Assembly (NCBI GenBank): GCA_965263355.1
Contig: CBDHHL010000048.1
Span: 192,001 to 256,000 of the forward strand
From: Leptolyngbyaceae cyanobacterium
GTDB taxonomy: Bacteria > Cyanobacteriota > Cyanobacteriia > Phormidesmidales > Phormidesmidaceae
Reading direction: 5' to 3'
DNA length: 64,000 nucleotides
Shown here: piece after piece, positions 1 to 64,000 of the stretch
Position numbering within the stretch: position 1 is the first letter of the stretch
Layout: every line of letters starts with the position of its first letter
The notes under the pieces: model-generated
What the model saw: the letters and a program-made list of their open reading frames with translations, nothing else
Told to the model about the DNA's origin: nothing
The model's database searches: none
Program-made: the position numbers and the translations under genes

Positions 1-170
1 ACAACATCAGACTTTTTCACACCCATATTCGGTAGTGCGTCTTTAACAACAGCGATAATCACATCGCCCACACTGGCATAGCGACGATTCCCCCCCAGAA
101 CACGAATGCACATTAACTTACGTGCACCGCTGTTATCTGCCACATTCAGATATGTTTCCTGCTGAATCAT
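1..170 (-). CDS. rplN: 50S ribosomal protein L14 (5' part; runs off window)
   Basis: Not in ORF track. Reverse strand from ATG at 170 reads [43 protein letters not shown]; follows rpsQ. Confidence 0.97.
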
Positions 171-182
171 TAATTGGCTCCC

Positions 183-434
183 CTATACTCTTTCAGAACG
201 GCCTAAAATATTGGCAACGACCCAGCACTTAGTTCGACTTAGGGGGCGACTTTCGCGGATACGCACAATATCCCCAGCCTTACACTCATTAGAGTCATCA
301 TGGGCCTTGTACTTCTTAGTACGAACAACAATTTTCTGATACTTAGGATGGGGGACACGATTTTCAACAGCCACTACAACTGTCTTATCCATTTTGTTGC
401 TAACCACTCGTCCTGTTAGTTCTCTAGCTGCCAT
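183..434 (-). CDS. rpsQ: 30S ribosomal protein S17
   Basis: [33 protein letters not shown]10 operon position. Confidence 0.98.
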
Positions 435-450
435 AGCTGTTTAACTCCTA

Positions 451-696
451 CTACTCGCTACTTACTACCGCATCATCTTCACTGACTACACCAGCACTCA
501 GTTGACGCTCGCGCTCTATAGTCATTAGCTGAGCTAATTTACGGCGAGCATGCTTAAACTGATGAAAACCCGTCTCCATCTGCCGGGTAGCCTGCTGAAA
601 ACGCAAATCAAACAACGCACGCTTAACATTAGCGATTTCAGCAGATAATTCATCATCACTAAGTTTTCTTAACTCTTTAGCTTTAGAAAGCGCCAT
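451..696 (-). CDS. rpmC: 50S ribosomal protein L29
   Basis: KELRKLSDDEL..LFDLRFQQAT..ARRKLAQLMTI; between rplP and rpsQ. Confidence 0.97.
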   Translation of the reverse strand: MALSKAKELRKLSDDELSAEIANVKRALFDLRFQQATRQMETGFHQFKHARRKLAQLMTIERERQLSAGVVSEDDAVVSSE

Positions 697-699
697 GAC

Positions 700-1119
700 T
701 TAACCCTCCAATCCTTCACGGGCAATGAACTTAGTTTTGAATGGCAACTTGAAGGAGGCTAAACGCATGGCTTCACGAGCAATTTCCTCAGGCACACCGG
801 TAATTTCAAAAATGATTCGACCGGGCTTTATCACAGCGACCCAAAACTCTGGATTACCCTTACCAGAACCCATACGGGTCTCTGCCGGACGCATAGTCAC
901 AGGCTTATCTGGAAAAACACGAATCCAAATCTTTCCGCCACGCTTTACATAACGGGTCATCGCACGACGAGCAGCCTCAATTTGACGCGACGTCATCCAA
1001 GAGCACTCAGTCGCCTGGAGAGCATATTCACCAAAATTGATTTTGCTACCACGATGGGCCATACCGCGCATACGACCGCGATGCTGCTTACGAAATTTTG
1101 TTCTTCTAGGACTCAGCAT
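700..1119 (-). CDS. rplP: 50S ribosomal protein L16
   Basis: [22 protein letters not shown]. Confidence 0.98.
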
Positions 1120-1154
1120 GATGCTTAAACGGCTAAACAGCTAAAGAGAGAAAA

Positions 1155-1886
1155 TTAGGAATCGTTCGACCGATCCTCAAACTGCTGACGACGACGTGGC
1201 TGACGACGTCGCGGCTGATTGTTAGCGGGTTGAGGAACCTCCTCTTGCCCAGGAATAATTTCACCCTTAAAGACCCAGATCTTAATCCCCAAAATTCCAT
1301 AGGTAGTCTGGGCGGTTTTATAGGCATAGTCAATATTGGCACGCAGCGTATGCAAAGGTACACGCCCCTCACGAGTCCACTCAGTACGAGCAATCTCAGC
1401 TCCATTTAAACGACCACTTACCTGAATCTTAATCCCCTCAACCCCAGCTCGTTGAGCTCGCTGAATTGTCTGCCGCACAACTCGACGAAACGACACACGT
1501 CTCTCCAACTGCTGCACAATATACTCAGCAATTAGAGCCGCTTCAGCATCAACACGGGCTACCTCAATAACATTGATACGAATCTGGCGAGTGTTATCCT
1601 TTAACTGCTTCTGCAAGCCAGCCCGTAAAGATTCAATGCCTGTACCACCACGCCCAACCACAACACCTGGACGCGCCGTGTGTAACTCTAAATCAATTTG
1701 ATCAGCTTTACGAGCAATTTTGATGTCAGAAATACCAGCATTATTGAGATTCTTCTCAATATACTGACGAATAACATGATCTTCTTGCAGCTGACCAGGA
1801 TACTGCCTTGAATCAGCATACCAACAGGAAGCATGTTCCTTAGTAATGCCAAGTCGAAAGCCAATTGGGTTAATTTTCTGTCCCAC
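1155..1886 (-). CDS. rpsC: 30S ribosomal protein S3
   Basis: [14 protein letters not shown] domain, [13 protein letters not shown] start. Confidence 0.98.
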
Positions 1887-1927
1887 AAATCTTTCCCTTA
1901 TAAAGAGCTAACAGCAAAAAACTAGGT

Positions 1928-2290
1928 CTAGCTCGAAGAGCCAGGAGCAACCGCAATGGTGATATGACAAGTCGGCTTTCGAATTTGGTAAGCACGACCT
2001 TGAGCCCGAGGACGATACCGCTTCAAAACAGGTCCCTGATCGGCAAATGCCTCACTGACATAAAGATCAACAGGATCCATCCCATTGTTATGCTCAGCAT
2101 TGGCTACAGCAGAACGAAGCACTTTCAAAATAGGCTCACAGGCCCTGTAGGGCATAAACTCAAGAATAATAAGCGCCTCTCTGTAGGAAAGACCTCTAAT
2201 TTGATCAAGCACTCGCCGGACCTTATGGGGAGACATACGTATATAGCGAGCAACAGACTTGACTTGATTACTACTATCGATTTCAACCAT
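1928..2290 (-). CDS. rplV: 50S ribosomal protein L22
   Basis: [30 protein letters not shown]. Confidence 0.98.
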
Positions 2291-2301
2291 GGCTAATCTC
2301 C

Positions 2302-2580
2302 CTAGCGTCGCGCTTTCTTATCACTCTTGACATGCCCACGAAACGTTCGTGTGGGAGCAAATTCGCCTAATTTATGCCCCACCATCTGCTCATTAACATA
2401 CACGGGCACATGTTGGCGACCATTATGAACAGCGATGGTGTGGCCAATCATCTGAGGAATGATGGTGGAGGCACGAGACCAAGTTTTAATAACCTGCTTA
2501 TCTCCTTTTACGTTGAGCCTTTCAATCTTTTTGAGCAAATGATCTGCCACAAAAGGACCTTTCTTGAGAGAGCGAGCCAT
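2302..2580 (-). CDS. rpsS: 30S ribosomal protein S19
   Basis: [22 protein letters not shown]. Confidence 0.98.
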
Positions 2581-2661
2581 AGTTTCGCCAGCCTAAAAAA
2601 CAATCGGTTAATAACAAAAGAACTGATAACTTGACACATCCAAACCGCTGGATAATGACAC

Positions 2662-3525
2662 CTATGAGTCACGACCACCACGACCACGCTTGGAAGAGCG
2701 ACGACGACGACGGACGATCAGCGACGTACTTGCCTTCTTCTTATCCCGAGTCTTATAGCCAAGCGCTGGCTTACCCCAAGGAGTCACAGGACCACTGCGA
2801 CCAATAGGCGCACGGCCTTCACCACCACCATGAGGGTGATCTACTGGGTTCATAACACTACCACGCACCTCTGGACGCCGACCCAACCAACGCTTTCGTC
2901 CAGCTTTACCGAGGGTGACGTTGCGAGCTTCCACATTGCCAACCTGACCAATTGTTGCATAACACTCACGACGTACCATACGAACCTCACTTGAGGGCAG
3001 CTTGAGCGTTACATATCCCCCTTCTTTCGCCATTACTTGGGCAGAACCACCCGCTGCACGAACAATTTGACCACCACGTCCAGGATAGAGTTCTACATTA
3101 TGTACAGACGTACCAAGGGGCATCTTGTGCAGCGGCAACGCATTTCCTACTTCAAGGGGAGCATCAAGCCCAGCAATAATAGTAGAACCCACTACCAATC
3201 CAGATGGATGCAGGATATAGCGCCTCTCACCGTCCTCATACTGAACCAGCGAGATTCGAGCATTTCTATTGGGATCGTATTCAACCGAAAGGACTTCAGC
3301 GGTAATATCCCGCTTGTCTCGCTTAAAGTCAATCACACGATATAGGCGCTTGTGACCGCCACCACGATGACGACAAGTAATGACACCCCGATTATTTCTT
3401 CCCTTAGCACGATGAATAGAGCGCGTTAGCTTCTTTTCCGGCTTAGTCCGAGTGATCTCTGAAAAGTCAGAGACACTGCGCTCACGAGTACCTGGAGTTA
3501 GAGGCCGATAAGTACGAATTCCCAT
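2662..3525 (-). CDS. rplB: 50S ribosomal protein L2
   Basis: [32 protein letters not shown]. Confidence 0.98.
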
Positions 3526-3562
3526 GATTTATATGCAAACTAATTAAGTGCTAAAGCCGATA

Positions 3563-3868
3563 CTAAACATCTGGGAAGAGGGGAATAGTATCACCCTCGG
3601 CAAGTGTGACAATAGCTCGTTTGTAAGTAGGTTTGTAACCAATGAAACGACCTAGTCGCTTTTTTTTACGGGGCGGATTCATGGTACTAATACCAATCAC
3701 CTTTACATCAAACAACACCTCAACTGCCGCTTTAATTTCAGTCTTGGTTGCTTTGGGAGCAACCTCAAAGGTGTACTGATTATTTTCCAGATTTAAGGTT
3801 GCTTTTTCAGTAATCAGAGGCTTTCGAATAATATCTGGAAGGTTTCGGGAGTCAATCGCTTTAGGCAC
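3563..3868 (-). CDS. rplW: 50S ribosomal protein L23
   Basis: [31 protein letters not shown]; start overlaps rplD stop. Confidence 0.97.
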
Positions 3869-4493
3869 CGTACACCTCCTGAACTTTATCTAGCGCAGTC
3901 GCAGTCACTACCAACCGATCAGCCAAAACAATATCGTAAGCATTTAGGTTGGTGACTAAAATAAGCTTGATATTAGCTACATTTCGAACAGAACGGTAAA
4001 CAGTCTCATTTTTCTCAGCCGTAACCATCAGCACTTTTTGATCAGACTCAATTCCCCAACGCTCCATAGCAGAGAGAACCTCTTTTGTCTTAGGCATTGA
4101 AAGCTGGTCAGCAAATTCCTGAACAACAACCATGTCATCTACTCGACTCTGAAATGCCGTACGCAGAGCTAAACGACGCTCCTTACGGTTCATCTTGATC
4201 TCAAAATCACGGGGTTTAGGACCAAAAATAACACCACCACCACGCCACAGCGGAGAACGATTGGAACCAGCACGAGCACGACCAGTTCCCTTTTGACGCC
4301 AAGGCTTACGACCTCCGCCACGCACCTCAGAACGGGTCTTGGAAGACAACGTCCCCTGACGAGAGTTATGCATCTGGCGCAAAATCGCACGATGCACAAT
4401 ATGGGCAGCATTTTCCTCACTAGCCACCTTTAAATCAAGGATTGCAGTACCAATATCAGAGCCCTGCCAATTTTTTACTATGCAATCAACCAT
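3861..4493 (-). CDS. rplD: 50S ribosomal protein L4
   Basis: [32 protein letters not shown]. Confidence 0.98.
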
Positions 4494-4510
4494 GATGAGC
4501 TTTTAGCCCC

Positions 4511-5149
4511 CTATTTTTTGCCAACAATATTTGCAGGGGCAATGTTCAACAATGCGCCTGGTTTACCAGGAACAGCACCCTTTACTAATAAAACATTACG
4601 CTCACCATCAACTTTGACCACGGACAGTTTACGCACAGTGACTTGAACGTTACCTAACTGACCAGCCATTTTTTTACCAGGGTAGACCCGACCAGGGGTT
4701 GTACCAGGACCAATCGAACCTGGTAAACGATGGTTTTTGGAACCATGGGTCATGGGACCACGCCTAAAGTTATGACGCTTTTGGTTACCCGCAAATCCTT
4801 TACCAATACTTTTACCGGAAACATCTACCAACTGCCCAACTTCAAATATATCGGCAGCCAGAGTCTGTCCCAGTTCATAAGCTGAGCTGTCATCAACGCG
4901 ATACTCACGCAAATGACGTAGGTTAGGCGCTCCTGACTTTTTGAGATGACCTAACTCAGGCTTACTCAACGCCTTTTCCGCCACTTCCTGATAGCCAACC
5001 TGCACAGCGCAGTAGCCATCGGTCTGTTGCGTTTTAACCTGAGTAACAACGCAGGGACCAGCTTGAATGACAGTTACAGGCACAGCATTACCAGTGTCAT
5101 CAAACACCTGAGTCATTCCCAGCTTCGTCCCGAGAATACCGACAGACAC
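4511..5149 (-). CDS. rplC: 50S ribosomal protein L3
   Basis: [38 protein letters not shown]. Start moved to GTG at 5149, which has GGAG upstream; the ORF-track extension to 5272 is not homologous. Confidence 0.97.
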
Positions 5150-5630
5150 AATCAATCTCCCTAAACACTCGCGCCAGCCTACAACGATTTGCAGCCAGCA
5201 TTTTAGGCCCCTTGCTTTTTCACAGCGGGAGCAATTGCCTAGAAAAGTAAACAAACACCTCAAGGCATTCAAACCTCTCTAGAAATCCAACCGTATTTGA
5301 TTGAATACTTTGATCACTGACTAAGACACATAAAAACTCATCAGCGCGACAAGTACATTGAAACAGTGCCCTGTGAGCCTTAAAACGGCTGCCCTAGACT
5401 TAAGCAGATATACCACTTAGTATCTAACTTGGCAGCGACTTCTAATAGTACAGAAAAATGACGTACATGTCCATCATTTTTTGAGATTATTTTGAAATAT
5501 TTTAGTAGTGGTGCCTAAGCTTTCTTTGAACAGACTAGTCGTGGTTTTGTTTTGTGAAAGCTACGGTCAATCGCTTTAGTATGTAAGTGGTAAGTAGTAA
5601 ATAAACCTCACAGGCACTGTTTGCAAAGCT

Positions 5631-6104
5631 ATGGGATTACTTGTATTAGGCAATAAATTCGTACGAGATTTGGAAAGCAATGGTGCACTAGCCGTACGGG
5701 TACCGCTGGAAGGTGGTTTTGAAGGGCGCTATCAGCGACGGATGCGAGCAGCCGGTTATGAAAGTTTGCATATGACAGCCCGTGGTCTGGGAGATTTATC
5801 GGCTTATTTGGAAGATGTCCATGGTATCCGGCCACCTCACTTAGGCAAGAAAAGCATGGGTCAAGCGGCTGTCGGCGATCGCTATTTTGTCCCGTCGGTG
5901 CTGGGATATCGGCTAGAGCATATGGCTAAAGGTACGAAAGGCATTATGCTCTGGTTGATTGAAGGCCACATTTTATCAAGTCAAGAATTGGCATTTTTAG
6001 CTGCCCTGTGTTCATTAGACTCTCGTATCAAGGTAGTTGTTGAACTAGGGGGTGACCGCTCATTTAAATGGTTTCCACTCAGAGACGCTGTTCAGTCCGC
6101 ATAG
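5631..6104 (+). CDS. ndhN: NAD(P)H-quinone oxidoreductase (NDH-1) subunit N
   Basis: PLEGGFEGRYQRR..ARGLGDL..HGIRPPHLGK; divergent from rplC as usual in cyanobacteria. Confidence 0.95.
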   Translation: MGLLVLGNKFVRDLESNGALAVRVPLEGGFEGRYQRRMRAAGYESLHMTARGLGDLSAYLEDVHGIRPPHLGKKSMGQAAVGDRYFVPSVLGYRLEHMAKGTKGIMLWLIEGHILSSQELAFLAALCSLDSRIKVVVELGGDRSFKWFPLRDAVQSA

Positions 6105-6191
6105 ATAGCCTTTTCGAACTAGGCCTAGCAAAATAAGAACATTTGTTCTAAGTTAATTGTAGAGTAATTTGCTAAGCGATAGCATAAATGG

Positions 6192-7343
6192 GTGACTATT
6201 CCCCTAAATCCGCTAGAGGCCCTAGAGCATGGCCAATGGTTCAAGCTTATTTGTGGTGCTAGCTACCAAGATGTCTCAAAAGTTCGTAATTTGTCCCTGG
6301 TGTATAGCCTAGCAGGGGCAGATTGTATTGATGTAGCAGCTGATCTAGCTGTGGTCCAAGCGGCTGTAAAGGGCATTACTGCATCACAATCCATCGCACC
6401 CGCTATCGGCATCAATCGTCCATGGTTGATGACCAGTTTCAACGATGGACAAGATCCTCATTTCCGGAAAGCTTGGTTTGACATACAGAAATGTCCCATC
6501 GATTGTACTCGTCCCTGCGAACGGGTATGTCCAGCCGATGCCATCTTGGCATTACCAGCAGCAGTAATAAGTAGTAAACGGGCAGGAGGTTTGGGAGTCA
6601 TTGCTGAACGCTGTTATGGTTGTGGCCGCTGTTTGCCCGTATGTCCCTATGATTTGTTGGAAGAGAAAGCGTTCACTGTCGCTGCCAGGGAAGTTATACC
6701 AACCCTCTTGCCATATATTGATGCCATTGAAATCCACACTCAAATGGGTCGAGAGGATAAGTTCAAAAACCTTTGGCAACAACTGTCTCCTTATATTTCC
6801 CAGCTCAAACTGGTGGCCATTAGCTGTGCCGATAGTGAGCCTAAAAGTAACGCCATTATTAACTATCTAGCTCAGCTATATGAGCGAATGGACCCAAAAC
6901 CAAATCATCTGCTATGGCAAACAGACGGTCGTCCGATGAGTGGGGATATTGGTAAGGGGACTACACTTGCAACAATTCGGCTGGCAGAAAAAGTCTTAAA
7001 CGCCCGTTTACCTGGTTATGTTCAACTGGCAGGCGGAACAAATGACTATACGGTGGCTAAGTTGCGAGCACTAAATCTGCTCAAGTCTTTCGATAGCACC
7101 GCTAGGGACAAACACTCCAAGGACCATGGCATTCATGGCATTGCCTACGGCAGCTATGCGCGACGCTTGATCAATCCAGGGGATACTCATCTCGAAAACC
7201 GGCCTATACAGTTGTGGCAACAAGTTCATTTAGCCCGTGAATTAGTTAGCCAGATTAAGACAGACTACTTACCTGATATTTCACAATTCTTAAACCAGCC
7301 TAGTTGCTCATCCCGAGCCATAGAAGCGATTATACCTCCATAG
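6192..7343 (+). CDS. ldpA: Circadian input Fe-S protein LdpA (light-dependent period)
   Basis: WFKLICGASYQD, two ferredoxin Cys clusters (CPIDCTRPCERVCP; CYGCGRCLPVCP), WQTDGRPMSGDIG, QLAGGTN. Confidence 0.93.
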   Translation: MTIPLNPLEALEHGQWFKLICGASYQDVSKVRNLSLVYSLAGADCIDVAADLAVVQAAVKGITASQSIAPAIGINRPWLMTSFNDGQDPHFRKAWFDIQKCPIDCTRPCERVCPADAILALPAAVISSKRAGGLGVIAERCYGCGRCLPVCPYDLLEEKAFTVAAREVIPTLLPYIDAIEIHTQMGREDKFKNLWQQLSPYISQLKLVAISCADSEPKSNAIINYLAQLYERMDPKPNHLLWQTDGRPMSGDIGKGTTLATIRLAEKVLNARLPGYVQLAGGTNDYTVAKLRALNLLKSFDSTARDKHSKDHGIHGIAYGSYARRLINPGDTHLENRPIQLWQQVHLARELVSQIKTDYLPDISQFLNQPSCSSRAIEAIIPP

Positions 7344-7440
7344 ACGTCCAAGACAATCATCATCCCGATGTCACTATGACTGCGGCTGGCTGCCAAAAAC
7401 CGCACTTTGCACCTATCAATAAATTTTCTGTCTCATTTCT

Positions 7441-9228
7441 ATGGCTCGTTCAGACGAATACAAATCTACGCCTGAATCGACTGTTGCACGACCTAGCAGC
7501 AACTCTCCCATTTATGACGATTTAGAGCAGCTGCTCAGCATCCTACCTGCTGAGCTACGTCACCCCCTCAGCAACCACCCCAAACGCCCCCAGTTGATTG
7601 AGGTCATCCTTGACTTGGGTAGACGGCCTGAAGCTAGGTTTCCGGGACAGGCGGAGTTTCTTGCCGAGCAAATTATATCTAAACGGGATTTGGAGTACTG
7701 CATTGAGCGAGTTGGTACGTTTGGTGGTGACAATCGTGCTGGCATTGAAAAAACCCTACACCGCATTAGCGCCATGCGTAATCGAGCTGGCACAATCATT
7801 GGCCTAACTTGCCGGGTGGGGCGAGCTATATTTGGCACCGTAGAAATGATTCGCGACCTAGTGGAAGCAGGTCAATCAATTTTATTGCTGGGTCGGCCAG
7901 GGGTGGGAAAAACAACCGCCCTACGAGAAATAGCTCGTGTACTGGCCGATGACCTGAGTAAACGGGTGGTGATTATCGATACCTCCAACGAAATTGCTGG
8001 CGATGGAGATATTCCTCACCCTGCTATCGGTCGGGCCCGTCGTATGCAAGTTGCTTGTCCAGAACAGCAGCATCAGGTGATGATCGAGGCAGTGGAAAAC
8101 CACACCCCTGAAGTCATCATCATTGATGAAATCGGTACTGAATTAGAGGCCCTGGCAGCTAGAACCATTGCTGAAAGAGGAGTACAACTAGTAGGCACAG
8201 CCCATGGTAATCAGTTAGAAAATCTGATTAAAAACCCCACACTAGCGGACCTAATTGGTGGCATTCAAACAGTTACCTTAGGAGATGATGAAGCCCGTCG
8301 CCGTGGTAGTCAAAAAAGTGTATTGGAACGCAAGGCACCACCAACCTTCGATGTAGCCATCGAGATGCTAGAGCGACAAAGATGGGTCGTACATGAGGAT
8401 GTAGCCACTACAGTTGATAATCTACTACGTGGGCGAGTGCCCGAAACCCAAGTTCGGACGGTGGGAGATAGTGGCCAAGTCATGATTACCCACGAATTAC
8501 CGGATGTTGTCAGTCAACGACGTAGCACCCGGCGAACACAGCGTGGGTGGCGTGAGGCTGGCCAAATGGAACCTGTTGTTGCCCACCAGTCTCGTAGCTT
8601 TACACCAACACCACCAACACCATTACCTATACCTACTGCTACTGATGATTTTCAAACTCTGCTAGAGCATCAACTAGATGCAGCCAGTTTAGAATTGTCC
8701 ACACCTGTGGGACCCAATGGAGAAGAAATGGTGCCAGTTTATCCTTATGGCATTAGTCGTGAGCAACTGCACCATGTAATTGACACCCTTAAGTTACCGG
8801 TATCCATCACAAAGGAACTGGGGGTAGCTCAAGCGGTTTTGGCGTTACGATCCCATGTGCGCAATCACTCTAAACTTAAAACCTTGGCAAAATCCCGCCA
8901 ACTTCCTATTTACACAGTCAAATCGAATACCATTCCACAAATCACCAGAGCCCTGCAGCGATTGCTAGATATTGATCCCAGAGACCAATCCGAGGCCATT
9001 GATTTATCACTTTTCACTCATCAAGGCGACGATGACGAACTCGAAGCCCTGGAAGAAGCAAGGCTAGCCGTAGAGCAAATTGTGATTCCCAAAGGACAGC
9101 CTGTCGAATTATTGCCACGCTCTGCCAAAATCCGAAAAATGCAACATGAACTCGCCGAACATTATCGACTCAAGTCCTTGAGTTTTGGTGATGAGCCTAA
9201 TCGTCGATTACGTATTTTTCCGGCCTAG
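7441..9228 (+). CDS. Ycf45-like SpoIIIAA-type AAA ATPase with C-terminal R3H domain
   Basis: Walker A GRPGVGKT, IIDTSNEIAGDGD, IIIDEIG; R3H motif RKMQH near the C-terminus. Confidence 0.9.
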   Translation: MARSDEYKSTPESTVARPSSNSPIYDDLEQLLSILPAELRHPLSNHPKRPQLIEVILDLGRRPEARFPGQAEFLAEQIISKRDLEYCIERVGTFGGDNRAGIEKTLHRISAMRNRAGTIIGLTCRVGRAIFGTVEMIRDLVEAGQSILLLGRPGVGKTTALREIARVLADDLSKRVVIIDTSNEIAGDGDIPHPAIGRARRMQVACPEQQHQVMIEAVENHTPEVIIIDEIGTELEALAARTIAERGVQLVGTAHGNQLENLIKNPTLADLIGGIQTVTLGDDEARRRGSQKSVLERKAPPTFDVAIEMLERQRWVVHEDVATTVDNLLRGRVPETQVRTVGDSGQVMITHELPDVVSQRRSTRRTQRGWREAGQMEPVVAHQSRSFTPTPPTPLPIPTATDDFQTLLEHQLDAASLELSTPVGPNGEEMVPVYPYGISREQLHHVIDTLKLPVSITKELGVAQAVLALRSHVRNHSKLKTLAKSRQLPIYTVKSNTIPQITRALQRLLDIDPRDQSEAIDLSLFTHQGDDDELEALEEARLAVEQIVIPKGQPVELLPRSAKIRKMQHELAEHYRLKSLSFGDEPNRRLRIFPA

Positions 9229-9300
9229 TATAAGATAATCACCACAGGTCCATTGCTCAGGCACACCACATTAGAGCCATCTGTAATTTGGAATAAGTTT

Positions 9301-9711
9301 ATGAAACGTATTTTGTCTCGTTTGCTCGCCTTCACCCTAGTGGCAGTCCTAGGACTCACTGGCTGCGGTGGTGATGGCATGGGAGCCGATGGCCTCAGCG
9401 GCAATTACCGCCAAGACACTATGGCAGTCGTAGAAACGCTAAGGGCTGCCATCGAACTACCCGCAGATGCCTCCAATCTAAACGAAGTCCGGGCTCAAGC
9501 TAGGCAACAGATTAATGCTTTCTCAGCCCGCTATCGTCGAACAGCAGCAGCAGCCAACCTAAGTTCCTTTGCAACTATGCAAACAGCGCTAAATGCATTG
9601 GCGGGGCACTACAGCTCCTATCCAAATCGCCCCATTCCCGAAAAGCTTAGAAAGCGACTTGAGCAAGAATTTAAGCAAGTTGAAGCTGCCCTGCGCAGAG
9701 AAGCTGCATAA
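9301..9711 (+). CDS. psb27: Photosystem II assembly lipoprotein Psb27
   Basis: Lipobox LTGC; SFATMQTALNALAGHYSSYPNRPIPEKL; ATG at 9301. Confidence 0.95.
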   Translation: MKRILSRLLAFTLVAVLGLTGCGGDGMGADGLSGNYRQDTMAVVETLRAAIELPADASNLNEVRAQARQQINAFSARYRRTAAAANLSSFATMQTALNALAGHYSSYPNRPIPEKLRKRLEQEFKQVEAALRREAA

Positions 9712-9751
9712 AGGTTAAACCGGCATCATTTCATTAATAAGTCACTGACAA

Positions 9752-9791
9752 CAAGTCTCGCTATGTTTGACAGCGGGACTTGCTGCTTTTT
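9752..9791 (+). terminator. Probable intrinsic terminator after psb27
   Basis: CAAGTCTCGCT (9752-9762) pairs with AGCGGGACTTG (9772-9782); T5 at 9787-9791. Confidence 0.55.
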
Positions 9792-9935
9792 AAGGCTTAG
9801 CCACATCTAAAGCAGTCGATTTTCCGTGGAAGAATCTACAGGTTTTAACTTGGACGTGATTTACAGAGGAAACCTGCCATAAACAAAGTAACAAGCTGAA
9901 CAAATTTGCATTAACTTATTTGAAACAAAACTTAA

Positions 9936-9965
9936 TTGACCAGCCATTAAGTTATTTGCTATAAT
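9936..9965 (+). promoter_or_regulatory. Sigma70-type promoter for the rpmJ-rpsM..prfA block
   Basis: TTGACC (9936-9941), 18-nt spacer, extended -10 TGcTATAAT (9957-9965), 37 nt before the rpmJ ATG. Confidence 0.65.
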
Positions 9966-10002
9966 GACACTTCTGTAGGCAATTTTTTATTACATTTTCA
10001 AC

Positions 10003-10116
10003 ATGAAAGTACGGGCATCCGTTAAGAAGATGTGTGACAAGTGCCGGGTGATCCGTCGGCGCGGTCGAGTTATGGTTATTTGTTCTAATCCTAAGCATAA
10101 GCAACGCCAGGGTTAG
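10003..10116 (+). CDS. rpmJ: 50S ribosomal protein L36 (Zn-binding form)
   Basis: Not in ORF track. [37 protein letters not shown]. Confidence 0.98.
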
Positions 10117-10221
10117 TCACTGTAGCAAGTTTAACGATTATTTCACATTCGATTTAGCGGTTGCCCACTGACTTGTCAGTGCTGACATGACCGCACTGCA
10201 GCAAACTAGGGAGAAAGCACG

Positions 10222-10602
10222 GTGGCACGTATTGCAGGCGTTGACCTACCAAGGGAGAAGCGCATTGAAATTGGTTTAACTTACATTTATGGTATCGGTC
10301 TGAGCCGATCAAAAGAGATTTTGGCAAAGACTGGGGTCAATGCCGACATTCGCGTTAAGGATTTAGCTGATAGCGATGTCGCCAAACTTCGTGAAGTCGT
10401 TGAAAACGACTATCAGATCGAAGGAGATCTGAGGCGTTGGGAGAGTATGAACATTAAGCGACTGATGGATATTGGTTGCTACCGAGGGCGTCGACATCGA
10501 ACGGGACTACCTGTACGTGGCCAGCGCACTCGCACTAATGCTCGTACTCGTCGAGGTAAGCGTTTGGCCATTGCGGGCAAGAAAAAGCCTGGGAAAAAGT
10601 AG
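10222..10602 (+). CDS. rpsM: 30S ribosomal protein S13
   Basis: [32 protein letters not shown]. Confidence 0.98.
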
Positions 10603-10785
10603 GTAAGTCCTGGCAAGTAGGTTCTGGCAGAGTAATCTGCAGGTGATTTTTAGCATGAGATTGCCAATAGGACATGCACGATAAAACGGGGAAAGTATTT
10701 TGACAAGGCAATGCATCGGCATACTGAACGCTGATTGATTGATAGAGATTTTGTGAAGAGTTAACGTTTTCGGAATACACGAACT

Positions 10786-11178
10786 ATGGCAAAAGGCGTC
10801 AAGCGCTCGGGTGGACGCAAACCAAGAAAGAATGTCCCTAATGGTGTTGTCTACATCCAATCAACATTCAACAACACCATCGTGACGATTACAGATACTA
10901 AGGGTGATGCTATTTCCTGGGCATCAGCTGGTTCTAGCGGCTTTAAAGGGGCAAAGAAGGGAACTCCTTTTGCGGCCCAGACTGCAGCCGACAGTGCAGC
11001 TCGTCGAGCGATGGATCAGGGAATGCGTCAAGTTGAAGTAATGGTTAGTGGCCCTGGTGCTGGTCGTGAAACTGCCATTCGTGCTCTGCAAGGGGCTGGG
11101 TTGGAAATCACCTTAATTCGAGATGTGACACCTATCCCCCACAATGGTTGCCGCCCACCAAAGCGTCGCCGTGTTTAA
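10786..11178 (+). CDS. rpsK: 30S ribosomal protein S11
   Basis: [30 protein letters not shown]. Confidence 0.98.
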
Positions 11179-11243
11179 TCATTTGCTACCTATCAGCTAA
11201 ACGATCAGCCAACAGGCATAGCTATTGAAGGGAGGTCACTGTA

Positions 11244-12191
11244 GTGGGACAGTTTCAAGTTGAATGCGTAGAATCAATTGTTGACGACGATCAGAGCCAA
11301 TTTAGTCGGTTTGTTATCGAACCCCTTGAAAGAAGTCAAGGTATTAGTGTAGGCAACGCCTTAAGACGAGTACTACTCTCTAACCTAGAGGGTGCAGCCA
11401 TTACTGCTGTACGAATAGCAGGTGCTAATCACGAGTTCGCCACCATTCCAGGCGTTCGTGAGGACGTTCTAGATATTATTCTTAATTTAAAAGAGGTCGT
11501 TCTTAAGACTTACACCAATCAGCCCCAGATCGGCCGTTTAGCGGTACAGGGGCCAGCATCGGTAACAGCCGCACACTTTGAACTGCCAGCTGAGGTAGAA
11601 CTTATTAACCCCGACCATTACATTGCATCCGTCGCCCAAGGCCATACTCTTGAGATGGAATTCCGGGTAGAAAATGGTCGGGGTTACCGTTCTGTTAGCA
11701 ACAATCGAGATGAGGCAACTGCCCTGGATTTCATGCAGATTGATGCAATCTTCATGCCCGTGCGCAAGGTCAATTACTCAGTCGAAGAAACTATTGTAGG
11801 GGCTGACCAACCAAAAGATCGGTTACTGATGGAAGTGAGTACTAACGGTAGTCTCACACCACAGCAAGCAATGAGTCAGGCAGCCGATATCTTAGTAGAT
11901 TTGTTTAGTCCCCTTAAAGATGTCACCCTCGAACCTAAGCGTGATGAAGACGTCAAAGAGGAAGACACCACCTATCAAATTCCAATTGAAGAGTTACAGT
12001 TATCTGTACGTGCTTACAATTGTTTGAAACGGGCACAGATAAACTCTGTTTCTGACTTGCTAGATTACAGTCAAGAGGATCTTTTGGAGATCAAGAACTT
12101 CGGGCAGAAGTCGGCTGAAGAGGTGATTGATTCGTTACAGCATCGGCTGGGTATCACCCTGCCAATCGAGAAACCGGTTAAGTCATCTTAG
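11244..12191 (+). CDS. rpoA: RNA polymerase alpha subunit
   Basis: GNALRRVLLS, HEFATIPGVREDV, LSVRAYNCLKRA, KNFGQKS. Confidence 0.98.
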   Translation: MGQFQVECVESIVDDDQSQFSRFVIEPLERSQGISVGNALRRVLLSNLEGAAITAVRIAGANHEFATIPGVREDVLDIILNLKEVVLKTYTNQPQIGRLAVQGPASVTAAHFELPAEVELINPDHYIASVAQGHTLEMEFRVENGRGYRSVSNNRDEATALDFMQIDAIFMPVRKVNYSVEETIVGADQPKDRLLMEVSTNGSLTPQQAMSQAADILVDLFSPLKDVTLEPKRDEDVKEEDTTYQIPIEELQLSVRAYNCLKRAQINSVSDLLDYSQEDLLEIKNFGQKSAEEVIDSLQHRLGITLPIEKPVKSS

Positions 12192-12231
12192 TCCCTTAGT
12201 TTTGAGCCTTGATTTAATTGAGGCCATCTAT

Positions 12232-12256
12232 CCGAAGCCTCTGGTTTCGGTTTTTT
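12232..12256 (+). terminator. Terminator-like hairpin between rpoA and rplQ
   Basis: CCGAAGCC-TCT-GGTTTCGG followed by T6. Confidence 0.55.
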
Positions 12257-12286
12257 CTTGTTTATAGCATTAATAGAGGAGGTTTC

Positions 12287-12637
12287 ATGCGCCATCGAAG
12301 TCGTACACCCCATTTAAGTAAACCAGCTGATCAGCGACGTGCTTTGTTGAGATCGCTCACCACCGAGCTGATTCGTCACGGTCGAATCAAAACCACCCTG
12401 ACCCGAGCCAAAGCTGTTCGTTCCGAAGCCGAACGCATGATCACTCTGGCTAAAGAGGGCTCCCTGGCTGCTCGTCGTCGAGCCATGGGGTACATGTACG
12501 ACAAAGATCTTGTACATGCCTTATTTGAGCAAGCCCCCTCTCGCTATGCCGAACGCCAAGGTGGCTACACTCGAATTGTGCGCACGGTCAGCCGCCGAGG
12601 TGATAACTCAACTATGGCCATTATTGAGCTCACCTAG
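12287..12637 (+). CDS. rplQ: 50S ribosomal protein L17
   Basis: MRHR..RIKTT..GGYTRI..RRGD; ATG at 12287 after GAGGAGG. Confidence 0.97.
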
Positions 12638-12648
12638 AGTCTTGATCG

Positions 12649-13527
12649 ATGGCCAATCGTAAGCCTGCTCAACAGATTGAGGCTATCCCTGAAGCCAACA
12701 AAGGGACTCAACGGGTAGCCATTGTTATTCAATATCAGGGAACCAATTTTTACGGATGGCAACGTCAGCCGGAGAAGCGTACAGTTCAATCAGAGATTGA
12801 AACCGCCATTGAGTCATTGTTGGGCTATCGCGTTACCATCCATGGCGCAGGACGTACTGATACAGGAGTACATGCAGCTGCTCAAGTGGCCCACTTCGAT
12901 GCCCCTAAGGTGATCCCAGCGTATCGCTGGGCATCTATCCTTAACCATCGATTATGTGAGGAGATTGTGATTCGTGCTGCAGCCCAGGTTCCCGATGACT
13001 GGCACGCCCAATATTCGGCCGAATGGCGACGGTATCGATACACTATCTACACCGATACTTATCCAAATCTCTTTGTTCGTCCCTATGCATGGCATTTTTA
13101 CCATGAACCTTTGAATGCTGAACTAATGCAGTCGGCATTAGCCCCTATGTTGGGTTATCATGAGCTAGCTGCGTTTCATCGTGCGGGTTCCAGTCGTGCC
13201 CATTCGTGGGTTGAGTTGCAAGCGGCTGATTGTTCCCGTTGTGGTTCGTTTGTTCAGGTTGAGCTGCAGGCTGCTGGTTTTCTCTATGGCATGGTGCGCC
13301 TGATAATGGGTTTGCTAGTAAGTGTGGGTCGTCGTCGCCTAACTCCTGATGCTTTTACTGAACTTTGGCAGTCAGGCCGCCGTGACTTGGTTAAGCATGC
13401 TGCACCAGCTCGAGGCCTTTGCCTATTGCGGGTAGGTTATCAACATTTCCCATTTGCACCGGATGTTTGGTTTGATACTCAACCACAGTTAATGCTGCAT
13501 TCCACTACGAAGCATTTGGCTGTTTAG
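12649..13527 (+). CDS. truA: tRNA pseudouridine(38-40) synthase
   Basis: YQGTNFYGWQRQ, GAGRTDTGVHA, FLYGMVR, APARGLCL. Confidence 0.96.
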   Translation: MANRKPAQQIEAIPEANKGTQRVAIVIQYQGTNFYGWQRQPEKRTVQSEIETAIESLLGYRVTIHGAGRTDTGVHAAAQVAHFDAPKVIPAYRWASILNHRLCEEIVIRAAAQVPDDWHAQYSAEWRRYRYTIYTDTYPNLFVRPYAWHFYHEPLNAELMQSALAPMLGYHELAAFHRAGSSRAHSWVELQAADCSRCGSFVQVELQAAGFLYGMVRLIMGLLVSVGRRRLTPDAFTELWQSGRRDLVKHAAPARGLCLLRVGYQHFPFAPDVWFDTQPQLMLHSTTKHLAV

Positions 13528-13631
13528 ATTGCTGTAGTCAATCTTTGAGATCCTACTCAACACTCTTACAATATAGGCCGAATATCAAAAATGGCCACAT
13601 TTAATCCAGTTCGTTATATCAGTGCCTAAGC

Positions 13632-14063
13632 ATGTTTAAGACCTATATTCCCCCTGTCCAAGAAATAGATAAGAAGTGGTACGTTGTCGATGCCGCTGAC
13701 AAACGCCTTGGTCGTCTAGCGACAGAAGTTGCCAGTATCCTACGAGGCAAGAATAAGCCCACATTTACTCCAAATATGGATACTGGCGACTTTGTGATTG
13801 TGATTAACGCCGAAAAAGTTCATGTCACTGGTAGAAAGCGTGAACAAAAACTCTATCGTCGTCACTCTGGGCGTCCCGGTGGCATGAAGGTAGAAACCTT
13901 TGACCAGCTGCAGAATCGTATTCCCGAACGGATTATTGAGAAAGCTGTTAGGGGCATGCTACCCAAAAATGCTCTTGGTCGTAAGCTGTTTACCAATTTG
14001 AAAGTTTATGCAGGGCCTGAGCATCCCCATGAAGCTCAGCAACCTGAGGTCATCAACCTTTAA
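13632..14063 (+). CDS. rplM: 50S ribosomal protein L13
   Basis: [29 protein letters not shown]. Confidence 0.98.
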
Positions 14064-14109
14064 CTTAGTTTGAACTAGCAATATTTTATTTACAGGAGAG
14101 CATAGTTCC

Positions 14110-14520
14110 ATGTCAGAAGGACAATCTGATCAAGTTGTTTACTGGGGTACCGGTCGTCGTAAAGCAGCTGTAGCTCGTGTACGTCTGGTGCCTGGAGAGG
14201 GCAAACTCACCGTCAATGGCAAACCTGGTACCGACCATCTTCAAAATAATGCAGCTTATTTATCAGCCACTAAAGCGCCGCTGGAAACCCTTGGTCTGGA
14301 AGCTGATTACGATATCTTGGTCAATGTTCGCGGTGGCGGACTGACGGGTCAAGCCGATGCCATTAAGCTTGGCGTTGCTCGTGCTTTGTGTGAACTAGAT
14401 CCTGCTAATCGTGGACCTTTAAAAATTGAAGGTTATCTCACCCGCGATCCCCGTTGCAAGGAACGAAAGAAGTACGGTTTGAAGAAAGCCCGTAAGGCTT
14501 CTCAGTTCTCCAAACGTTAA
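14110..14520 (+). CDS. rpsI: 30S ribosomal protein S9
   Basis: [39 protein letters not shown]. Confidence 0.98.
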
Positions 14521-14572
14521 TTTATTTAGGTTTTGTTTATCCCTCAAACTATCTCACTATCGGAATAGAACC

Positions 14573-14815
14573 ATGCCAAAAGCAGATATTCATCCCGAGT
14601 GGTACCCTGAAGCTAAGGTCTACTGCGACGGTAAATTAATCATGACCGTAGGCTCCACTAAGCCTGAACTGCATGTGGATGTATGGTCTGGAAACCATCC
14701 TTTCTACACAGGCACTCAGAAAATCATTGACACTGAAGGGCGTGTAGAGCGTTTCTTACGTAAATACGGCATGGCCGACGATAAGAATAAGCAGGCTGAC
14801 AGCGCTGAAGGCTAG
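14573..14815 (+). CDS. rpmE: 50S ribosomal protein L31
   Basis: IHPEWY..DVWSGNHPFYTG..GRVERF. Confidence 0.97.
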   Translation: MPKADIHPEWYPEAKVYCDGKLIMTVGSTKPELHVDVWSGNHPFYTGTQKIIDTEGRVERFLRKYGMADDKNKQADSAEG

Positions 14816-14836
14816 CTGCTAATAGCATCATCTTGA

Positions 14837-14869
14837 ATCCGGGGGATTAGTCTGTCCTTCGGATGTTTT
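14837..14869 (+). terminator. Hairpin/possible terminator after rpmE
   Basis: ATCCGGGGGA pairs with TCCTTCGGAT (two G-U), then GTTTT. Confidence 0.45.
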
Positions 14870-14924
14870 GTATATGTTGACATTCTTTGTAGCCCTAACC
14901 CGCTGACATTATTGAGCAAATTCC

Positions 14925-16028
14925 ATGGCTGAGCAATATCTTCTCGATAAACTAAGGTCGGTTGATCAAACCTTTGAAGAACTCACCCGCCGCCTTGCGG
15001 ATCCGGATGTAGCCAAGGATCCAGATGAGTTTCAAAAAATTGCCAAGGCACGGGCATCTTTGGAGGAAACCATTAACACCTACAACGATTGGCAGAAGGC
15101 TAAGTCAGACTATGAAGGTGCTCAGGAAGTGCTTAAAGAGGCTGCGGGAGATGAAGAGCTGCGGGAAATGGCTGCTATGGAAGTCAAAGAACTCCAGGAG
15201 AGCATTACCACTTTGGAAACACGCCTCAAAATATTGTTGCTGCCACGCGATCCTAACGACGACAAAAACATTATGTTGGAAATCCGGGCCGGGGCCGGTG
15301 GCGATGAGGCTGGGATCTGGGCTGGGGATTTGCTACGAATGTATTCACGCTATTCAGAAGGACAGGGTTGGAAAGTGCAGACCATCAGCCAGTCTGTCGC
15401 TGATATGGGGGGCTGTAAGGAAGCCATTTTAGAAATTACTGGAGACCAGGTTTATAGCAAACTCAAGTTCGAAGCAGGTGTACACCGTGTTCAAAGGGTA
15501 CCAGCCACTGAAACCAGTGGTCGTGTCCACACATCTACAGCAACTGTAGCCGTGATGCCAGAAGTGGACGATGTGGAAGTCAAAATTGATCCTAAGGAAA
15601 TTGAACTGACTACAGCTCGTTCAGGGGGTGCAGGAGGTCAGAACGTAAACAAGGTGGAAACAGCTGTAGATTTATTCCACAAACCGACCGGTATTCGAAT
15701 TTTTTGTACGGAAGAGCGATCTCAGCTACAAAACCGAGAAAGGGCCATGCAAATTTTACGGGCCAAACTTTACGAAATAATGCTCCAAGAGCAGCAGGCA
15801 GAAGTCACAGATATGCGCCGCTCTCAAGTTGGTACAGGCTCTCGCTCTGAAAAAATTCGAACTTACAATTACAAAGACAATCGCGTCACCGATCATCGTC
15901 TAGGACAAAATTTTAGCTTAGCACCAGCCTTAGAGGGAGACATTGAAATTATGGTGCAATCCTGCATTACCCAAGACCAACAAGCTAAATTAGAACAGCT
16001 AGCCGCTGAAACTGAAACCCCCGCTTAA
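14925..16028 (+). CDS. prfA: Peptide chain release factor 1
   Basis: PAT anticodon-like motif (QRVPATE), GGQ motif, RSEKIRTYN. Confidence 0.97.
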
Positions 16029-16087
16029 ACAACACAGTGGGGTATTTGTTCACGGAGTTTGACAAGCTGTCTACTTCTTCCGTATCT

Positions 16088-17383
16088 ATGGCTAAATTTT
16101 TGCACATTGCTGATGTGCATCTAGGGTTTGATCGCTACAACAGCAAGGTTCGTACCACAGATTTTTTCCATACCCTGTGGGATGTATTTGATCGTTACGC
16201 CATCCAGATAAATGTGGACTTTGTTGTGATTGCCGGTGATTTATTTGAACACCGAATGATCCAACCCGCTATTTTGAATCAAGCTCAGCTTTGTCTGCAA
16301 CAGTTACAAGCTGCCAAGATTCCAGTTATCGCCATTGAAGGAAACCACGATAATTGTCCCTATGGAACAAAAACTAGCTGGCTACGCTATCTATCGGACT
16401 GGGGATTACTCAAACTGCTAGAACCCAGCCCAGGAGAAACCCTCTATACCCCTTGGGATGAAGCCACAAAACGGGGGAGCTACATTGATCTTGACTGTGA
16501 TGTCAGAATCTTAGGATCTAGCTGGTACGGTGCGGCTGCCCCTAAGGCCATCGAGCAAATTGCTAAGGCAATGACAGAGCAACTGCCTGTAGGCCCTAGC
16601 TCAACTGTTTTACTCTTCCACCATGGTTTAGAAGGGCAAATTGCTCGCTATTCTGGAGCCCTCCGTTATAACGATTTACTTCCCCTCAAAGCAGCTGGTG
16701 TAGACTACCTCGGCTTGGGACATATCCATAAACATTACACAATCGATAATTGGGTCTTTAATCCTGGCTCCTTAGAAGCTAACAACATAGAAGAAGGCAC
16801 CTTTGAGCGGGGGGCATTGCTAGTTGACCTCAACCATGGGCAGGTGGAAGCTAAGCTAAAAACTGATTATCGCCAACGCCCTATCACCAGGCTTTCATTA
16901 AAACTACGAGGCCAAGAAGCCTTAGAGGATATTGAAGGGTTGGCCCTTAAAACACTTAATCGGGCAATTGAGCAAAAACAAATAAACTCTAAACAGCAAC
17001 CCATTGTTGAGCTACGGATTGAGGGTCATGTGGGATTTGAACGCCTAGAGCTAGACACACGTAAGCTACAAACAGTATTGCAAGACCATTGCAACGCATT
17101 AATTTTTCTACTCAAATATGAAGTCGATAATGTTGCCTATGGAACTCCCCTAGCGGATGATGCTGACCGTCATCAAATCGAACGAGAGATTTTTACTGAC
17201 CTCTTATCCGCTAATAATATCTATAAAAAACGCGCTCAAAACTTGGCAGCAGGCCTAATTGAACTCAAGGAACGTCACTTGATTGGTGAACATGAAGAGA
17301 CTCTCTATATTTTGGTAGAACAGCTATTAAATTCTGCCCCTGTGCCAATGTCTACTCAGGCGTCTTCTGACCATTCAAGCTAA
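16088..17383 (+). CDS. Mre11/SbcD-family DNA repair metallophosphoesterase
   Basis: DVHLG, AGDLFE, EGNHD, HHG, LGHIH, NPGS motifs; start taken at MAKFLHIAD. Confidence 0.88.
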   Translation: MAKFLHIADVHLGFDRYNSKVRTTDFFHTLWDVFDRYAIQINVDFVVIAGDLFEHRMIQPAILNQAQLCLQQLQAAKIPVIAIEGNHDNCPYGTKTSWLRYLSDWGLLKLLEPSPGETLYTPWDEATKRGSYIDLDCDVRILGSSWYGAAAPKAIEQIAKAMTEQLPVGPSSTVLLFHHGLEGQIARYSGALRYNDLLPLKAAGVDYLGLGHIHKHYTIDNWVFNPGSLEANNIEEGTFERGALLVDLNHGQVEAKLKTDYRQRPITRLSLKLRGQEALEDIEGLALKTLNRAIEQKQINSKQQPIVELRIEGHVGFERLELDTRKLQTVLQDHCNALIFLLKYEVDNVAYGTPLADDADRHQIEREIFTDLLSANNIYKKRAQNLAAGLIELKERHLIGEHEETLYILVEQLLNSAPVPMSTQASSDHSS

Positions 17384-17440
17384 GATTGCGGCAAAATTGT
17401 GTGCCCTGCACTGCCGTCAATGACATCAGAGGATATCTGC

Positions 17441-19906
17441 ATGGGTTTGGATAGATCACCAGAACAGTTGATTAAAGCTGGACTAGCTGCATTGAAGCAA
17501 AAAGACTATGAGCGTGCGATCGCAACGTTTCAAGCGCTCACCCAAGTCGATAAGGTAAGTGCAAATTATCGACTTAAGGCTCAAATGGGACTTATCCGTA
17601 CCTATGAAGCCCAAGGCGCTAATGCCCAGGCCCAGGAACTATGTCAGCCTCTGCTTAAAAGCCATAGTCAGGCCATCCGTCAGTGGGCCTATGATAAATT
17701 ACAACAGCTCATCTCTAATAGCGGCAGCTCTGGACAGCATCCCATCATCCCTGATAATACGGCTGAAGCAGTCAGTGGTTTTGTCCCTGAAACAAGTGGT
17801 TTTGTCCCTTTCAATATTAATGAATCAGGCATCGAACCCATTAACTCACCTGGTAACTCAAATAGTTCAATAGCTCCTCAATCTATAGAGAACTCTAGTG
17901 ACGACCCATCCACCAGCAATCAACCCTCTCTATTTCATTACCAAACCCTCAACAATAGAAAAAATTTAGAGATAGCAGAGGTTAGGGACTTAAACTCTCT
18001 TGAAAATAACAACCACCACCCAACCGCAGCCCATCATCAAGGCCCAAATTCCTCGGAACCAACAACGCTCCTGCCATCAGAAAATTCAGACCAGATTACG
18101 CCTGCCCCACAACTAAACACTCTAATCAAACGATCCCATCGTTTAATACCCGCAACCTCAACACCTGGACCTGAGACTTGGCCCCAAGGTGAACGGCTCA
18201 GCACCTTGAAATCTTTAGGTCGAGTAGGTAAGGGTAGGCTTTGGTTTGCTCAACTAACAACAATTCCCATCTGCTTCTTTGTAATCCGTTGGCTAGCAAA
18301 AATCACCCTGACCTTTATTGGCAATTATCTGAATTTTTTAAGGGATTTCTCACCAATTCATATTCGGGTTAGTTACTTTTTCTGGGAACCTCAGTACTGG
18401 ACAGTCTTAATTAGCCTAGGAGTACTGACGATTACTTCTCCATGGCTATGGTCATGGCTTCTACAGCCCACGAACCAAATTAATCGTTCGCAATTACAAA
18501 TTTACAGTCCAGAAGCAGCACAACTTTTACACCGTCTTTGTGCAAAACGGCACTGGCAGTTCCCAAAAATTCAGCTGATCGCCGACGAATTACCACTAAT
18601 TTTTTCTTATGGGTGGCGACCTCGCTATGGCCAACTTGTCCTTAGCCAAGGGTTGCTTGACCAACTAGACCCCGACGAGCTGGCCGCCATCATCATGTAC
18701 GAGATCAGTCACTGGTCAACCTTAGACTGGATATTTTTCTCTAGCCATGGGCTAATCTTACAGGTCTGCCATCGTGCCTATTGGTTCCTAGCTCGGTGGG
18801 GAAAGGATCGACCTATAATTCTCCAGCTTGGGGCCGGAACGTTGGCTACTTTGAGCTATGGAATTTTCTGGCTATTGAGCAAGGTGGGCTGCAGCCTAGC
18901 ACGGACTCGGACTCCTTATCGAGATCGCATTGCCACCGAACTAACTGGTAATCCTAATGGACTCATACGCGCTTTAGCCAAACTTTCAGCTGCCATGGCC
19001 AACGCTATTGAGCAGCAAGGGTATACACCAGCCTTATTAGAAAGCTTGGATGCGATGCTACCGGTAGGTCCACAACGAGCAGGAGCATCAGCCAAGTACT
19101 ATGCCTGGGGAGCCTTTAACCCATTACGCCATTGGCTATCGGTCAACCAAGCCCATCCACCGTTAGGCGACCGGCTCTATATCCTGAATGCCTATGGCCG
19201 ATATTGGCGGCTTAAACCCAGTCTTAACTTTGCCCATTTAAGTCTGAGAAATAGCTCACAACCATTATCCACCAATGACTGGCAGAATTTACTCTTACAG
19301 GGGGGTGTCTGGTCCGGATTAATTCTCGGCTTGGGTCTTGGCATGGGTATGTGGTTGATTGGTGCGATCGCAACAAGCCTAAAGTTTCCCCTTCTTGCTT
19401 GGCTGTATCAAGATCGCAGCATTCTCATTGGCATCCCTCTGATTTGTGCAGCTACCAGCCAACTACTACGAATCAATTCGTTCTTCCCAGAAATCACCGA
19501 TATCCCCACCACCAGCCCAACACAATTTTCAGTCTGGCAAACTGACCATACCTTGCTCCCCCTTAGTTATCGCCCTTTAAAAATTAATGGCACTCTCACA
19601 GGCCGCCCTGCTCTAGCTAATTGGTTGGGACAGGAATGGCGACTGCAGACCGACCAAGGCAACATCAAACTACACCACGCTGCTTTCTTTGGACCTCTGA
19701 GCAATATAAGAGGCCTGACACCATTGCTGCATAAACCACTCCAGGTAACTGGCTGGCTGCGAGGAGGACATTATCTCTGGATTGACATCGAATATCTCCA
19801 AGACAGCCAAGGCCATACAAAACTTTCCCACCACCCAATCTGGTCAGTCATTACCAGCATCCTTCCCCTGGGATATGGCCTGTGGCTCATCTTAAGAGGA
19901 GGATAG
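17441..19906 (+). CDS. Membrane M48/HtpX-like peptidase homolog with N-terminal TPR-like region; degenerate Zn site
   Basis: SQGLLDQLDPDELAAII-YEISH, TGNPNGLIRALAK, HPPLGDRL; several TM segments; ATG 17441 after GAGGA. Confidence 0.75.
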   Translation: MGLDRSPEQLIKAGLAALKQKDYERAIATFQALTQVDKVSANYRLKAQMGLIRTYEAQGANAQAQELCQPLLKSHSQAIRQWAYDKLQQLISNSGSSGQHPIIPDNTAEAVSGFVPETSGFVPFNINESGIEPINSPGNSNSSIAPQSIENSSDDPSTSNQPSLFHYQTLNNRKNLEIAEVRDLNSLENNNHHPTAAHHQGPNSSEPTTLLPSENSDQITPAPQLNTLIKRSHRLIPATSTPGPETWPQGERLSTLKSLGRVGKGRLWFAQLTTIPICFFVIRWLAKITLTFIGNYLNFLRDFSPIHIRVSYFFWEPQYWTVLISLGVLTITSPWLWSWLLQPTNQINRSQLQIYSPEAAQLLHRLCAKRHWQFPKIQLIADELPLIFSYGWRPRYGQLVLSQGLLDQLDPDELAAIIMYEISHWSTLDWIFFSSHGLILQVCHRAYWFLARWGKDRPIILQLGAGTLATLSYGIFWLLSKVGCSLARTRTPYRDRIATELTGNPNGLIRALAKLSAAMANAIEQQGYTPALLESLDAMLPVGPQRAGASAKYYAWGAFNPLRHWLSVNQAHPPLGDRLYILNAYGRYWRLKPSLNFAHLSLRNSSQPLSTNDWQNLLLQGGVWSGLILGLGLGMGMWLIGAIATSLKFPLLAWLYQDRSILIGIPLICAATSQLLRINSFFPEITDIPTTSPTQFSVWQTDHTLLPLSYRPLKINGTLTGRPALANWLGQEWRLQTDQGNIKLHHAAFFGPLSNIRGLTPLLHKPLQVTGWLRGGHYLWIDIEYLQDSQGHTKLSHHPIWSVITSILPLGYGLWLILRGG

Positions 19907-20396
19907 CAATTGCCTGCCTGCATCAGTTAAAGTTAGACCTAAATAACCTGGAATTTATTTTTCTACAGTTCCTTAAGTCAATTGCTTGACTCTATGTTAT
20001 CTTTAGGCAGCTTCACTAAAAAAACCATTAGAATAGCTTGGCTTGGCATCAGACAGCATGATACTTTGAATGTGTAGGTATACGGCCTGTTTTCTCATTT
20101 CATACAATGAGAGGTCTCTGGTAGAGGTAGTGATGAGTAGTCATTTTGATTGACTGTTACCAGAGTTAGAGGTGATTTTTGCAAGCCACCCAGGTGGGTT
20201 TTTAAAAACTCGTTAACATGGTTGCTCGCTTACAATGGCCAGTGGTTTTTGCTGCGGTTCGTCACTTGTCAAATCATCTAAAGCCATAGTTCCAAGTTTT
20301 CTTTTAGAAGTTTTCAACCTCTAGTAAGGTTAGTTGGCTAAGTTTTGTTGACCTATCCGCCGCAATTGTTTCTTAGATCTGTTTAAGAGGTATCCC

Positions 20397-20849
20397 ATGT
20401 CAGTGCGCTTATATATTGGCAATCTTCCCCGTGAGCTAGAACGCGAGGAATTTGAAGCTGTTTTTGCAGAAGATGTTGATAACATCGTTTCAGTCAAATT
20501 AATTGCTGATCGCAAAACTGGTAAGTGTCGGGGTTTTGGTTTTGTCACTGTCAAAACTGATGAAATTGCCGATACTCTTGTGAGTAAGTACAACGGCCAA
20601 ACGCTTCAAGATACTACTCTTAAAGTTGAGAAAGCTATGCCACGTACTAAGGAAGCTGAGAGTAGTAATAGCAGTGGCAATGCCAATAGTGGTCGCAAGG
20701 GCAACGGCAAGAGAAATAACGGCAGTGGTGCACGTAAGCCTGCTACTTATTCTTCACCAGCCCCTGAAAGCACTCAGCCGGATCCTCGCTGGGCATCGGA
20801 CTTAGCTAAACTTAAGGAAATGCTTGCAGCACAAACAACGGCTTCCTAG
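20397..20849 (+). CDS. RRM (RNP) RNA-binding protein, long cyanobacterial type (Rbp3/RbpG-like)
   Basis: RNP2 LYIGNL, RNP1 RGFGFVTV, C-terminal QPDPRWA..L.KLK. Confidence 0.9.
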   Translation: MSVRLYIGNLPRELEREEFEAVFAEDVDNIVSVKLIADRKTGKCRGFGFVTVKTDEIADTLVSKYNGQTLQDTTLKVEKAMPRTKEAESSNSSGNANSGRKGNGKRNNGSGARKPATYSSPAPESTQPDPRWASDLAKLKEMLAAQTTAS

Positions 20850-20897
20850 AAGTTCCCTAGGCAAATACTCTTTTTTTGAATCAACTACATACTCAGT

Positions 20898-20930
20898 GAA
20901 GGGGCCAAAATAAATTTGAGCCCCTTCTTT
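20898..20930. terminator. Hairpin between convergent RRM gene and crtB (likely terminator)
   Basis: GAAGGGGC (20898-20905) / GCCCCTTC (20920-20927), then TTT. Confidence 0.6.
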
Positions 20931-20952
20931 AACAGCTCTAAATAACCAGATA

Positions 20953-21879
20953 CTAAAGTACGCGAGCACGCAATAATGCTGGTGGTAAACATAGTAGCTT
21001 GCGCACTGTCGGCACAAACGCTCGCCGATTAAAGACGTCGTACTGATTCTCAGCAATGACATCTAAAATCTTACGATAGAGCATTAATGCTGACCAAACA
21101 GGCCAACGAGCGTCTGGGCTGAGAACACCTATACCACTCTCAGCCTGACGATAAAATTTTAACGCCCGCTGAATCTGAAACCGCATTAACGACCGCCAAC
21201 GCTCATCAATTACTCCATTTATCAAATCTGTCTCGCTATACTTAAATAGCTCAAGGTCCTCAAGGGGCAAATAAATACGACCACGACGAGCATCTTCGCC
21301 CACATCACGCAAAATATTTGTGAGCTGATTAGCAATACCAAGCGCAATCGCTTCCTCCGTTGGACAAGGTAATGCCTTAGCCCATGGGGCACTATTATAC
21401 TCAGGATCCAAACCCATCACAACTGTGGACATTAAACCAACAGTTCCCGCCACCCGATAGCAGTAGAGCTTCAAATCATCAAAGGTCTCATATCGAGAGC
21501 ATTGCAAGTCCATCCGCTGACCAGCAATCATGTCACGAAACGGTTGAATATCCAGTTCGAAATGCTCTAGAGCATCGACCATCGCCACATCGTAATCATC
21601 TTGAGGATTACCTGCAAAAACAGATTCTAGCTGTTCTTCCCAATCATCAAGGGTTGCTTCAGTTGTAAATTCTGCAGAAGGTCCATCCACCAACTCATCT
21701 GTACGCCTACACCATACATAAATAGCCCAGATAGCACGACGCTTGGCTTCAGACATCAGCATCGTACCCAAATAAAATGTTTTGGAATATTTAGCAGTGA
21801 TCTGTCGACAGCACTCATAAGACTCATCAATCGACGCCAAAGAAACAGGTGAGACAGTGGTGATGGATTGCAACAGCAT
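20953..21879 (-). CDS. crtB: Phytoene synthase
   Basis: SKTFYLGT, WCRRTDELVD, YCYRVAGTVGLM, NQLTNILRDVGEDARRGRIYLP. Confidence 0.96.
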   Translation of the reverse strand: MLLQSITTVSPVSLASIDESYECCRQITAKYSKTFYLGTMLMSEAKRRAIWAIYVWCRRTDELVDGPSAEFTTEATLDDWEEQLESVFAGNPQDDYDVAMVDALEHFELDIQPFRDMIAGQRMDLQCSRYETFDDLKLYCYRVAGTVGLMSTVVMGLDPEYNSAPWAKALPCPTEEAIALGIANQLTNILRDVGEDARRGRIYLPLEDLELFKYSETDLINGVIDERWRSLMRFQIQRALKFYRQAESGIGVLSPDARWPVWSALMLYRKILDVIAENQYDVFNRRAFVPTVRKLLCLPPALLRARVL

Positions 21880-22087
21880 GGGGTTCTTATTCAACGAAAA
21901 GCATCATGGGCTAGTGGCGGAGTTGAAAAGCAATGGCTAATTTGCTATCACAATATGACAAATCAAATGCACCTTACAAACAATAGGTGCTACCAGCACT
22001 TCAGAGCAACGATTGCTCACACACTCTATTTATTTCATCCATTATAATTTTTAGGCGTTACATTCTGATACAGAAACGAAACATTTA

Positions 22088-22133
22088 CCCATAAAGGTTT
22101 CAATCAATAGCCCTTGATTGAAACCTTTATGGG
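22088..22133. repeat. Perfect 20-bp inverted repeat with 6-nt spacer
   Basis: CCCATAAAGGTTTCAATCAA-TAGCCC-TTGATTGAAACCTTTATGGG. Confidence 0.9.
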
Positions 22134-22286
22134 CATACCCAATAGATGATAGATAGTCAGCTTCTATGGCAGCACGTTACTATAGGCTGTTGGTAAATCA
22201 TAGGCAATCAACAATCTTCTTACCTAGCAGCCAGGCCTTTGCTTAATAAGTCAGCTAGGTTTACTCAACTTACAACATCCATCCTC

Positions 22287-23567
22287 ATGACCACTAATTT
22301 CGACTGTTTGAGACAGACCGACCCAGACATTACTGTCATCATTGAGCATGAACGTCAGCGGCAACAAGATCATCTAGAGCTGATCGCCAGTGAGAACTTT
22401 ACATCCCCTGCTGTGATGGCAGCCCAGGGTTCTGTGCTGACTAATAAGTATGCCGAAGGTCTGCCTAGCAAGCGCTACTACGGCGGCTGCGAATTTGTTG
22501 ATCAGGCTGAGGCTCTTGCCATTGAAAGAATTAAGCAGCTATTTGGTGCTGCCCATGCTAATGTTCAACCCCACTCTGGAGCCCAGGCTAACTTTGCCGT
22601 CTTTTTAGCCTTGCTACAACCTGGCGACACAATCATGGGCATGGATTTATCCCATGGTGGTCACCTCACCCACGGCTCTCCGGTCAATGTTTCGGGTAAA
22701 TGGTTTAATGTCGTTCAGTACGGCGTTAATAAAGAAACTGAGCAACTAGATTATGATGCTATCCGTGAAATTGCGTTGGCACATCGCCCTAAGCTAATTG
22801 TTTGCGGTTACTCTGCTTATCCTCGGACTATTCACTTTGACAAGTTTCGGGCAATCGCCAACGAAATTGACGCTTATCTAATGGCCGACATTGCTCACAT
22901 TGCAGGGTTAGTAGCGACAGGCCATCACCCTAATCCCATTCCCCACTGCCATGTGGTTACCACCACTACCCATAAGACATTGAGAGGGCCTCGGGGTGGT
23001 TTAATCATGACAAGCGATCCGGATTTGGGTAAAAAGTTTGACAAAGCCGTCTTTCCTGGGAGCCAGGGGGGCCCTTTAGAGCATGTCATCGCTGCTAAAG
23101 CCGTTGCCTTTGGAGAAGCCTTGCAACCTGAGTTTAAAACCTACTCGTCCCAGGTCATTACCAATGCCCAGGCTCTGGCAGCTCAGCTTCAGACAAGGGG
23201 CTTTAAAGTAGTGTCAAACGGAACTGATAATCATTTGGTATTGGTTGACTTACGCTCCATTAGTATGACTGGTAAACAGGCTGACGCTTTAGTGAGCATG
23301 GTCAACATCACCGCCAATAAAAATACCGTGCCCTTTGATCCTGAATCTCCTTTTGTAACCAGTGGTCTGCGTCTGGGTTCACCAGCAATGACAACACGAG
23401 GGCTGGCAATTGACGAATTTAAAGAAATTGCCAACATTATTGCTGACCGACTGTTGTCACCTGAGGATAGTAATATTGAGGCCGACTGTCGAAATCGCGT
23501 TGCAGTTCTCTGCAAGCATTTTCCGCTTTATCCTCACCTGCATCCAACAGCAGCCGCACTAGCTTAG
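22287..23567 (+). CDS. glyA: Serine hydroxymethyltransferase
   Basis: [35 protein letters not shown]. Confidence 0.98.
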
Positions 23568-23584
23568 GCAACCAATTTTTATTC

Positions 23585-23608
23585 AAGCTAGCCAAGTTTG
23601 GCTAGCTT
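23585..23608. terminator. Inverted repeat after glyA (terminator or RNA-stabilising hairpin)
   Basis: AAGCTAGCCAA-GT-TTGGCTAGCTT; no immediate T-tract. Confidence 0.45.
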
Positions 23609-23849
23609 AGGGATATTTTTCTAAGCTAACCCGGTAAGTCAGGTCTTCATGACTTGAAAAATCGCTTCAAATGCCACTGTACATAGCAAGATTCTATAAA
23701 AATTTAACAATAGCAGTCTTAACCTTATATTCACAGCTTGAAAGATTCAAAAAACCTGCTAGTGTGACGGTGACTATTGTGTGTGCCGTCGGTCTTCGAT
23801 CTTGAGTTCATAAAATAGCTTGCGTTGTCTTCTCCATCCTCTGACACCC

Positions 23850-24911
23850 ATGCCTTTTCAGATATATCCCCTACTGGCTTTTACACTGTCAGCCGCTGTG
23901 GTACTCGTGTCCACACCTATTATCAAAAAAATTGGGTTACATAGTGGTCGAGTTGATATGCCTGGAGGACGTAAAGTCCATAAAGTCCCTATGGTGAGAC
24001 TGGGAGGCGTATCTATTTTTTTAGGCACAGTAGTTGCTTTATTGGTTGTTTGGAATACTGGCGGCTTTGTTGATGCGCAGGGGCAACAACTGGTTAATGA
24101 GCCAGAAGCAGAAATATGGGGAGTAACCTTAGGGGGCTTAGCTTTTTTCTTAATTGGCCTGTTGGACGATCTCTTTGGTCTCTCCGCCATTAGTCGACTT
24201 TTGATGCAGGCTGTTGTCGCTGCGATCACTTGGCATGTAGGTGTGGACATTGCCTTTGTATCGATTCCAGGCATAGGAATTGTACAGTTGGCTGCCTGGG
24301 TGAGCTTACCCATCACAGTAGTATGGCTGGTGGGTATGGCGAATGCAATTAATTGGATTGATGGTTTAGATGGTTTGGCAGCAGGAGTTTCGGGAATTGC
24401 TGCCATTGTGATGATGCTAGTTGCTTTATTTATGCAGCAACCTGCTGCTGCAATTATCGCAGCAGCTTTAGCGGGGGGAGCGCTAAGCTTTCTGAAATAT
24501 AATTTCAATCCAGCTCAAATATTTATGGGAGATGGTGGAGCTTACTACATGGGCTTTACCCTGGGAGGTGTTGGCGTCATTGGCTTAGTCAAGGGTGTAA
24601 CCACAGCGGCTGTATTTTTACCTTACTTATTGATATTAGCTGTCCCTATTTTGGACATGTCGGCAGTTATTTTCGCTCGTCTACGTCGTGGTTTATCACC
24701 ATTTGTAGCTGACAGACGCCATTTACACCATCGTTTATTGAATGCTGGTCTCTCCCATCGTTTTACAGTTTTATTTATATATACTCTAACGTTGTGGGTT
24801 GGTAGCTTAGCGTTAGCTTTTTCAGGCATGCCTAGCGGCATAGTCTATGCCCTTGGGTCAACGGCTTTGTTAAGCTACACCAGCTGGCGCGCAAAACGTC
24901 ATGCTAGATAA
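23850..24911 (+). CDS. WecA/TagO-like polyprenyl-phosphate GlcNAc-1-P transferase (MraY family)
   Basis: RKVH..RLGG, GLLDD, NAINWIDGLDGL, IFMGDGG, DRRHLHHRL. Confidence 0.92.
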   Translation: MPFQIYPLLAFTLSAAVVLVSTPIIKKIGLHSGRVDMPGGRKVHKVPMVRLGGVSIFLGTVVALLVVWNTGGFVDAQGQQLVNEPEAEIWGVTLGGLAFFLIGLLDDLFGLSAISRLLMQAVVAAITWHVGVDIAFVSIPGIGIVQLAAWVSLPITVVWLVGMANAINWIDGLDGLAAGVSGIAAIVMMLVALFMQQPAAAIIAAALAGGALSFLKYNFNPAQIFMGDGGAYYMGFTLGGVGVIGLVKGVTTAAVFLPYLLILAVPILDMSAVIFARLRRGLSPFVADRRHLHHRLLNAGLSHRFTVLFIYTLTLWVGSLALAFSGMPSGIVYALGSTALLSYTSWRAKRHAR

Positions 24912-24919
24912 TAGGCGAG

Positions 24920-26464
24920 TCAATAGGGATATTTGTAAGGTGTGATTAACTTTCCAACGTCATATAAGTAGAAGGTTTCTGTGACTCCTCCTGCTCGCTG
25001 AGTTACTACGCTCTCTAATAAATCAAATCGTTCAAAGTAGGGGGTGTAAGTTGCTCGAATCGCATTTTGGTCATAGTCGGCAATAGTCATAAATAACCCT
25101 GAATATCCCACCCAATCAGCTGGTTTAAACCAAACGGCATGTCCGCGTGGATCTTGGGTAAAGGCCATAACTGAGGCTGGGGTAATCGGGCTAATAGCCA
25201 TATCCACATAGCCACTGAGCCAAAACTCATTTGTAATTAGAAAATCAGTGGCAGCGATCGCATCTCTCACTTTCCCCTGTTGTAAACGCTGCCGCAGTTG
25301 CATAACATCAATCATGCTGGTGGTTGGATCAGTCTCTGGAGCAAGCATTTCCACTACGCCACCAGGACGCTGCAGGGTTCCCAACACAACATGTCCAAGG
25401 GTAAAGATTAACAATACTGCCATGCCTAAGGCAGTCCCTATTAGCCATCGTCTGACAACTTGAGGCGACCAGTCAGTGATTGCCGCTGCCAGTAATAAAC
25501 TTAGACTCCATAAGCCTGGTGCAGGCCAAGCTGGATAAATATGGGTGATTCCGCCAAGACAGGTAAACCCAATGGCGATGGGCAGCCCTAAACAGAGTAC
25601 AAAGCGCTTTTTCACATCATCTAGCTGCCAAAGACTACGACCGCTGACCCACCATAGGGGGAAACCTAGGGTAGGAAATAGATAGGCTACACCCACCAAC
25701 CAAACGCCGAGCATATTGAGCGGATTAAACATCGACCCACGGGTACTGCCATCAAATCGGGTAGATAGGTGAAAGCTAAAGGACAACCATTCATGCTGGA
25801 CATTCCAATACACCAAAGGGAGCAATACACCACAAAACAGAATCATTGCTACTCCCGTCCATGGGGAGAATAGCGCCCGTCGATGCTGAGGACTGGTGAT
25901 ACAAAACCCCAATAAACTCAGCCCTAAAGCAAACCCGTGATATTTGCTGAGACAGGCTAGACCTAACAGTAAGCCAATCAGAGCAATTTTGGCAGTGGGC
26001 CGATAGGGCTTTCCCATGGGAAAAAATTCCAGCACAGCCACATACATCGCCATGGACCACCAAAACATCAAGGCATTATCTGGAGCCGCTAAGAGACCAA
26101 AACTGAAGATAAATAGGGGACATAAGGAGGAGATCGCAACCGCCCACATACCAACGGCTGGATTAAACAACCATCGACCACTGAGATAGAGGAATCCTGT
26201 ACTAATGCTATACAGGCCTAATGCCCCCAATCGTATTGTTAACGGGGAAATGTAATTTGTCAGCCAGGGACCAATGGCCGTGGTCAAGGCCACCATCAAA
26301 GGATGATCAAAGTAGCTCCAATCCCAATGCTGGGTGTACAAAAAATAGTAAGCTTCATCAAATCCTGGTGGCAGCAGCCAGGCAATCAGGATTCGCAAAG
26401 CCCAAGAGCCGATTAAAATCCCAATTAACCAGCTTGGCCATCGCATTATTTTTCTAGTGGCCAT
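24920..26464 (-). CDS. ArnT/PMT-like (GT-C fold, family 39/83) membrane glycosyltransferase
   Basis: DEAYY..SYFDHP, PD, LSKY, WN..HEW.SF; many TM segments. Confidence 0.85.
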   Translation of the reverse strand: MATRKIMRWPSWLIGILIGSWALRILIAWLLPPGFDEAYYFLYTQHWDWSYFDHPLMVALTTAIGPWLTNYISPLTIRLGALGLYSISTGFLYLSGRWLFNPAVGMWAVAISSLCPLFIFSFGLLAAPDNALMFWWSMAMYVAVLEFFPMGKPYRPTAKIALIGLLLGLACLSKYHGFALGLSLLGFCITSPQHRRALFSPWTGVAMILFCGVLLPLVYWNVQHEWLSFSFHLSTRFDGSTRGSMFNPLNMLGVWLVGVAYLFPTLGFPLWWVSGRSLWQLDDVKKRFVLCLGLPIAIGFTCLGGITHIYPAWPAPGLWSLSLLLAAAITDWSPQVVRRWLIGTALGMAVLLIFTLGHVVLGTLQRPGGVVEMLAPETDPTTSMIDVMQLRQRLQQGKVRDAIAATDFLITNEFWLSGYVDMAISPITPASVMAFTQDPRGHAVWFKPADWVGYSGLFMTIADYDQNAIRATYTPYFERFDLLESVVTQRAGGVTETFYLYDVGKLITPYKYPY

Positions 26465-26589
26465 AGTTTCCTCAATACATACCCAACCATTGCAAGTATC
26501 AGATCAAATCAACCAGAAATGCTTTACCATCAAGCAACACAGGGCATTTTTTACATTTTTTGTTTGACAAACTATCCTGTCCAACCATC

Positions 26590-27855
26590 ATGACCGGCAG
26601 TGCAGAAATCATATGCGTAGGTACCGAACTGCTTTTGGGTGACATTGTCAATGGCAACGCTCAATATCTGGCACAGCAGCTAGCTCAGCTAGGTATTGCC
26701 CACTATTACCAAACTGTAGTGGGGGATAATCCCCTACGCTTAACACGGGCCATCGCCATTGCCTGTGAAAGAGCCCACTTAATTATTTTTACTGGTGGCC
26801 TAGGCCCCACATCTGACGACATTACGACAGCCACTATCGCCGATTTTTTTGGAGTCCCTCTGGTTGAGAATGTAGAGATTTTAGCTGATATTACTGCTAA
26901 ATTTGCTCAACGCCAGCGCCCTATGAGTAACAACAATCGCAAACAGGCACTCATACCTGCTGGAGCCAATATATTACCTAATCCCCAAGGCACAGCCCCT
27001 GGCATTCTCTGGCAACCTCGTCCAGGTCTGCACGTGATCACCTTCCCAGGGGTGCCGAGTGAACTCCACACCATGTGGCAAAAGACAGCCATTCCTTATC
27101 TGCAAACCCAGGGATGGAGCAACGGTATTATCCATAGCCGCACTCTGAAATTTTGGGGTACAAGTGAATCAGGACTCGCAACAAAGGTTGATGACTTTCT
27201 CAAACTAGACAATCCTACGGTAGCTCCTTACGCTAGCGATGGGGTGATCAAACTACGTATTTCAGCTCAAGCAAGCAACGTAGTAGAGGCCGAGCAGCTG
27301 ATTTCTCCCGTTGTTACACAAATCAAGGCCATCAGCGGCATTGATTGCTTTGGAGAAAATGAGGATACCCTGGGCAATGCCGTTGGTCGCCTATTATTAG
27401 CCCAAAAAGCCACCTTAGCTGTAGCTGAATCCTGTACAGGTGGAGGTTTGGGGGCTATGATCACAGCTGTCCCAGGAAGTTCTGCATATTTTATGGGAGG
27501 GATTATTTCCTATGACAATGCAGCCAAAGAACGGCTCCTCGGTGTATCTGCCCAAACCCTAGAAAAATATGGAGCTGTGAGTGCCGCAGTCGCAGAACAA
27601 ATGGCTATGGGCGTCCGCAGACAACTGGCAACCGATTGGGGGATAAGCATCACAGGAATTGCTGGTCCGGATGGCGGCAGCCCTCAAAAACCCGTAGGCT
27701 TAGTGTTCATTGGTGTAGCTAACCCGACCGATACATGGCATATCGAATGTCGTTTTGGCCATCGTAAAAGTCGTGAATGGATCCGCTTAATGAGCCGTAA
27801 TACCGCATTAGACATCCTACGTAGGACGCTCTTGGGCATCTCAAAAAGCGTGTAA
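26590..27855 (+). CDS. cinA: Competence/damage-inducible protein CinA (MoCF-like + NMN deamidase domains)
   Basis: VGTELLLG, GGLGPTSDDIT, PGVP, AESCTGG, TGIAGP. Confidence 0.94.
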   Translation: MTGSAEIICVGTELLLGDIVNGNAQYLAQQLAQLGIAHYYQTVVGDNPLRLTRAIAIACERAHLIIFTGGLGPTSDDITTATIADFFGVPLVENVEILADITAKFAQRQRPMSNNNRKQALIPAGANILPNPQGTAPGILWQPRPGLHVITFPGVPSELHTMWQKTAIPYLQTQGWSNGIIHSRTLKFWGTSESGLATKVDDFLKLDNPTVAPYASDGVIKLRISAQASNVVEAEQLISPVVTQIKAISGIDCFGENEDTLGNAVGRLLLAQKATLAVAESCTGGGLGAMITAVPGSSAYFMGGIISYDNAAKERLLGVSAQTLEKYGAVSAAVAEQMAMGVRRQLATDWGISITGIAGPDGGSPQKPVGLVFIGVANPTDTWHIECRFGHRKSREWIRLMSRNTALDILRRTLLGISKSV

Positions 27856-28026
27856 ATACCGATTGAGGGATCACCCAACCTTGATCATTTCTGTCAATTC
27901 GTTATCATAGTGAATACTTCCACAGATAAGTTCACTGAAGTTCACTTCAAGTTGATTTGCTATTTGTGGAATCTATAATGGTTCTACAAAGAGTTGCATT
28001 AGATGAGATTAGGAGCAACCTGGCTC

Positions 28027-28155
28027 ATGGACATTGGTAAAATTCTGGAAAAGCTGAAAAACTGGGTAAATAGAGTACTCGACTCTTTGCTTGGCCCCGC
28101 AGCGCAGCCGGAGCCAGAAGCAATTCCTATCCCAGTTAATGAGCGCCGTCGTTAA
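28027..28155 (+). CDS. 42-aa small protein of unknown function
   Basis: Not in ORF track. MDIGKILEKLKNWVNRVLDSLLGPAAQPEPEAIPIPVNERRR*; AGGAG at 28011-28015; TATAAT at 27974-27979. Confidence 0.75.
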   Translation: MDIGKILEKLKNWVNRVLDSLLGPAAQPEPEAIPIPVNERRR

Positions 28156-28272
28156 GTTTTGACATAACTGAGTATTGATTTAGGCGTTCACATGTGTCTG
28201 TGTATAGGCATAATTCAACACTTCAGTTGTTAGACTTTGATACTATTCAATATGTAGTTTCTGAACAACCTG

Positions 28273-28710
28273 TTGGATAGTATTTTGGTGATTCACGGTC
28301 CCAACTTAAATATGTTGGGAAAACGTGAACCTGAGGTTTATGGCAATAATACTCTCGCAGACATTAATGGAGCTTTGGAAGTTCTGTCCAAGGATTTGCG
28401 AGTTACTGTCAGTTTTTATCAGTCAAATCATGAAGGTGCACTGGTAGATGCTGTTCAAGCTTCTGTTGATAAGCATCAAGGAATCTTAATCAATCCTGGG
28501 GCTTACACCCACACGAGTGTGGCACTTCGTGATGCAGTTGCAGCTGTAGCCATTCCTACTGTTGAGGTTCATCTCAGTAATATTCACAAGCGCGAAGCAT
28601 TTCGGCACCACTCGTATATTGCCGCCGTTGCCATTGGTCAGATTTGTGGCTTTGGTATAGAAAGTTATTACCTTGGGTTAAGGGCTTTAGTGAATTATTT
28701 ACAGCTTTAA
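28273..28710 (+). CDS. aroQ: Type II 3-dehydroquinate dehydratase
   Basis: [39 protein letters not shown]. Confidence 0.96.
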
Positions 28711-28727
28711 TTCGCAAATCAATATTA

Positions 28728-30038
28728 TTAAGTATCAAGTACATTAGACTTGGGTTTGGGGTGATTTGACACTGAGCCATTTGGGCAAGGCGAGCTATAG
28801 TTCCCGTGATTGTCGGTTTCAGATGATTGGCTTTGCATTTGAGTCTTTAACTTTTCTAGCTGTTCAGCCATAATTTTGGCCATTGTTCCTGGTTCCCGCT
28901 GTTGTACCCATACCATACTTGCCGAGAGGAGTAGTTCTTTGAGATAGGCATAGGAAAAGTGATCAGATTCTATTGCGATTTCATAGATTTCTTTCTCCGA
29001 CAACTGCATAGCTGAGTTAAGCTTTTGATTCCACAGCTGTAGGTAAGCAACCCGATCTGTCGTTCCAGGGGCCTCGAAATGATATTTGCGGTCAAATCGG
29101 CTGGGTCGTTCCAAAATTGCAATGTCTAATCGCTCCGGATGATTAGTAGATGCAATCATCAGCACCCCATCATTCAGGGCAAATCCATCCAGCTCATTGA
29201 GAAAAAATGAACGATTTTCATCATCCACCAGTGCATCCAGGTCCTCGATCACCACAATGCACGGAGCTGCCTCCCGCACACGATTAAAGGCAAGACGCAT
29301 ATTATCGGTGTCACTATTCTGCCTGGTCTTAAAACTTTTGATATATAGACATGGGTGCCCTAAAGAATTCACTAGGGCCTTTACCATATGGGTTTTACCA
29401 TTACCCGGTGGCCCAATAAACAGCAAGCCACGCTTCCAAGGCACGTTATACTCTGCATACATCGGCTGGGATTCAAAAAACCGCTGGGCATCTTCATAAA
29501 TATCTTCCTTAAGCGTGCCAGCTAACACCAAATTTTCTAACGTGGCACTTTTAATCGACGCATATAGGTCACGATTTTTTTGCCAAAAACCCCCTTCAAA
29601 GACTAGAACTTCTTCCCGCACCTGGGAATTCCATCTACAAACGGCAGCAAAAAAGTCATCGGCCACAGTCTGGGTATCGGCCAAAATCCAATAGTATCGA
29701 CAATCATCAAAATAGCCCTGGGGCCAGGAAAGTTGTAAAACCATCAAGGTATGATTTTGCCAATGCACCTCAAAACAAAAATTCTTTTGCTCGTAGCGCA
29801 GCTTTTGTTTTTTAGCATCCCATAGCGTCATCACATGATTATGTACCAAGGCTTCACGGGTACTGGCCACATAACCTGGAGGCAAATCAACTGTACTAAT
29901 TAGCTGGGTTTTGCATAGGCCTTCTTCGGCATATTTCCGCAGATCAAAATAGTAACTATCCCCCTCTAAAATGACTTTCCCAGGAAAACTCTCGGCCAAA
30001 AACTGACTGACATAGTAGGGAATTGACGCAGGGGACAT
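28728..30038 (-). CDS. AAA+ ATPase (BCS1-like)
   Basis: WKRGLLFIGPPGNGKT, Walker B VVIEDLD, FLNELDG, STNHPERLD..RPSRFDRK. Confidence 0.85.
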   Translation of the reverse strand: MSPASIPYYVSQFLAESFPGKVILEGDSYYFDLRKYAEEGLCKTQLISTVDLPPGYVASTREALVHNHVMTLWDAKKQKLRYEQKNFCFEVHWQNHTLMVLQLSWPQGYFDDCRYYWILADTQTVADDFFAAVCRWNSQVREEVLVFEGGFWQKNRDLYASIKSATLENLVLAGTLKEDIYEDAQRFFESQPMYAEYNVPWKRGLLFIGPPGNGKTHMVKALVNSLGHPCLYIKSFKTRQNSDTDNMRLAFNRVREAAPCIVVIEDLDALVDDENRSFFLNELDGFALNDGVLMIASTNHPERLDIAILERPSRFDRKYHFEAPGTTDRVAYLQLWNQKLNSAMQLSEKEIYEIAIESDHFSYAYLKELLLSASMVWVQQREPGTMAKIMAEQLEKLKTQMQSQSSETDNHGNYSSPCPNGSVSNHPKPKSNVLDT

Positions 30039-30298
30039 CCTCAGCGCTTCTAAAATCAGATAGGTGAGATTAACTGAACGCGAACCCGATGAATAAAGCA
30101 TACTGAGGCGTGTGTTAATGCTTGAGGAGATTGATTACCCATAGACTATACTTTGCACTGCTTTTCCGCGACCTATGGGAAAACAGGATCATTAGTCCAC
30201 GTTCTGAACTTTAGGGTTTTTATAGCGGGAACTCAAGGTTTCACCGTGGATATGGTTAGCATGTGCTACGTTAACCACAACACTGTCGAGGGGTCGCT

Positions 30299-30844
30299 AT
30301 GGGTGATTTACAAGGTAATCCATTTATTGGCAATCCCTTTATGCAAAAGGGCAAAAAGACACCGCCTGTCAAGCGTGACCCCGAACCGCATCACCATCGC
30401 AAGGAGCCTAACGATCTCCCATTCGCTCCACCGTTACAATTCACTGACTCGCCCGCTGAATCAGCTAAAACATCTGCCAAGTCAGCTAAGCCCGTAAAAT
30501 CAACTGCCAAATCAACTACCAAATCAACCGCAGCAAAATCTCGCCCCAGTTCCAAACGTAAACGTACGAGTCAGCCTACCAATGCTATACCTGCCTCCAC
30601 AGGCTACTCAGTCAACGGCTATAAGGTGCAGGTGCTCGCTAAAATTCCCATGCCATCCAATACCAATATGCCCAGCCGTGACTATTTGTGGTTTGCGGTT
30701 TACCCAATCATTCCTCGGGTTGGGGACTGCATTTTTCACGATGGCCGTTACTTTCAGGTGGATGCTGTTTTTCTATATGAAAATGCAAATGCTAGCTGGT
30801 GTGCCGATTTAGAGGTTTCTTACTATACCAGGCGACCTCATTAA
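30299..30844 (+). CDS. Hypothetical protein with basic K/S/T/A-rich linker and small C-terminal beta-rich domain
   Basis: 181-aa ORF; KSTA-type repeats; PIIPRVGDCIFHDGRYFQVDAV. Confidence 0.65.
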   Translation: MGDLQGNPFIGNPFMQKGKKTPPVKRDPEPHHHRKEPNDLPFAPPLQFTDSPAESAKTSAKSAKPVKSTAKSTTKSTAAKSRPSSKRKRTSQPTNAIPASTGYSVNGYKVQVLAKIPMPSNTNMPSRDYLWFAVYPIIPRVGDCIFHDGRYFQVDAVFLYENANASWCADLEVSYYTRRPH

Positions 30845-30855
30845 TCAAAGAATAG

Positions 30856-31539
30856 TTAAGGGATAAATGCTCGGACAATCGAATGGTTCACAAACGAGCC
30901 ATGAATTTGAGTAATCAGATCCTCAGCATCGGTGTCTTGGGCATACTGACTAGACAGGACCACGGTTTGCTCATTACCATAGCCCACAAAGGTGATTAAG
31001 GCCCGCTGCCCCGCTGCCGGTTCATACCAAATACGAAACCCTGATTGTCCATCAATGGCTACTAGGGAATAACGTTGGACAGCGACAGCTTCTGCCACAA
31101 TTTGATCTAGCCGTTGAGGTACAGCAGTCTGCGGATCTTCCCGGAGGATTACAATATCGGTGCGAATAGGCATATTAACGCCATCGGCAATATTACTGAC
31201 AATTGCCAAACCATTATCTCCTTGGGGGGCTATCTTCCATCCCCTGGGATAATCCACACTAAACTGAGCAGACTCATAGCGAGCAAATTCACTCGTTTCA
31301 TCAGACGACTCAGATTGCGATTGCTTAACGTTAAGAGCGCTAATAGCAAATTCACTTGGCCGCTCTGAAACGAACACTTCAGCGGAAATCCCACTCGAAG
31401 TTATCCCTAGGACGCTCCCTAAAGCGCCCATGCCTAGTAAAAATTGCCCTAAGGCCTGCTTAGTATCGAAATTCAAGTGTTTAGCGGTTTTGTACATTCC
31501 TTGCACCATAGCTCTCAAGGCCTTAGTCGTCGAACGCAT
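30856..31539 (-). CDS. Exported PsbP-like hypothetical protein (true start probably downstream of 31539)
   Basis: Hydrophobic signal-like segment, then YESAQFSVDYPRGW (FS.DYP.GW pattern of PsbP-related folds). Confidence 0.55.
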   Translation of the reverse strand: MRSTTKALRAMVQGMYKTAKHLNFDTKQALGQFLLGMGALGSVLGITSSGISAEVFVSERPSEFAISALNVKQSQSESSDETSEFARYESAQFSVDYPRGWKIAPQGDNGLAIVSNIADGVNMPIRTDIVILREDPQTAVPQRLDQIVAEAVAVQRYSLVAIDGQSGFRIWYEPAAGQRALITFVGYGNEQTVVLSSQYAQDTDAEDLITQIHGSFVNHSIVRAFIP

Positions 31540-31562
31540 TCATCAAAATCGAGCAGGTTTCC

Positions 31563-32288
31563 ATGAAAATTCATAGCATTTTCTCAACCATAACCCCAGT
31601 GGCACTGGGGATCATATTCATGGCCCCCAGTGCCGCAGCATTTCCAGCCTACAAACCTCAACCGCGTGGTATTCCTAGTGTACGTGTCTCTGGTGGGACA
31701 CGTTCACCGGGGGGAATGGCCTGTATCAGTGATCCACAGGCCCCGCAGCTCACTTCTATATTTCCAGATGACGATTTAGGATATACCACTGACCGTTATC
31801 CAGCATTCCAGTGGTACATGCCGAACAATAATGCTAGCCATGTGGAATTTCATCTGTATGAAGTAGTGAACGAGGATGAGGGGATATATGAACCCATTTA
31901 TCAAACAATCTTTGTGCCTAACCCAACTGCTGGTATTGCCACATTACAGCTATCGCAAACGACAGGCTTGGCTCCCCTCAATACAAATAATTACTACTAC
32001 TGGAATGTAGAAGTCTACTGCCCAAATGAGCTAACACCTGTGATGATGGCGGAAGGATTTATGGAACTCTTGACCCCTGCCCCTGCTCTGGCAGAAGAGC
32101 TGGCTAATAGTGATGCGATTAGTAGAGCCGCGATCGCAGCTGAAAACAGTCTTTGGTTTGATGCCACCCGCGCCTTAACAGATCACCTAAAAACTCAGCC
32201 CAACGATCATCAGGCAATTGCCAGCTGGCAAATCCTGCTGGAATCCATCGGGCTAGAGAATATTGCTGATGCTCCACTTTTACCCTAG
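31563..32288 (+). CDS. DUF928 domain exported protein
   Basis: Signal peptide; SGGTR, G.TT..YP.F.WY.P, YYWNV..C, LWFDA, WQ.LLESIGL. Confidence 0.85.
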   Translation: MKIHSIFSTITPVALGIIFMAPSAAAFPAYKPQPRGIPSVRVSGGTRSPGGMACISDPQAPQLTSIFPDDDLGYTTDRYPAFQWYMPNNNASHVEFHLYEVVNEDEGIYEPIYQTIFVPNPTAGIATLQLSQTTGLAPLNTNNYYYWNVEVYCPNELTPVMMAEGFMELLTPAPALAEELANSDAISRAAIAAENSLWFDATRALTDHLKTQPNDHQAIASWQILLESIGLENIADAPLLP

Positions 32289-32429
32289 CCAGGCAATCAT
32301 TTCGTCATGTTTTAGCCAAATTAATTACCAACCAAAGTTGAGGGTTTAACCACTAGTAAACAAAGTGGACGTTGATATTTGTTAAAGTTTATGAACACGT
32401 TCAACGTTGGTAATCTCCACTAATCACCT

Positions 32430-34151
32430 ATGCTACGTCTCGAAAATATCACTAAGGTTTATCCCACGGGAGAAGTATTGCGAGACGTTACCTGGGAAGT
32501 CAAACCAGGCAATCGCATTGGCCTAGTGGGTGTAAATGGAGCGGGAAAATCGACTCAGCTAAAAATCATCATGGGGGAAATTGAGCCAACTAGCGGCAAT
32601 ATCATTCGCCCGAATGAACTGCACATTGGCTATCTCAACCAAGAATTTGAAGTTGACCCTCGCCGCACCGTTCGTGAAGAATTTTGGACAGTATTTCAAG
32701 ATGCTAATGCAGTGCAACAAAAGCTGGCAGACATTCCTATTCAGATGGAAAATGCGGAGCCAGATGAGCTAGAAAAGTTGATCAAATCGCTTGATCGTGA
32801 ACAACGAAAGTTTGAAGCGTTAGATGGCTATGGCCTGGAAGCCAAGATTGAAAAGATTTTGCCCGAGATGGGCTTTCATAATGATGACGGCGAACGCTTA
32901 GTCAGCTCTTTTAGTGGTGGTTGGCAAATGCGCATGGGTCTGGGCAAAGTCATGTTACAAGCACCAGACCTATTATTATTGGACGAGCCGACAAACCATC
33001 TAGACCTAGAAACCATCGAGTGGCTAGAAAGTTATCTCAAAGGTCTAACTACACCGATGGTGATCGTTTCCCATGACCGTGAATTCCTCGATCGCCTGTG
33101 CACTCAGATTGTAGAAACGGAACGTGGAGTCTCTGCCACCTACCTTGGTAACTATAGTTCTTATCTAACCCAAAAAGCAGAAGCTAAGTTGTCACAGCAA
33201 GCTACCTATGACCGTCAGCAAAAGGAAATTGCTAAACAGCAAACCTTTGTTGATCGGTTTCGTGCCAGTGCAACCCGTAGTACCCAGGCAAAAAGTCGTG
33301 AGAAACAGCTGGAAAAAATTGAGCTAGTTGACGCCCCGATTTCTGACGTTAGAGCCCTACAATTCAAATTTCCACCAGCCCCTCGTAGCGGTCGTGAGGT
33401 CGTTCAGATCAATGATCTAACCCACAACTATGGCGATAACATCCTATTTTTAGGCGCAGAACTACTGATTGAAAGAGGCGATCGCATTGCATTTGTCGGT
33501 CCTAATGGCGCTGGCAAATCTACATTATTACGCCTGATTATGGGATTAGAGGTCCCTTCAGAAGGGTCAGCCTTACTAGGAGAGCACAATGTTATCCCCA
33601 GTTATTTTGAACAAAATCAAGCAGAAGCCTTAGACCTAAACAAAACGGTCATGGCCACAATTCACGATGAAGTACCCACCTGGAAAAATGAGGAGGTCCG
33701 CACCCTTCTGGGTCGCTTCTTATTTAGTGGCGACATGGTACATAAACCCGTTACTGCCCTCAGCGGCGGAGAAAAGGCACGTCTAGCCTTAGCCAAAATG
33801 TTACTGGCCCCAGCCAACCTTCTGGTTCTGGATGAGCCCACTAATCACCTAGATATCCCAGCCAAAGAAATGCTGGAATCTGCCCTAAAAGACTATGATG
33901 GAACGGTTCTGATAGTTTCCCATGATCGCTTTTTCATCTCCCAAGTAGCGAATAAGATAGTGGAAATCCGAGAAGGCGAGCTGCGTCTATATCGAGGAGA
34001 CTACAGTTACTATTTAGATAAAGTAGCCGAAGAAAAAGAGCGTGCCAGACTTGAAAAATTAGAAGCTGAACGAGCGGCGAAAACGGCGGCCAAACGTAAA
34101 AAGCAAAAGGAAAAACAAAAAACAAAGGCTACGTCTAAAAAGAAAGGCTAA
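32430..34151 (+). CDS. ABC-F family ribosome-associated ATPase
   Basis: Two NBDs (GVNGAGKST; GPNGAGKST), FSGGW/LSGGE, DEPTNHLD twice, no TM segments. Confidence 0.93.
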   Translation: MLRLENITKVYPTGEVLRDVTWEVKPGNRIGLVGVNGAGKSTQLKIIMGEIEPTSGNIIRPNELHIGYLNQEFEVDPRRTVREEFWTVFQDANAVQQKLADIPIQMENAEPDELEKLIKSLDREQRKFEALDGYGLEAKIEKILPEMGFHNDDGERLVSSFSGGWQMRMGLGKVMLQAPDLLLLDEPTNHLDLETIEWLESYLKGLTTPMVIVSHDREFLDRLCTQIVETERGVSATYLGNYSSYLTQKAEAKLSQQATYDRQQKEIAKQQTFVDRFRASATRSTQAKSREKQLEKIELVDAPISDVRALQFKFPPAPRSGREVVQINDLTHNYGDNILFLGAELLIERGDRIAFVGPNGAGKSTLLRLIMGLEVPSEGSALLGEHNVIPSYFEQNQAEALDLNKTVMATIHDEVPTWKNEEVRTLLGRFLFSGDMVHKPVTALSGGEKARLALAKMLLAPANLLVLDEPTNHLDIPAKEMLESALKDYDGTVLIVSHDRFFISQVANKIVEIREGELRLYRGDYSYYLDKVAEEKERARLEKLEAERAAKTAAKRKKQKEKQKTKATSKKKG

Positions 34152-34717
34152 TGAGTCCAAATACTTATCAGTCTTACGTACATCCATGACGAGATATTAA
34201 TATCTCTACTATGCTCCCAAAGTCTTTCTATAGATCTAGTAGTAATTTAAAACCCAAAGCATAGAATTTAAGCATAAGAATTATCAGTTTAGCTAAAGCA
34301 GCTATTAAGTAACCTTAATTAAGGAATATTCAGATCTAGAAACTGCTCACGGCTGAAAAAGCCATGTTAGCTGGTAGCCAGGATTTTTAACAAGTAATTA
34401 AACCTATTGACAATCTTACCAAGTAAGCTGTCAATAGCTATTTAAACGGTCTATATTCTCGATAATTTTGAGTAACAAGTAGTGCCGTTATCGATAACTA
34501 AAATAATTATTGTGCACATAGTCATTGTTAGAGGCTAAAAAGAAATGGGTCCCCCTTTTAAGCCACTGTATTAATTGATTGCCAGCCAAGATGCAAAAGG
34601 CTACTTTCTCCGTAAAGATGAATAGTTAAGAAAACCTTAATAACCAGCAAAGAGCGAGTGATATGATCTCGCTAGACAAAGTATAGTCGTTCACAATCGC
34701 AAGAGGGATTTGTAAGT

Positions 34718-36316
34718 ATGACGCAGGAGTCTGTTTCTCCAATGGTTCTCGTCATCCTAGACGGATGGGGATATCGCGATGAGAACGATGGGAATGCAAT
34801 AAAAAATGCGAGGACCCCCGTCATTGACAGTCTCTGGGCTGCCTATCCCCATACGTTGATTCAGACTTCAGGCAAACGCGTTGGTTTGCCCGAAGGTCAA
34901 ATGGGAAACTCCGAAGTAGGACACCTTAATATCGGAGCAGGTCGCATTGTGCCTCAGGAACTCGTTCGTATTTCCGACGCAGTTGAAGACGGCTCTATCC
35001 AAGAAAATCAAGCTCTACTAGACATATGTCAGAAGGTTCGCCATAACGAAGGCAAGCTTCACTTAGTGGGTCTTTGCTCTGAAGGAGGCGTACACTCGCA
35101 CCTTAATCATCTGCTGGGCCTTGTAGATATGGCAAAAGCCCAAAATATTCAAGATGTTTGCATTCATGCCATTACTGATGGCCGTGATACTCAACCCCAA
35201 GCAGCTGAAGCAGCCATTAACAAGCTGCAGGACTACATAGAGCGGCAGGGTGTGGGCCGTATCGTTACTCTCAGCGGTCGCTATTATGCGATGGATCGAG
35301 ACCAGCGCTGGGATCGCATTGAGAAAGTTTACAGCGTGATGACAAGTCCAGGTAACGGTAGTGGTAAAACTGCCCTGGAAGCTATCAAAGCGTCCTATGC
35401 AGAAGACGTCACTGATGAGTTTATTCAACCAGTACGATTAGCCCCTGGGACTGTGGAAGCTAATGATGGCATTATTTTCTTCAATTTCCGTCCCGATCGG
35501 GCTCGACAGCTGACTCAAGCGTTTGTAGACCCTGATTTTCAAGGCTTTGAAAGACAACTAGTCACTCCTCTGAGCTTTGCAACGATGACACAGTATGATA
35601 GCTCGCTATCTGTCCAGGTTGCCTTTGAGCCTCAAAATCTCAGCAATATTCTGGGTGAAGTTGTTGCAAATCATGGGATTAAGCAGTTTCGAACTGCAGA
35701 AACCGAAAAATATGCTCATGTTACTTACTTCTTTAACGGGGGACGGGAAAACCCATTTGAGGGTGAAGACCGCGAGCTTGTATCTAGCCCGCAGGTAGCA
35801 ACCTATGACAAAGCACCTGCAATGTCTGCCAAAGCAGTGACCGATACGGCTATTACGGCTGTGGGTAAAGGAATTTATGGTCTGGTTGTGATTAACTATG
35901 CGAACCCCGATATGGTCGGTCATACAGGTAATATGGAGGCCACTATTCAGGCCCTTGAGTCTGTAGATGTTCAATTAGGTCGCTTGCTAGATGCAGTGGG
36001 TCAAGCGGGTGGCACAACCATTATCATTGCTGACCATGGTAATGCTGAATACATGTGGGATGAAGAAGGTCGTCCTTGGACAGCTCATACCACTAATCCT
36101 GTGCCATTTATTTTGGTAGAAGGTGAGCGGTTAAAGATTCCGGGACGCGGCTGTGAGGTTGAACTGAGAGAGCATGGCTGCTTAGCGGACATTGCCCCTA
36201 CCATTCTTGAGATTCTTAAGTTACCTCAGCCCAAGGAAATGACAGGGCAATCCATGATTCAACCGGCCCGTGTTGATGTCAAACGTAATCGCACACCGGT
36301 CAAAGTCTCTCTCTAG
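34718..36316 (+). CDS. gpmI: 2,3-bisphosphoglycerate-independent phosphoglycerate mutase
   Basis: ILDGWG, QMGNSEVGH, DGRD, NFRPDR, AETEKYAHVT, DMVGHTG, ADHGN. Confidence 0.97.
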   Translation: MTQESVSPMVLVILDGWGYRDENDGNAIKNARTPVIDSLWAAYPHTLIQTSGKRVGLPEGQMGNSEVGHLNIGAGRIVPQELVRISDAVEDGSIQENQALLDICQKVRHNEGKLHLVGLCSEGGVHSHLNHLLGLVDMAKAQNIQDVCIHAITDGRDTQPQAAEAAINKLQDYIERQGVGRIVTLSGRYYAMDRDQRWDRIEKVYSVMTSPGNGSGKTALEAIKASYAEDVTDEFIQPVRLAPGTVEANDGIIFFNFRPDRARQLTQAFVDPDFQGFERQLVTPLSFATMTQYDSSLSVQVAFEPQNLSNILGEVVANHGIKQFRTAETEKYAHVTYFFNGGRENPFEGEDRELVSSPQVATYDKAPAMSAKAVTDTAITAVGKGIYGLVVINYANPDMVGHTGNMEATIQALESVDVQLGRLLDAVGQAGGTTIIIADHGNAEYMWDEEGRPWTAHTTNPVPFILVEGERLKIPGRGCEVELREHGCLADIAPTILEILKLPQPKEMTGQSMIQPARVDVKRNRTPVKVSL

Positions 36317-36436
36317 TCATTCGTCAGTGCGCCATCCCCTAAGGTAGGATAGTTGAACTGTGTCTGTGTGTTCAGGTAGTTAGAGCCTAAGTATACGCAG
36401 CCATTAGTTCACCGACAAGTCAGGCTAAAAACTGTA

Positions 36437-36784
36437 ATGGTAGTATCGGTTTTACAAGTGGTATGGCTAATCTCTGCCATTGGATTAATTATTTTGGTGC
36501 TGTTTCATAGTCCTAAAGGTGACGGACTGGGGGCTTTAGGGGGACAAGCTCAGATGTTTACTAGCACTAAAAGCGCTGAAATCGCCCTAAATCGGGCTAC
36601 CTGGCTCCTAACAATTGTATTTATGGGGATTACGGTCATTTTGAGTGCCGGTTGGCTGGGAAATACAGTCACTGAGTTACCCACATCAGTGGAGACTGCT
36701 CCCCTTGAAGAAACGGCTCCTACACCGGATACGATTCCTGCTGATCTCAGTGTTCCTACACCATCAGAAGACGCTGCTGAATAG
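36437..36784 (+). CDS. secG: Preprotein translocase subunit SecG with acidic C-terminal tail
   Basis: LVLFHSPKGDGLGALGG..LNRATW; follows gpmI as usual in cyanobacteria. Confidence 0.92.
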   Translation: MVVSVLQVVWLISAIGLIILVLFHSPKGDGLGALGGQAQMFTSTKSAEIALNRATWLLTIVFMGITVILSAGWLGNTVTELPTSVETAPLEETAPTPDTIPADLSVPTPSEDAAE

Positions 36785-36806
36785 AGAAGCTCAATTTCAA
36801 GAATCA

Positions 36807-36864
36807 CCATAAATGAAGAGCCAAAGGAAGTTCATAGTCCTTTCCTTATGGCTCTTCTTTATGG
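36807..36864. terminator. Long hairpin between convergent secG and tkt
   Basis: CCATAAA-T-GAAGAGCCA-AAGGAA pairs with TTCCTT-A-TGGCTCTTC-TTTATGG. Confidence 0.6.
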
Positions 36865-36897
36865 TTCATAAATTAAATTGTCAGTCCAAGGAAGTCG

Positions 36898-36934
36898 TCG
36901 TAGGGCATTTATGCTGCAGTTAAATGCCCTACGA
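36898..36934. repeat. REP-like GTAG-type palindrome
   Basis: TCGTAGGGCATTTA-N9-TAAATGCCCTACGA, perfect 14-bp arms. Confidence 0.7.
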
Positions 36935-36943
36935 AAACACCCC

Positions 36944-38941
36944 CTAGAGAGCCTTAGCGCGAGCGACTACATTCTCAGCAGTGTAGCCAAACTCTTGCAT
37001 AATACGACCACCAGGAGCAGATGCACCAAAGCTATCAACGCTTAGCATGTCACCGTCCGCACCGTAGTACTTGCCCCAACCCATTTCGATACCGGCTTCT
37101 ACAACAAGACGCTTAGTGATGGTCTTGGGCAGAACTGACTCTTTGTAGGCAGCGTCCTGAGCTTCAAAGAGTTCCCAGCAGGGCATGGAAACAACGCGAA
37201 CTTTCTCGCCTTCGGCACGAAGCTGCTTAGCAGCCTCCAAACAGAGAGACACTTCACTACCTGTTCCGATTAGCAGCAGGTCAGCACCGTCTTCATCAGA
37301 AATGACGTAAGCTCCCTTGGCCACACCATCGATAGAGCTACCGTCTAGCTGAGGCAGATTCTGGCGAGAGAAGGCCATTAAAGTAGGAGTCTTGCGGCTA
37401 GCGATCGCAATCTTATAGGCCCCCGAGGTCTCATTGCCATCCGCCGGGCGAATTACATAAAGGTTAGGAATGGCACGGAGAGAGGCAATGGTTTCAACTG
37501 GCTGGTGGGTGGGACCATCTTCACCCAATGCGATGGAGTCATGGGTCATCACATAGATAACACCTGCCTCAGCTAGAGCCGACAGACGAATAGCAGCCCG
37601 CATATAATCAGCAAAGACCAGGAATGTCGCACAGTAAGGAATTAGACCTGAGTTGTGCAGCGCAATGCCATTACAGATAGCGCCCATGCCATGCTCACGT
37701 ACGCCAAAACGCAGGTTGCGATTTTCATAGGCCCCTTTCTGGAAATCGCCAGAGATCTTCATCAGGGTATTGTTGGACTTAGCCAAGTCAGCGGAACCAC
37801 CGACAAGCTCAGGCACAGCGGGAGCTAGAGCATTTAAGGTAGCTTCGGATGTCTTACGGGTAGCAAGGGCCTTATCTCCAGGGGCGTAAGTAGGCAGTGC
37901 ATCAGCCCAGTTGGCGGGCAGCTCACCCTTTAGCATCCGCTCAAACTCAGCAGCTTCTGCACCATACTTGGTGCGGTAAGTAGCCAAAGCTTGATTCCAC
38001 TCAGCTTCTGCACTGGCACCTTTATCCACAGCCTGACGGAAACGAGTAAGGACATCCTCAGGAATCTCAAAAGGCGCATGCTCCCAACCCAGATTCTCGC
38101 GAGTTAGAGTAATCTCTTCATCACCCAGGGCCGCACCGTGGATGCCAGACGTATCAGCCTTATTGGGAGAACCATAACCAATGGTGGTGGTCACCTTAAT
38201 CATGGTAGGTTGATCGGTCACTTGCTTAGCTGCTTCGATAGCCTTTGCGATCGCAGCCAAATCAGTATTGCCATCTTCCACATGGAGCACATGCCAACCA
38301 TAGGCCTCAAAGCGCTTACTCACATCTTCGGTAAAGGCAATATCAGTAGAACCGTCGATAGAAATATGGTTGTCGTCATAAAGGGCAATCAGCTTGCCGA
38401 GGCCCAAGTGACCAGCTAAAGAGCAGGCTTCACCAGAGACGCCCTCCATGTTGCAACCGTCACCCAAAATTACGTAGGTGTAGTGGTCAACCACAGTGCA
38501 GTCAGGTTTATTAAACCGGGCTGCTAGATGGGCTTCTGCCATAGCCAGACCAACACCGTTACAGATACCCTGCCCCAAAGGACCAGTAGTCACTTCAACA
38601 CCGGGAGTTTCAAAATTCTCAGGGTGCCCAGGTGTGGTTGCCCCCCACTGACGAAAGTTTTTGATGTCCTCAATCTTGACACTGTCGTAACCTGTGAGAT
38701 GCAGCAGCGCATACTGCAGCATGCAACCATGCCCCGCAGATAGCACAAAGCGATCACGGTTAAACCACTGGGGATTTTTGGGATTAAAGCGCATAAATTG
38801 ATCCCAAAGAACAAACGCCATTGGCGCGGCTCCCATGGGTAAACCGGGATGACCAGATTTAGCCTTTTCAACGGCATCAATGGCCAAGAACCGAATGGCA
38901 TTTATACACTGCGTTTCAAGAGATTGGGTTGCAACAGCCAT
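36944..38941 (-). CDS. tkt: Transketolase
   Basis: [40 protein letters not shown]; start MAVATQS. Confidence 0.98.
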
Positions 38942-39418
38942 AGTCTTCCAAGTAGTTAACGACGGTACATTCCAGGTGTGAACAAGCACGAACGCACCTT
39001 TGTTGATGGTGATAGCAGATTAGACGGTCTCAAACGGGTAGCCCCTAACACGCCAAAGCATGAAGGCAAAAACAGACAGGTACATAATCCACATAGCTGT
39101 GTGTTGCAGGTAAAAGCCCCTGAGCACAGAACCATGTGGCAGAAACATATTCCCACAGACAACAGGTTGGAGCAGGCACACAGCCACTCACCGACAAACT
39201 CTGATTGCGACAGAAAACCACAGCCCCCCATAGAGTGCGCGAACTAACTACCCCAACCTGGTCAAAGGAGAGCTACCGGCCTAAGCCTATACCGTAACTT
39301 GTGAGCACATTTACTAATTTGAACATGCTCATGTGCAAACAGTCACCCAAAAAGTAGAGCAACTTTCCGTTTTATTTAATGTTTTCTGTTAGGTTATTAT
39401 ACCTATCAAGCTGTAGCA

Positions 39419-40672
39419 CTAGCTACGATACTTACGAAAAACCAAAGTAACGTTATGGCCACCAAAGCCAAATGAGTTAGACATTGCCACATCGACGGTA
39501 TGGGTACGACTCTGATTGGGTACATAGTCTAAATCACAATCATCATCTGGCTCTTGCAGATTAATGGTGGGGGGGACATGGTCATTTGCTACTGCCATAC
39601 AGGCTGCCACCCCTTCAATGCCACCAGAGCCACCTAACAGATGCCCTGTCATTGACTTAGTAGAACTTACGGGAATCTGTTTTGCATGCTCTCCTAAAAC
39701 CGTTTTAATCGCCGCCGTTTCGGTTGGATCATTGGCCGGCGTACTGGTGCCGTGGGCATTGATATAACTGACATCTGTTGGAGACACATCCGCATCTTTG
39801 AGGGCCAGCTCCATAGAACGGGCGGCCCCTGCTCCACCAGGGACAGGGGCAGTCATGTGATAAGCATCGCAAGTCATGCCATAGCCCACCATCTCCGCAT
39901 AAATATGGGCTCCACGGCTGAGGGCATGTTCTAGTTCTTCCAAGATCAAAATACCAACACCTTCGCCCATAACAAAACCGTCACGACCTTTATCAAAGGG
40001 TCGACTGGCATGAGCGGGGTCATCATTTCGAGTAGACAATGCTCGAGCTGACGCAAATCCAGCCAATGATAACGGGGTAATGGCTGCTTCGGTCCCACCA
40101 GAAATCATGGCTTGGGCATAGCCATTCTGCACAATGCGAAAGGCATCGCCAATGGCATTAGAACCAGCTGCACAAGCTGTAACTGCACAGGAGTTAGGGC
40201 CTTTTGCCCCCGTATGAATTGCCGTGAGACCTGCTGCCATGTTAGCAATCATCATGGGCACCATGAATGGACTGCAGCGGTTAGGCCCTTTGTTTATGTA
40301 GACGGACTGTTGATCTTCCATTACCTTGAGACCGCCCACACCAGTGCCGATCATGACACCAACTTGTTCTGCGTTGAGGTCGGTAATAGTGAGATTGGCA
40401 TTGGCCAGGGCTTGTTTGCTAGCTGCGATCGCAAACTGAGCAAATCGATCAGTCCGCTTAGCATCTTTAGCATCCATGTACTCTAACGGATCAAACCCTT
40501 TAACCTCACCCGCAATGCGACATTTATGCTGCGATGCATCAAAAAATGTAATCGGCCCAATGCCGCTTTTGCCAGCCAGCAATCCCTGCCAATAGGTCTC
40601 TAAGGTATTGCCGATGGGGGTAATGGCCCCCATTCCAGTAATCACAACGCGCTTTTTTTCAGTACTTGTCAT
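39419..40672 (-). CDS. fabF: 3-oxoacyl-ACP synthase II
   Basis: RVVITGMG, TACAAG, AHGTST, KSMTGHLLG, SNSFGFGG. Confidence 0.97.
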   Translation of the reverse strand: MTSTEKKRVVITGMGAITPIGNTLETYWQGLLAGKSGIGPITFFDASQHKCRIAGEVKGFDPLEYMDAKDAKRTDRFAQFAIAASKQALANANLTITDLNAEQVGVMIGTGVGGLKVMEDQQSVYINKGPNRCSPFMVPMMIANMAAGLTAIHTGAKGPNSCAVTACAAGSNAIGDAFRIVQNGYAQAMISGGTEAAITPLSLAGFASARALSTRNDDPAHASRPFDKGRDGFVMGEGVGILILEELEHALSRGAHIYAEMVGYGMTCDAYHMTAPVPGGAGAARSMELALKDADVSPTDVSYINAHGTSTPANDPTETAAIKTVLGEHAKQIPVSSTKSMTGHLLGGSGGIEGVAACMAVANDHVPPTINLQEPDDDCDLDYVPNQSRTHTVDVAMSNSFGFGGHNVTLVFRKYRS

Positions 40673-40738
40673 GGTCATCGACACAAGGGGAACGATCCCA
40701 AGGCATTAAAAAACAGATTTTCAAACAGGCAGGGGGGG

Positions 40739-40981
40739 TTATGCAGCTGACTTTTCTGTAATGAAGTCAACGGCTGCCTGCACTGTACCAATGGATTCAG
40801 CTGCCTCGTCTGGGATCTCAATATCAAACTCTTCCTCAAGGGCCATGACCAGCTCTACTGTATCCAGGGAATCAGCCCCCAGATCGTCGGTAAAACTAGC
40901 TTCAGGCTTAACTTCAGCTACCTCAACACCCAGCTGCTCGGATACGATCTTTTGAACCTTTCCTAAAATGTCTTCAGCCAT
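40739..40981 (-). CDS. acpP: Acyl carrier protein
   Basis: [23 protein letters not shown] 40981 with GGAG upstream. Confidence 0.98.
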
Positions 40982-41032
40982 AATCTCCAAATTTCCTTTT
41001 CAGCGGCAGCAAAGAACATGTCCTAAATCCAG

Positions 41033-41100
41033 TTTGGAACAGTCCAACTAATATCCTATTTGGAACGAACCAACTAATATTCGGTTTGGAACGGTCCAAA
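41033..41100. repeat. Three palindromic TTTGGAACnnnCCAA units at 26-bp period upstream of acpP
   Basis: Units start at 41033, 41059 and 41085; the first two share CCAACTAATAT. Confidence 0.85.
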
Positions 41101-41501
41101 ACGTTAGAACGTCTGTCCAGATTTAGGCATTTTTTCATCTTATAGGAAAGCGTGCGCCCTACATGGGCGCACAACAGTCACATTTTGAGCAACCCGCCAC
41201 GGCCAACACCGACAATATTACAATCCATAAACTTTTGACACGTTGCTCCGTTCCCTAAAAACGGCACTGATAGACTAAATCTTGATTGGAGAACTCTTTT
41301 GGCTAATTTTGGCTAATGTAAACAGGTTACGTCGGTTGTGATCTAAACCACATCTAAGTTGAAACCCGTAGGTCCTTCTAGGGATAAAGTTTCAGTACTG
41401 GACGTGGATAAGGTTTTATGTATCCTTCGGAACACATTCTAAGAATTTGTTTACGGGTCAAGCTATAGTCAAGCCACCATATAGCTGAAACCGTTTAATA
41501 A

Positions 41502-41765
<264 letters not shown>

Positions 41766-41805
41766 ACTTTAAGATTCAATAACAGCTTTCACTCGAAACG
41801 TTTAC

Positions 41806-41839
41806 AACTCCTAGCCTGTACAGGTTGGGAGTTTTTTTT
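41806..41839 (+). terminator. Intrinsic terminator of psaC
   Basis: AACTCCTAGCCTG-TA-CAGGTTGGGAGTT followed by a T run. Confidence 0.8.
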
Positions 41840-41888
41840 AATGGACTGACATAGGGTTACAGGCTGACTGTCACCGTTTTGGTCAGCC

Positions 41889-42794
41889 TCAAGCACGCAC
41901 GGCAAACTTACGTACAGCGACCAAACTGCCTAACAGGCCCACCAAACCACCTAAGGCAAACAGGGCTGTCGGCAGTAATATCAATTGTTTAGGTGTAAAC
42001 TGCAAACCCACTGCCAAAAACTGTAAAAATTCAGGCTGCTGGGCAGATAACCGCTGGAGTGATTGATGGGTGCCAACCAATAAGGCCCAAGCAATAAACG
42101 CCCCCATCAGACCAAAGGTAATACCCTGCAAAATAAAGGGCATATAGATCCACACGGAGGTCGCCCCGACTAACTGCATCACCTCGATTTCCCGCCGCCG
42201 TGCCATCACAATCAGGCGAATGGTAGTTGTAATCACTGCGATCGCAGTCAAACTCAAAATTGCCAGCACCCCTAAACTGACGTACTGTAACCCTTGATTG
42301 AGTTCAGTTAAACGCTGAACCGCTTCCGTGATGTAAAGTACCTCGTCTACCCCTGGCAAATTCTCTAACTGAGCAGCCACAGCAGGAACAGCTTCAGACG
42401 TTTTAACCTTGACCTTGATTTCATCCACCAGTGGATTACCTTTAAGCTGCTCAGTGGCACCGGGTAAATCAGCAATGCCCAGTTCCTCACTCAGCTGGGT
42501 CCAGGCTTGTTCTTTTGTAACAGTTTCCACTTGAGCTACTTGAGCTAGGCTGCTAATGCGATCGCTCAGACTATCAGCCGCCACACCACTGTCTAAATAA
42601 ACTGCTATTTCTAGCTGACTACCAAACTGATTAAGTAAACTTTCCACCTGCCAAGTGGCTTGTAAACTCATCCCAAACAAAAATAGCAGCACCATAATCG
42701 TGCTCACAGCGGCCCAATTCATCCAACCACCGCGTTGCAGCCCTAACAAAGTTTCCCGCAATAAATAGCTTGCCTTAGTAAAAAATTTACCCAT
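41889..42794 (-). CDS. ftsX: Cell division permease FtsX
   Basis: NPL loop, TTIRL..ARRREIEVMQLVGAT..I..PF; 4 TM. Confidence 0.9.
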   Translation of the reverse strand: MGKFFTKASYLLRETLLGLQRGGWMNWAAVSTIMVLLFLFGMSLQATWQVESLLNQFGSQLEIAVYLDSGVAADSLSDRISSLAQVAQVETVTKEQAWTQLSEELGIADLPGATEQLKGNPLVDEIKVKVKTSEAVPAVAAQLENLPGVDEVLYITEAVQRLTELNQGLQYVSLGVLAILSLTAIAVITTTIRLIVMARRREIEVMQLVGATSVWIYMPFILQGITFGLMGAFIAWALLVGTHQSLQRLSAQQPEFLQFLAVGLQFTPKQLILLPTALFALGGLVGLLGSLVAVRKFAVRA

Positions 42795-42984
42795 GCTGGC
42801 TTACACAACGAGCGAATGACGATAACAGCACAGAAAACACAAGCAGCCTGATGAAATAGTATCCTAGAGCATCATCCAGACGCTTTTATGGACAGCCTCT
42901 GCGACCCTAAAGAGAGTTAGCCTGCGCGAGATGAAGCCTAGTTGCTAGGATAGGGTTAGATTCATCAGCCTAATCAATTTAACC

Positions 42985-43542
42985 GTGGGTATTTCAGTCA
43001 GCAAAGAAAAGTTAAAAAAGCCGCCTCTTGAGCTGCACTATTTGGGGGATCGGGTGCTCAGAAAAGCAACTAAACGTATCGCCAAAGTGGATGATGGCAT
43101 CCGCGAGCTTGCCCACAAAATGCTCCAGACCATGTATAGCGAAGACGGTATTGGTCTAGCTGCCCCTCAAGTTGGCATTCATAAACAGATTTTAGTAGTT
43201 GACACGGATCCTGAAGAAGCGGCCAATCAGCCCTTGGTATTAATCAATCCGAAAATTGTACGTCACAGTAAAGAAATGGCCTGCGGTCAGGAAGGATGCC
43301 TGAGCATTCCCAATGTATTTCTGGATGTGATTCGTCCAGCTGCCATTGAGGTCAGCTACAAAGATGAAAACGGTCGTCCTCAAAAGCTCAAAGCTGATGA
43401 CCTCTTAGCCCGTGTGATTCAGCATGAAATGGACCACCTCAATGGTGTAATGTTCGTCGATCGGGTTGATAATGCGATCGCCTTGGCCCAAGAACTTCAA
43501 AAAGGCGGATTTTCTGCTAATGATGTTAAGAAGGTTGCCTAA
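42985..43542 (+). CDS. def: Peptide deformylase
   Basis: GIGLAAPQVG, EGCLS, QHEMDHLNG. Confidence 0.97.
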   Translation: MGISVSKEKLKKPPLELHYLGDRVLRKATKRIAKVDDGIRELAHKMLQTMYSEDGIGLAAPQVGIHKQILVVDTDPEEAANQPLVLINPKIVRHSKEMACGQEGCLSIPNVFLDVIRPAAIEVSYKDENGRPQKLKADDLLARVIQHEMDHLNGVMFVDRVDNAIALAQELQKGGFSANDVKKVA

Positions 43543-43546
43543 TATT

Positions 43547-43580
43547 TTTGCAGGGGCGTTGCATGCAATGCCCCTGCAAA
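43547..43580. repeat. REP-like palindrome after def
   Basis: TTTGCAGGGGCGTTGCA|TGCAATGCCCCTGCAAA (one G-T). Confidence 0.7.
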
Positions 43581-43673
43581 GGGGTATGTAGCGTCTGTAT
43601 AGACCAAAATATCCTTTACAAATCAAGATTTAGTAGTCCAGTTTCCCATTTTTTTCATTACTAGGAGAATATT

Positions 43674-43874
43674 GTGACCCCTAAGAGTGGTTTATTTTTA
43701 GCCGGTACTTGTATTGCTGCCATCGCAGGTGTCGGTTCAGTGTTTGAACTCGCCTATGGTGAGCCCGACTTGGGTGTCTTGCCCACCAGTATTGTGTTGG
43801 CCTTGAGTATTCCCATGACCGTTATTTTCTTTATGGCCGCTGTTAAGGACACTCGGGAAAATCAGCAGTGGTAA
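43674..43874 (+). CDS. Small two-TM membrane protein of unknown function
   Basis: AGGAG RBS, GTG start, IAGVGSVFEL..G.P.LG pattern, two hydrophobic helices. Confidence 0.75.
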   Translation: MTPKSGLFLAGTCIAAIAGVGSVFELAYGEPDLGVLPTSIVLALSIPMTVIFFMAAVKDTRENQQW

Positions 43875-44006
43875 GCGATTGGTGTAACCCTGAACCGTTT
43901 TAAAGCTCAACACCAATCACTATTAATCCCCTCACACCAAAATTAGAACTTGACGTAATACTAACGGCGTACCAGCAAAGCTATATCTATCTTCCCACTT
44001 GCCCTA

Positions 44007-44996
44007 ATGAATCTATTGTTTTTACTCAAACTGCTTTTAGCGTTATCAGTGGTTGGCATTGTTGTTTATTTAGTGACAGCCCGTCGCTATCAGTCTTCGG
44101 CATCAGTAGCAAATTCCTATGACCAATGGACTGAAGACGGCATATTAGAGTTTTATTGGGGCGAGCATATTCATTTGGGGCATTATGGCTCACCACCACG
44201 TACTAAGAATTTTCTTCAGGCAAAAGCTGATTTTGTCCATGAGATGGTCAAGTGGGGCGGTTTGGATCGATTATCCCCTGGCACTACCCTGTTAGATGTG
44301 GGCTGCGGCATTGGTGGCAGCAGCCGGATTTTAGCCAGGGAATACCAGTTTGATGTCACGGGTGTAACTATTAGTCCCCAACAGGTTCAGCGAGCCCAGC
44401 AGCTTACCCCAGCAGGAGTAACTGCGCAGTTTAAAGTGGATGATGCTATGGCCCTCTCCTATGCTGACAATAGCTTTGACGTGGTGTGGTCAGTAGAAGC
44501 GGGTCCCCATATGCCCAATAAAGCGGTATTTGCACGGGAGCTAATGCGGGTGCTCAAACCCGGCGGTATATTGGTGCTGGCAGATTGGAATCAGCGAGAT
44601 GATCGTCAGATCCGCTTAAATTTCTGGGAAAAACCAGTCATGCGTCAGCTACTGGACCAGTGGTCCCATCCTGCCTTTGCCAGCATTGAAGGTTTTGCTG
44701 AGAATCTAGAGGCAACCGGTTTGGTGCAAGGTACCGTTGTGACTGCAGATTGGACCCAAGAAACCTTACCCTCCTGGTTAGATTCAATTTGGCAAGGTGT
44801 GGTGCGCCCCAAAGGTCTGATCCGCTTCGGAATTTCTGGTCTGATTAAGTCTTTACGTGAAGTTCCCACTCTCTTATTAATGCGTCTAGCCTTTGGTGCA
44901 GGCTTGTGTCGCTTTGGCATGTTTCGCGCCGTCAGAGCCGAGGTAATCTCCTCATCTACCGTGCAAGAACCCCAAACACTAGCAGCTAGTCATTAA
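44007..44996 (+). CDS. MPBQ/MSBQ methyltransferase (tocopherol/plastoquinone pathway; Sll0418-like)
   Basis: YDQWTEDGILEFYWGEHIHLGHY, LDVGCGIGG, EAGPHMP, ADWNQRD. Confidence 0.85.
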   Translation: MNLLFLLKLLLALSVVGIVVYLVTARRYQSSASVANSYDQWTEDGILEFYWGEHIHLGHYGSPPRTKNFLQAKADFVHEMVKWGGLDRLSPGTTLLDVGCGIGGSSRILAREYQFDVTGVTISPQQVQRAQQLTPAGVTAQFKVDDAMALSYADNSFDVVWSVEAGPHMPNKAVFARELMRVLKPGGILVLADWNQRDDRQIRLNFWEKPVMRQLLDQWSHPAFASIEGFAENLEATGLVQGTVVTADWTQETLPSWLDSIWQGVVRPKGLIRFGISGLIKSLREVPTLLLMRLAFGAGLCRFGMFRAVRAEVISSSTVQEPQTLAASH

Positions 44997-45049
44997 TTAT
45001 TGCCCATACAATGTGGGGTAAGAACTCGAACGTTTTTGGGTGAAAATCC

Positions 45050-45493
45050 ATGGGAGAATCAACCCTTTACAGTCAAGATTTTCTGCAATGGACGCAAGGC
45101 CAAATTGACTCATTGCGCCATGGTCGCTGGTCAGACTTAGATATTGAAAACCTGATAGAGGAACTGGAAGATTTGGGGCGTAGTGAACAACGAGAATTGG
45201 GTAGTTATCTTAGGGTACTCATGATGCATTTGCTGAAATGGCAGTATCAACCCGAACGTCGCACTGCTAGCTGGCAAATAACCATCACAAATTGCCGAGA
45301 TAGCATCCAAGATTGCCTAGAGGATGCGCCAAGCTTGCAGCAGTTTCTCAATGATGCTGACTGGCGTCAGAAGTATTACCGACGAGCCCATCGAGATGCG
45401 GCCAAAGAAACTCAAAAGGCATTAACGACATTTCCAGAAGAATGTCCCTACCTACTCGAACACCTGGTATCTGCCAACTGGTTACCCGAATAA
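45050..45493 (+). CDS. DUF29 domain protein
   Basis: LYSQDFLQW, LDIENLIEELEDLGRSE, HLLKWQYQP, SW..TI, PSL, FPEECPY. Confidence 0.9.
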   Translation: MGESTLYSQDFLQWTQGQIDSLRHGRWSDLDIENLIEELEDLGRSEQRELGSYLRVLMMHLLKWQYQPERRTASWQITITNCRDSIQDCLEDAPSLQQFLNDADWRQKYYRRAHRDAAKETQKALTTFPEECPYLLEHLVSANWLPE

Positions 45494-45532
45494 AGTTCTA
45501 TCTCATCATTACAGCACAATATCCCATCCACT

Positions 45533-46777
45533 ATGAAGGATATGACTAAGCGCGTCATTATTGTTGGGGCTGGACCGGCAGGTACAAGTCTAGGACTGTT
45601 ATTAGCTCGCTCTGGCATAGCTGTAACGCTGATCGAACAGGAACTGACGTTCGAACGGGTTTTTCGGGGTGAAGGCCTAATGCCTGCAGGGATGGAGGCG
45701 CTTTCCCAAATGGGCTTACAGACCTTACTCAGCAGGGTACCTCACTGCAGACTGGAGTCGTGGAATATTCATCTGGGCGGTAATCAGGTTTTTGTTATTC
45801 CTGAACCGGATCTGGGTGAAATGTCCCTCAGTATTGTTTCTCAACCAGCGTTACTCCAGGGCATCGTGGATGAAGCCAGCCAGTATGAGAATTTTGATTT
45901 TCAGACTGGCTGCCAGGTACAGGATTTGCTGTGGGACGACCATCAAGTTGTTGGCGTTAAGGTTAAGACAGCTAACGAAATATCAGACATTCGGGCTGAT
46001 TTAGTGGTGGGTTGTGACGGTCGGGGTTCATTAGTGCGGCGAAAAGCTGGTTTGGCTATTGATTTACAGCCTGACCAATACGATGTGTTGTGGTTTAAGC
46101 TGCCAGCGCCAGAACGTCTGCAATCCACCTGCCAGTTTTACCTGATGGCTAAAGCTCGCCAACATCCCGCTAGCTGTTATACCTCATGGGACGGTTGGCT
46201 GCAGTATGGGCTGATTTTGCCCAAGGGTGGCCTGGGAAAATTGGGCAATGCCGATTGGCTCAGTGTCGCTACTAGTTCTGCCCCCGATTGGCTGGCCAAG
46301 CATGTGTTGGCCCAACGCGAGGCAGTCACAGAACCGGTGCGGTTAAATGTGGTGGTTGGCCAATGTCAGCAGTGGTGGGTACCTGGAGCATTGCTGCTAG
46401 GAGATGCGGCCCACCCCATGTCTCCAGTAAGGGCTCAAGGCATTAATTTAGCGCTACGAGATGCCATTGTGGCCACAAATCATTTGGTACCAGCTCTGAA
46501 CAGCAATTTAGCAAATATTGAGACCGCCTTACTCGCCATTCAGCAGGAACGGATGCCGGAAGTGGTGCGATCGCAAACCCTACAACTGCGTGAAGCCAAT
46601 GGGCTCAAGGTGATCCGCTCATCTCCCTGGAAATTAGCCATTGCCCAACAGATTTTACCCATAGTTGGCAAGCTTTCTTGGGTGCAACAGACTTGGTTAA
46701 ATCGCCAGCACGACCTACGGCATGGCTCTCAACCAGTACAGTTAAATGTATGCTACCTGCCCCCAACAATGGTTTGA
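45533..46777 (+). CDS. FAD-dependent monooxygenase/oxidoreductase (UbiH-like family)
   Basis: GAGPAG, FRGE, GCDGRGS, GDAAHPMSPVRAQGINLALRDA. Confidence 0.88.
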   Translation: MKDMTKRVIIVGAGPAGTSLGLLLARSGIAVTLIEQELTFERVFRGEGLMPAGMEALSQMGLQTLLSRVPHCRLESWNIHLGGNQVFVIPEPDLGEMSLSIVSQPALLQGIVDEASQYENFDFQTGCQVQDLLWDDHQVVGVKVKTANEISDIRADLVVGCDGRGSLVRRKAGLAIDLQPDQYDVLWFKLPAPERLQSTCQFYLMAKARQHPASCYTSWDGWLQYGLILPKGGLGKLGNADWLSVATSSAPDWLAKHVLAQREAVTEPVRLNVVVGQCQQWWVPGALLLGDAAHPMSPVRAQGINLALRDAIVATNHLVPALNSNLANIETALLAIQQERMPEVVRSQTLQLREANGLKVIRSSPWKLAIAQQILPIVGKLSWVQQTWLNRQHDLRHGSQPVQLNVCYLPPTMV

Positions 46778-46861
46778 TGTCAGGTCAGTACCAGAACATA
46801 TGCAGGGTTCACAACCAGTCTGTGTTTATTCAACCGGCATCCACGGTGTATCCGCTATATA

Positions 46862-48601
46862 TCAGCGTAAATAATCGATAATCCCCTGGGCAATCGCATC
46901 GGCAATCTGCTCACGGGCAGCCATACTTTGAAACCGGGTCGCATCTTCGCTACCGGTCACAAATCCGGTTTCTACTAAAACCGCAGGCATAGACGTATTG
47001 CGAAGCACATAGAACCGAGCTTGACGAACACCGCGATCGCGTAGGTCTGTACTACGCAATACACTGCTGTGAATAGCCCGAGCCAGATTGCGGCCTGACG
47101 AATAATAGTAAGTCTCTAGACCATTCACTTCAGGACGGCTAAGACTAATGGCATTGGCATGGATACTCACAAAGACGGTGGCATTAGCACGTTCCGCAAT
47201 ATCAACCCGAGGCTGTAGATCTAGCTCCACATCTTGAGTACGGGTCAGTGCGGCTCGATAGCCCCGCTGCTCCAGCGTACGCTGAAGACGGCGAGAAATC
47301 GACATATTGATTTCCTTCTCCAGCAAACCGCTACGCCCGACTGCACCTGGATCGCGGCCACCATGCCCTGGATCGATCATCACCAGAATTTCTCCTTGGC
47401 CAGCCGATGGTCTGGGAATATTGGGAGAAGGGCTAGGACTAGCAACTGTCTCAGTAGTTTGGACAATGCTGGCATTGAGTCCAGCATCTTGCAAACGTCC
47501 CTGCAGCTGATTGGCGCGGGATTGTTCACGAAAGCGACCTGCCTGAATCACAGCTTGACCATTAACCGTGGTACGAAATGCACCTGGTTCTACCGCATTT
47601 ACTCGCGATCTCAACAGCGCGGAACTCCCCGGTACAATCACCTGATACACTACCGCTGCCGATGGTGTAGAGGGTGCTGGGGTACTCACCCGAGCTGTTT
47701 CCACAATCTGCGCCGAGAGACCAGCCTGCACTAACCGCTGACGTAATTCATTAGCCCGAGCTTGCTCACGAAAGCGGCCCGCCTGAATCACAGTCTGACC
47801 ATTAACCGTGGTACGAAATGCACCTGGTTCTACCGCATTTACTCGCGATCGCAACAGCGCAGAACTCCCCGGTACAATCACTTGATAGTCAACATCATCC
47901 CTTGACCCTGGCGAGGGACTACCCGGACGTGGTAAGGGATTACCACTGCTAGGGGGAGTAGGTAAGGGTCTGGGGGATGGTCTGGGGGTTGTCGGCGCAG
48001 GACTTGCCGGTCTACTGGTGCCTGACGCTGCGATCACAGCATCCAGAGACTGATTATTAGTTAAGTAAATATGTCCCAGGGACTGACCGTTGTATACGCG
48101 CCGGGTCATGGACCAACCCGCATCTAACTCAATTTTGACAAAGTCATTAGTAATCCCATTGGAGCGGCCTAGTTCTAATTTCGGCAAGCCTCGCTGTAAT
48201 GGGCTAGGAGACGCCACCAACACTAAAACATCTCCTTGCTTTTCCACCTGAAGACGATAGCGTGAGCCGAGATCTTCTCCATCGATACGGACAGAATAAC
48301 CATTACTGTCCGAACTGCGGCCACAAATACCTGAGAAGTCAAACGTCAGCAGCAAAGGATTAATTGTCGTCGGATTATTGCCTTGCTCTTCCCAACAACG
48401 TCGGACTGAGCTTAATTGCTCGATAATCAACAGTTTATAAAATCGGCCATTGCTAACGGGTTCTGCTACGGCAACGACGCGATCGTCTGATATGGGCTGC
48501 TGGCCAAATTGAGCTGCCAGCACATTAGAGGGTAACGCCATAACTGCGCTAGCAGCAGCTACAGCCGACAGTGTGGTGAGTTGACGAAGAAATGATTTCA
48601 T
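46862..48601 (-). CDS. N-acetylmuramoyl-L-alanine amidase (DUF3747-like N-terminus, two SPOR-like repeats, Amidase_3)
   Basis: Signal peptide; FDFSGICGRSSDSNGYSVR; IDPGHGG, EK, SIHANA, VLVETGF. Confidence 0.9.
   Translation of the reverse strand: MKSFLRQLTTLSAVAAASAVMALPSNVLAAQFGQQPISDDRVVAVAEPVSNGRFYKLLIIEQLSSVRRCWEEQGNNPTTINPLLLTFDFSGICGRSSDSNGYSVRIDGEDLGSRYRLQVEKQGDVLVLVASPSPLQRGLPKLELGRSNGITNDFVKIELDAGWSMTRRVYNGQSLGHIYLTNNQSLDAVIAASGTSRPASPAPTTPRPSPRPLPTPPSSGNPLPRPGSPSPGSRDDVDYQVIVPGSSALLRSRVNAVEPGAFRTTVNGQTVIQAGRFREQARANELRQRLVQAGLSAQIVETARVSTPAPSTPSAAVVYQVIVPGSSALLRSRVNAVEPGAFRTTVNGQAVIQAGRFREQSRANQLQGRLQDAGLNASIVQTTETVASPSPSPNIPRPSAGQGEILVMIDPGHGGRDPGAVGRSGLLEKEINMSISRRLQRTLEQRGYRAALTRTQDVELDLQPRVDIAERANATVFVSIHANAISLSRPEVNGLETYYYSSGRNLARAIHSSVLRSTDLRDRGVRQARFYVLRNTSMPAVLVETGFVTGSEDATRFQSMAAREQIADAIAQGIIDYLR
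47526..47887. repeat. Intragenic direct repeat (240-bp offset) in the amidase gene
   Basis: 47526-47647 vs 47766-47887: 7 mismatches in 122 nt by manual alignment. Confidence 0.9.
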
Positions 48602-49191
48602 ATCCCTGAGGGTCGCGGGTAGGAGATAGATTGTCAAAAGGTGACATTACAGGAAACACAAGGTTAGCGTCTAACTGGTGTTTACGTAGTTTTCCGGGAA
48701 AGGATGCCCATTCGGTAAGAAACTATATCAGTTCATCAGGTGTCCGTGATGAGATTTGACTGTGAAGGGCTCAAAGCCGTCCTATGGGTGTGTATCTACA
48801 AACACTGAGATGTGGAGCTTTCAGGGTTGGCACAACTCAATCTTAAGAACCGGTGTCTGAGTCCTAGGGGTCCGTCAAGCCTAAGACTTAGGATAAGGCT
48901 AGTAAAGAGTCAAACGGAATGAAGAGTGACGCTTTACCCTTTACTCTTCCTCAATACAGAATCCTAATTTTTAGCGTTGACGCTGCACGAGTATCTGCCC
49001 CGAGGTACCATCTTGCCTCAGGTGAGTTAGCCGCATCGTCCTCATCAAGGGTTCATTAAGTTTTTAAGATAAGTCCTCTGAAGAAAACAGATTTCTTTTG
49101 TAGCACTACTCAGGATATGTACGTAAACTCATCCTTTACGAGCTATACATCCACAGGGGACGTCACTGTTACACATAAAAGGAGAATAAAC

Positions 49192-49587
49192 ATGGGTCTG
49201 GCAGAAAGACGTGCGGTTAAACAGTTTGAAACTGAAAAACTACCCACACTTCAGGCTGATATTGATCACGTGGCTGGCTTTAACGTCCCAATCGAGATTA
49301 ATTGGGATGCGATCGCAGCAAACGGTTATGCTGATCAGTACAATGAGTTTTTTTATAAGGTTTACTTCCTGCCTCTGCTCGAAGCTCTTAAAAGTATATG
49401 CATTGACGATCTGGGTAAAGAAGCCCTTAAAGACGGCCTTAAGAAGGTCATTGTTACCAATGAAAGTAGCTCCCATCCTAACTTTACGTCCGGCATACTA
49501 AAGCTACCCTACAATTCAGTCGCCAATATTGACTACTGGATGGAACGCAAAAAAAATATCCAAACCGTTTTAGAAAACGGACTGTAA
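49192..49587 (+). CDS. Hypothetical protein (131 aa, MGLAERRA..)
   Basis: AAGGAG RBS then ATG 49192; globular-looking sequence; 4 nt before the next gene. Confidence 0.8.
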   Translation: MGLAERRAVKQFETEKLPTLQADIDHVAGFNVPIEINWDAIAANGYADQYNEFFYKVYFLPLLEALKSICIDDLGKEALKDGLKKVIVTNESSSHPNFTSGILKLPYNSVANIDYWMERKKNIQTVLENGL

Positions 49588-49591
49588 ACCC

Positions 49592-50293
49592 ATGGGGCAA
49601 ATTATAGACCTGCTTAGACGACTGCCAACAAAGTCGCCATCACAAATCTTAAACCAATTAAGTAACCTCCATGATCGCGTGCTCAGTGGAGAAACCATAG
49701 AATTGCCCGCAGTTACTATCATACTGTCATCGGGCCAGTCCCTGCGAGGGATCGTTTTAAAACTAGAGCAACCAACAGACTGCCAAGACAATATTCTACT
49801 ATTACAATCTGCAAACCAGGATGTCTTATACTTACTGCAGTCTGCTGTGGTCGGTGTTACTATCCACTACAATCAAGAGAATCTAAATCTTTTGACAGCC
49901 GAAAGCAGTACTTATAAACCTCCACAAAAAGATATTGTCTCTCGTTTAGATTTAAATCGCCAGGCCCAAACATTAACGACAAACTTAGCAACATCTGATA
50001 TTGACTGTGCCATTCGTCTAAACTGGGATTTATTGCCCACAACAGAACCATCCATGCAGGTATTGACAAATAGCCTACAAGATCTGGAAACAATTTTAAT
50101 GGACATTCAGGCAGAAACGATTGGCCGTATCGCCCTTGCCACACAGGTAAGGTCCATTGAGCTACAGGCAGGCACCGAGGCCAACATTCGATTAGCAGAA
50201 CAAACATTGATGCTATGTTTTGCAAGACTAGGCAATGATCTTGTTCCGTGGCCCAAAGCTCGCTTACATCAGACTATCGAACAACATTTATAG
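49592..50293 (+). CDS. Hypothetical protein: possible Sm/LSm-like N-domain plus C-domain paralogous to the upstream protein
   Basis: 233-aa ORF in apparent operon; domain calls from manual motif alignment only. Confidence 0.7.
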   Translation: MGQIIDLLRRLPTKSPSQILNQLSNLHDRVLSGETIELPAVTIILSSGQSLRGIVLKLEQPTDCQDNILLLQSANQDVLYLLQSAVVGVTIHYNQENLNLLTAESSTYKPPQKDIVSRLDLNRQAQTLTTNLATSDIDCAIRLNWDLLPTTEPSMQVLTNSLQDLETILMDIQAETIGRIALATQVRSIELQAGTEANIRLAEQTLMLCFARLGNDLVPWPKARLHQTIEQHL

Positions 50294-50305
50294 AACAACC
50301 AACGG

Positions 50306-52912
50306 TTAGCACCACAAAGATGGACGACTAATGCCATACCCTTGGACAAAGTCGACGCCAATAGATTGCATTTTAGCCAGAATTGACTCATTTTCTACGG
50401 ATTCAGCAATGGTCTGTAAACCCATAACACTGCCAACTCGATGGATCGACTCAACAATAGCCTCGGTTGTAGAGTCTGTTGTTATATCTTGGATAAAATC
50501 ACCATCAATTTTGAGAAAATCAACGGGTAATGCCTTTAAATAGGCAAATGAAGACATACCACTGCCAAAATCGTCTAAAGCAAAGCGACATCCTAATCGA
50601 CTCAGCGCTCGAATAAATGACGTCGCCCCTTTAAAGTCAGAGATAGCAGCTGTTTCCGTAATTTCAAAACAAATCACGTCAGGCGGCACACTAAACCGCT
50701 GAAATTGAGCAATCACAAACTCAAGAAACTGCTCATCATTAAGGCTATCACCAGAGAGATTAATACTATAAAGGATATTTCCAACACCTTCTTTGAGCAA
50801 TTTTTCTAAATTTAATAAACAAGTTTGTATAATCCAGCGATCTAACATAGGCATCAAACCATATCGTTCAGCTGCTGGGATAAATTCTGCTGGAGAGATG
50901 CTCTCTCCAGATTCCTTCAGCATACGCACAAGCACCTCGTAAAAATCAATCAATGACCGTTCAGAATTCAGCGTTTGTACAATTTTCTGACGATAGAGAC
51001 AAAAGCGATTATTCTCAAGTGCTTGACGGATAACAACACTCCAATGCCGTTCTTGTCGCTGTTGGCTCAGCTCAGCATTATCTTTTTGATAAATCTGAAT
51101 GCGATTACGGCCTCGATACTTAGCGGCATAACAGGCAGCATCGGCAGCACTCATGACAGCTATAGCATCTGTACTATTAGTGTCTACAGCCACTAGACCA
51201 ATACTCACACCAATCCGAAAAACTTGATCCTGCCAAACAAATGGATAATCTGCTATCGCCTGACGTAGGTTTTCAGCAATGTTCACAGCCTGCTCCATCG
51301 GGCATTGCGTGAGTAAAATACCAAACTCGTCCCCTCCAAGCCGAGCCACCGTATCTGCAGCTCGCGTGTGACATTTTAGCAAGCGGGCTAACTGCCGCAA
51401 TAGTTCATCCCCTGCTAGATGACCACTCGTGTCATTCACCACCTTAAATTGATCAAGATCTAAATAACAAAATACATGGTGCTGATTTTGTTGCACTGCC
51501 GTTAGCACCATCTCCTCCAATTCAGCTTCAAAATAGCGACGATTATACAATTCTGTTAATGCGTCATGGCTGGCTTGCCAACTCAGCTGTCTTGCCATAG
51601 CACGAGACTGGGTAACATCGTGAAACACCATAACAACGCCAATCATTTTTTGTTGTCGGTTCAGGATAGGCGCAGCTGAATCCTCGATACTAAATTCGTG
51701 ACCATCACGACGAACCAAAACTGTATGATTCGCCAAACCTGTCACCAAGCCATTTGCTAGGACCTGCTCTACAGGATTCACAGCAGGCTCTCGCGTCGTT
51801 TCATGAATAACATTGAAAACTTCAGAAAGGGGATGCCCGTGGGCTGCCTGGGTTGACCACCCTGTCATAACTTCGGCAACAGGATTTAGATAATTCACTC
51901 GACCAACAGAATCGGTCGTAATAACAGCATCACCAATGGAATCGAGGGTGACTTGAGCAATTTCTTTTTCGGTTTCTAGGGCCACTTCCAACAGCTTACG
52001 GTTGGTGATATCGGTAATGGTACCAACATAGCCACTTAAATCACCACTAGTGTCGTACTCAGCAACAGCCTGACCAACCACCCAGGTCACTTCACCCGCT
52101 GGTGTCTGAAATCGATATTCGGATTCAAACGGTTGGTTAGTTTGAGCGGCATGGTACCAGTCATGGGACACCCGGGCTCGATCACCAGAATGAATAGCGC
52201 TCACCCAACCTGAGCCTAACGCTTGCTCAATTGAGAGACCTGCAATATCGCACCAGTGTTGATTAACATAGACACAATCACCTTGAGAATCAGTTCGAAA
52301 GATTCCTACAGGTACAGCTGCTGCCAGATTAGCATAGTGATTTCGACTTTCCTTAAATTGAGATGTTTGCGATTTAAGTAGTGATAAATTTTCATCTTGC
52401 AGGCAAGTCAGCTCCTCCCTAAGAATTTGAATAGTTTGATACATATCTGATGGCTCTAGCATTGACAGGATACTGGTTTGGGTAACAACCCCCAGTAATT
52501 TTCCCTGGCTATCTAATACCGGTAAATAGCGAATACGGTGCCGCTTGAAAAGGGCAATGACATCAAATGGATGCGCTAAGTCTTTGGCCGTAATCGCGAT
52601 AACATTAGTTGCCATGACGTCAGCAACCGTAAAAGCCTGCAAATCTCTGGCCTGAGAAATAACCTTAACAACATCATGTTCAGTGAAAATACCGAGTAAC
52701 TGCTCCCCTGACATAACAAGACAGTAACTAGTTGCAATGGGGGGTCTACCGACTAGGGTTCCAGGGGAATTCACATGCCCCTGCGACATCCACTGTATAA
52801 CCTGACGTAAGGAAGCATTAGGTTCTACAACTAAAGGGAATTGATCAATATCAACTCGCTTAACAAACCCATCCATTATTTGGATAGAGAACTTATTATT
52901 TTCAGGCTCCAT
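50306..52912 (-). CDS. CBS-PAS-PAS-GGDEF-EAL c-di-GMP signalling protein
   Basis: CBS pair (GIFTEHD; LPVLD), two PAS/PAC (DIT; DVT), RLGGDEF, EVLVR, DDFGSG, KIDG, QGY. Confidence 0.92.
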   Translation of the reverse strand: MEPENNKFSIQIMDGFVKRVDIDQFPLVVEPNASLRQVIQWMSQGHVNSPGTLVGRPPIATSYCLVMSGEQLLGIFTEHDVVKVISQARDLQAFTVADVMATNVIAITAKDLAHPFDVIALFKRHRIRYLPVLDSQGKLLGVVTQTSILSMLEPSDMYQTIQILREELTCLQDENLSLLKSQTSQFKESRNHYANLAAAVPVGIFRTDSQGDCVYVNQHWCDIAGLSIEQALGSGWVSAIHSGDRARVSHDWYHAAQTNQPFESEYRFQTPAGEVTWVVGQAVAEYDTSGDLSGYVGTITDITNRKLLEVALETEKEIAQVTLDSIGDAVITTDSVGRVNYLNPVAEVMTGWSTQAAHGHPLSEVFNVIHETTREPAVNPVEQVLANGLVTGLANHTVLVRRDGHEFSIEDSAAPILNRQQKMIGVVMVFHDVTQSRAMARQLSWQASHDALTELYNRRYFEAELEEMVLTAVQQNQHHVFCYLDLDQFKVVNDTSGHLAGDELLRQLARLLKCHTRAADTVARLGGDEFGILLTQCPMEQAVNIAENLRQAIADYPFVWQDQVFRIGVSIGLVAVDTNSTDAIAVMSAADAACYAAKYRGRNRIQIYQKDNAELSQQRQERHWSVVIRQALENNRFCLYRQKIVQTLNSERSLIDFYEVLVRMLKESGESISPAEFIPAAERYGLMPMLDRWIIQTCLLNLEKLLKEGVGNILYSINLSGDSLNDEQFLEFVIAQFQRFSVPPDVICFEITETAAISDFKGATSFIRALSRLGCRFALDDFGSGMSSFAYLKALPVDFLKIDGDFIQDITTDSTTEAIVESIHRVGSVMGLQTIAESVENESILAKMQSIGVDFVQGYGISRPSLWC

Positions 52913-53376
52913 GGGCACTAAATATTGCCATCAAACATAAAAGTACGAATAGTATTAGCAGGCTATAAACCAAACGGTTTAGCCACAAATAGGTTCATAG
53001 ACAAGTACTACATTCCAAACCCAAGAAGATAAATTAATGGTGAACATGTTACTACGTGAGAAGCTTAAATCACCAGCAAAATCATGTTATTGATCAAAAA
53101 AAAGACCGAACACAACCTTAACCTTATTGATTAAAACCAATGTGTTCAAGGAGTTCTTTGGATATTGAAATTGCTGCAAAATTGACCTTTAAAATATAAA
53201 AATTCGCGTATCGCATTTAACATAAGATACACCATATTTTATGAAGGTCACAGGATAACGGTTGCTACAACAGAAACCTCAACAGCCTGAATCAATCTTT
53301 ATAAGGGTAATTGAAGGATTTTTCCGTTACAAAAGTGTATTTATTTTGCTTATGTTGGTTATCTAGCTAGCCTAAG

Positions 53377-56300
53377 TTAGACTTCACTCATCAACTTTAA
53401 TAACTCATTAGTAGAAAGCTTACCGCTCATATCAGAACCTTCTAGTAAGCTATCGGCAAGATCACGTTTTTTATTGTGCAGGTCGACGATTTTCTCTTCG
53501 ATCGTACCCTTCGTAACTAGGCGATAAATGGTCACTGGACGAACTTGTCCAATGCGATGGGCCCGATCTGAGGCCTGGTCTTCCACAGCTGGATTCCACC
53601 AAGGATCCATGTGAATAACATAGTCAGCAGCTGTCAAATTTAGACCAGTACCACCGGCTTTCAGGCTAATTAGAAATACATTACCCTGACCAGACTGAAA
53701 CGCATCTACACGCTGCTTACGTTGTTTAGCGGGCGTACTACCATCTAGATACTGATAGGCAATCGTCTGTTCATCTAAGTACTGCTTTAAAATTGTTAAA
53801 TGATCAACGAACTGACTAAATACCAACGCTTTATGGCGGTTGCTGAGCAATTCGTCTAAGATTTCTCCAAAAAGTTGTAGCTTGGCGCTTGTCGGGGCCA
53901 TATCCGGCACGACCAACTTAGGATTGCAACACATACGCCGTAGTCGGGTAATTTCGGCCAGGACCTGTAGGTGCTTGGTACCGGCTTTGGCATCGGTGGT
54001 AGTGAGTTTTGCGATCGCATCCCGTCGCAGGGCTTCATACAATGCCTTTTCTTCGGTACTCAGCTCTACATGGAGGGTAATCTCAGTACGCGAAGGCAGC
54101 TCATCCAACACCTGGGCTTTTGTACGCCGCAGCATAAAGGGTTGAATCAGTTTCTTAAGCCGCAGACGGGCCTGTTTATCTTGATGACGTTCAATGGGAA
54201 TGGCAAACCGCTCGTTAAACTTATCTAACGACCCCAACAAACCAGGATTAATAAATCGGAACAAATTCCATAGCTCTCCCAAATGGTTTTCAATCGGGGT
54301 CCCTGTGGTCACCACCTTAAACCTCCCTTGAAGCCTCATCGCTGCCTGGGAGCGTTTAGTCGCACTATTTTTAATCGCTTGAGCCTCATCTAGAACAATG
54401 GTTTGCCAGTCCACTTCAGCTAATAATTCTGCCACTTCTGGCTGTTGCAATAGGCCATAGCTACACACCAGTAAATCAAACCCACTCAGCTGATCCACCA
54501 AGGCCTGACGGTTACTACTCCCAAACTGCACAACATTCAAAGTAGGGGCAAACCGTTGAGCTTCACTTATCCAGTTAGCGCCAACACTAGTAGGAGCCAC
54601 CACCAATGTCGGGCCGTTGGGAGCCCGTAATAAAATGACGGCCAACGCCTGGAGAGTTTTACCTAAGCCCATATCATCGGCTAAACAAGCTCCTACCCCC
54701 CAATGGGCCAACTGAGCCAACCAATGAAATCCCTCCTGCTGATAGTCTCGCAGTTCAGCCTGCAGCGTCGAAGGCACCTCAGGGGTAATTGTTTTAGACT
54801 CTTTTAGCCTCTTAATATGAGACTTCCAGGTTTTATCTGCCTTCAGCTGTCCCACTTCATCCAGCGTTTCTTCAAGGGCTAGAGCAGCCAGGGGATGAAA
54901 CCGAGCCCCCTTACCATGGCGCTCTGAATAAGCCCGAAACTCATCCAACCGTTTACGGAAAGCCTGGGTCAATGCTAAAAATTGACCATCTCCAATGGGT
55001 ACGAACCGACTTGATGTTTGCTCCAACAACGATAGGAGTGCCTGCATATCCATCACACTACCATCATCTAACTCCAGCTCCCCGCTGACAGAAAACCAGT
55101 CTTTTTCTTGTTTAATTTGCAACCGCCAACCATCAATACCGGCTTTATTGCGAATCTTGAGTTTCTCTCCCTCGGGCCATTCTAAAACAATATTTTCTTC
55201 TAAAGCTTCCAGCTGTAGTAACAATTCTAGACAGATTTCTGGCTCATCTAATATCCATTCACTCCCTGACTCTTCTCCAGACTGCAGTGCTGGACAAGCT
55301 TGTTGTACATCTTGAGCAAGCCGTATTTCCATAGAGAGATCGCGGGTCGCTTGGGAGCGCTTGCCGTCAATTTCAGCAATTACCGTTTTACGGCCAGCAC
55401 CTGGCGGATAATAGGCCCCAGAGTTGGGAAAGGGGCGGGTCAACATCGATAACTTGAGACCATCACCTGCAGGCATCAAATGTACATGAGGTTTAGCATC
55501 CGCTTCGATGGTTTCCACATCGGTCATGTCGCCACCGATATCGGAATGAATGGTCACCATGCTCGACATTGATTGAATCGCTGCCAACACTTGACCTTGA
55601 CCTGCAGCAGGCACCGTCAGTTGATTCCGTTTACCCAAAACCTCAGCAATGCGCTGATGTTCTACATTGATTTCCAACACTTTGATCCGAGTCGGTGTTT
55701 CTTTCACCAATGTGATGCCTTCACTAGGAGTAATTTCCGGCTCCATGCGCAGCGTTAAAGTACCGTCACCTGACTGCTCAATCACCAGTTCTGGAGTAGC
55801 CGCAACAATCTCTAAACGAACAGTAGGAGACTCTTCCCAAAATACAAACGGGTGACCCACCAACACTTTAATGGCATCGCGACTAAGGGCATATTGAGTA
55901 CCCGAATAGTAATCATACTTAATGTAATTGCAGGCTTGCAGATCTTGAGCTGTCAGATAATCAAATTCTGTCGCGTTCTTAGCTAACCGACTAAGTGCGA
56001 TGACACGCCCCTTGGTCCAGATGCCTTTAGCCGTGAGTTTTTGTTCTCTGGGTTGGAGTAACCAGTGCTTTGTATATAAGGTCAAAAACCAGGCTAACCG
56101 TCGCTCTGTTTTAGGATTATTACTCGTTGTTACAGTAGCCAGGTTGGTTAATGCTTTTAGGCTTAGTTCCCAAGTACTCTGTGGCTCTAGGGTATCGGCA
56201 ATAGAGACTTGCAGTTGCTGACCGCCCCAATGAGCATAATCACTGGCAGGAACCAGACGCCCTAAAATCTCAACCGCCTCTGCCGCCAGCCAATATAGTC

Positions 56301-57579
56301 CAGCATCATCTGCCAGTTCTGCAAACAAGGCTAAGGGACGCGGCACAGCAGCCTTAGCCTCATCTAAGTCAAGCCAGTAAAGACAGAGCATGCTAAAAAA
56401 CATACCAAAACTATCGTCTTCATCGTCGCCGTAACATTCAATCAGCTCCAATAACCTTTGACGGGCAGAGAGCTGCCCCTGATGCAGTACGGCAAGTTCA
56501 TGCAATAGATGATAAGCATTACTCAAATAGCCAGCGCTTTGCATCAGCGGTTTACTCAATGCCACCGCTTCTTTAAGCTGGTTTGGCTGCCCTGATTTGA
56601 GCAATGCCAACATGTAAAACAATCCAGCGATGCCTCCAATAACCGCTTTTTTACCCAACTGTTTACGGGCCAGCTTGTTGGCGCTTGTGTAGTAGTTCAG
56701 AGAGAGTGTTAGGTCTCCTTGCAACATCGCTAAGGCACCACGCAACGCAGTTGCATAAGCTTGAGACTGCTCGTCAATGGTGTTATCGAGAATGGTTTCG
56801 ACATCGGCAAAGCGATGACGCAATAAATACTGTTCTCCTAACAAAACATTAAACTCGCCGCCAGTCCCCTGATTTTCTTCTAATAGTTCTAATAGTTCAT
56901 CTGCAGGCTCTAATCGGGCAGTGGCACTAGTCAGCAGAATTTTTAGTACACTACCGTAATGTTCAGGGGGGAGTTTAGGCAGCCAGCTGGCATCAAATGG
57001 ATTGCTGGCAACATCCATCAGAAAATTTTCTAGGGCAACAGGCGTGGCATAGTAGTTGTAATTGCTATAGTCGAGAAACAGCTGGGGGAGCATCTCATAG
57101 TCTCCCTCGTATAGAGCTAGACGGGCTTCACGATAGAGTTCGTCTTTAGAGCGACAAATATGACGGATGCGATTTATTCGACCACTTTGGCGACGGGGAT
57201 GAAAGATCGATTTAACAGCCTGAAACATGGGCTCAAAGTGGTCCGATTCCACTACCTCCCGTGTCACCATTTCCACAATCAAAGGATGGCATTGGGGCAG
57301 ATGCCCTGCACCGTAGATGAGAATCTGATGCTCCATCAAATTCGTAATCTGGGGCCTTAGATTACTGGGTGTAATCGTTTTTCCAGTGGCAGTAGTGACC
57401 TTAATATGATTGAGAGCTGCAGCGATGTTAGCCAGACTGGTAGGCCCGTAAAAAACGGAGAGCAGTTGGACAATGTTTTGACGTAATGGCGTTTGCTGCT
57501 GATAAATTTCAAAGAGCTGCGATCGCAACTCCTCAAAATCAAAATCAAACTCGGCCTCGTCATCTATCCAGCTATCCAT
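53377..57579 (-). CDS. Large SNF2-family helicase/translocase
   Basis: LRDYQ, LADDMGLGKT, DEAQ, TGTPIEN, LRRTK, FSQF, GGTGLNLT, WWNPAVEDQASDRAHRIGQ. Confidence 0.93.
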   Translation of the reverse strand: MDSWIDDEAEFDFDFEELRSQLFEIYQQQTPLRQNIVQLLSVFYGPTSLANIAAALNHIKVTTATGKTITPSNLRPQITNLMEHQILIYGAGHLPQCHPLIVEMVTREVVESDHFEPMFQAVKSIFHPRRQSGRINRIRHICRSKDELYREARLALYEGDYEMLPQLFLDYSNYNYYATPVALENFLMDVASNPFDASWLPKLPPEHYGSVLKILLTSATARLEPADELLELLEENQGTGGEFNVLLGEQYLLRHRFADVETILDNTIDEQSQAYATALRGALAMLQGDLTLSLNYYTSANKLARKQLGKKAVIGGIAGLFYMLALLKSGQPNQLKEAVALSKPLMQSAGYLSNAYHLLHELAVLHQGQLSARQRLLELIECYGDDEDDSFGMFFSMLCLYWLDLDEAKAAVPRPLALFAELADDAGLYWLAAEAVEILGRLVPASDYAHWGGQQLQVSIADTLEPQSTWELSLKALTNLATVTTSNNPKTERRLAWFLTLYTKHWLLQPREQKLTAKGIWTKGRVIALSRLAKNATEFDYLTAQDLQACNYIKYDYYSGTQYALSRDAIKVLVGHPFVFWEESPTVRLEIVAATPELVIEQSGDGTLTLRMEPEITPSEGITLVKETPTRIKVLEINVEHQRIAEVLGKRNQLTVPAAGQGQVLAAIQSMSSMVTIHSDIGGDMTDVETIEADAKPHVHLMPAGDGLKLSMLTRPFPNSGAYYPPGAGRKTVIAEIDGKRSQATRDLSMEIRLAQDVQQACPALQSGEESGSEWILDEPEICLELLLQLEALEENIVLEWPEGEKLKIRNKAGIDGWRLQIKQEKDWFSVSGELELDDGSVMDMQALLSLLEQTSSRFVPIGDGQFLALTQAFRKRLDEFRAYSERHGKGARFHPLAALALEETLDEVGQLKADKTWKSHIKRLKESKTITPEVPSTLQAELRDYQQEGFHWLAQLAHWGVGACLADDMGLGKTLQALAVILLRAPNGPTLVVAPTSVGANWISEAQRFAPTLNVVQFGSSNRQALVDQLSGFDLLVCSYGLLQQPEVAELLAEVDWQTIVLDEAQAIKNSATKRSQAAMRLQGRFKVVTTGTPIENHLGELWNLFRFINPGLLGSLDKFNERFAIPIERHQDKQARLRLKKLIQPFMLRRTKAQVLDELPSRTEITLHVELSTEEKALYEALRRDAIAKLTTTDAKAGTKHLQVLAEITRLRRMCCNPKLVVPDMAPTSAKLQLFGEILDELLSNRHKALVFSQFVDHLTILKQYLDEQTIAYQYLDGSTPAKQRKQRVDAFQSGQGNVFLISLKAGGTGLNLTAADYVIHMDPWWNPAVEDQASDRAHRIGQVRPVTIYRLVTKGTIEEKIVDLHNKKRDLADSLLEGSDMSGKLSTNELLKLMSEV

Positions 57580-57775
57580 CTAAATCACCCATCTGAGCGC
57601 CTAAATGCTTAATTATATAAGTTTTAGCTGATGAATAGGTACTTTCAAGAATAGTTTAAGGTCTACAGAAAAGGGTGGGGAGCGTCAAAGCTAAAAAGTT
57701 CGGATTAGTTACTGATAAAGAGTAGAGGGTAAAGATTAGACCAGTTTTACCCAAAATCCTAGGTTTGACAGACCA

Positions 57776-58792
57776 CTAGGCCGCAAAACGACGGTTGGTG
57801 GATGCAGCCACATATTTACTCTGGCGGCATGAGGGAGGTACCTGCCGCAGGCGATGGAGCAGAATCAGGGACTTGAATTCTAAGTCCCGACAGTTCAAGG
57901 GCTGAATAAACTTATCTAACGGGTTGAGATCCACCACAAACTGGCCTAATTGCATACCAATGGGCTCTAAATGGTTGCCCTTGAGTAACCGTCGGCGAAT
58001 GTGGGGTTGTTCTTGCATAAGCTGTTGACAGGTATTAGCAGTTTTGCGATCGCGAGCAAATTGGATTAACCCCGTCAATCGGAATAACTGACTATGCTCA
58101 ATGAGCTGATGGGTCTGTTCAACAGTCGGAGACACCAGCTGGAGATTACCTACGGACAGTTGCAGCAACTTGACCAGGATAGGGTCTGTTAGCGTCGGAG
58201 CCAACAACAGAGAAGCCTGATGCGTAATCGATGGTTGACCCTCATCAAGGGGATGGCCAGTCAGCCGTTGGATATGTTTTTCTATCAGTTTTACACGATT
58301 GCTCAGACAGGACAATCCCCGTTGAATTACCTGCAGCTGACGATGACCAGCCCCATTCTGACCATACTCTTGACAGTTCCCTGCTAAGCCATCCATGGGA
58401 GAACTCAACAGTTCTAACAGCATGATGTACTTACACCCCAGGCCATGACCTATCCATGTATAGTTAGCCGCGTCTAAATAAACCGCTGGATCGTAGCCTT
58501 TAGCCATCGCCATCTCAATCATGGCAGCCCGTAGCGTATAGTGCTGGTCTAAAAGATCAATGGCAATGGCCCAATGGTGAAGGGTAAACCGAAACGGCAA
58601 GGCTACAATTGTATAGCCCGCATCAAAGAGACTTTTGAGAAAGTGACGATAGGAGAGTGTGGGGAATATGCCGAATAAAGCCTCACCCACAAATTGAATG
58701 ATACCTTTGGGTTGAGGATGCAGGGCTACCCAGCTATGGGAACAGGGTAGAAATTGAAATTCAGCGGCCATACTAGGTAACGATAAAACCAT
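57776..58792 (-). CDS. DUF1350 alpha/beta-hydrolase-fold protein with GHGLG in place of the nucleophile motif
   Basis: SHSWVALHPQPKGIIQF, PT..YR, LPFRFT..HW, WIGHGLGCK, LKGNHLEP. Confidence 0.78.
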   Translation of the reverse strand: MVLSLPSMAAEFQFLPCSHSWVALHPQPKGIIQFVGEALFGIFPTLSYRHFLKSLFDAGYTIVALPFRFTLHHWAIAIDLLDQHYTLRAAMIEMAMAKGYDPAVYLDAANYTWIGHGLGCKYIMLLELLSSPMDGLAGNCQEYGQNGAGHRQLQVIQRGLSCLSNRVKLIEKHIQRLTGHPLDEGQPSITHQASLLLAPTLTDPILVKLLQLSVGNLQLVSPTVEQTHQLIEHSQLFRLTGLIQFARDRKTANTCQQLMQEQPHIRRRLLKGNHLEPIGMQLGQFVVDLNPLDKFIQPLNCRDLEFKSLILLHRLRQVPPSCRQSKYVAASTNRRFAA

Positions 58793-58997
58793 AGTGAAAT
58801 AATGTATAAAAAGACTCCTAGAGCCGCAGTAGATATTCAATACTTCTGATGTTTACTCCAGTACTATTGAGCATTCCGGATAGTCCACTAAAACCATACA
58901 GAACGAGACAAGTCAGCCCCAAAAGTACACAAACGGGTACTAGTCACAGGCACTGTTTCTAAGCCACGGTAGCAACAGCTCGCATCGTGAGTAAAAC

Positions 58998-59163
58998 AGT
59001 ACATGACTGGTTCAATATCCGAGTCAACCTATGTACTTGCATCAGGGTTGGGGAGTTATCGTTCTCCCCCAGTGATTCTCGCAGTGCGAGAATCTGTGTC
59101 TTCCACAGTGGGAATAAGTCTCTAAGTGAGGGGTTGTTTATTTTTAGCGACTCCTCTTTTTTT
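58998..59163 (+). ncRNA. Candidate structured sRNA (or 40-aa small ORF transcript) with intrinsic terminator
   Basis: Four consecutive hairpins plus a strand-specific terminator (59128-59156, T7); both flanking genes are on the minus strand. Confidence 0.45.
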
Positions 59164-59225
59164 AGTTTTTATCAAACTTACTAAGTAGACAGAATTGCAA
59201 TGCCCTACCTGCTCAATAAAGAATT

Positions 59226-60200
59226 TTAATCCGTCTGGATCAACCCCGTTGATTCAGGTAGCCCCAACATAATGTTCAGATTTTGCACAGCAGCCCCTGA
59301 GGCCCCTTTACCTAAGTTATCCAACCGTGCAATCACAACAGCCTCACAAGTATCGTCGTTAGCAAAGACGAACAACTGAACCTGATTTGTTCCATTAACC
59401 GCTTTGGTATCAAGGAATTTGCCATCTCGCAATCCATCATTAGCATCCCCTAAGGTATGCACCTGCACAAACGACTCCTTGGCATAGTAATCGGCCAATG
59501 CATCCCTCAACTGCTGACCAGTAGGGGAGGGCTCTAAAGTCCACAGAGGCAGCGGAATTTGCACTAACATACCCTGCTCAAAGGCCCCTACTGCTGGTAG
59601 AAATAAGGGCCCATGGACCAAGCCAGAGTATTGGTGCATTTCCTTAACGTGTTTGTGGCCAAACGTCAGACCATAGATGCCATAGGGATATTTAGGTTCG
59701 GACTCCCCCCGATACTCACTGTAGGTCTCGATCAGCTGTCGTCCGCCCCCGGAATACCCAGAAATGGCATTAATAGTCACTGGAAAATCGGCAGGAATCA
59801 ACCCAGAGGCCACTAGTGGTTTCATGGCCGCTAAAAATCCGGTGGGATAACAGCCTGGATTACTCACTCGCTGGGCTTTTGCGATCGCATCCCGCTGCCC
59901 CGGTGCTAGCTCTGGAAATCCATAAACCCAATTTGGATCAGTGCGGTGGGCCGTACTGGCATCCAAAATTTTGACGCTGGGACTAGAAACCAATCCAACT
60001 ACCTCGCGGGCCGCTGCATCCGGCAAACATAAAATCGCCACATCAACAGCATCAATCATGTGGGCTCGTTCTACCACGTCTTTACGCTTAGCAGGGTCAA
60101 TGCTGACAACGGTGAGATCGTCTCGCTGGGCTAGACGGGTATAAATTTGTAGCCCGGTTGTACCCGCTTCACCATCAATAAAAACCCTGGGCTGAACCAT
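59226..60200 (-). CDS. argC: N-acetyl-gamma-glutamyl-phosphate reductase (type 2)
   Basis: VFIDGEAGTTGLQI, DASTAHR, SNPGCYPTG, SGYSGGG, DNLGKGASGAAVQN. Confidence 0.95.
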   Translation of the reverse strand: MVQPRVFIDGEAGTTGLQIYTRLAQRDDLTVVSIDPAKRKDVVERAHMIDAVDVAILCLPDAAAREVVGLVSSPSVKILDASTAHRTDPNWVYGFPELAPGQRDAIAKAQRVSNPGCYPTGFLAAMKPLVASGLIPADFPVTINAISGYSGGGRQLIETYSEYRGESEPKYPYGIYGLTFGHKHVKEMHQYSGLVHGPLFLPAVGAFEQGMLVQIPLPLWTLEPSPTGQQLRDALADYYAKESFVQVHTLGDANDGLRDGKFLDTKAVNGTNQVQLFVFANDDTCEAVVIARLDNLGKGASGAAVQNLNIMLGLPESTGLIQTD

Positions 60201-60389
60201 GGGACAACTCCTGATCAATCAATTAAAACCTATCTGTGCATTTTATCGGGCTATGCTTCCAATAAAGCAACCCATATGAGGGCGTTAGCCTATAGAGGCA
60301 GTGCCTGTGAGGGTTTCAATTGTCTGATTCGCTACCTGAGCTATGCAATCGGGCATTCTGATGAATGATTGCCACACCATCGATATGAA

Positions 60390-61883
60390 ATGGTTTCCCC
60401 TAGGGTTTTACAGACGGTTCCTCGACTGCTCAATCGCTATAGTATTCACGAAAATCTGGGAGCACGATTGGGCCGTAGAACACTACTAGGCTACGATCAC
60501 GGCCAAAAAGACTGGGTCATCATCAAATATTTATGTTTTGACGATCCCATCCAGACCCACGATATCAAACGTTTTTGTGCAGAGATTGCCGTGATCAAAA
60601 GCCTGGATCATCCTGCGATTCCAGCTTACCAAGACAATTTTGAGATCCATGACCATGGTTACCACGGTCTCATGTTGGTGCAAGAGTATATTGAGGGACA
60701 ATCTCTGTATGCGCTGATCAGCTCAGAAAAAGTCTTTACTGAGACAGAGCTGCGCGACCTCGCCTGCCAAATCCTGGAAATTCTTGACTATCTTCACAAG
60801 CAACAACCAACGATTATTCACCGAGATATTAAACCCAGTAGTTTTGTCCTGGGTTCTTACCTGAACCAAAATCCGGGACAGGTTTATTTAGTAGACTTTG
60901 GCTTAGTACAGTGTTCGGATAATACAGAAAACACCCGTGAGACTACTCCAGATACCCCTATTCTCATATCAGGCACCCCCGGCTATCGCCCACCAGAACA
61001 GTTAGGGGATCGGGCATTACCCGCTACCGATCTCTATAGTCTTGGGGCCACCCTGGTACATCTTGCCACGGGGCAACACCCTAATACATTACCCCAACGT
61101 GGTCTACGCATATTGTTTAGCCAAGAACTGGGGCACATAAGCCGCCCACTAAAGTCTTGGCTGCGTTGGCTAACCCAGCCTAAACAACATAAGCGTCCCC
61201 GGTCTGCCCAAGCTGCTCTCCAGGGGTTAAAGCAGGCCGATAAAATTTTTGAGTCGCCCTATTCGCCAACAAACCTGGGGCATCGCCTACATCGAGCCCT
61301 AGCGGAAGCTATGGCTCCAGCAAATACTCAGTTGAAAATTTTTGAGTACAGTCAAACCTTAGAGGTGCTATTCCCACCCTTAGGTTGGAAAAATAAACTC
61401 TTTTTTCAAGCGCTCTTTCAAATCGGAGTGAGCGCCATCGGCATCGGGTTAGTTTTGCAAGGAATGCCTCATTTATGGCCAAAGCTATCGGGTTTTGGAC
61501 CAAAGCTATCGGCCATTGTCATTAGTCTCGGATGGACTTACCTGCATCTTCGCTCTGGCTGCAAAGGCTTGAAAGCTATGGCAACCACCCTGTTTCAACA
61601 GGTGAGTATTCAACTCTTACCAGACATTATTTTATTGGGATATCGATTTCCTCATCGCCCCGTCGATTATCAGATTAATACCTACAAACAAGATATTGAA
61701 GATATCGATCTCCAGCCGGACACCTCCACAATTACAGTCCATCTACAGCACAATCGTACTATCACTGGCGAACTGGAACATATGCTTTCGTCCAAAGCAT
61801 TGGGAGTAACCCCATCAGAAATTAGGTGGGTCAATGATATTTTGCAGCTCTGGCTCAAGCAGCGATCATCTAAACTGATTTAA
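60390..61883 (+). CDS. Ser/Thr protein kinase with C-terminal TM region; catalytic-loop Asn replaced
   Basis: VIIK, LVQEYI, HRDIKPSS, DFG, GTPGY.PPEQ, DLYSLG. Confidence 0.85.
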   Translation: MVSPRVLQTVPRLLNRYSIHENLGARLGRRTLLGYDHGQKDWVIIKYLCFDDPIQTHDIKRFCAEIAVIKSLDHPAIPAYQDNFEIHDHGYHGLMLVQEYIEGQSLYALISSEKVFTETELRDLACQILEILDYLHKQQPTIIHRDIKPSSFVLGSYLNQNPGQVYLVDFGLVQCSDNTENTRETTPDTPILISGTPGYRPPEQLGDRALPATDLYSLGATLVHLATGQHPNTLPQRGLRILFSQELGHISRPLKSWLRWLTQPKQHKRPRSAQAALQGLKQADKIFESPYSPTNLGHRLHRALAEAMAPANTQLKIFEYSQTLEVLFPPLGWKNKLFFQALFQIGVSAIGIGLVLQGMPHLWPKLSGFGPKLSAIVISLGWTYLHLRSGCKGLKAMATTLFQQVSIQLLPDIILLGYRFPHRPVDYQINTYKQDIEDIDLQPDTSTITVHLQHNRTITGELEHMLSSKALGVTPSEIRWVNDILQLWLKQRSSKLI

Positions 61884-61906
61884 TCTCCATATGACATTGG
61901 TCTCCT

Positions 61907-62386
61907 ATGCCCCAGTTTGCCACTGCCCAGGATCAGCGCTACGCCCAAGTGCTGATGCAGCCCGCACTGATTCGCATTATTGACAATATTCGTAAACAGC
62001 TAGATGCATCTGACTGGACAGGCTCTTATCGGGATGACATAAACTGGCCGCCAGAGGCCACAGCTGACCAAAAACAACAATATTTAGCACTGCAGGACAT
62101 GCTTGAAACGGCAACTCCAGAGGAGCACGACCAAATTCAAGCCGCCCTTTCTCAGCTGCCATCCCCCGCACATATGTATGTCCTATGTCTCAAAAAGCAA
62201 GACCAGCAACAGGAAATTGACATTTGGCAACTGTGCTATCGACTCTGCAGTTCTGTCGATGCTAGCGATGGACCGATCACCATAGACACTAGCTTGCTTG
62301 ATCTGGACATTGGCGATGTGGATTGGATTGCCCTAGACCAAAAAGCACAGCAATTAGTGGAACAGGAATTTCGGACTTTGACATAA
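61907..62386 (+). CDS. Conserved cyanobacterial-type hypothetical protein
   Basis: MQPALIRIIDNIRKQL..W.G.Y..DIWQLCY..CDW-type pattern; likely co-transcribed with the kinase. Confidence 0.75.
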   Translation: MPQFATAQDQRYAQVLMQPALIRIIDNIRKQLDASDWTGSYRDDINWPPEATADQKQQYLALQDMLETATPEEHDQIQAALSQLPSPAHMYVLCLKKQDQQQEIDIWQLCYRLCSSVDASDGPITIDTSLLDLDIGDVDWIALDQKAQQLVEQEFRTLT

Positions 62387-62394
62387 TGGACCAT

Positions 62395-63204
62395 TTATTG
62401 TCCCTTTGTCTCCATCATGTCAGGCAAGCATGCACCGCACCGCCGACAATAAATCGCATCGCTTTCATGCCCTGACAAACTACAGTTATTACATTGAACA
62501 GCATTAACCGTCTGCATACGATTAATATTTTGAATCAAAATGCCAACTTGCGTAGGAATCAGGGCAATACCAGTCAAAATCATCATGACGGTGAGGATAC
62601 GCCCAGCGTCGGAAACCGGGGTGACATCGCCATAGCCGACGGTGGTCATGGTCACCACAGCAAAATACATCGCGTCTAGGAACGACCCGAAAACATTAGG
62701 GTCAACGGGATGCTCTACCTGATAAATGGCCCCTGAATATATCAATATGATGGAAATCAGCGTAAAAATGATCCGGGCGACGATCAACCCTTCACGGCCT
62801 AGCCAGCGATCTTCCTCTAAGAAGCGGGCCAGCTTAAGAATACGTAGCCAACGGATCAGCCTGAGGGCACGCGTATCAAAAACCCCTGCCAGTACGGGCA
62901 AAATCGCCACCAAATCGACAATGGCGTAGGGGCTAATGGCATAGCGCAGGGGGCGTTCCGCCGCCCACAGCCGCACCCCATACTCCAACACAAAGACCAG
63001 TAAAATCAGCCAGTCCAGTAATTTCAGCGCTTGGCGAAGAGGGGCGGAGAGGGGATAGGTCTCAGCAATAAATAAACCTGCCGAGAGCAAAATCAGGACT
63101 GCGATCGCAATATTAACCCCTAAGCCTAATGCGGTTTCAGCCTCTTCTAGCTCAGCTCGTACACGTACCCTCAGCTCTATATTTAGTAACGCTGTTAACA
63201 TCAA
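62395..63204 (-). CDS. Voltage-gated-type potassium channel with C-terminal Zn ribbon
   Basis: S4-like RALRLIRWLRILKLAR, filter TMTTVGYGD, CNNC..CRRC. Confidence 0.9.
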   Translation of the reverse strand: MMLTALLNIELRVRVRAELEEAETALGLGVNIAIAVLILLSAGLFIAETYPLSAPLRQALKLLDWLILLVFVLEYGVRLWAAERPLRYAISPYAIVDLVAILPVLAGVFDTRALRLIRWLRILKLARFLEEDRWLGREGLIVARIIFTLISIILIYSGAIYQVEHPVDPNVFGSFLDAMYFAVVTMTTVGYGDVTPVSDAGRILTVMMILTGIALIPTQVGILIQNINRMQTVNAVQCNNCSLSGHESDAIYCRRCGACLPDMMETKGQ

Positions 63205-63950
63205 ATACCGATATTAAATAATCAGATTTTATTGACAAGCGACTAATCCAAAAAATCACCTTATAAAAGAGCGATTAAAATAAAAGACTTAAATCAATAG
63301 TTAAACCATAATATTGTTATCAACATAGTAGTTAGCACTTACACCAGAGCATACATTAATCCCTGAAACCCTTACAAGAAGGTTATTGAGAAAACTCAGT
63401 TATTATTTTGAAATATTTCATGAGTATTTACCCTCAATCTAAACATACTTTTGTAAAGACGGTTAACTTATGCAACACAGTTAAGCTTCTGCCATTGCTA
63501 ACCCTGTAAGTTAATTCCAATCAGATCTGTAAGGCTCCGTTCTTGTTTCTATCTTGGAGCCAGCGAGATTCTTGGATAAGCCAAGAATGGAGCTTTTTTT
63601 CTCATCACGTCGAACATTATCAATCTCTGAAACTCAATTGAATGACTAAATTGCAGATGCGCTTAGATAGGTGCGTCTGAGTTATTTAAAAATTCGCCCT
63701 TAACTTGTAGAAGCAGGTATTGCTTTTGCTAGATCACCTATTTATATAGGCTCTAGCTAAAAGCACTTGTAAGCTTTTGCTAGTTTCTCTTGCTTGCAAA
63801 AGTCTTCTTTTGTTGAGGTTTTTCTCTTTGTGCAGTTCCTGCGCAGAGATTGTTTCACAAAAGTCTTCTTTTGTGCAGTTCTTGTGCAGAGATTACTTAG
63901 GAGATTGTTTTTTTCATGTTTTCTTAGAAAACAAAAGGAGAGGAGTTCGG

Positions 63951-64000
63951 ATGACCATAAGTCCCCCGGAAACGGGGAGCAAAGCAAAGGTTGTGGTCGA
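63951..64000 (+). CDS. psaA: Photosystem I P700 apoprotein A1 (5' end; runs off window)
   Basis: Not in ORF track. AGGAGAGGAG RBS, then ATG reading MTISPPETGSKAKVVV(D), matching the PsaA N-terminus MTISPPE..K.KV.VD. Confidence 0.88.
   Translation, partial: MTISPPETGSKAKVVV

Follow-up and report, generated by a model that had tools for sequence, protein, structure and literature searches.

What do two adjacent genes that no family library names encode, and do their products work together? The question is raised by ORF1 and ORF2, which lie side by side on the + strand with a gap of 4 nt (49192–50293) in a 64,000-nt stretch of a Leptolyngbyaceae cyanobacterium contig; the whole of this stretch is called the window here. 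The original prediction was an undescribed two-gene module in which an Sm domain is fused to a paralog of the partner protein; this description, and conservation of the module, were supported by the pairing, the paralogy and the fold. Its further idea, a ring-forming hub that partners the free paralog, is treated here as a proposal.

The gene pair and its locus

The two open reading frames had been described as unannotatable and as preceded by a ribosome-binding site; their coordinates and the AGGAG sequence were confirmed (Table 1). It was also checked whether the pair already belonged to a characterised family. No family library was found to name either gene, neither of which matched Pfam, NCBIfam, PADLOC or PHROGs at E < 0.01. 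The ESM Atlas matches of the proteins were clusters with hypothetical names only, commonest in Myxococcota and Bacteroidota.

Table 1. Features of the ORF1–ORF2 locus in window coordinates
Feature	Coordinates	Strand	Remarks
Shine-Dalgarno-like AGGAG	49180..49184	+	from the sequence; 7 nt ahead of the ORF1 ATG
ORF1 (131 aa), the shared alpha/beta domain on its own	49192..49587	+	zincin N-subdomain-like fold (predicted)
ORF2, 233 aa, two domains: Sm barrel and ORF1-like domain	49592..50293	+	
ORF2 residues 2–31, two N-terminal helices	49595..49684	+	second corresponds to the Sm/Hfq N-terminal helix (aligned model range 12–102)
ORF2 residues 40–92, five-stranded Sm barrel	49709..49867	+	G48 and G53 near-invariant; no Hfq [YF]KH
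ORF2 residues 118–233, diverged ORF1 paralog	49943..50290	+	conserved R123, D/E175-x-x-G178, E230 and terminal L233

The window has a cyanobacterial setting: by eye, the gene at 41520 was named as psaC-like and others as fabF/acpP-like. The pair is flanked by a divergent DUF3747-SPOR-amidase gene and by a convergent CBS-PAS-GGDEF-EAL gene, which lies 12 nt from the ORF2 stop and is followed by an SNF2 helicase gene. The GC content of ORF1 and ORF2 (0.42–0.43) is slightly lower than that of most neighbours (0.46–0.52), the EAL gene being at 0.44. An Rfam scan of 48550–50400 gave no match, and promoter and terminator predictions at the locus gave matches at chance level.

Several repeats were observed nearby. 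A segment ~120 nt long upstream of ORF1 (48870–48995) is covered at high depth, in several runs, by a large number of distinct contigs; it resembles a dispersed repeat or a small mobile element, with no Rfam match and no second copy in the window. Three head-to-tail 26-nt repeats (73–81% identity to the first) lie between acpP and psaC at 41027–41104, and the DUF3747-SPOR-SPOR-Amidase_3 gene (46862–48637) contains an internal 138-nt repeat at 47510 and 47750.

The module is accessory at this locus. In a syntenic relative (L001) the amidase, ORF1, EAL and SNF2 genes were kept and ORF2 was absent, with no ORF2 remnant found in that contig. On a contig from another run, the spacing from the amidase gene to the EAL gene was ~630 nt, compared with ~1,830 nt in the window. 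The ORF1 of L001 (6001–6429) lacks the conserved C-terminal end and runs on for 11 codons where ORF2 is missing, and it may be decaying. The c-di-GMP protein and the SNF2 helicase that had been pointed out next to the pair are both present, but a link of either to the module was rejected, because L001 has both of them and ORF1 while lacking ORF2, and because in other phyla neither was seen again next to the pair.

Paralogy and folds of the two proteins

By pairwise BLAST the paralogy of ORF1 and ORF2 was invisible (E 62), and profiles were therefore needed. Comparison of 86 ORF1 homologs with 95 ORF2 homologs by hhalign gave a probability of 98.3% (E 2e-14), and comparison of the ORF1 profile with the ORF2 C-domain (ORF2-C) alone gave 98.6% (E 1e-15); the reversed-alignment controls of the latter gave 0.33% and 0.37%. 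The alignment of ORF1 with ORF2-C that had previously been made by eye was recovered in the same blocks and the same register, and both proteins share the conserved ending E-x-x-L. In the AlphaFold2 models, one helix-strand order was common to ORF1 3–130 and ORF2 118–232. The ORF1 model had a pLDDT of 97, and the ORF2 model had a pLDDT of 92 and a pTM of 0.65, with low confidence only near residues 101–110. ORF1 is a stand-alone acidic alpha/beta domain, and in the models ORF2 is an Sm barrel to which a diverged version of the ORF1 domain is attached through a flexible linker.

An Sm fold had been proposed for the N-terminal half of ORF2. The AlphaFold2 model contains five strands (40–45, 50–59, 67–71, 78–82 and 86–92) with a helix ahead of them, and in a Foldseek search with this barrel Hfq chains ranked first (E 5.5e-4). 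With VIA-align, the highest values were obtained for Rof/YaeO (Z 8.7, rmsd 3.2, 72 residues, 12% identity), for a domain of a diheme cytochrome (Z 8.6), for Hfq (Z 8.0–8.6, 65–70 residues, 13–24% identity; Bacillus subtilis Hfq Z 8.6, Synechocystis Hfq Z 8.0) and for WYL domains (Z 7.7–8.0, 6–10% identity), and these top rows are to be regarded as tied. The spore proteins CgeA (Z 7.2) and GerQ (Z 6.8) followed; the excerpted text of a GerQ paper (PMC11405398) held nothing relevant under the fold terms. When the sequence profile was searched against the PDB, Sm D1/D3 accounted for 8 of 12 matches (best E 0.015), and a deeper ORF2 profile reached Hfq and Sm D3 chains at E 0.2–0.8 only. Because the structure matches and the independent sequence-profile matches agree, the predicted Sm fold of the ORF2 N-half can be regarded as secure, as had been claimed, more so than any assignment to one kind of Sm protein. 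The Hfq family PF17209 was not among the Pfam families matched by the 95 ORF2 members, and the NCBIfam Hfq model TIGR02383 gave a best E of 0.084, in one of the 95.

The Hfq signature consists of the Sm2 [YF]KH motif and basic RNA-binding surfaces. None of the 95 ORF2 barrels carries the [YF]KH motif, the Sm-type [IVL]RG motif was found in one of them, and the net charge of the barrel has a median of –1 and is positive in 5% of the 95. ORF2 shares with Hfq (PF17209), Sm and LSm proteins the N-terminal helix and the five-stranded barrel; it differs from Hfq in lacking the [YF]KH pocket, in its acidic barrel and extra N-terminal helix, and in having a fused 116-residue domain, a partner gene and predicted exported fusions.

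A search for canonical Hfq was positive in 0 of 121 Myxococcota genomes, compared with 5 of 14 controls, and myxobacteria are stated to lack Hfq in the excerpted text of PMC5684412. This makes it tempting to assign a stand-in role to ORF2: it would be a divergent RNA chaperone that replaces Hfq, in myxobacteria above all, and ORF1 would be its accessory subunit. That Hfq is the closest fold by Foldseek, and that ORF2 occurs in 103 of 401 Myxococcota genomes, would fit such a role. Nevertheless it seems improbable, given the motif counts and the charge of the barrel, the signal-peptide-like start of 2 of the 7 full ORF1–ORF2 fusions described below (P0173 and P0237, judged by hydropathy and by eye), and the lack of ORF2 in three quarters of the Myxococcota sample. 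On the same sequence features, RNA binding by ORF2, an option in the original prediction, is unlikely.

Some Sm folds are known to act through protein partners. Rof binds Rho, according to the excerpted text of PMC11018626, and cyanobacterial Hfq lacks the RNA-binding residues and works with PilB and EbsA, according to that of PMC10989914. ORF2 resembles both in having an Sm fold without the RNA-binding signature. Unlike ORF2, they are single-domain proteins with known partners; no sequence-level match of ORF2 to either was found, and no such partner gene adjoins ORF2.

Rings are commonly built from Sm barrels by way of strands 4 and 5, although additional elements at the termini can prevent oligomerisation (10.1101/140376, excerpted text). 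In ORF2, the top covarying pair, 77–92, links strands 4 and 5 (z 6.3), but its signal did not survive phylogenetic control (p 0.048, rank 1348 of 17455). A possible alternative to a ring is that ORF2 is a monomeric or dimeric Sm adaptor like Rof or WYL, which binds one protein and is modulated by ORF1. Rof/YaeO as the top structural match and the WYL matches, neither with an Hfq-type ring, are consistent with this, and the extra N-terminal helix and the helix following strand 5, the latter present in about half of the ORF2 family, could cover an edge strand. On the other hand, Foldseek put Hfq first, the identity to Hfq is mostly higher than that to Rof and WYL, and a conserved aromatic residue at 80 and a small residue at 88 lie on the edge strands, where they would suit edge-to-edge packing. 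We consider the adaptor without a ring rather unlikely, although it deserves to be taken seriously.

For the shared domain, structural comparison with a zincin N-subdomain gave Z 6.5 for ORF1 (rmsd 3.6, 115 of 131 residues aligned) and Z 7.1 for ORF2-C (rmsd 3.5, 110 aligned), the matched zincin structures being BACCAC_01431 (4l7a), Wss1 (5xbn) and M1 aminopeptidases. The HECT C-lobe (UBR5, 3pt3) gave Z 7.5 for ORF2-C and 5.2 for ORF1. Common to all is a helix, a three-stranded sheet and a terminal helix, and from the aligned ranges the terminal helix would correspond to the zincin active-site helix. With the shared domain Foldseek found no match at E ≤ 0.001; the zincin/HECT resemblance of the models is middling and may reflect a common arrangement. 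AAA+ small domains (ClpB and ClpX, Z 4.8–5.0) were set aside as the ORF1 fold because they cover ORF1 2–103 only.

In contrast to zincins, the shared domain has no C-subdomain and no HExxH motif (0 of 244 ORF1 domains and 0 of 95 ORF2 proteins). In contrast to the HECT C-lobe, it has no conserved catalytic Cys; the sole Cys column (position 70) is 38% conserved, and position 100 in the last hairpin is D, G or N. With HExxH and a conserved Cys both missing, the shared domain does not qualify as a peptidase or as a ligase by the usual signatures.

Among named families DUF4908 (PF16252), itself uncharacterised and present in Caulobacter vibrioides among others, is the closest, and profile comparison places the shared domain as a remote homolog of its C-terminal half. 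The DUF4908 C-half was aligned by hhalign with ORF2-C at 98.8% (E 7e-17; reversed control 0.9%) and with ORF1 at 95.8% (E 7e-9). The ORF2-C profile matched 8 of 8 DUF4908 members fetched; PF16252 itself gave weak matches in 6 of 95 ORF2 members (best E 3e-4) and no match to ORF1 or ORF2 of the window. The start of DUF4908 is signal-peptide-like, and its beta-rich N-domain is a different one, which was unmatched with the ORF2 N-domain (hhalign 1.8–2.1%, from a 7-sequence alignment). At 3 of 8 loci, DUF4908 is followed by a free cysteine-bearing, signal-peptide-like paralog. A protein with a beta-rich domain and the shared domain, then a free copy, is thus a design judged from these sequences to appear twice. 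DUF4908, the cysteine-bearing exported-type paralog, ORF1 and ORF2 were observed in a row at L109:2554–5103 and L033/L201; the carriers are a Bradyrhizobium MAG and, matching it, a contig from a metagenome. In L202, L204 and L208 the gene immediately upstream of DUF4908 was named by eye as acetoacetyl-CoA reductase-like.

The ORF1 profile search returned at least 941 clusters at 50% identity. Its best 150 representatives include tandem doublets, and 15 of them have a signal-peptide-like N-terminus (by hydropathy and inspection), a count from which one likely chimera, P0109, was set aside. Single proteins showed further arrangements: P0090 (3,153 aa), which looks eukaryotic, contains PH domains as well as the ORF1 domain in 18 copies; P0224 carries the domain alone, with an N-terminus that looks lipid-modified (by eye); in P0156 the fusion partner of ORF1 is a small Sm-like domain of another kind (DUF6897-like, E 0.004); and in P0153, from Tenacibaculum, the partner is DUF6882. 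A query with P0156 against the neighbours of solo ORF1 genes found no small Sm neighbour. Solo ORF1 copies were also found on haloarchaeal and alphaproteobacterial plasmids, and HFX_RS17130 of Haloferax mediterranei is one such solo gene. On the haloarchaeal ones (L194–L196) they lie beside very large repeat or STAND-like proteins, and in L195 a death-on-curing toxin gene adjoins the solo ORF1.

Conservation and neighbours of the pair

Using the ORF1 N-terminal pattern, 52 genome loci were found. ORF1 and ORF2 were adjacent or fused in 34 of them (ORF2 downstream in 32, upstream in 1 and fused in 1), ORF1 occurred without ORF2 in 16, and 2 were at contig edges. A neighbourhood survey for conserved pairing had been suggested, and it found the pair, according to the record titles, in seven phyla: Cyanobacteriota, Myxococcota, Bacteroidota, Acidobacteriota, Actinomycetota, Deinococcota and Pseudomonadota. 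Among 80 metagenome loci, the partner was present in 41 and absent in 13, and the contig ended too soon in 26. In the 56 downstream pairs, the genes were within 10 nt of each other in 46 and overlapping in 29, and the stop/start overlap was kept across seven phyla at ~20% ORF2 identity.

Full ORF1–ORF2 fusions numbered 7 among the best 150 ORF1-profile representatives, and natural single-chain fusions exist in Myxococcus fulvus (WP_074957691.1). When fusion was mapped on an ORF2 tree made with FastTree, 4 changes were required, at least 2 of them forced by strong branches, and the reversed gene order formed one clade in which the genes are still adjacent. In L072 and L073, ORF2 is split over two reading frames and lies upstream of ORF1. 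The repeated fusion and the translational coupling point to a partnership. Inter-protein covariation between ORF1 and ORF2 (68 pairs) had a maximum z of 5.6, inside the range of shuffled pairings (4.4–6.3).

The partnership is not obligatory, because each gene also occurs alone. Of the 401 Myxococcota genomes, 103 contained ORF2, 86 contained ORF1 and 76 contained both, a co-occurrence that is inflated by relatedness and incomplete genomes and in which many copies are not adjacent. An ORF1 match was missing from 27 of the 103 ORF2-positive genomes, and 12 of the 30 best Myxococcota ORF2 loci had no ORF1 within 1.5 kb. Such solo copies, common for both genes, would be expected if the adjacency were a relic of an old tandem duplication and the proteins were independent. 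This explanation is, however, hard to reconcile with the stop/start overlap across seven phyla, the adjacency in the reversed-order clade and the two or more independent fusions, and it is regarded as very unlikely.

No flanking family recurred across phyla; the large flanking clusters were accounted for by reverse-frame shadows, by kinases and regulators of a generic type, and by synteny between closely related genomes. The PADLOC scan covered 146 of 160 called flanking genes from 42 of the 52 loci, with 8 near-duplicate loci and 14 genes left out. PADLOC matches were obtained for 21 of the 146 genes, and almost every one was due to a generic domain (helicase, kinase, response regulator or TPR). 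A plausible defence or toxin-antitoxin neighbour was found in ~4 of 42 loci, a figure with no genome-wide baseline beside it. Relatives of ORF1 were found neither in IMG/VR, by pattern scan, nor in INPHARED phages, and a viral fold search gave partial small-barrel matches only.

Two lineages of solo ORF2 were seen in other surroundings. In L174–L177 the gene is convergent to a ClpV-like gene and a lipoprotein gene (by eye), probably reflecting one ancestral placement, and L177 also has Imm50 and a VgrG-like gene. In L170–L173 it follows a CMP-KDO synthetase-like gene, and 3 of these 4 have a Pro/Ala-rich N-terminal extension.

The defence role offered in the original prediction was weakened by the mostly housekeeping neighbours and by the failure to find a PADLOC match or a phage copy. 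In its wider form, this role would make the genes a biological-conflict module, the shared domain being either a decoy or immunity protein (e.g. against proteases or injected toxins) or part of an anti-phage system, with cytoplasmic and exported versions. The distribution is indeed patchy: in 301 cyanobacterial genomes ORF1 was found in 4 and ORF2 in 0, with no known positive in the sample for the ORF2 search, compared with 86 and 103 of 401 in Myxococcota. Loss from the same site in relatives and the fast divergence of ORF2 also speak for a conflict module, as does the position of one solo ORF2 lineage next to a type VI secretion cluster that has Imm50 and of one pair next to a VgrG. Against it stand the few plausible defence neighbours, the generic nature of nearly all PADLOC matches, and the fact that no cognate toxin recurs beside the genes, and it is therefore considered unlikely.

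Proposed function and its meaning

The reading that we favour, tentatively and as a serious possibility that stops short of being probable, is a non-enzymatic protein-binding assembly made as a coupled pair, whose products act together, whose barrel self-associates and whose shared domain binds protein or peptide. The products of ORF1 and ORF2 would act in one complex, probably in matched amounts. The Sm barrel would be the self-association hub, pairing its edge strands as in Hfq and Sm rings and clustering the tethered domains. The shared domain, with the sheet and helix of a zincin N-subdomain, would most likely bind a protein or peptide without cutting it, because it has neither the metal ligands nor the C-subdomain; the peptide-binding step is a weak analogy, since the zincin Z scores are middling and tied with the HECT C-lobe. 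Clustering would raise avidity, and the tandem doublets and the 18-repeat array would fit as other multiplications of the domain. The target would not be RNA in the manner of Hfq, and the module could apparently work on either side of the membrane.

A broader version of this assembly is more doubtful. It holds that the ORF1-like domain, found in bacteria, haloarchaea and a eukaryote-like protein, is a binding domain shaped like a disarmed zincin half, in many bacteria mounted on an Sm ring and accompanied by a free paralog. The result would be a purely protein, multivalent, heteromeric and exportable scaffold, its Sm protein present in a quarter of the sampled genomes of Myxococcota, a phylum in which Hfq was not found.

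In the open-access literature no description of the module or of DUF4908 was found; supplements and subscription journals could list the proteins in a family-wide catalogue. The module adds a bacterial Sm-fold family, argued here not to be an RNA chaperone, with a new architecture and a conserved partner, above all in Myxococcota, which are reported to be without Hfq. Through it a family that had no name, with at least 941 clusters at 50% identity, becomes linked to DUF4908. It also suggests that one design, a beta-rich hub with the domain and then a free domain, was built twice, once in the cytoplasm and once outside it. Should the ring and the complex prove real, Sm rings would be general protein scaffolds, possibly also in the periplasm.
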